Shown: piece after piece, positions 1 to 10,635 of the stretch
Position numbering within the stretch: the stretch's first letter is position 1
How the letters are laid out: each line of letters starts with the position of its first letter
Source of the DNA: a virus
Virus genome (UHGV): UHGV-1749175
Reading direction: 5' to 3' (one strand)
DNA: 10,635 nucleotides
Made by a program: the position numbers and the translations under genes
The notes under the pieces: generated by a model
Database searches by the model: none
The model's input: only the letters and a program-made list of their open reading frames with translations
What the model was told of the DNA's origin: nothing

Positions 1-20
1 AAAAGCTGGTGGGGTAGTAA

Positions 21-413
21 ATGAAGCTGAGATCTAAGCTGGTTATTGTTGCCTTCGTTGTTACCGTCATTGGTTCCTTCATCTGGTCTGCCGGGCATTA
101 CTACAGCAAATATCAGCACGAAAAGGAGCGTGCTGATGAGGCTGTACGAAATGCTGAATCAGCAACTGCCATTACCCGTAACGTTCTGCAATCACTGCAA
201 ATCGTCAATACAGTTCTGGAGGCTAACCAGCATGCAAAACAGCAGATCGCACTGGAGTCACAGAGAACCCAGGAAGATATCAAAGTGGCTGTTGCGGATG
301 ATGATTGTGCTGTTCGTTTTGTGCCTTCTGGCGCAGTTAAGCGGCTGCGGAAGTACGCGAACAGTTTACGTACCGATTCCGGCGGTACCGTTGCCAGCAA
401 GCCTGACTACTGA
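21..413 (+). CDS. Rz: Rz-like i-spanin (inner-membrane spanin, lysis)
   Basis: ATG at 21 preceded by a G-rich SD-like stretch (8-14). N-terminal hydrophobic helix (LVIVAFVVTVIGSFIW) followed by a charged, Q/E/A-rich helical periplasmic domain. A +1-frame lipoprotein gene (Rz1) starts inside it. Stop TGA 411-413. Confidence 0.75.
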   Translation: MKLRSKLVIVAFVVTVIGSFIWSAGHYYSKYQHEKERADEAVRNAESATAITRNVLQSLQIVNTVLEANQHAKQQIALESQRTQEDIKVAVADDDCAVRFVPSGAVKRLRKYANSLRTDSGGTVASKPDY

Positions 414-570
414 AACTCCCCAGCCAGTCATTCCCGAGCCGCTGACCTATGGGGCCAGTCTGGATCTGAATGTGAGCCTGCTTTCGGCGTTGGGACAATG
501 CAATATTGACAAAGCGGGGATTCGAAGTATCGAGATGCGCCGTAACGCTTTGCTGGCAGCAGTCAAATAG
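298..570 (+). CDS. Rz1: Rz1-like o-spanin (outer-membrane lipoprotein, lysis)
   Basis: Tandem ATGs at 298 and 301 in the +1 frame relative to Rz. Lipoprotein signal MMIVLFVLCLLAQLSGC with lipobox LSGC, then a proline-rich mature region (PIPAVPLPASLTTETPQPVIPEPL). Starts inside Rz and runs past the Rz stop, i.e. the overlapped (P2 LysB/LysC-like) arrangement. Only the 298..570 part of track ORF 46..570 is credible. Stop TAG 568-570. Confidence 0.75.
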   Translation: MMIVLFVLCLLAQLSGCGSTRTVYVPIPAVPLPASLTTETPQPVIPEPLTYGASLDLNVSLLSALGQCNIDKAGIRSIEMRRNALLAAVK

Positions 571-596
571 TCCGGATAAAGAACAGGAATATATTT

Positions 597-947
597 ATGC
601 CCCCTCGAACTCCAAAAGCCTGCCGCGTTCGCGGCTGCCGTAATACCACGACAGACCCGTCAGGCTACTGCGAAAGCCACAAAAGCGAAGGCTGGAAGCA
701 ATACAAGCCAGGACAATCCCGTCATCAGCGCGGTTATGGTTCGAAGTGGGATGTTATCCGCGTGCGTGTGTTGAAGCGTGACAAAGGACTGTGCCAGTTG
801 TGCCTGCGTGCCGGTGTGGTGCGTGAAGCGAAAACCGTTGATCACATCATCCCTAAAGCGCATGGCGGCTCTGATGCCGACAGTAATCTGCAGAGCCTGT
901 GCTGGCCGTGTCATAAGGCGAAGACGGCCCGTGAACGGTTGAAGTGA
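597..947 (+). CDS. HNH endonuclease (phage packaging-associated)
   Basis: 116 aa with two CxxC pairs (CQLC, CWPC) and an HNH core (DHIIPKAHGG ... NLQSLCWPCHKAK). AGGA about 8 nt upstream of ATG 597. Sits immediately upstream of the terminase genes, as is typical for HK97-like cos phages. Confidence 0.85.
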   Translation: MPPRTPKACRVRGCRNTTTDPSGYCESHKSEGWKQYKPGQSRHQRGYGSKWDVIRVRVLKRDKGLCQLCLRAGVVREAKTVDHIIPKAHGGSDADSNLQSLCWPCHKAKTARERLK

Positions 948-973
948 TAATAATTCTCAACTGCCTGAGGGGA

Positions 974-1033
974 GGGGCGGGTCAAATCCCTGCGGCCTGA
1001 CGTCTTCCGGACTGCCCGCCCCATCGTTTTTTT
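974..1033 (+). terminator. GC-rich hairpin followed by a T7 run in the HNH-terminase intergenic region: candidate intrinsic terminator or cos-associated structure
   Basis: GGGGCGGG (974-981) is the perfect reverse complement of CCCGCCCC (1015-1022), followed by ATCG and TTTTTTT (1027-1033). The loop is long (about 33 nt) and the T-run is 4 nt from the stem, so this is not a textbook terminator. In HK97-like phages the cos site lies between the HNH gene and the small terminase gene. Confidence 0.35.
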
Positions 1034-1072
1034 ATACCCGCGAAAAATGAAATTTAACCAGGAGTGCCGCAT

Positions 1073-1567
1073 ATGGCTGGAACGGCGGGGCGTTCCGGGC
1101 GTCGCCCCAAGCCAACGGCGCGCAAGGCGCTGGCCGGAAACCCCGGCAAGCGAGCCCTGAATAAAGATGAACCTGTTTTTACGCCCATCAAAGGTGTTGA
1201 GCCACCGGAGTGGTTCGCTGAAGAAGATCTCCCTCTCGCCACGATCATGTGGCAACTGACAACCAAAGAACTCTGCGGTCAGGGCCTGCTGTGCGTGACT
1301 GACCTGGCGGTACTTGAGCGGTGGTGCGTGGCCTATGAGTTCTGGCGACGTGCCGTGAAAAATATTGCCAGACAGGGCAACACCATCACCGGTGCAATGG
1401 GCGGCATGGTCAAAAATCCGGAGCTGACCGCCAAAAAAGAACAGGAGTCCGAGATGAGCAGCACGGGGGCAATGCTCGGACTCGACCCCAGCAGCCGCCA
1501 GCGTCTGATTGGCCTGGCGGGGAAGAAGAAAGCCACTAACCCGTTTCTGAAAATCATCGAATCATGA
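1073..1567 (+). CDS. Terminase small subunit, P27 family
   Basis: N-terminal [27 protein letters not shown] is the characteristic P27-family small-terminase opening. AGGAG at 1060-1064 sits 8 nt before ATG 1073; the track start at 1064 is a GTG inside that SD and is less likely. Stop TGA 1565-1567 overlaps the start of the large subunit (ATGA). Confidence 0.85.
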
Positions 1568-3297
1568 GCCGGAAATCTTACCCCAACGTAAATGCTGCCA
1601 ATCAGTATGCCCGTGATGTCGTGCGGGGAAAGATTGTGGCCTGCCAGTTTGTGATTCAGGCCTGCCAGCGCCATCTTGATGACCTGATGGCGGAAAAAAG
1701 TAAGTCGTTTCGTTACCGCTTCGACAAGGACCTGGCTGAACGGGCCGCCAAATTTATTCAGCTGTTGCCGCATACCAAGGGTGAGTGGGCATTTAAACGG
1801 ATGCCCATCACGCTGGAGCCGTGGCAGCTCTTTGTGATCTGCTGTGCGTTTGGCTGGGTCAATAAAGGCACCCGGTTGCGCCGCTTCCGGGAGGTGTATA
1901 CCGAAATTCCCCGTAAGAACGGCAAATCGGCAATCTCTGCCGGTGTTGCCCTGTATTGTTTTGCCTGTGATAACGAGTTCGGTGCGGAAGTGTATTCCGG
2001 TGCCACGACGGAGAAACAGGCATGGGAAGTCTTTCGTCCGGCACGACTGATGTGTAAACGCACACCCATGCTGACGGAAGCGTTCGGGATTGAGGTTAAC
2101 GCCTCAAACATGAACCGTCCGGAGGATGGTGCGCGGTTTGAACCGCTGATCGGTAACCCCGGTGATGGTTCATCACCCCACTGTGCCGTGGTGGATGAAT
2201 ATCACGAGCACGCCACCGATGCGCTTTACACCACGATGCTTACCGGGATGGGGGCGCGACGCCAGCCACTGATGTGGGCCATTACCACCGCCGGGTACAA
2301 CATTGAGGGGCCGTGCTACGACAAACGGCGGGAAGTCATCGAGATGCTCAACGGCTCGGTGCCCAACGATGAACTGTTCGGGATCATCTATACCGTTGAC
2401 GAAGGCGACGACTGGACCGACCCGCAGGTACTTGAAAAAGCTAACCCGAATATCGGTGTGTCGGTTTATCGCGAGTTTTTGTTAAGCCAGCAGCAACGTG
2501 CGAAAAATAACGCCCGTCTGGCAAACGTCTTTAAAACAAAACACCTCAATATCTGGGTGTCGGCGCGTTCGGCGTATTTCAACCTGGTGAGCTGGCAGAG
2601 CTGCGAGGATAAATCACTGACTCTTGAGCAGTTCGAGGGGCAGCCGTGCATTCTGGCCTTTGACCTGGCGCGTAAGCTGGATATGAACAGCATGGCGCGA
2701 CTTTATACCCGCGAGATTGACGGTAAAACGCATTACTACAGTGTGGCCCCGCGTTTCTGGGTACCGTATGACACGGTGTACAGCGTCGAGAAAAATGAAG
2801 ATCGCCGGACAGCCGAACGCTTTCAGAAATGGGTGGAAATGGGCGTTCTGACCGTTACCGATGGTGCAGAGGTGGATTATCGCTACATCCTCGAAGAGGC
2901 CAAAGCGGCGAACAAAATCAGCCCGGTCAGTGAGTCACCCATCGACCCTTTCGGAGCGACCGGGCTGTCACATGACCTTGCTGATGAAGACCTGAATCCC
3001 GTTACTATCGTCCAGAACTTCGCCAATATGTCCGACCCGATGAAAGAGCTGGAGGCAGCGATTGAATCGGGACGCTTTCATCATGACGGCAATCCCATCA
3101 TGACCTGGTGTATCGGCAACGTGGTCGGCAAAAACATGCCAGGTAACGATGATTTAGTGAAGCCCGTCAAAGAGCAGGCGGAAAACAAAATTGACGGTGC
3201 AGTTGCGCTGATTATGGCGGTTGGCAGAGCCATGCTGTATGAGAAAGAAGACACGCTGTCTGACCACATTGAGTCCTACGGGATCCGCTCGCTTTAA
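1564..3297 (+). CDS. Terminase large subunit (ATPase/nuclease)
   Basis: 577 aa. Start coupled to the small-subunit stop by an ATGA overlap. Walker-A-like RKNGKS near the N-terminus and acidic nuclease-domain-like stretches (VVDEYHE, DLARKLD). Size and position fit an HK97-type large terminase. Confidence 0.9.
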
Positions 3298-3308
3298 CTG
3301 AGGTAATT

Positions 3309-3491
3309 ATGATCATGCTGATTCTCGCGCCTCTGGTGGGCGTGCTGGGGGCGCTTTTGCTGGCGTATGGTGCCTGGCTGATTTATCCCCCGGCGGGGTT
3401 TGTTGTTGCCGGGGCGTTGTGTCTGTTCTGGTCGTGGCTGGTGGCGCGATATCTCGACCGTACACAGCTGTCTGTCGGCGGAGGTAAATAG
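3309..3491 (+). CDS. Small hypothetical membrane protein (60 aa, two predicted TM helices)
   Basis: Starts 11 nt after the large-terminase stop; GAGG 5 nt upstream of ATG 3309. Two hydrophobic segments ([23 protein letters not shown] and [17 protein letters not shown]). Stop TAG 3489-3491 overlaps the portal GTG start by 1 nt. No family recognised. Confidence 0.45.
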
Positions 3492-4732
3492 TGTTCTTTT
3501 CGGGATTATTTCAACGAAAAAGTGACGCGCCGGTGACCACCCCAGCAGAGCTGGCGGATGCTATAGGGCTGTCATATGACACCTATACCGGAAAGCAGAT
3601 CAGCAGCCAGCGGGCCATGCGACTGACGGCGGTTTTTTCCTGCGTCAGGGTGCTGGCAGAGTCGGTCGGGATGTTGCCCTGCAATCTGTATCACCTGAAC
3701 GGCAGCCTGAAACAGAGAGCCACCGGCGAACGTCTGCATAAGCTGATCTCCACGCATCCCAATAGCTATATGACGCCGCAGGAGTTCTGGGAGCTGGTGG
3801 TCACCTGTCTGTGCCTGCGGGGAAACTTTTACGCCTACAAAGTGAAAGCATTTGGCGAAGTGGCTGAACTGCTGCCCGTCGATCCTGGCTGTGTGGTACC
3901 GAAGCTTAACAGTAGCTGGGAGCCGGTCTATCAGGTCACATTCCCGGACGGCTCCACGGATGTGCTGACCCAGGAGGATATCTGGCATGTGCGCACGCTG
4001 ACGCTGGACGGTCTGGTGGGGCTGAATCCCATCGCCTATGCCCGCGAGGCAATATCGCTGGCAGCTGCGACCGAAGAGCACGGGGCCAGACTGTTCAGCA
4101 ATGGTGCGGTGACGTCGGGTGTGTTGCGTACAGAGCAGACGCTGTCAGATCAGGCTTACGAGCGCCTGAAGAAAGATTTTGAGGAGCGTCACACCGGGCT
4201 TGGTAATGCTCACCGCCCGATGATCCTTGAGATGGGGCTGGACTGGAAGTCGATGGCGCTGAACGCCGAGGACAGCCAGTTCCTGGAAACCCGCAAGTTT
4301 CAGCTTGAAGAAATTTGTCGTCTGTTCCGTGTGCCATTGCACATGGTGCAGAACACCGATCGCGCCACCTTCAACAATATCGAAGAGCTGGGGCTCGGAT
4401 TTATCAACTATTCACTGGTGCCGTATCTGACCCGCATTGAGCAGCGGATCAACACCGGACTGGTACGAAAAAGTAAGCAGGGTGTTTATTACGCCAAATT
4501 TAACGCCGGGGCGTTACTGCGCGGGGATATGAAGTCCCGTTTTGAAGCCTACGCCACCGGGATTAACTGGGGAATTTACTCTCCCAATGACTGCCGCGAC
4601 CTGGAAGATATGAATCCGCGTCCCGGTGGTGATGTCTATCTCACACCGATGAACATGACCACGAAACCCTCCGATGGCAGTAAAGCCGGTAAGCAGAAGG
4701 ATAACGCCAATGCAGACGAAACAACGTCTTGA
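3491..4732 (+). CDS. Portal protein, HK97 family
   Basis: 413 aa. GTG start at 3491 with GGAGG at 3480-3484, 6 nt upstream. Size, composition and position (after terminase, before prohead protease) are typical of HK97-type portals. Confidence 0.85.
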   Translation: MFFSGLFQRKSDAPVTTPAELADAIGLSYDTYTGKQISSQRAMRLTAVFSCVRVLAESVGMLPCNLYHLNGSLKQRATGERLHKLISTHPNSYMTPQEFWELVVTCLCLRGNFYAYKVKAFGEVAELLPVDPGCVVPKLNSSWEPVYQVTFPDGSTDVLTQEDIWHVRTLTLDGLVGLNPIAYAREAISLAAATEEHGARLFSNGAVTSGVLRTEQTLSDQAYERLKKDFEERHTGLGNAHRPMILEMGLDWKSMALNAEDSQFLETRKFQLEEICRLFRVPLHMVQNTDRATFNNIEELGLGFINYSLVPYLTRIEQRINTGLVRKSKQGVYYAKFNAGALLRGDMKSRFEAYATGINWGIYSPNDCRDLEDMNPRPGGDVYLTPMNMTTKPSDGSKAGKQKDNANADETTS

Positions 4733-5360
4733 TGTACCGCTGAGTCTGAAATCTGTCAGTGACTCCGGTGAGTTTGAAGGATATGGCTCCGTCTTTGGTG
4801 TAAAGGACAGTCACGATGATGTGGTGATGTCCGGGGCATTTGCTGCGTCCCTGCGGGCGTGGAGTGACAGAAAAGCGTTACCTGCGCTGCTCTGGCAGCA
4901 CCGCATGGATGAGCCCATCGGTGTTTACACCGAAATGAAGGAAGACGATGTCGGGCTTTACGTCAGAGGGCGGTTGCTCATTGATGATGATCCCCTCGCA
5001 AAACGCGCACATGCACACATGAAGGCCGGTTCGTTAACCGGCCTTTCTATTGGGTACGTCCTGAAGGACTGGGAATACGACCGGACGAAAGAAGCCTTTC
5101 TGCTGAAAGAAATCGACCTCTGGGAAGTCAGTCTGGTGACGTTTCCGTCTAACGACGAGGCGCGGATCAGCGACGTCAAGAACGCGCTGGCCCGCGGGGA
5201 AATCCCCGAACAGAAAAAAATCGAAAGAGTCCTGCGTGATGTCGGACTCTCCCGTACCCAGGCCAAAGCATTCATGGCCGGGGGCTATAGCGCACTGTCC
5301 CTGCGCGACGCTGAGGATGTGGGCTCTGCACTGAATGCACTGAAAAATCTGAACTTCTAA
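4710..5360 (+). CDS. Prohead maturation protease, HK97 family (S78-like)
   Basis: GAAGGA at 4696-4701 is followed 8 nt later by ATG 4710. The in-frame ATG at 4674 (track start) has no SD and lies deeper inside the portal gene. Translation contains GEFEGYGSVFGV-DSHDDVV-SGAF, reminiscent of HK97-type prohead protease N-termini. Overlaps the portal 3' end by 23 nt. Confidence 0.8.
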   Translation: MQTKQRLDVPLSLKSVSDSGEFEGYGSVFGVKDSHDDVVMSGAFAASLRAWSDRKALPALLWQHRMDEPIGVYTEMKEDDVGLYVRGRLLIDDDPLAKRAHAHMKAGSLTGLSIGYVLKDWEYDRTKEAFLLKEIDLWEVSLVTFPSNDEARISDVKNALARGEIPEQKKIERVLRDVGLSRTQAKAFMAGGYSALSLRDAEDVGSALNALKNLNF

Positions 5361-5374
5361 TCAGGAGAAATACG

Positions 5375-6580
5375 ATGGCGGTTGATATTAAAGATGTCGA
5401 ACAGGTCGCGCAGGAGCTACAGCAGAAGTTTGACGACTTCAAAGCAAAGAACGACAAGCGCGTGGATGCGATTGAGCAGGAAAAAGGCAAGCTTGCCGGG
5501 CAGGTGGAAACCCTGAACGGGAAACTCAGCGAGCTGGAAAATCTCAAAAGCGATCTTGAAAAAGAGCTGCTTGAGCTGAAACGTCCGGCAGGTGGCGCGC
5601 AAAATAAACTGGCCACCGAGCATAAAGAAGCGTTTGTGGGCTTTTTGCGTAAAGGCCGTGAAGATGGTCTGCGCGATCTGGAGCGTAAGGCATTGCAGGT
5701 GGGTACCGATGAAGACGGTGGCTACGCCGTGCCGGAAGAACTGGATCGCAACATTCTTAACCTGCTGAAAGATGAAGTGGTGATGCGTCAGGAAGCCACG
5801 GTGATCACCGTTGGCGGTTCCGACTACAAAAAACTGGTGAATCTTGGCGGCACGGCTTCCGGATGGGTGGGGGAAACGGATACGCGATCCCAGACTGCCA
5901 CCTCCAGACTGGAGCTGATTGAACCTCTCATGGGGGAAATCTACGGCAACCCGCAGGCTACCCAGAAAATGCTGGACGATGCCTTCTTCAACGTGGAGGC
6001 CTGGATCAACAGCGAGCTGGCAACCGAATTTGCCGAACAGGAAGAAATTGCCTTTACCTCAGGCGATGGCACCAAGAAGCCGAAAGGGTTCCTGGCGTAT
6101 GAATCCACTGATGAAACCGACAAGGTCCGGGCGTTCGGCAAACTTCAGCATATTGTATCCGGCGAAGCGACTGCGGTGACCGCAGACGCCATTATCAAAC
6201 TGATTTACACGCTGCGTAAGGCACACCGCACTGGCGCGAAGTTCATGATGAACAACAACAGCCTGTTTGCCATCCGTCTGCTGAAAGACAGCGAGGGTAA
6301 CTATCTGTGGCGTCCGGGGCTGGAGCTGGGGCAGCCGTCCTCTCTGGCGGGTTACGGTATCGCTGAAAACGAACAGATGCCGGATATCGCCGCTGATGCG
6401 AAAGCCATAGCATTTGGTAACTTCAAACGGGGTTACACCATCGTTGACCGTATCGGCACCCGCATTCTGCGTGACCCGTACACCAATAAACCGTTCGTCG
6501 GTTTTTATACCACCAAGCGCACCGGCGGGATGCTGGTCGATTCGCAGGCCATCAAACTGCTGAAGATTGCAGCGGCGTAA
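5375..6580 (+). CDS. Major capsid protein, HK97 fold, with N-terminal delta (scaffold-like) domain
   Basis: AGGAG at 5362-5366 before ATG 5375. The first ~100 aa are strongly coiled-coil-like and charged (KFDDFKAKNDKRVDAIEQEKGKLAGQVETLNGKLSELENLKSDLEKELLELK), as in HK97 gp5 delta domains; the C-terminal ~280 aa resemble a capsid body. No separate scaffold gene is present. Confidence 0.9.
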   Translation: MAVDIKDVEQVAQELQQKFDDFKAKNDKRVDAIEQEKGKLAGQVETLNGKLSELENLKSDLEKELLELKRPAGGAQNKLATEHKEAFVGFLRKGREDGLRDLERKALQVGTDEDGGYAVPEELDRNILNLLKDEVVMRQEATVITVGGSDYKKLVNLGGTASGWVGETDTRSQTATSRLELIEPLMGEIYGNPQATQKMLDDAFFNVEAWINSELATEFAEQEEIAFTSGDGTKKPKGFLAYESTDETDKVRAFGKLQHIVSGEATAVTADAIIKLIYTLRKAHRTGAKFMMNNNSLFAIRLLKDSEGNYLWRPGLELGQPSSLAGYGIAENEQMPDIAADAKAIAFGNFKRGYTIVDRIGTRILRDPYTNKPFVGFYTTKRTGGMLVDSQAIKLLKIAAA

Positions 6581-6587
6581 TCACTCA

Positions 6588-6616
6588 GGGGCGCGGAACC
6601 GCGCCCCCTGTTCTGA
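6588..6616 (+). terminator. GC-rich hairpin directly after the capsid gene (candidate partial terminator or mRNA-stabilising stem-loop)
   Basis: GGGGCGCGG (6588-6596) pairs with CCGCGCCCC (6599-6607) around a very short loop, followed by the T-containing stretch CTGTTCTGA. The U-tract is weak, so read-through is likely. Confidence 0.4.
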
Positions 6617-6629
6617 CGGGTGAAGAATC

Positions 6630-6830
6630 ATGATCCTGAAACAAGATCTGAAATGGTCACCGGACGGTATGCGTGTTGAGGTCATTCGGGCCGGTGAGTA
6701 TGACGACGGGGCGCTTCCTGCCCGGGTGCAGGAGATTGCACTTCAGGCCGGGTTAGCAGAGCGCGGAATCAGTGCAAAAAGCAGTAAAGCGGCAAAAGAG
6801 AAAAAAGCCACGACCAGTAAAGAGGGCTGA
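6630..6830 (+). CDS. Small hypothetical protein (66 aa, hydrophilic, Lys-rich C-terminal tail)
   Basis: ATG 6630 lies 14 nt after the hairpin. Stop TGA 6828-6830 is 2 nt before the connector gene start, and the connector SD (AGAGGG, 6821-6826) lies inside its 3' end. No family recognised. Confidence 0.45.
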   Translation: MILKQDLKWSPDGMRVEVIRAGEYDDGALPARVQEIALQAGLAERGISAKSSKAAKEKKATTSKEG

Positions 6831-6832
6831 GT

Positions 6833-7156
6833 ATGCTTCTGACAATGGAAGAGATTAAAGCCCAACTCCGGCTGGATGAGGATTTCGATACTGATGACCG
6901 CCATCTGCAACTGCTGGCATGTGCGGCACAAAAGCGGACGGAAACGTATCTGAACCGTAAGCTCTATGCACCGGATGAAACCATTCCGGACAGCGATCCG
7001 GACGGGCTGCACCTGCCGGATGATATTCGTCTGGGGATGCTGATGCTTATCAGCCATTTTTACGAAAACCGCTCGTCGGTTACGGAAGTGGAGAAACTCG
7101 ACATGCCGCAGAGTTTTGGCTGGCTTGTCGGCCCGTACAGGTACTTTCCGCAATGA
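6833..7156 (+). CDS. Head-tail connector protein (gp6-like)
   Basis: 107 aa. N-terminal EEIKAQLRLDEDFDTDD ... LLACAAQKRTETYLNRKL ... ISHFYENR matches the recognisable pattern of gp6-like head-tail connector proteins. AGAGGG SD before ATG 6833. Stop overlaps the next start (ATGA at 7153-7156). Confidence 0.75.
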   Translation: MLLTMEEIKAQLRLDEDFDTDDRHLQLLACAAQKRTETYLNRKLYAPDETIPDSDPDGLHLPDDIRLGMLMLISHFYENRSSVTEVEKLDMPQSFGWLVGPYRYFPQ

Positions 7157-7563
7157 AAATTCGTCAGGCGCAGACCAGCGCAACCTACATTCTGCCGGAC
7201 CCCGGCGAACTGAATAAACGCGTCCTGATCCGCCAGCGGGTGGATATGCCCGCGGATAACTTTGGCGTGGAGCCTCAATACCCGGTTGCGTTCCGGGCAT
7301 GGGCGAAGGTTATCCAGACCAGTGCCACCACCTGGCAGGAAACCGCGCAGACCGGGGACGCCATCACCCATTACATCACCATTCGCTACCGCCGGGGGAT
7401 CACCGCTGATTATGAGGTGGTCTGTGATGACAGTGTGTACCGGGTGAAACGTCAGCGCGATCTGAACGGGGCGCGGCGCTTTCTGCTGCTGGAGTGTACG
7501 GAACTGGGCGAATTTACGCAGAGTCACGGAGGCAGCAATGGCGACTCCCTTTTTTCACGTTGA
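7153..7563 (+). CDS. Head-tail adaptor / head closure protein (SPP1 gp16-like)
   Basis: 136 aa. Motifs THYITIRYRRGIT and RFLLLECTE resemble the conserved core of phage head-tail joining proteins. ATG coupled to the upstream stop. Confidence 0.75.
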   Translation: MKIRQAQTSATYILPDPGELNKRVLIRQRVDMPADNFGVEPQYPVAFRAWAKVIQTSATTWQETAQTGDAITHYITIRYRRGITADYEVVCDDSVYRVKRQRDLNGARRFLLLECTELGEFTQSHGGSNGDSLFSR

Positions 7564-8044
7564 TGTTCAGCAGCCCGCGGAGATGCGCTTTAACCGCGCC
7601 CGTGTCCGGCGGGCGTTTGTCACGATTGGGCAGCGTCATATGCGTGATGCCCGTCGGCTGGTGATGCGCCGTGCGCGGTCGGTACCGGGTGAAAACCCCG
7701 GTTATCAGACCGGACGCCTGGCTCGTTCGATTGGTTACATGGTGCCGAGAGCCAGTAAAAAGCGAGCCGGTTTTATGACACGCATTGCCCCTAACCAGCG
7801 CAACGGGAAGGGGAACCGGATGATCTCTGGTGACTTCTATCCGGCGTTTCTGTTTTTTGGTGTCCGGGGAGGAGCAAAACGTCGTCGTAGTCATCATCGT
7901 GGTGCATCCGGTGGCAGCGGCTGGCGGCTGGCTCCACGTAATAACTTTATGGTGGAAACGCTTGAAAAGAACCGCAGCTGGACACGCTATTTTCTGGCGC
8001 GGGAATTGCGTAAATCACTGAAGCCGGAGCGACGACACAGATGA
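7538..8044 (+). CDS. HK97 gp10-family neck/tail-completion protein
   Basis: GGAGG at 7527-7531 is 6 nt before ATG 7538. Translation contains TGRLARSIGY and YPAFLFFGVRGG, resembling the GxLRRSI and YAxFVEFGT signatures of the HK97 gp10 family. Overlaps the adaptor 3' end by 26 nt. Stop TGA 8042-8044 overlaps the next ATG (8041). Confidence 0.7.
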   Translation: MATPFFHVDVQQPAEMRFNRARVRRAFVTIGQRHMRDARRLVMRRARSVPGENPGYQTGRLARSIGYMVPRASKKRAGFMTRIAPNQRNGKGNRMISGDFYPAFLFFGVRGGAKRRRSHHRGASGGSGWRLAPRNNFMVETLEKNRSWTRYFLARELRKSLKPERRHR

Positions 8045-8588
8045 AACTGACGCCTGTTATTGCTGCGCTGCGTGCCCGCTGCCCGTATTTTGAAAACCGG
8101 GTGGCAGGCGCGGCACAGTTCAAAAATCTGCCGGAGGTCGGAAAGCTGAGACTCCCGGCGGCGTATGTGATTCTCCGGGAGAAAACAAAAGCCAGACCGA
8201 CTACTGGCAGGAGCTGAAAGAGGGTTTCTCCGTGGTTGTCATACTGAGTAACGGGCGTGATGAGCGCGGTCAGTTTGCCTCGTATGATGTGGTGGACGAT
8301 GTCCGGCAGATGCTCTTTAAGGCTCTGCTGGGCTGGAACCCGGAAGCGTGCGGTAACCCGATTACCTATGACGGCGGCACGCTGCTGGATCTGAATCGTC
8401 ATGAGCTGATTTATCAGTTCGATTTTTCGGTCATCAGCGAGCTGACCGAAGACGATACCCGCCAGCAGGATGACCTGAACAGTCTGGATGAACTGCGAAC
8501 GCTGGCGATTGATGTTGATTATCTCGATCCCGGTAACGGGCCTGACGGCGATATCGAACATCACACCGAAATAACCCTTCCTTCCTGA
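8041..8588 (+). pseudogene. Neck/tail morphogenesis gene apparently interrupted by a -1 frame break near 8185-8195 (alternative reading: two separate small genes, 8041..8217 and 8232..8588)
   Basis: ATG 8041 (coupled to the gp10-like stop) opens a protein-like frame (MKLTPVIAALRARCPYFENRVAGAAQFKNLPEVGKLRLPAAYVILREKTKA...) that ends at TGA 8215-8217 after a junk-like tail (RPTTGRS). A second frame, open from 8094, is junk-like upstream but protein-like from about 8193 (QTDYWQELKEGFSVVVILSNGRDERGQFASYDVVDDVRQMLFKALLGW...) through 8588. The switch point coincides with the A-rich tract GAGAAAACAAAAGCC (8179-8193). Together the two parts would give one protein of roughly 180 aa. Confidence 0.45.
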
Positions 8589-8596
8589 GAATCTTC

Positions 8597-8764
8597 ATGT
8601 TTGTGAAACCTGTTAAAGGGCGGTCAGTGCCTGACCCTGCCCGCGGCGACCTTTTGCCCGCCGAAGGGCGAAATGTTGATGAGAACAACTACTGGCTGCG
8701 CCGTGAAGCAGCGGGTGATATCCGGCGCGTGAATGAAAAGGTGAATACCGATGACGAGCTTTAA
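8597..8764 (+). CDS. Small conserved-looking protein upstream of the tail sheath (55 aa; resembles the small DUF-type proteins that precede Mu-like sheath genes)
   Basis: Not in the supplied ORF track. ATG 8597 to TAA 8762-8764 translates to MFVKPVKGRSVPDPARGDLLPAEGRNVDENNYWLRREAAGDIRRVNEKVNTDDEL. Its 3' end overlaps the sheath start (8751) and contains the sheath SD (AAGGTG). No strong SD of its own. Confidence 0.5.
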   Translation: MFVKPVKGRSVPDPARGDLLPAEGRNVDENNYWLRREAAGDIRRVNEKVNTDDEL

Positions 8765-10244
8765 CACCATTCCGTCAAATACGCTGGTTCCGATTTTTTA
8801 TGCGGAAATGGATAACTCGGCGGCGAATACTGCACAGGACAGCGGAGCATCGCTGCTGATTGGTCATGCCAATAACGGTGCAGAGATTGTTGCCAACAGT
8901 CTGGTGCTGATGCCATCGGCAGACTATGCACGCCAGATTTGTGGTGCGGGAAGTCAGCTGGCGCGTATGGTCGAGGCTTATCGCCAGACCGACCCGTTTG
9001 GTGAGCTGTATGTGATTGCCGTTCCGGAAGCCACAGGCGCGGCGGCAACGGTTACGCTGACGGTGACCGGGGAAGCAACCGAAAGCGGCACGGTGAATGT
9101 CTATGTGGGACGTACCCGCGTGCAGGCTCCGGTGACCAACGGCGATAACGTCACGACGATTGCCAGCAGTATCAAAGATGCCATCAATGCCGTTCCGGCC
9201 CTGCCGTTTACGGCTTCATCTTCGGCAGGCGTGGTCACACTGACCGCGCGTCATAAGGGGCTTTGCGGGAATGAAATTCCTGTCAGCCTCAATTACTACG
9301 GCTTCGGTGGGGGCGAAGTGCTGCCAGCGGGCGTACAGATTGCCGTGGCGACGGGTACCGCCGGAACGGGTGCTCCGGTTCTCACCGGCGCGGTGGCTGC
9401 AATGGCGGATGAGCCGTTTGATTATATCGGCCTGCCGTTCAACGACACGGCCTCCGTTAACACGCTGGTGACCGAGATGAACGATACCAGCGGTCGCTGG
9501 AGCTATGCGCGTCAGCTGTATGGTCATGTGTATACGGCAAAGATCGGCACGCTGTCAGAACTGGTGACCGCAGGTGACCAGTTTAACCAGCAGCACATTA
9601 CCCTGGCGGGATACGAAAAAGAGACCCAGACGCCTGCCGACGAGCTGGCGGCAAGCCGTACCGCCCGCGCAGCGGTGTTTATTCGCAACGATCCGGCACG
9701 TCCCACGCAGACCGGTGAGCTGGTGGGTATGCTGCCTGCGCCGAAGGGGAAACGGTTCACGATGACCGAACAACAGACCCTGCTGTCTCATGGCGTGGCA
9801 ACGGCGTATGTCGAAAGCGGGGTGCTGCGCATTCAGCGTGATGTCACCACGTACAGGAAAAACGCTTACGGTGTTGCGGATAACAGCTACCTCGACAGCG
9901 AGACGCTGCATACCAGCGCGTATGTGCTGCGCAAACTGAAATCCGTCATTACCAGTAAGTACGGGCGTCACAAGCTTGCCAGCGACGGTACCCGCTTTGG
10001 TCCCGGTCAGGCGATTGTCACACCGGCGGTGATCAAAGGGGAACTGCTGGCAACCTACCGTCAGCTTGAGCGTGCGGGGATCGTGGAAAACTACGAACTG
10101 TTTAAGCAGTACCTGGTTGTGGAGCGTGATGCCAGCGATCCGAACCGCCTGAACACGCTGTTCCCGCCTGACTATGTTAACCAGTTGCGTGTCTTTGCCG
10201 TGGTTAACCAGTTCCGTCTTCAGTATTCAGAGGAGTCTGCATAA
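8751..10244 (+). CDS. Contractile tail sheath protein (Mu gpL-like)
   Basis: 497 aa. N-terminus MTSFNTIPSNTLVPIFYAEMDNSAANTA is typical of Mu-like sheath proteins; size matches (about 495 aa). AAGGTG SD 7-8 nt before ATG 8751. Stop TAA 10242-10244 overlaps the tube gene ATG. Confidence 0.85.
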   Translation: MTSFNTIPSNTLVPIFYAEMDNSAANTAQDSGASLLIGHANNGAEIVANSLVLMPSADYARQICGAGSQLARMVEAYRQTDPFGELYVIAVPEATGAAATVTLTVTGEATESGTVNVYVGRTRVQAPVTNGDNVTTIASSIKDAINAVPALPFTASSSAGVVTLTARHKGLCGNEIPVSLNYYGFGGGEVLPAGVQIAVATGTAGTGAPVLTGAVAAMADEPFDYIGLPFNDTASVNTLVTEMNDTSGRWSYARQLYGHVYTAKIGTLSELVTAGDQFNQQHITLAGYEKETQTPADELAASRTARAAVFIRNDPARPTQTGELVGMLPAPKGKRFTMTEQQTLLSHGVATAYVESGVLRIQRDVTTYRKNAYGVADNSYLDSETLHTSAYVLRKLKSVITSKYGRHKLASDGTRFGPGQAIVTPAVIKGELLATYRQLERAGIVENYELFKQYLVVERDASDPNRLNTLFPPDYVNQLRVFAVVNQFRLQYSEESA

Positions 10245-10615
10245 TGGCCCGTATCGGGGGAACCTGTTATTTCAAAATTGACGGTCAACAGCTATCGCTG
10301 ACCGGCGGCATTGAGGTGCCCATGAACAGGACGGTCAATGATGACATCATCGGCCTGGACGGTTCAGTGGACCGCAAGGAAACTCACCGTGCGCCTTATG
10401 TCAAAGGGACTTTCAAGGTGCCGAAGAATTTTCCGGTGAACAAAATCACCTCGTCTGATGAGATGACCATCACTGCCGAGCTGGCGAACGGTCAGGTCTA
10501 TGTATTGTCGTCTGCCTGGCTGCACGGCGAAGCGAACCATAATGCCGAAGAAGGCACGTGTAGATTCAATCTGTCAATGCAACACCCCTTTCAATTATCT
10601 CTTTCGGTGTTTTGA
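10244..10615 (+). CDS. Tail tube protein (Mu gpM-like)
   Basis: ATG 10244 overlaps the sheath stop. N-terminus MARIGGTCYFKIDGQQLSLTGG and its position directly after the sheath gene fit a myovirus tube protein. The last ~18 codons lie in a noticeably AT-richer stretch, so the C-terminus/stop position is uncertain. Confidence 0.7.
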   Translation: MARIGGTCYFKIDGQQLSLTGGIEVPMNRTVNDDIIGLDGSVDRKETHRAPYVKGTFKVPKNFPVNKITSSDEMTITAELANGQVYVLSSAWLHGEANHNAEEGTCRFNLSMQHPFQLSLSVF

Positions 10616-10635
10616 ACTTCAGTGTCTTTCTCGGT

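Follow-up and report, generated by a model that had tools for sequence, protein, structure and literature searches.

The 125-bp gap between the HNH endonuclease gene and the small terminase gene (terS) in the viral DNA analysed here (a stretch of 10,635 nucleotides, hereafter the window) is very probably the cos site of a prophage of the SfV/SfI type, whose tail is contractile and whose head and packaging genes resemble those of HK97, judging from sequence comparison with phages of that type. A sequence-only reading had placed a possible cos between these two genes, and the comparison bears this out: the decamer at 1013-1022 is the mapped cohesive end of phage SfI, and an annotated feature of phage phiP27 and the breaks of four linear phage records agree with it. 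The virion genome ends of this prophage family are fixed to the nucleotide, with the first top-strand position (+1) at 1023 and a right end of TGCCCGCCCC-3', which is of use for prophage annotation, for the prediction of termini and for reasoning on cos-dependent transduction or hijacking by satellites. The family-wide alignment also gives two candidate protein-binding boxes, namely a site for the P27-family small terminase (TerS) and an upstream box in common with HK97. Apart from the ends and these candidate boxes, the site is textbook phage biology.

Gene context and position of the cohesive end

The gap (948-1072) extends from the end of the HNH ORF at 947 to the terS ATG at 1073. The features in and around the gap are as follows.

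597-947, + strand: HNH endonuclease gene, a packaging accessory nuclease equivalent to HK97 gp74 and SfV orf53 (PF01844, E 2.8e-16)
969-988, + strand: upstream cos box, consisting of the G-run GGGGAGGGGCGGG (969-981) and TCAAATC (982-988), present in 76 of 76 distinct relatives
989-1008, + strand: variable spacer of low information content and fixed length (within 1 nt across relatives)
1009-1012, + strand: GGAC just 5' of the cut region, with A1011 invariant and C1012 nearly so, also seen in HK97 and phiP27
1013-1022, no strand assigned: cohesive-end decamer TGCCCGCCCC, the cosN equivalent, from its identity to the mapped SfI cohesive end
1027-1033, + strand: T7 run, a conserved A/T tract at +5 to +11 (alignment of 76 relatives)
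1034-1057, + strand: downstream box ATACCCGCGAAAAATGAAATTTAA, candidate P27-family TerS site (cosB equivalent), from conservation
1060-1064, + strand: terS ribosome-binding site AGGAG, 8 nt ahead of the ATG at 1073, read from the sequence
1073-1567, + strand: small terminase gene terS of the P27 family, Terminase_4 (PF05119, E 2.3e-21)
1564-3297, + strand: large terminase gene terL of the HK97 type (PF03354 and PF20441)

The HNH protein of the window is 38% identical to HK97 gp74 across the HNH core and has an HNH endonuclease, 5H0M, as its top sequence match in the PDB, and the sole PDB sequence match of the large terminase (TerL) is the HK97 TerL 6Z6D (E 2.3e-26). The start of terS coincides with the annotated start of SfV orf1. 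The order of an HNH gene, the gap with terS behind it and then an HK97-type terL, as given by the ORFs, the Pfam matches, 6Z6D and gp74, is that of a cos region of the HK97/SfV type. Between terL and the portal gene lies an ORF (3309-3491) for a very hydrophobic product of 60 aa, which is without a Pfam match; the top-scoring hairpin of the terminator scan (3327-3354) falls within this ORF. A second all-G/C 8-bp inverted repeat of the window, GGGGCGCG-gaac-CGCGCCCC at 6588-6607, begins 8 nt past the stop of the major capsid gene (6580) and has no T-run behind it; it resembles a hairpin that stabilises or attenuates the transcript behind the capsid gene.

In SfI, virion DNA was sequenced by run-off reads that led outward from HNH and terS. 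Relative to the prophage, 10 nt, 5'-TGCCCGCCCC-3', were missing, and the 10-nt gap was concluded to be the cos cohesive end (PMC3636060). Positions 1013-1022 of the window are identical to this mapped end. Furthermore, a 10-nt 'cos-site', CGCCCGCCCC, is annotated in phiP27 at the position homologous to the window decamer. Four linear GenBank records, those of SfI, Edwardsiella EPP-1, Burkholderia phi644-2 and HK97, break directly after the homologous decamer and start with the base that follows it, which sets +1 at window position 1023. This coincidence of genome ends in the relatives, over four records and the phiP27 feature, is again that of an HK97/SfV-type cos. Note that the statement on the SfV cos is based on the account given in the SfI paper, and that on phiP27 on the GenBank feature. 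Identity to the mapped SfI end, together with these agreements in position, shows, at the level of sequence, both what is cut in the gap and where. As the run-off reads of SfI left a gap and not an overlap, the 5' ends would be recessed, which implies 3' overhangs of 10 nt, as in HK97; by analogy with these two phages the overhang of the window is probably also 3', with the top strand nicked between 1022 and 1023 and the bottom strand between 1012 and 1013.

The region 1-947 of the window is 96% identical to the right end of SfV, which is annotated with lysin, Rz, Rz1 and orf53. The lysis genes and the HNH gene therefore make up the right end of the virion genome, and terS comes first at the left, in agreement with the earlier suggestion that the virion ends lie in this gap with the lysis genes at the right end. 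One replicon-sized record of 43,680 bp from E. coli AH02 (NZ_CP081704.1) ends at the equivalent of window position 1005, where the SfV GenBank record is also arbitrarily broken, and may represent the genome of an SfV-like phage that was deposited as a plasmid.

Conserved boxes and a proposed packaging model

A scan with a TerS profile, in which one genome per species was taken, gave 80 loci from Enterobacterales, Pseudomonas and Burkholderiales with TerS identities from 99% down to about 50%, and 76 distinct sequences were aligned. A layout of three boxes upstream of terS is kept in all 80 loci, from E. coli to Pseudomonas and Burkholderia, and consists of the G-run with TCAAATC, of GAC with the overhang, and of the T-tract with CCCGCGAAA. 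In the upstream box (969-988), which contains the 5' arm (974-981) of an 8-bp inverted repeat discussed below, G976, G977, A985 and A986 are invariant among the 76 distinct relatives. The stretch of about 24 nt from this box to the overhang varies in sequence and is kept in length, and the GAC and the C/G-rich decamer that follow it (1010-1022 in the window) hold their layout across the loci. T1029-T1032 are conserved at 90% or more in the 76 relatives, those lacking the stem included. In the downstream box (1034-1057), CCGCG (1038-1042) and the AA pairs at 1044-1045 and 1050-1051 are invariant in the 76 distinct sequences, although the TerS proteins of these relatives are only 50-99% identical. 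The upstream and downstream boxes each occur once in the window.

Some loci show peculiarities of their own. The TerS of Edwardsiella EPP-1 (L015:48-653) has a 37-aa internal tandem duplication of its N-terminal ELAGNPGKR...PPEW segment, which is absent from all other members of the family. In loci from Photorhabdus, Xenorhabdus, Providencia and Morganella (L036, L039, L040-L056, L059 and L061), there are 40-70 extra nt between the CCCGCGAAA box and the terS start, and this insert tends to be rich in T and to contain a CTTTCACTGTTTTTGAGCACGGGAGGTGCTG segment that recurs. The right end of phi644-2 (L018:600-700) has a strong 11-bp G/C hairpin, GCCCGCCCGGCG-tatg-CGCCGGGCGGG, directly upstream of and overlapping the cos G-run.

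In the packaging model that we propose, concatemeric phage DNA would be recognised at the gap by a machine of P27-family TerS and HK97-type TerL, aided by the HNH endonuclease encoded beside the gap. The top strand would be nicked behind 1022 and the bottom strand, 10 bp away, ahead of 1013. Each virion chromosome would then carry 10-nt 3' cohesive ends, with TGCCCGCCCC-3' at the right; terS would be its first gene on the left, and the lysis genes would lie at the right end together with the HNH gene. A role of the HNH protein in cos cleavage in HK97-like phages, which the sequence-only reading had mentioned, is documented for HK97 gp74, which stimulates the cleavage of cos (PMC11331095, PMC9410871). 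In HK97, TerS binds at +15 to +29, at a C:G step beside an A-tract, and thereby arrests and positions the motor (PMC11331095, PMC9410871). The invariant downstream box of the 76 relatives spans +12 to +35, on the same side of the cut and at a similar distance, and the box at 1034-1057 together with the T-tract at 1027-1033 is a candidate TerS-binding site of the window. This assignment comes from conservation and from analogy with HK97. Binding of HK97 TerS requires deformability of the A-tract (PMC11331095), and the T7 run of the window may play the corresponding part, by analogy only. HK97 shares the upstream box, TerL and HNH with the window family and does not share TerS; we therefore infer that the upstream box is read by TerL and/or HNH, possibly as a cosQ-like or nuclease-positioning element.

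A more general formulation would be that cos is a modular and deeply conserved signal of three boxes, in which the upstream box and the overhang go with TerL and HNH, and the T-tract and CCCGCGAAA box, almost unchanged from Enterobacterales to Pseudomonas and Burkholderiales, go with the P27-family TerS, the upstream box being cosQ-like or nuclease-positioning and its complementarity to the overhang perhaps functional. We offer this formulation tentatively, as a possibility that we would rather doubt in its entirety.

The inverted repeat and alternative readings of the gap

The gap could be a cos by descent that is now out of use, in a cryptic or defective prophage. Many prophages are defective, and a prophage may hold an intact cos and yet be defective elsewhere. 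The window covers the late region only, with regulatory, replication and excision genes outside the view, and SfV-like prophages are very common in E. coli: the gap sequence is present in 1121 of 5426 complete E. coli genomes (about 20%), and 829 genomes cover at least 80% of the 10.6-kb window. However, every ORF of the late region in the window, from the lysis genes to the tail tube, is intact according to the ORF list and Pfam, and the cos core is the same as in the active phages SfV and SfI at all conserved positions. A cos in disuse is thus unlikely here.

A second alternative concerns the repeat. As had been noticed from the sequence, the gap contains a perfect 8-bp G/C repeat with a long loop, a T7 run behind it and a G-rich motif, and each of these can be read directly: GGGGCGGG (974-981) is the exact reverse complement of CCCGCCCC (1015-1022) with a loop of 33 nt, TTTTTTT stands at 1027-1033, 4 nt past the stem, and the G-rich motif is the GGGGAGGGGCGGG run at 969-981. 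The idea of a stem-loop as a structure was not supported in the comparison with controls. RNA folding of the whole gap gave no unusual stability (MFE -34.9 against a shuffle mean of -35.1, z = 0.06), and RNAalifold found 0 consensus pairs on the 76-sequence alignment. The eight stem pairs were formed in 67.0% of the cells of the alignment, compared with 69.1% after column shuffling (498 of 500 shuffles reached or exceeded the observed value) and with 57-66% when the stem register was slid by 1-3 columns. As the pairing is no better than in these shuffled and slid controls, the complementarity comes mostly from composition. Moreover, the 3' arm of the stem is the cohesive end itself, namely the last 8 nt of the decamer, which likewise does not support a structural stem-loop. 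A perfect 8-bp inverted repeat appeared anywhere in the gap in 222 of 2000 dinucleotide-preserving shuffles (11%), and an all-G/C one in 14 of 2000 (0.7%); the repeat is mildly unusual because a conserved G-run is juxtaposed with a C-rich cohesive end. The 8-bp stem arises incidentally, from a G-run that lies 41 bp away from the C-rich overhang, and is not a conserved hairpin.

The repeat could nevertheless be functional within cos, with the two copies of GGGGCGGG on opposite strands, 41 bp apart, being bound symmetrically by two nuclease copies (TerL or HNH) or extruded as a DNA hairpin that positions the nicks. The rarity of an all-G/C repeat in the shuffles speaks for such a function, as do two Gilliamella loci (L057:592-689 and L058:592-689), in which a different 8-bp complement, TAGGGGGG/CCCCCCTA, joins the G-run to the position of the overhang; this faintly suggests that complementarity of the two elements may be favoured. 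Complementarity within sequences also slightly exceeded that of permuted pairings (5.05 versus 4.88, a value reached by 171 of 5000 permutations), but this result is weak and confounded by relatedness. In free register, however, the longest complement between G-run and overhang has a median of 5 nt and reaches 8 nt in only 6 of the 76 distinct relatives, and the fixed-register covariation test described above was negative. The overhang has also changed without compensation in the G-run in Salmonella sal3 (CCCGCCTC), in Klebsiella phages (CGCCGCCTCA) and in HK97 (CGCCGCCAAA). A weak functional preference for complementarity may exist, and we consider a functional repeat in the above sense to be quite improbable.

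The weakest alternative is a Rho-independent terminator that parts the lysis/HNH transcript from the head-gene transcript, with the 974-1022 stem forming in the RNA and release at U7; although it can claim the perfect 8-bp G/C stem, a local hairpin (974-1022) that folds at -23.4 kcal/mol and a T7 run 4 nt downstream of the stem, the results below make it highly improbable. The loop is 33 nt long instead of about 3-8 nt, and the T7 run starts 4 nt on instead of 0-2 nt after the stem, as a result of which the consensus terminator scan makes no call; the fold of the gap is no stabler than its shuffles and the hairpin is not kept up in the relatives, as seen above. The scan of 500-1600 against Rfam, with E up to 10, gave only a chance-level match within the HNH gene. 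The T-tract is farther off or shorter in ST64B, phiP27 and HK97, and as it is conserved also in relatives that lack the stem, it is independent of the hairpin. The late transcript of lambdoid phages must continue beyond the lysis genes and cos to reach the head genes. The promoter scan found no promoter in or near the gap, and downstream there is no promoter-like site from which transcription of the head genes could restart. The T7 run is part of cos and not the U-tract of a terminator. Another candidate was rejected in the same region: GGGTCAAATCCC resembles the T-arm of a tRNA, but ARAGORN found neither a tRNA nor a tmRNA in 800-1200.

Comparison with known cos systems

For the preferred reading, a cos of the SfV/SfI type, the closest known systems are the serotype-converting Shigella phages SfII, SfV, SfIV and SfI, to which the region 600-1600 of the window is 98.5-99% identical (megablast, phage records) and whose linear GenBank records begin inside the equivalent of the gap. 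In these phages, the cohesive end is TGCCCGCCCC, the G-run, T-tract and CCCGCGAAA boxes do not differ from those of the window, and cos lies between the HNH gene (orf53 or SfI_0066) and terS, with flanking genes of the same 98.5-99% identity. The differences are 4-5 substitutions in the 98-nt core (961-1058 of the window; 94 of 98 nt identical to SfV and 93 of 98 to SfI), which fall in the leading flank, 2 nt past the gap start, in the spacer and, for SfI, at position +1, and leave the decamer and the three boxes unchanged. The host of the window is probably E. coli and not S. flexneri.

The Stx2e phage phiP27 (AJ298298, 21806-21815, misc_feature 'cos-site') has the same three-box layout and the same position of the 10-nt site, and its TerS belongs to the P27 Pfam family and is 50% identical to the TerS of the window. 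It differs in the first base of the decamer (CGCCCGCCCC versus TGCCCGCCCC in the window), in the spacer, and in the box that reads CCCGCGAAATTAAAAA where the window has CCCGCGAAAAATGAAA.

Among the matches listed by a literature search with the decamer and box sequences, nothing relevant was found, and term searches of the accessible literature for an upstream element of cos in HK97-like phages likewise gave nothing. The one point of this analysis that may be new is how deep and how modular the conservation of the three boxes is.

A comparison with the cos regions of HK97-like phages had been suggested, and the likeness to HK97 holds for the upstream half of the site, TerL and HNH but fails for the downstream half and TerS. 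The gene order of HNH, cos, terS and terL is the same, TerL and HNH are homologous, and the upstream half likewise reads as a G-run with TCAAATC, a 24-nt spacer, GAC and a C/G-rich decamer, with a 10-nt overhang in both cases, the 3' polarity of HK97 being probable for the window. Ungapped and in fixed register, the upstream arm of HK97 (-62 to -1) matches a Klebsiella relative at 37 of 62 positions (0 of 20000 shuffles) and the window at 28 of 62 (16 of 20000 shuffles). In contrast, the HK97 decamer is CGCCGCCAAA, the 8-bp inverted repeat is absent, and the HNH gene ends 319 nt before the cut compared with 75 nt in the window. The downstream halves of HK97 and the window family showed no significant similarity in any register. 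A likeness of 'ACCCG + A/T tract' to the HK97 TerS site was considered as homology and rejected, since none of the registers of the downstream halves is conspicuous. No relation between the window TerS and HK97 gp1 was detected by BLASTP (E = 7) or by hhalign of a 22-sequence profile (probability 0.13%), and gp1 has no Terminase_4 match in Pfam. Among PDB chains, the window TerS has no sequence match, and its single-sequence AlphaFold2 model (mean pLDDT 39.5) was unusable.

The cos of lambda (cosQ, cosN and cosB) is alike in outline, as its nicking site lies between an upstream element and a downstream region bound by the small terminase, and as it is placed between the lysis genes and the first head gene and is crossed by the late transcript. 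Lambda cos has 12-nt 5' overhangs, a Nu1/gpA terminase, an IHF site and no HNH, whereas the window has an overhang of 10 nt, which is probably 3', and a terminase of Terminase_4 and HK97-type TerL. The terminase of the window is not of the Nu1/gpA type, and the IHF consensus WATCAANNNNTTR, with up to 1 mismatch, had no match in the gap. With other terminase families, no IHF consensus and another overhang, the site falls outside the lambda cos family. It is a known and ordinary feature, the mapped cos of the SfV/SfI group.

Follow-up and report, generated by a model that had tools for sequence, protein, structure and literature searches.

ymfR, a conserved small membrane-protein gene coupled to the portal gene in HK97-type head modules

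Introduction

In phage HK97, the large terminase gene (TerL; 542..2056) and the portal gene (2056..3330) overlap directly, and there is no gene between them. In lambda, the position between the large terminase and portal genes is occupied by the W gene, whose product, gpW, is a soluble alpha/beta head-tail joining protein. The C-termini of TerL proteins are known as the portal-binding tails in lambda and T3/T7.

Initiation of head assembly on the membrane is known for T4; to our knowledge, it is not known for HK97-like phages. Small membrane proteins of phages include the class II holins and pinholins (such as S21 68), which are proteins of about 60-70 aa with two transmembrane helices, both ends inside, a charged tail, and late expression. 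HK97 gp15, a small exclusion protein, is encoded inside the late structural operon.

Here, we describe a gene for a small two-helix protein between the TerL and portal genes of a phage genome, UHGV virus genome UHGV-1749175. The whole stretch of DNA analyzed, 10,635 nucleotides in length, is referred to as the window.

Results

Organization of the locus

The window was identical to a prophage of E. coli AR_0055. In the RefSeq annotation of this prophage, the 5' part encodes two holins, a GH19 endolysin, LysC, an HNH protein, a P27-family TerS, and TerL, and the region 3' of TerL encodes YmfR, the portal, an HK97-family protease, the major capsid protein, a connector, and head-closure proteins. 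A Pfam scan of the window added an i-spanin with an embedded Rz1-like frame, a tail terminator, a tail sheath, and a tail tube. Because both a tail sheath and a tail tube are encoded, the tail is contractile, which makes the phage a myovirus. Its lysis cassette, consisting of the two holins, the GH19 endolysin, and the spanins, is located 5' of the HNH-TerS-TerL genes.

The small ORF (3309..3491, plus strand) consists of 60 codons with an ATG start and a TAG stop at 3489-3491. It begins after an 11-nt gap from the TAA stop of TerL (3295-3297), and the GTG start of the portal gene (3491-3493) shares the G of its TAG, giving a 1-nt overlap. A preliminary description of this DNA had reported an ORF of 60 aa with two hydrophobic helices in exactly this spacing and with a GAGG Shine-Dalgarno sequence of its own; sequence and hydropathy confirmed the former, and the latter is present at 3300-3303. 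The features of the locus are as follows.

1564..3297, plus strand: large terminase gene (TerL, PF03354/PF20441), assigned by Pfam TerL_ATPase and TerL_nuclease
3300..3303, plus strand: GAGG ribosome-binding site of ymfR, 5 nt 5' of the ATG, read from the sequence
3309..3491, plus strand: ymfR coding sequence, 60 aa and TAG, PHROG 502 'membrane protein', assigned by the phrog_502 match and RefSeq identity
3312..3377, plus strand: helix 1, residues 2-23, hydrophobic, with invariant G11, G14, L17, and G21, from hydropathy, AlphaFold2, and alignment
3369..3413, plus strand: family signature of the hairpin turn, residues 21-35, from invariant columns
3396..3446, plus strand: helix 2, residues 30-46, hydrophobic, with C38, W41, and S42 conserved in the enterobacterial subfamily
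3447..3488, plus strand: variable basic C-terminal tail, residues 47-60, with a tail pN/pS of 0.76
3480..3484, plus strand: GGAGG ribosome-binding site of the portal gene, within codons 58-59 (Gly codons) of ymfR, read from the sequence
3491..4732, plus strand: portal gene with GTG start, assigned by PF04860 (E=1.8e-108)

The GTG start of the portal gene was supported by an F-x-x-LF motif near the N-terminus of the product, since the motif recurs in related portals of the group, e.g., the SfV portal. The final ~26 codons of TerL (from about 3217) were found to be co-inherited with ymfR and the portal gene, as described below.

Identity and existing annotation

The product of the small ORF was 100% identical to the RefSeq entry 'ymfR: protein YmfR' (WP_000605604.1) of E. 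coli AR_0055, and residues 1-55 matched the profile phrog_502, 'membrane protein' (E=1.5e-27). The PHROGs category of this family is 'moron, auxiliary metabolic gene and host takeover'. The same ORF is labelled 'putative integral membrane protein' in SfII (SfII_03), SfI, ST64B (sb3), phiP27, and 118970_sal3, and the ymfR homologue carried by phiKO2, gp3, is also the same gene. In E. coli K-12, ymfR belongs to the defective prophage e14, where it is flanked by a truncated terminase and a truncated portal pseudogene. Of 5426 complete E. coli genomes, 1161 covered at least 80% of a 1-kb query comprising the TerL end, ymfR, and the portal start.

Pfam and NCBIfam contained no family for YmfR, and sequence searches with YmfR in Pfam, NCBIfam, PADLOC, and PDB returned noise only, adding nothing to the term 'membrane protein'. 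A literature search found no functional study of ymfR or of its named phage homologues (sb3 and phiKO2 gp3). Both ymfR and PHROG 502 are already catalogued, and the ORF itself is no discovery.

Selection on the ORF

The conservation check proposed in the preliminary description, covering length, hydrophobic pattern, and synonymous versus nonsynonymous change in relatives, revealed a conserved ORF under purifying selection. Eighty loci were found in IMG/VR via the portal, two of which were cut off upstream, leaving 78 evaluable loci. An intact PHROG 502-type ORF ending at the portal start was present in 71 of the 78, an ORF of the type found in SfV in one, and none in six.

The pN/pS ratio, calculated by the pooled Nei-Gojobori method over 42 distinct 60-codon alleles, was 0.42 for the whole ORF, 0.28 for codons 1-47 (both helices), and 0.76 for the tail. 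As controls, the other two sense frames gave 0.94 and 1.62, and the antisense frames gave 0.59, 1.16, and 1.71; the lowest of these values, 0.59, was obtained with the antisense frame that is expected to mirror the constraint on the sense frame. Purifying selection was thus seen in the ymfR frame and not in four of the five control frames. Among the protein-database matches listed, 81 of 120 homologues were exactly 60 aa long, down to 58% identity. Because the ORF is kept intact and its pN/pS is frame-specific, we conclude that ymfR is translated and selected as a protein.

Distribution of the family and its position beside the portal gene

In an exhaustive profile search at E<=1e-3, the family comprised 430 clusters at 50% identity, whose representatives were, with few exceptions, 45-80 aa in length; two long matches, P0204 and P0225, were discarded as a chance match and a repeated-assembly artefact. 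In IMG/VR, the family was represented by at least 468 confirmed copies. The family was present in Gamma-, Beta-, and Alphaproteobacteria and in Clostridia. When one genome of each GTDB species was scanned for the turn motif, 54 loci were obtained, which were distributed in Enterobacterales, Shewanella, Halomonas/Vreelandella, and Lysobacterales, in Burkholderiales (Burkholderiaceae, Massilia, and Azohydromonas), in Reyranella, Shinella, Rhodopila, and Limoniibacter, and in Clostridia (Ruminococcaceae MAGs and the isolate Yanshouia hominis). In almost all of the GTDB loci with both neighbours identifiable, the ORF was flanked by a TerL gene and a portal gene, the identities of which to those of the window went down to 21% and 28%, respectively.

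The GTDB scan used the turn motif itself, and ten distant representatives were taken from the motif-independent profile search. Nine of the ten were located directly upstream of a portal gene and/or just downstream of TerL, and P0220 had an atypical context beside an S78 protease. The nine were found together with S78, ClpP-like, or S49 proteases. In nearly all contexts read, genes of the family stood immediately 5' of a PF04860 portal gene, mostly following TerL closely. At 119 of 134 loci (99 of 113 distinct sequences), the portal gene started on the last base of the stop codon of the small ORF, and the Yanshouia copy showed ATGA overlaps on either side. In both Gram-negative and Gram-positive hosts, and with portals down to 23-29% identity, the slot and the 1-nt overlap were kept. 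From Enterobacteria to Clostridia, ymfR ranks among those small genes whose position in HK97-type head modules is most faithfully preserved. The statement in the preliminary description that the portal gene usually follows TerL directly holds for HK97 but not for the P27/SfII/phiKO2-like part, in which ymfR is common.

The same description had left room for a spurious ORF, open merely by chance over the portal ribosome-binding region. Although the ORF is short and belongs to no Pfam or NCBIfam family, this explanation was rejected and its probability is negligible, considering the intact ORF in 71 of the 78 evaluable portal relatives, the frame-specific selection with a pN/pS of 0.28 in the helices, and the 430-cluster family with conserved length and context. 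We regard it as almost certain that ymfR is a genuine gene, that it is conserved and encodes a membrane protein, and that it is coupled to the portal gene.

Predicted structure and conserved residues

The hydropathy profile of YmfR showed two hydrophobic stretches (residues ~2-23 and ~30-46) with a GRAVY of 1.29, and all charged residues were within the C-terminal tail. AlphaFold2 with a 24-sequence alignment as the input predicted helices at residues 2-25 and 27-56 (mean pLDDT 74). A Foldseek search of the predicted hairpin against PDB gave no match, as expected at 60 aa.

The invariant turn columns were G21, W23, P27, A29, G30, and G35 in A1; in A2, G21, W23, Y26, G30, and G35 were invariant, and P27, P28, and A29 were nearly so. 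The turn signature of the family is [SA][YF]G[AV]W[LM][IV]Y-x-P-A-G-[FY]-I-x-x-G, with glycines on both helices, and the turn was seen again in loci ranging from Proteobacteria to Clostridia as well as among the representatives of the 50% clusters. The terminal GG(E/K/D) is kept in the enterobacterial relatives because the Gly-Gly codons form the ribosome-binding site of the portal gene. The Pro-Pro pair was considered as a conserved ribosome-stalling site and dropped, since in other family members E, Q, R, or K can freely take the place of the first Pro.

Several natural members were tandem duplicated (P0195, P0220, P0223, P0257, and P0288). The two that were checked, P0223 and P0288, occupied the same genomic slot as the single hairpins. 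AlphaFold2 prediction of one tandem-fused member gave four helices with no confident packing (pTM 0.46), which supports the secondary structure only. These duplications suggest that the hairpins may work side by side. In helix 1, a small-x-Gly sequence precedes the conserved Trp, and a cleaved signal peptide was considered; the tandem-fused members contain internal copies, and these favour a hairpin that is not cleaved.

A sister hairpin in SfV and linkage to the portal gene

The TerL gene of SfV showed 96% nucleotide identity with that of the window up to ~3216, followed by a different C-terminal tail, a different small ORF, and a portal only 27% identical to that of the window. The small ORF of SfV, which is unannotated, encodes 53 aa (MKSLIADVIGLAGFGLLTCGVYLQFGMAPALILSGALLLVGALAMARRGTRAA). 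Its start coincides with the ATGA at the stop of TerL, and its 3' end runs over the GTG that is likely the true start of the portal gene. The product of this ORF belonged to PHROG 7105 (E=3.2e-22) with a cross-match to PHROG 502 at 5.7e-6, and members of PHROG 502 matched phrog_7105 at 1e-3 to 1e-4. Relatives of the PHROG 7105 type were found in Edwardsiella phage EPP-1, in Klebsiella and E. coli phages, and in Ralstonia phages (YO). Judging from the profile matches, the PHROG 7105 hairpin is a remote homologue of PHROG 502. It is similar to YmfR in its slot, in having two helices and a basic tail, and in the position of its stop over the portal start region, whereas it lacks the W-L-I-Y-P-P-A-G turn signature. 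Since PHROG 502 and PHROG 7105 occupy one slot, a small two-helix protein at this position is general to this branch of HK97-type modules.

The PHROG 7105 hairpin is paired not only with the 27%-identical portal of SfV; at one locus, L139, it stands in place of ymfR beside a portal 65% identical to that of the window. Hence the subtype of the hairpin is not strictly matched to that of the portal. In phi467, TerL was only 36% identical to that of the window, yet the same ymfR and portal were present. Across 91 non-identical loci, the identity of the small protein was correlated with that of the portal at a Spearman coefficient of 0.78 and with that of TerL at 0.47, values that are descriptive only as the pairs are non-independent. 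In 694 pairs with TerL identity below 50% and portal identity above 80%, the small proteins were 72% identical at the median. At a locus in a Reyranella MAG (L054), two unannotated ORFs on the reverse strand separated the TerL match from the small ORF, which still abutted the portal start. These comparisons show that ymfR is inherited with the portal gene rather than with TerL. Moreover, since the TerL tail, the small ORF, and the portal change together and the TerL tails of lambda and T3/T7 bind the portal, ymfR is considered to lie inside a co-adapted block.

Dispensability and transcription

Six head modules in IMG/VR (L135, L141, and L143-L146) had no ymfR, and the distance from the TerL stop to the portal start was -1 to 14 nt. 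Compared with the window, these modules were 47-61% identical in TerL, 59-66% in the portal, 61-72% in the protease, and 56-64% in the capsid protein in the five modules where it was recovered, and all six had the same TerL C-terminal motif as the window. Because HK97 and these six homologous modules lack ymfR, the gene is not required for this type of head module.

A consensus scan detected no sigma-70-like promoter within about 500 nt upstream of ymfR; the nearest match was at 2768-2796 with 9 of 12 positions. No terminator was found 3' of ymfR, the stop of which overlaps the portal start, and terminator-like hairpins occurred only inside the ORF. A rho-independent terminator annotated in the SfII homologue (window 3327-3354) was dismissed, as its z-score against shuffles was -1.25 and the stem was lost in other alleles. 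The GC content was 0.61 for ymfR and 0.48-0.59 for the flanks; ymfR was also skewed towards T, which hydrophobic codons would lead one to expect.

Taken together, ymfR is an accessory, dispensable gene, but it is not a classical (Hendrix-type) moron because it lacks a promoter and a terminator of its own. Of the moron-type accessory gene proposed in the preliminary description, the accessory character is thus borne out by HK97 and the six modules, whereas the moron character is not supported, given the missing signals and a position that is conserved across phyla and not sporadic. Presence in some and absence from other similar phages is a moron feature that ymfR does share.

Two sets of published data bear on the function of ymfR indirectly. 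A siderophore-ampicillin conjugate that induces SOS raised ymfR of e14 together with the other genes of this prophage (PMC10012262), which is consistent with transcription in the lytic cycle. In a screen of 392 membrane-protein clones, IPTG-induced YmfR of the ASKA collection was among the 65 clones releasing D-alanine at the lenient first stage; it dropped out at the second screen, and the authors warned of lysis artefacts of over-expression (PMC10299036).

Discussion

A proposed role linked to the portal

The single most likely mechanism, although held only tentatively, is a membrane role of YmfR linked to the portal. As a gene of the late operon, ymfR is probably co-transcribed with the head genes, and its translation presumably forms a relay, in which ribosomes coming from TerL start on the ymfR ATG and those finishing at the ymfR TAG restart on the portal GTG. 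The YmfR hairpin is probably inserted in the inner membrane with both ends cytoplasmic and the conserved aromatic/Pro-Ala-Gly turn at the outer face, and the conserved glycine faces probably allow the hairpins to pack into oligomers. By the portal-linked mechanism, co-translational insertion of the hairpin would carry the late mRNA, together with the nascent portal, to the membrane, by which portal-nucleated prohead initiation, and hence packaging, would gain a membrane-proximal site. Against a purely cis-acting form of this mechanism, the specific conserved turn motif exceeds what targeting of mRNA would need.

By analogy with known systems, YmfR might accordingly be regarded as an auxiliary, non-essential late factor that acts on the portal and ties portal synthesis or prohead initiation to the membrane; this is a possibility that we put forward with reserve. 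A more specific version is rather improbable. In it, the YmfR/PHROG 502 hairpins would be a widespread and hitherto overlooked membrane component of head morphogenesis in a large clade of HK97-type phages of Gram-negative and Gram-positive bacteria; a ring or cluster of them, inserted during translation, perhaps via YidC, would recruit the portal and nucleate proheads or packaging at the inner membrane, and membrane-bound initiation of the T4 type would thereby extend to HK97-like phages.

Three findings favour an assembly role. The slot and the stop/start overlap have been kept over very deep divergence, YmfR co-diverges with the portal, and the occurrence of ymfR is independent of the tail type, the protease type, and the lysis cassette. 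As to the tail, the window encodes a contractile one and phiKO2, an N15-like siphovirus, has a non-contractile one, and both carry ymfR. Against an assembly role stands the dispensability of ymfR in HK97 and the six close modules. The pairing of a 65%-identical portal with the PHROG 7105 hairpin in L139 also counts against it, as does the fact that head initiation on the membrane, though known for T4, is not known for HK97-like phages. In addition, YmfR offers no conserved surface for a cytoplasmic contact with the portal or terminase, since the conserved residues are embedded in the membrane or located in the outer turn and the cytoplasmic parts are tiny and variable.

A possible membrane accessory without a role in head assembly

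About equally likely in total, and just as tentative, is a group of readings in which YmfR, an accessory made late, acts on the membrane and takes no part in head assembly; its oligomers would alter the inner membrane or a host membrane protein. It could act on lysis timing or membrane potential like a holin or antiholin, block DNA entry in superinfection, or inhibit a membrane-bound host factor, each of these functions being less likely than their combined total. In such a case, the slot would be kept since the block consisting of the portal-binding C-terminal tail of TerL and the portal is rarely broken by recombination; the mosaic joints lie upstream of the TerL tail, which places ymfR in the co-inherited block. 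The build of YmfR (two transmembrane helices, about 60 aa, and a basic C-terminal tail) is that of small phage membrane effectors, and the conserved residues are intramembrane or at the outer face rather than cytoplasmic. The dispensability in close relatives and the PHROGs category point in the same direction, as does the release of D-alanine by the ASKA clone, confounded as it is by possible lysis. Furthermore, in actinophages, genes are known to be inserted at the TerL-portal junction (PMC7302621).

Other observations are at odds with such an accessory. The fidelity of the slot and the 1-nt overlap down to 23-29% portal identity is unusual for accessory membrane genes, and the occurrence with both tail types argues against an exclusion specific to the tail or tape measure. 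As ymfR has no promoter of its own, expression in the lysogen of the HK97 gp15 type is unlikely. The prophage already possesses two holins, an endolysin, and spanins upstream, and YmfR matched no holin profile of Pfam or PHROG; among the distant members of the family, one matched Phage_holin_3_6 at E=0.022, which is below the cut-off. PADLOC likewise gave no match at E<=1 for YmfR, the SfV-type ORF, and P0198, and a match of the distant member P0157 to LeoBC (E=0.23) was non-significant. Overall, a hitch-hiking membrane accessory explains the dispensability and the membrane-embedded conservation better than an assembly role, and the positional fidelity, the co-divergence, and the independence of the tail type worse.

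Unlikely alternatives: a translated spacer and a gpW-like protein

Alternatively, ymfR might be merely a translated spacer that hands ribosomes from TerL to the portal gene and carries the portal ribosome-binding site, its peptide being functionless. The highly conserved stop/start overlap, the portal GGAGG in the last codons, and the weak constraint on the C-terminal tail outside the Gly-Gly codons (pN/pS 0.76) would be accounted for. However, such a spacer would leave unexplained a pN/pS of 0.28 over codons 1-47, the invariant G, W, P, C, and S residues, and a turn motif kept across phyla with very different G+C contents, and relatives couple TerL straight to the portal gene without any spacer. 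We therefore consider this explanation very unlikely.

Finally, YmfR shares with lambda W the position between the large terminase and portal genes and is labelled 'head-tail joining protein W' on some GenBank records (ON470584, ON470603, ON470580, and PQ793804), but a gpW-like head-completion protein has virtually no probability: there was no gpW Pfam match even at E<=10, the PHROG match is 'membrane protein', the strong hydrophobicity of YmfR (GRAVY 1.29) and its predicted helical-hairpin structure differ from the soluble alpha/beta gpW, and a connector and head-completion proteins are already encoded further downstream in the window. This label, found on proteins with no similarity to gpW, is a mis-annotation.

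Comparison with known systems

If YmfR does connect portal assembly or DNA packaging with the membrane, the view of how head assembly starts would change for very common phages, including many prophages of E. coli, Shigella, and Salmonella. If YmfR is instead a late membrane effector, it would represent a new, widespread class of such effectors.

The closest copies of ymfR, those of the SfII and e14 type, are 90-98% identical to the ORF of the window, lie in the same TerL-portal slot, and show no structural difference. Class II holins and pinholins are similar to YmfR in size, in the two helices, in the charged C-terminal tail, and in the topology with both ends inside and the late expression that are predicted for YmfR; in contrast to holins, YmfR is encoded outside the lysis cassette and not beside the endolysin gene, and it matches no holin family. 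The small exclusion proteins T4 Imm and HK97 gp15 are tiny inner-membrane proteins, as is predicted for YmfR. They are expressed early or from the prophage, and gp15 acts against its own tape-measure and entry route, whereas ymfR has no promoter of its own and is found with both tail types. As for prohead initiation in T4, which involves the portal gp20, gp40, and YidC, its components have no sequence relationship to YmfR, and gene 40 is not located beside the portal gene; it serves here as a working analogy, in which a membrane component aids portal-nucleated assembly.

Mosaic joints around ymfR

The TerL sequence is common to the window, SfV, and SKA5 only as far as approximately position 3216. 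Beyond this position, SfV and SKA5 have another TerL C-terminal tail (…SSLDPDDDLLIL), another small ORF upstream of the portal gene, and another portal. The phi467-type phages, which combine a distant TerL with the same ymfR and portal, have sequence in common with the window only from approximately 3280 on. The joints lie in the following region of the window.

3217..3297, mosaic joints, last ~26 codons of TerL

The TerL tail, the small ORF, and the portal behave as one inherited block. Two terminator-like hairpins lie inside ymfR.

3327..3354, terminator-like hairpin
3385..3399, terminator-like hairpin

The former is given as a rho-independent terminator in the SfII annotation. Its fold energy was ordinary (z=-1.25), and its stem is not retained in other alleles.

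Variant copies and TerL-side arrangements

Tandem-duplicated, four-helix versions of the hairpin were observed among the YmfR-family proteins (P0195, P0220, P0223, P0257, and P0288), including those at the following positions of the compared loci.

L149:64-399, tandem-duplicated hairpin
L235:2434-2760, tandem-duplicated hairpin

A PF04860 portal lies directly downstream of P0223 and P0288. The context of P0220 (locus L147) was atypical: it adjoins an S78 protease, and a portal was not recognisable. The small gene of Xenorhabdus bakwenae (L060 3495..3662) carries a frameshift in helix 2 and is apparently a copy in a decaying prophage. Local double frameshifts were also seen in a few database proteins, such as P0021, P0023, and P0082.

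In a Reyranella MAG (L054 1315..3368), two reverse-strand ORFs, which are unannotated mechanical ORF calls, separate the TerL match from the small ORF. The small ORF still adjoins the portal start, so transcription of these two genes may depend on a separate promoter at this locus. In Yanshouia hominis (L059 16..3417), the TerL match is an N-terminal fragment only (16..675), followed by several short ORFs and then a 182-aa ORF (2869..3417) that adjoins the small gene; this TerL may be interrupted or degraded.

Database annotations

The 53-aa two-helix ORF between the SfV TerL and portal (2289..2450 of U82619.2) is unannotated in the SfV records. In these records the portal starts at GTG 2392, whereas the conserved portal N-terminus begins only from GTG 2440. 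The annotated portal is probably 16 codons too long at its N-terminal end. GenBank ON470584, ON470603, ON470580, and PQ793804 name the homologue of YmfR "head-tail joining protein W". This label was rejected because the homologue had no gpW family match and the product is a hydrophobic hairpin; it looks like a positional mis-annotation.

Some records whose stated host is a Gram-positive or another bacterium also contain the E. coli prophage stretch. Nucleotide identity to it was 92.7% in OR844959.1 ("Enterococcus phage Efm 3-10"), and the proteins that it encodes in Edwardsiella hoshinae NBRC 105699 (L008) and in a "Bacillota bacterium" MAG contig (L010) were 98-100% identical. These three matches are likely due to contamination, mis-binning, or very recent transfer.

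Other ORFs of the window

Further ORFs of the window were as follows.

6630..6830, 66-aa ORF, head-tail joining region
7538..8044, 168-aa ORF, head-tail joining region
8041..8217, 58-aa ORF, head-tail joining region
21..413, 46..570, and 597..947, i-spanin (DUF2570) containing an Rz1-like LysC frame, and then HNH endonuclease

The 66-aa and 168-aa ORFs had no match in Pfam. The HNH endonuclease gene lies just upstream of TerS, and its combination with a P27-type terminase is the usual arrangement.

Follow-up and report, generated by a model that had tools for sequence, protein, structure and literature searches.

The locus considered here lies in a stretch of viral DNA of 10,635 nucleotides (UHGV virus genome UHGV-1749175, analysed in full and referred to below as the window), and the question that it raises is whether two reading frames found between positions 8041 and 8588 are two small genes, one gene read in two frames or one gene that has been broken. 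In the 0 frame, translation runs from ATG 8041 to a TGA stop at 8215-8217 and gives a product of 58 aa. The -1 frame, which opens at 8094, has its stop at 8586-8588 and overlaps the 0 frame over 8094-8217. A mechanical ORF list renders the same region as an ORF of 58 aa at 8041-8217 followed by one of 118 aa at 8232-8588, the latter with a GTG start that sits 7 nt past the sequence AAGAGGG (8218-8224). This layout had been described in a first-pass annotation made from the sequence alone and was reproduced in our translations. The parts of the locus to which the text refers are as follows.

8041..8217 (+): 5' fragment of the tail terminator gene, from translation, the Pfam profile PF23840 and alignment to SfV orf9, SKA5 and 689R6
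8169..8588 (+): remainder of the tail terminator coding sequence in the shifted frame (native residues ~48-186), from translation, PF23840 and alignment
8167..8170 (+): junction of a 13-bp deletion, from a four-way alignment and pairwise blastn against KE51
8179..8193 (+): A-rich tract GAGAAAACAAAAGCC, invariant at all 15 positions between the window and three intact orthologs; not the lesion

An antisense ORF of 205 aa with a GTG start (7947-8564, minus strand) overlaps the entire 8041-8588 finding. It lies wholly inside conserved sense-strand coding sequence, and there is no sign of its being a gene. A scan of 7400-9000 for promoters and terminators gave nothing exceeding the shuffle expectation.

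A single tail terminator gene

The two ORFs fall on consecutive stretches of the same Pfam profile, PF23840 (Phage_tail_terminator, 150 positions). The N-terminal fragment aligns with profile positions 8-56 (E 1.5e-8, 35.1 bits) and the C-terminal fragment with positions 76-142 (E 6.2e-10, 39.6 bits), both scoring higher than the gathering cut-off of 27 bits. The placing of both ORFs on one profile argues for a single split gene rather than a chance reading. A search of a large protein collection returned 253 homologs, the best 120 of which are mostly 185-187 aa in length; among them are clusters of 1,887 and 984 members, and the genera represented are Escherichia, Klebsiella, Enterobacter, Citrobacter, Serratia, Salmonella, Edwardsiella, Pantoea and others; the source records for these 120 use the name 'phage tail terminator protein'. 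V44, P45 and D48 are invariant across 42 homologs (62-97% identity). A search of NCBIfam with the gene gave no match, and a search of the PDB by sequence gave no meaningful match.

A working member of the tail terminator family would be expected to assemble into a hexameric ring, capping tube and sheath and binding the head completion proteins. The gene has the tail terminator fold, with sequence identities of 8-13% to the Mu tail terminator (PDB 9khy), lambda gpU (3fz2), T5 p142 (8bcp) and the pyocin R2 collar protein PA0615 (6u5f). While the Mu tail terminator has the same fold, the window copy is broken, the gene being split into ORFs of 58 aa and 118 aa where an uninterrupted ORF of ~186 aa would be expected of the family. 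As judged from its sequence, 8041-8588 is a single tail terminator gene, orthologous to SfV orf9 and ST64B sb11, and it is a pseudogene of the PF23840 family rather than a working member.

In PHROGs the full-length family, phrog_209, is labelled 'portal protein', and the N-terminal half (phrog_10113) and C-terminal half (phrog_5122) are kept as separate families. The 'portal protein' label was rejected as a mis-annotation, since the Pfam and fold matches, the names in RefSeq and a length of 186 aa all contradict it. The existence of separate families for the two halves indicates that split copies of the gene recur among deposited phage genomes. A different arrangement is seen in proteins of 246-247 aa (P0030, P0031, P0034 and P0035) in which PF23840 is combined with PF10948. 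These are presumably terminators fused to the downstream Mup38-like gene via stop loss or a frameshift in the 8-nt gap between the two.

The 13-bp deletion

Orthologs of the gene in SfV (orf9, NP_599041.1), in the Shigella phages SfI, SfII and SfIV and in the Escherichia phages SKA5 and vB_EcoM-689R6 occupy the same place, between Neck1 and DUF2635/sheath, and are intact, the orthologous CDS of SfV, SKA5 and 689R6 each forming one uninterrupted reading frame (561 nt, 186 aa), whereas the window gene lacks 13 nt and is frameshifted. In a four-way alignment of the window with SfV, SKA5 and 689R6 the missing sequence, TGGTACCGGGTGA, is absent between 8167 and 8168. Since TG precedes and also ends the missing segment, any position of the junction within 8167-8170 is equally good; the placement of the gap is thus ambiguous by 2 nt, up to 8169/8170, with TG/TG microhomology flanking both ends. 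Beyond this gap, the only one in the alignment, the window gene is ~98% identical to those of the three phages and shows no other damage. An identical 13-nt gap was found by blastn against KE51, the best E. coli match (97.7% over 10.6 kb). Megablast of 7500-9000 returned 12 phage records at 94.6-97.2% DNA identity over this 1.5-kb neighbourhood, including SKA5, vB_EcoM-720R4, vB_EcoM-689R6, SfV, SfII, SfI, SfIV and VIT_AJPSC, and in the full-length matches 1501 window bases are set against 1514-1517 record bases.

The deletion takes out V44-P45-G46-D47 and one further nucleotide and shifts the frame after V43. The 58-aa product consists of MKLTPVIAALRARCPYFENRVAGAAQFKNLPEVGKLRLPAAYV, which is native (codons 1-43, M1-V43), followed by ILREKTKARPTTGRS, the 15 out-of-frame codons between V43 and the TGA stop. 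Native protein sequence picks up in the -1 frame at 8169 (DSPGENKSQTDYWQ...), from which point that frame reads DSPGENKSQTDYWQELKEGFSVVVILSNGRDERGQF..., and the 118-aa ORF from GTG 8232 corresponds to native V69-S186. Native residues 44-68 are encoded by neither the 58-aa nor the 118-aa product.

The first-pass annotation had proposed an inactivating frameshift in one structural gene, caused by a single-base indel in the A-rich tract. One gene is indeed involved and it is frameshifted. The position given for the break, near 8193, has to be revised, as the native sequence resumes at 8169 and the 0-frame residues ILREKTKA, which had been read as protein-like up to about 8193, already lie beyond the shift of frame. 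The tract GAGAAAACAAAAGCC is the same in all four sequences, and the lesion is therefore the 13-bp deletion, which lies 10-25 nt upstream of the tract, rather than a homopolymer slip. It was the comparison with relatives, which that annotation had itself proposed, that located the gap in the window against intact single ORFs in SfV, SKA5 and 689R6. On these alignments the deletion almost certainly explains the frame break. It follows that a frame break judged by eye can land ~10-25 nt off, on an innocent homopolymer-like tract, and that resequencing of the A-tract, as had been suggested, would miss the actual lesion.

The late module and an IS30 end in the tail tube gene

The source element is an SfV-like myovirus with E. 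coli or Shigella as its host. Its late module is of the standard SfV/Mu-like kind and comprises an HNH endonuclease, TerS, TerL, portal, S78 protease, major capsid protein, a gp6-like connector, a head completion protein, Neck1, the broken gene, DUF2635, sheath and tube. Neck1, terminator, DUF2635, sheath and tube thus follow one another in the order seen for a tail terminator gene, with the stop of the Neck1 gene overlapping ATG 8041. The neighbours of the broken gene are the following.

7538..8044 (+): tail completion protein / Neck1, 168 aa, full length; phrog_879 (E 1.2e-94), 167/168 residues identical to KE51
8597..8764 (+): DUF2635 / Mup38-like protein, 55 aa; Pfam PF10948 (E 5e-17)
8751..10244 (+): tail sheath, 497 aa, intact; PF04984, PF17482 and PF17481, 490 residues identical to the 498-aa KE51 sheath
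10244..10558 (+): tail tube, native codons 1-105 of 118, truncated at an IS30 junction; Pfam PF10618 and colinearity with KE51 and ST64B
10559..10635: IS30 end (TGTAGATTCAAT...), the terminal 77 nt of a copy; the contig stops within the element

Upstream of the tube gene, the 13 remaining ORFs match their KE51 counterparts in length or differ by 1-3 codons, and have no internal stops. Two small differences were observed among them. At window position 1556, in the 3' end of the TerS gene (1073-1567), the window is without 8 bp (TGAAAATT) that are present in KE51; TerS is 164 aa in the window and 161 aa in KE51, and its stop overlaps the TerL ATG at 1564. The TerS and TerL genes of ST64B overlap likewise (sb1 16-510, sb2 507-), and given this match the window variant looks like a normal allelic form. 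At window position 8757, in the DUF2635/sheath overlap, there is a 3-bp indel relative to KE51 and SfV that makes DUF2635 (55 aa against 56 aa) and the sheath (497 aa against 498 aa) one residue shorter each. As vB_EcoM-689R6 also has the short, 168-nt DUF2635 gene, this indel is an in-frame natural variant.

The tube gene is in a different state. The IS30 terminus TGTAGATTCAAT, an end sequence read in L016, starts at 10559, straight after tube codon 105, and alignments of the window to KE51 and ST64B both end at 10557-10565. Over 10560-10635 the window shows 100% identity to the IS30 ends of at least 3,428 E. coli genomes, and an IS30 terminal inverted-repeat end here adjoins non-IS DNA. The position of the terminus directly after codon 105 means that the 123-aa ORF at 10244-10615 is a tube::IS30 read-through and not an intact tube gene, and the earlier statement that every other gene in the operon looked intact fails for this ORF, which runs into IS30 past 10558. 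The arrangement resembles the insertional inactivation of prophage genes by IS30 in that a 77-nt IS30-identical end adjoins a truncated tail tube gene. It differs in that the contig carries one IS30 junction only, the target duplication and the far side lying beyond the contig end. A length of 77 nt of IS30 at the contig end would be the remnant expected of a k = 77 de Bruijn assembly at a repeat. A 40-mer across the tube/IS30 junction was absent from 5,426 complete E. coli genomes.

Provenance of the deletion

The window is the entire ENA contig ERZ508010 NODE_2561_length_10635_cov_2.703163, a metaSPAdes-style node from a metagenome rather than a completed prophage sequence. Its coverage is low, at 2.70, which means that few reads support any single position. 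Its left end (1-20) falls in the lysis cassette and has no repeat, consistent with a coverage drop-out. Flanking bacterial DNA is absent from the window and prophage status is deduced solely from the IS30 end. This provenance (2.7x metagenome coverage, with an IS at the end) limits any claim of a defective prophage.

The deletion junction was looked for in 5,426 complete E. coli genomes and in 50,697 phage records, with a 40-nt query built so that each of its 28-mer seed words crosses the junction, and was found in none of them. A 60-nt query with the junction at its centre gave 30 listed matches in E. coli genomes, all of 73 nt in 2 pieces and thus intact alleles; this query is non-discriminating, the search joining both flanking pieces over the 13-bp gap. 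A scan for the exact junction, using a degenerate pattern that matches the window and leaves the GAC-type allele outside, found no match in GTDB representative genomes, IMG/VR or JGI metagenomes. The 58-aa product is recorded on only 2 ENA contigs, possibly from one assembly, and none of the other contigs with an identical 118-aa ORF has the 13-bp deletion. By these searches the deletion thus appears to be a private allele.

Those other contigs present a variety of interruptions of their own. In one (L006) the gene is broken by a 1-bp loss (GGG to GG), in another (L007) by a 4-bp loss in the A-tract GAGAAAAC, and in two (L010 and L013) by a change of AAA to AAAA or AA in CTGAAAGAG, all at positions equivalent to window 8177-8219. 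L007 has many broken genes including a fragmented sheath gene, which suggests sequencing errors. N runs from scaffolding are found in L008, L009, L011 and L014, and a recombination boundary in L005. Short-run indels of the type that the first-pass annotation had expected do therefore occur in this gene, in contigs other than the window.

The chief rival to a genuine deletion is that the 13 bp are missing only through a library, sequencing or assembly artefact at ~2.7x k-mer coverage, or are missing from a minority of molecules, the real gene being intact. This would fit the coverage of 2.70 in the contig name, the failure to find the junction in any other collection searched and the ~98% identity of the otherwise undamaged remainder of the gene to intact alleles. 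Against it, a deletion of 13 bp is not a typical Illumina (short-read) error, and a de Bruijn assembler cannot create a deletion without a read that carries it unless there is a repeat of k-mer length at the site. The deletion site appears to have no such repeat, and the assembler would therefore have needed a read carrying the deletion. That the operon is damaged a second time, by the IS30 end in the tube gene, also fits a genuinely decaying element. An artefact is on this evidence a rather unlikely explanation, and the deletion is likely to be a real genomic lesion. Of the choice that had been offered between a mutation and a sequencing error, the caution over error is still justified at a coverage of 2.7, although an error in the A-tract is not what the alignments show.

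Two genes or a recoded one

That the locus might hold a pair of real small genes, encoding 58 aa and 118 aa, the second starting at GTG 8232, had been put forward as an alternative on account of the Shine-Dalgarno-like AAGAGGG 7 nt ahead of the GTG, and the distinct N-half and C-half families of PHROGs (phrog_10113 and phrog_5122) could be taken in the same sense. However, a single PF23840 domain extends across both ORFs, and the homologs are single proteins of ~186 aa in many genera, not the consistent pairs of proteins that two genes would entail. AAGAGGG is ordinary coding sequence (K64-E65-G66) that is found in intact genes too, and it therefore gives no evidence of an evolved start. Residues 44-68, with their invariant positions, are coded by neither ORF, and the other assemblies in which the same 118-aa ORF is called show unrelated lesions or N runs. 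On these comparisons the existence of two genes is highly improbable and appears effectively refuted.

Least credible of all is a programmed -1 ribosomal frameshift, or some other form of recoding, joining the two frames, for although the frames overlap over 8094-8217 with the A-rich tract inside the overlap, the 0-frame codons of the tract are GAG AAA ACA AAA GCC (8179-8193) and no X_XXY_YYZ heptamer occurs within 8094-8217, intact relatives with the same A-tract use one frame and do not conserve the two-frame layout, and even a perfect shift would give a protein without the invariant V44 and P45. The first-pass annotation had already thought such recoding unlikely from the lack of a slippery heptamer, and the single-frame homologs appear effectively to refute it.

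Comparison with ST64B

ST64B of Salmonella Typhimurium is described as defective through a frameshift in sb21 in the part of PMC3853940 that cites Figueroa-Bossi and Bossi (2004), and a passage of PMC7067206 terms the frameshifted gene a 'tail assembly gene'. In the ST64B record sb21 (15240-15785) is annotated as a Mu gp47-like baseplate protein. The ortholog of the 8041-8588 gene is sb11 (6982-7542), which is intact and encodes 186 aa. ST64B is, like the element studied here, an SfV-like prophage with a frameshifted tail assembly gene, and the two are colinear for 9.5 kb, with a DNA identity of 83% overall and about 70% within the terminator gene. The two differ in the gene affected, the equivalent of sb21 falling past the window end, and in that the ST64B frameshift reverts, according to the first-pass annotation, whereas a simple slip could not restore a loss of 13 bp. 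The suggestion that the window might be the ST64B locus was ruled out by the intact sb11, the position of the lesion in sb21 and the 83% DNA identity. The parallel behind it was right in kind, an SfV-like prophage with a tail assembly frameshift, but concerned a different gene and a different phage.

Consequences for the element

The 13 bp would have been lost between two TG dinucleotides at 8167-8170, by replication slippage or by microhomology-mediated end joining, the 2-bp microhomology being weak evidence for either. Translation would then leave the native frame after V43 and end 15 codons on, at 8215-8217. At best two products might be made: an N-terminal stub of 58 aa and, if translation restarts at GTG 8232, a C-terminal fragment covering V69-S186. 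In an AlphaFold model of the intact ortholog, residues 40-74 form three consecutive beta-strands, and residues 44-68 hold two core beta-strands together with several invariant positions. Without residues 44-68 no functional terminator ring would be expected to cap the tube and sheath and offer a surface for head joining. Tails would then be neither completed nor joined to heads and infectious particles would not be made, an outcome to which IS30 in the tube gene alone would equally lead. The tail terminator is known to be essential in other phages, lambda gpU being an example, and by analogy we infer that terminator function would be lost.

On the evidence as a whole, the terminator gene of an SfV-like element is frameshifted by a 13-bp deletion that is probably real, and the same operon has the IS30 lesion. 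With the late genes otherwise pristine, this pair of independent lesions points to a prophage that was probably inactivated not long ago and is now decaying, in a host of the gut-type Enterobacterales. There is a very slim chance that the deletion is real and fixed and that a tail-less prophage has been kept by its host for a useful intact head and packaging module. If this were true, DNA packaging or service to a co-resident helper or satellite would be conceivable uses of the head module, and the fragments of 58 aa and 118 aa would be roleless. The head genes are intact, but recent inactivation accounts for this equally well.

Recent inactivation of the prophage calls for no new mechanism, and nothing in the locus is novel: it is a case of ordinary prophage decay, with a pseudogenised structural gene and an IS insertion, or else of an assembly artefact. 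The importance of the finding is small outside annotation. There it means that the two ORFs at 8041-8588 are one tail terminator pseudogene and that 10244-10615 is a truncated tube gene fused to IS30, and that neither the terminator fragments nor the tube::IS30 ORF should be called novel small proteins.

Follow-up and report, generated by a model that had tools for sequence, protein, structure and literature searches.

Genomic context of the small gene

The window analyzed here is the whole stretch of 10,635 nucleotides from the virus genome UHGV-1749175, and its DNA is 96-97% identical to the Shigella/E. coli temperate phages SfV, SfI, SfII, SfIV, and SKA5. The late region is of the SfV type, starting with genes for a spanin, an HNH endonuclease, the small and large terminase, the portal, a protease, and an HK97-type capsid protein, and continuing with those for the adaptor, head closure, Neck1, tail terminator, DUF2635 protein, tail sheath, and tail tube. 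Two further short ORFs in the same region are conserved phage genes: one of 60 aa between the terminase and portal genes (3309-3491), matching phrog_502 ('membrane protein'), and one of 66 aa after the capsid gene (6630-6830), matching phrog_1020 (E 2e-44), which is sb7 in ST64B and is unannotated in SfV.

The tail terminator gene (8041..8588, + strand) is a pseudogene of the Mu gpK/gp37 type, the counterpart of SfV orf9, with matches to Pfam Phage_tail_terminator in both halves. Relative to SfV and to a prophage of Edwardsiella hoshinae, it lacks 13 bp between 8167 and 8168, a deletion by which the gene is broken into ORFs of 58 and 118 aa; this junction was not seen in the other loci with which it was compared. 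Terminators of the gpK/gp37 type are labeled 'portal protein' in PHROG 209 and in RefSeq NC_000929.1, NC_027382.1, and NC_013594.1, a name at odds with Pfam Phage_tail_terminator, with the GenBank record of Mu, and with the Mu cryo-EM structure; the label is probably a propagated misannotation.

Downstream, the Mu-type tail sheath gene (8751..10244, + strand) encodes a protein of 497 aa with matches to Pfam Phage_sheath_1, domII, and 1C and to PHROG 165 (E 2e-230). It is 99% identical to the SfV sheath and is the presumed functional partner of the DUF2635 protein. The tail tube gene that follows (10244..10558, + strand) matches Pfam Tail_tube and is truncated. In a base-by-base comparison with SfV, its homology ends at 10558 and is followed by an IS30 end (10559-10635, TGTAGATTCAATCTGTCAATGCAAC...), identified by its IS30 matches among E. 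coli genomes. It takes the place of the tube gene's last ~13 codons, and the 123-aa ORF at 10244-10615 is a tube-IS chimera. The frameshift in the terminator gene and the IS30 in the tube gene mark the prophage as defective. The small gene itself is intact; however, it lies in a decaying tail module and probably no longer contributes to a working tail.

The 55-codon open reading frame

Between the terminator and sheath genes, the ORF listing and translation give a frame of 55 aa on the + strand, from ATG 8597 to TAA 8762-8764, exactly as described in an earlier, sequence-only reading of the window. Its product (translation of 8597..8764) is MFVKPVKGRSVPDPARGDLLPAEGRNVDENNYWLRREAAGDIRRVNEKVNTDDEL, followed by the stop. 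Of these residues, 21 of 55 are charged, with a net charge of about -1 and no repeats, in agreement with the charged, non-repetitive composition stated by that reading. The core domain of the protein comprises residues 1-47 (8597..8737, + strand), as delimited by AlphaFold2 pLDDT and conserved columns, and an acidic C-terminal tail comprises residues 48-55 (8738..8761, + strand), which is predicted to be disordered and varies in length and sequence across the family.

At the upstream junction (8586..8596, + strand), the stop of the terminator gene (TGA 8586-8588) is followed by 8 nt of spacer before the small gene, with a weak GAGA Shine-Dalgarno-like element 7 nt 5' of ATG 8597. At the other end, the overlap with the start codon of the sheath gene that had been claimed was located as 14 nt (8751..8764, + strand) read in another frame from the sheath ATG at 8751, and the sheath Shine-Dalgarno sequence AAGGTG (8738-8743) lies within the small gene. 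Inside this overlap, a 3-bp deletion at 8756/8757 relative to SfV removes one codon from each gene and leaves both frames intact. The resulting 55-aa allele is 100% identical at the protein level to three IMG/VR prophages. A scan of 6500-10635 gave no promoter-like sites, and no terminator-like sites were found between 8588 and 8751. A regulatory RNA structure at the overlap of the small and sheath genes was considered and dropped, as the fold there is ordinary (z = 0.75).

The window contains 75 ORFs of at least 40 aa, and an open frame of 55 codons is therefore unremarkable by its length alone. With so many ORFs of similar size, the case for a small gene rests on comparison.

Family identity and existing annotation

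The small protein belongs to Pfam DUF2635 (PF10948), scoring 61.8 bits against a cut-off of 26.6 (E 5e-17), with its residues 3-47 aligned to profile positions 1-45 of 46. It also matches PHROG 208 ('unknown function') at E 7.2e-26, residues 1-53 falling on profile positions 4-57 of 64. The search of Pfam and PHROGs that the sequence-only reading had proposed as a check thus returned a family from both collections. All 29 aligned relatives of the small protein also match DUF2635. Neither the protein nor these relatives match any other Pfam family, and no NCBIfam model matches the small protein.

At the protein level it is 96% identical to SfV orf10, annotated as 'similar to phage Mu GP38', and 40% identical to Mu gp38. 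The gene is annotated in SfV, SfI, SfII, SKA5, Mu, and RefSeq E. coli genomes, with the name 'DUF2635 domain-containing protein' in RefSeq and 'protein Mup38' in SKA5; the corresponding stretch, in which PGAP names the gene, is found at a query coverage of at least 80% in 1,067 of 5,426 complete E. coli genomes. By sequence, the small gene is the known DUF2635/PHROG 208 gene, a homologue of SfV orf10 and Mu gp38; it is already known and routinely annotated, and not new. The description 'unlisted' is thus correct for the ORF track from which the sequence-only reading was made and incorrect otherwise, given the annotations in SfV, Mu, and RefSeq. None of the papers in the library searched mentions DUF2635, and searches for Mup38, FluMu protein gp38, PFL_1215, tailocin cryo-EM, and gp38 proteomics gave nothing useful.

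Coding signature

A word-indexed search yielded 124 close homologues, all with PF10948, and an exhaustive profile search yielded 2,216 representatives at 50% identity (E<=1e-3). For the selection analysis, a 126-nt core was taken from 111 loci, which gave 53 distinct nucleotide sequences. The pooled dN/dS in the small-gene frame is 0.21, and this frame is free of stops in all 53 sequences, whereas each of the other five frames is interrupted in 38-51 of the 53. Across the 42 codons, the third position is variable in 40, the first in 24, and the second in 19. Two opposite-strand ORFs, at 8434-8688 and 8624-8770, were rejected as spurious because of stops in most homologues.

Conservation at the amino-acid level spans prophages of Enterobacteria, Aeromonas, Pseudomonas, Burkholderia, and Alphaproteobacteria. 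W33 is invariant across 133 diverse members, in which P5, D13, P14, L20, P21, G24, V27, R35, R36, and D41 are near-invariant. In the alignment, the conservation ends after about residue 45, and the C-terminal tails are rich in A, K, P, and E.

The comparative coding signature on which the sequence-only reading had made the gene depend is therefore present, and in the proposed frame alone. The open dN/dS-constrained frame and the Pfam and PHROG matches agree with its view of a real small gene, and in sequence terms the 55-codon frame is a genuine gene under purifying selection.

Another explanation would be a non-functional peptide: the ORF could have arisen by chance, or it could be an upstream ORF that matters through its translation only, by delivering ribosomes to the start of the sheath gene. 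It is short and stands among many spurious ones, its own Shine-Dalgarno element is weak, and a sheath-start overlap is seen in nearly all loci (see below), which are features that such a peptide would have. Against this are the wide amino-acid conservation, a dN/dS of 0.21 confined to the small-gene frame, a confidently predicted fold, the reuse of the domain at the N-terminus of large proteins encoded far from sheath genes, and the presence of a separate Shine-Dalgarno sequence for the sheath. With these observations, a non-functional peptide is extremely improbable.

Predicted fold

AlphaFold2, run with the 29 aligned relatives, gave a model with a mean pLDDT of 82, reaching about 88-92 for residues 1-40 and falling below 50 for residues 48-55. 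The predicted elements are strands at residues 2-5 and 42-45, short bridges between them, and a helix at residues 31-39 with the YWxRR motif. Overall, the model is a compact beta/alpha domain some 45 residues long, to which a short, disordered acidic tail is appended.

Foldseek gave no significant relative of this model in the PDB (best E 0.85), and no family member was found among PDB sequences searched with the single protein, a narrow profile, and a broad profile. In BFVD, a collection of predicted viral structures, the best match is a 68-aa protein of Agrobacterium phage 7-7-1 (prob 1.00, TM 0.71), which is taken to be gp125, the only 68-aa ORF adjoining the 7-7-1 sheath gene.

Gene order and coupling to the sheath gene

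The sequence-only reading placed the ORF where Mu-like tail modules carry a small gene before the sheath, and the window does have this arrangement, with the ORF between the terminator (8041-8588) and the sheath (8751-10244), as in Mu and SfV. The comparison with related tail modules suggested by that reading extends this to a common order, terminator-DUF2635-sheath-tube, kept in SfV, ST64B, P27 (in which the small gene is unannotated), Mu, and Burkholderia phage BgVeeders33. The same order is found in 26 further loci from other genera, namely Edwardsiella, Kosakonia, Pantoea, Erwinia, and Mangrovibacter, as well as Buttiauxella, Lonsdalea, Chromobacterium, Pseudogulbenkiania, and Aeromonas.

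The junction with the sheath gene is close in nearly every case: in 33 of 34 loci, the small-gene stop abuts or overlaps the sheath ATG, at -1, -4, -11, -14, or -17 nt. The sole exception is L037, with a gap of at least 225 nt (about 10156-10382 and beyond) and sheath similarity that begins later. The spacing between the small gene and the terminator gene varies among loci; in L017, about 1 kb (about 8940-10000) is inserted between terminator and DUF2635, leaving the DUF2635-sheath junction unbroken.

To obtain a sample unbiased by the query, loci were also seeded on the tail tube protein, with 71 loci fetched and 55 of them covering the pre-sheath region. A family member is located directly before the sheath in 46 of the 55, in 22 as a classic DUF2635 ORF whose end meets the sheath start, and in 24 as a small ORF of a divergent branch in the pre-sheath slot. 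Nine of the 55 loci have no HMM match at the sheath start; among these, L151, L152, and L159 resemble the family on visual inspection, L186 carries an ORF of the divergent branch some 250 nt upstream of the sheath, and in the remaining five the terminator gene immediately precedes the sheath.

Members of the divergent branch have 76-150 aa and share the motif V.V.P...L.HP.G.GF...G...WP.D.FT.RR..DG.V. Divergent pre-sheath ORFs of this kind were recorded in L143, L146, L153, L156, L160, L166, L174, and L178, and also in L180, L182, L184, L185, L188, L192, and L194. In hhalign, the branch aligns with the family over the whole domain (82% probability, E 1e-5), and Pfam DUF2635 gives weak matches in 10 of 14 of its members. 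As the branch is recognized weakly by Pfam, the range of the family is wider than the Pfam footprint.

The gene is also present in a tail without a head. Pseudomonas phage DVM-2008 is a tail-only element beside cinA and recA, in which prtR, com, a holin gene, and a colicin-M-like gene are followed by terminator, DUF2635, and sheath, and then by tube, tape measure, Mu-type baseplate, fiber, and lysis genes. No capsid, portal, terminase, or head-tail adaptor genes were found in this element. The retention of DUF2635 in a headless, tailocin-type cluster indicates that the function of the gene concerns the tail itself. Together, these loci show that the DUF2635 gene is tail-specific and tied to the sheath gene.

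Long members with an N-terminal DUF2635 domain

The DUF2635 domain begins no later than residue 25 in every one of the 262 family proteins examined. A length of at least 120 aa is reached by 8 of the 150 listed representatives at 50% identity, and the domain is at the extreme N-terminus in all eight. Fusions of DUF2635 to the sheath were expected among these long members, and their architectures proved otherwise. P0153 joins DUF2635 to an fn3 domain and is encoded in a neck module, between the adaptor and head-closure genes. P0247 (756 aa), a tailspike-like protein, joins it to a SASA-type esterase and is encoded in the fiber region after homologues of Mu gp47/gp48, and P0219 is likewise encoded in a fiber region downstream of gp47/gp48 homologues. 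P0194 (737 aa) has an Asp-box-like motif, read from the sequence, and lies in a Gly_rich_2 context on a short contig that does not reach the baseplate genes, and P0210 belongs to the pre-sheath members, at a greater length of 137 aa.

Over its C-terminal 450 aa, P0247 shows homology to annotated tail fiber/tailspike proteins of Klebsiella and Serratia phages and of the Mu-like phage KS10. Its prophage (IMG 2585427600, loci L123/L124/L196; GCA_900141905.1, contig FQZF01000018.1) has two DUF2635 domains: the one in P0247, encoded after a Mu gp48 homologue and a Gly_rich_2 protein, and a standalone copy of 58 aa, which is located before the sheath and overlaps the sheath ATG. Gly_rich_2 proteins also accompany long DUF2635 forms in L012 and L013. 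The nearest relatives of the fused DUF2635 domain are standalone pre-sheath genes.

At least some long forms thus carry C-terminal parts typical of virion-displayed proteins. Their layout is that of an N-terminal particle-binding anchor, which argues for stable virion attachment in those phages and against a non-virion reading. Similarly to the head-binding domain of the P22 tailspike and the N-terminus of T4 fibritin, DUF2635 stands N-terminal to linkers and receptor-binding or enzymatic modules in P0247, P0194, and P0153. The family differs from these anchors in having no detectable sequence or fold relation to them, and in that its members are mostly standalone, about 55-70 aa long, and free of any payload.

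These architectures bear on the possibility that the DUF2635 protein is a stable yet inconspicuous virion component, whose domain would attach to the exterior of the Mu-type tail, at the sheath surface, the terminator-sheath junction, or the baseplate rim, leaving its C-terminal tail on display. In that case, the standalone protein would represent the minimal form of an anchor that elsewhere bears tailspike, fiber, or adhesin modules. In support of this are the N-terminal position of the domain throughout, the long forms with fn3 or SASA esterase, the match of the P0247 C-terminus to tail fiber/tailspike proteins, and the location of P0247, P0194, and P0219 in the fiber region (two of these contexts follow Mu gp47/gp48) and of P0153 in a neck module. 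The variable, low-complexity C-terminal tails are also as exposed parts would be, and the authors of the Mu structure list gp38 as 'probably structural' from its gene position (PMC11915804). Against it, long forms are rare (the 8 of 150 listed representatives), no PDB chain matches the family, and the virion data from two relatives, described below, are negative. Considering both sides, a place in the virion, also as a docking protein bound loosely or at sub-stoichiometric levels, is possible and somewhat unlikely.

Virion evidence from relatives

The small gene of Mu, Mu_38, is named 'putative sheath terminator protein' in GenBank AF083977.1, with no reference given. A sheath terminator would form a ring capping the last sheath layer, separately from the tube terminator, and apart from the GenBank label, the location of the gene between the terminator and sheath genes and the use of two terminators by T4 (gp3/gp15) and P2 (gpR/gpS) (PMC11784142) are in favor of such a role. 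However, in the Mu cryo-EM structure of 2025, hexameric gp37 serves as the cap for tube and sheath alike, and its C-terminal beta-hairpin fills out the handshake sheet in the last ring of the sheath (PMC11915804). The head, neck, terminator-tail region, and baseplate of Mu were modeled at 3.2-3.8 A with almost all structural proteins placed, and gp35, gp38, and gp41 'could not be resolved' (PMC11915804). Mu gp38 is missing from the 3.5 A terminator-tail map, and mass spectrometry and SDS-PAGE are nowhere mentioned in that paper (PMC11915804). The capping of the sheath by gp37, with gp38 not in the map, contradicts the label of Mu_38 and largely refutes a separate sheath terminator.

The other relative is gp125 of phage 7-7-1 (68 aa), the pre-sheath ORF between the terminator gp124 and the sheath gp126. 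It belongs to PHROG 208 (E 6e-7) and aligns with the family in hhalign (E 1e-4). As in the window, it is a small ORF before the sheath, and it is the best BFVD match of the window protein; unlike the window protein, to which it is about 20% identical, it is separated from the sheath by a 6-nt gap in place of an overlap. It is the sole member with direct, negative virion data from both a proteome and cryo-EM. The virion proteome of 2012, in which all six-frame stop-to-stop ORFs were searched, detected 24 proteins, including gp124, gp126, gp127, and a peptide of 3.2 kDa, and gp125 was not detected (PMC3517404). The cryo-EM models of 2025 cover the neck, terminator, sheath, tube, baseplate, and fibers at 3.0-3.6 A and do not include gp125. 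In these models, gp124 contacts the sheath as gp37 does in Mu, without gp125, which also argues against a sheath terminator.

Known sheath terminators differ from the small protein in size as well: T4 gp15 has about 270 aa and P2 gpS about 150 aa, far above a core of about 45 residues. Like the DUF2635 gene, their genes are located beside those of the sheath and terminator; however, they have no sequence relation to the small protein, whose Pfam matches are limited to DUF2635. With neither a sequence nor a fold relation to this group, and with capping performed by gp37 in Mu according to the literature, a role as sheath terminator is very unlikely.

For a virion component of any kind, the Mu neck, sheath, and baseplate maps at 3.3-3.8 A and the 7-7-1 maps at 3.0-3.6 A contain no model of the protein, and the 7-7-1 proteome did not detect it in spite of finding a protein of 3.2 kDa. 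The absence of family members from virions is negative evidence that agrees between both phages and both methods; a protein that is small, flexible, sub-stoichiometric, or easily shed could escape maps and proteome.

Proposed role of the DUF2635 protein

The window gene resembles those of Mu gp38 and SfV orf10 in its slot between a gpK-type terminator and a gpL-type sheath on the same strand, and in the same stop/start overlap. It differs in lying in a defective prophage, and its product differs from SfV orf10 in being one residue shorter and in a K-to-E change. The small gene is a late gene of an SfV-like prophage, expressed as part of the tail operon, where it follows the terminator gene and precedes the sheath gene. 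Because its last codons overlap the sheath start, the DUF2635 and sheath proteins are made side by side from one mRNA. Translationally coupled neighboring genes often encode interacting proteins, as a general tendency, and on this basis the DUF2635 product is suggested to act with the sheath protein. The absence of relatives from finished virions suggests that it most likely acts during assembly.

In the mechanism proposed, the protein would be an accessory factor specific to the tail, docking onto the sheath protein or the growing sheath-tube polymer during tail assembly, for which the chances are judged to be about even. It might keep new sheath subunits assembly-competent, or alternatively it might time sheath polymerization relative to capping by the terminator. 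The DUF2635 protein would then not be retained as a stable, ordered part of the finished particle.

Small tail-operon proteins that function in assembly include the tail assembly chaperones, such as lambda gpG/gpGT and Mu gp41/gp41-T, which are needed for assembly and absent from mature tails. The DUF2635 protein is like these in its size and operon, and Mu gp41 is also among the proteins missing from the virion structure. Unlike the DUF2635 gene, the chaperone genes lie between those for the tube and the tape measure and are expressed with a programmed frameshift (Mu_41/Mu_56), whereas the DUF2635 gene is pre-sheath, has no frameshift signal, and has no homology to them. The protein is thus not a chaperone of the gpG/gpGT kind, a slot that is held in relatives by SfV orf13 and Mu_41/Mu_56.

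A sheath-linked assembly factor is favored here over a structural protein, and this role is deduced from gene coupling and from the virion data of relatives. For the 'small structural or assembly protein' suggested by the sequence-only reading, the structural half is accordingly disfavored by the Mu maps and by the 7-7-1 proteome and maps, and the assembly half is plausible by the same deduction.

A broader reading would join the two lines of evidence. DUF2635 would be a sheath partner delivered co-translationally, which captures new subunits or marks the growing end and leaves before or at capping, and also a portable docking plug, which some phages would have fused to tailspikes and adhesins to attach them to Mu-type tails. 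This combined reading is speculative and on balance improbable. If the co-translational part were true, phage contractile tails would have a type of assembly factor that has not been described for them.

Significance for Mu-type tails

In terms of annotation, the result is routine, and it illustrates that short conserved tail genes are real even when they fall under ORF-length cut-offs. Of wider interest is a protein of about 45 residues that is encoded before the sheath in most Mu-type contractile tails and tailocins and is under purifying selection, in a family without a representative in two near-atomic virion structures and in one virion proteome. A role as assembly factor or docking module, if true, would also correct the 'putative sheath terminator' label of Mu gp38. 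In either of these roles, the DUF2635 protein would be relevant to the engineering of tailocins and of Mu-type phage tails.
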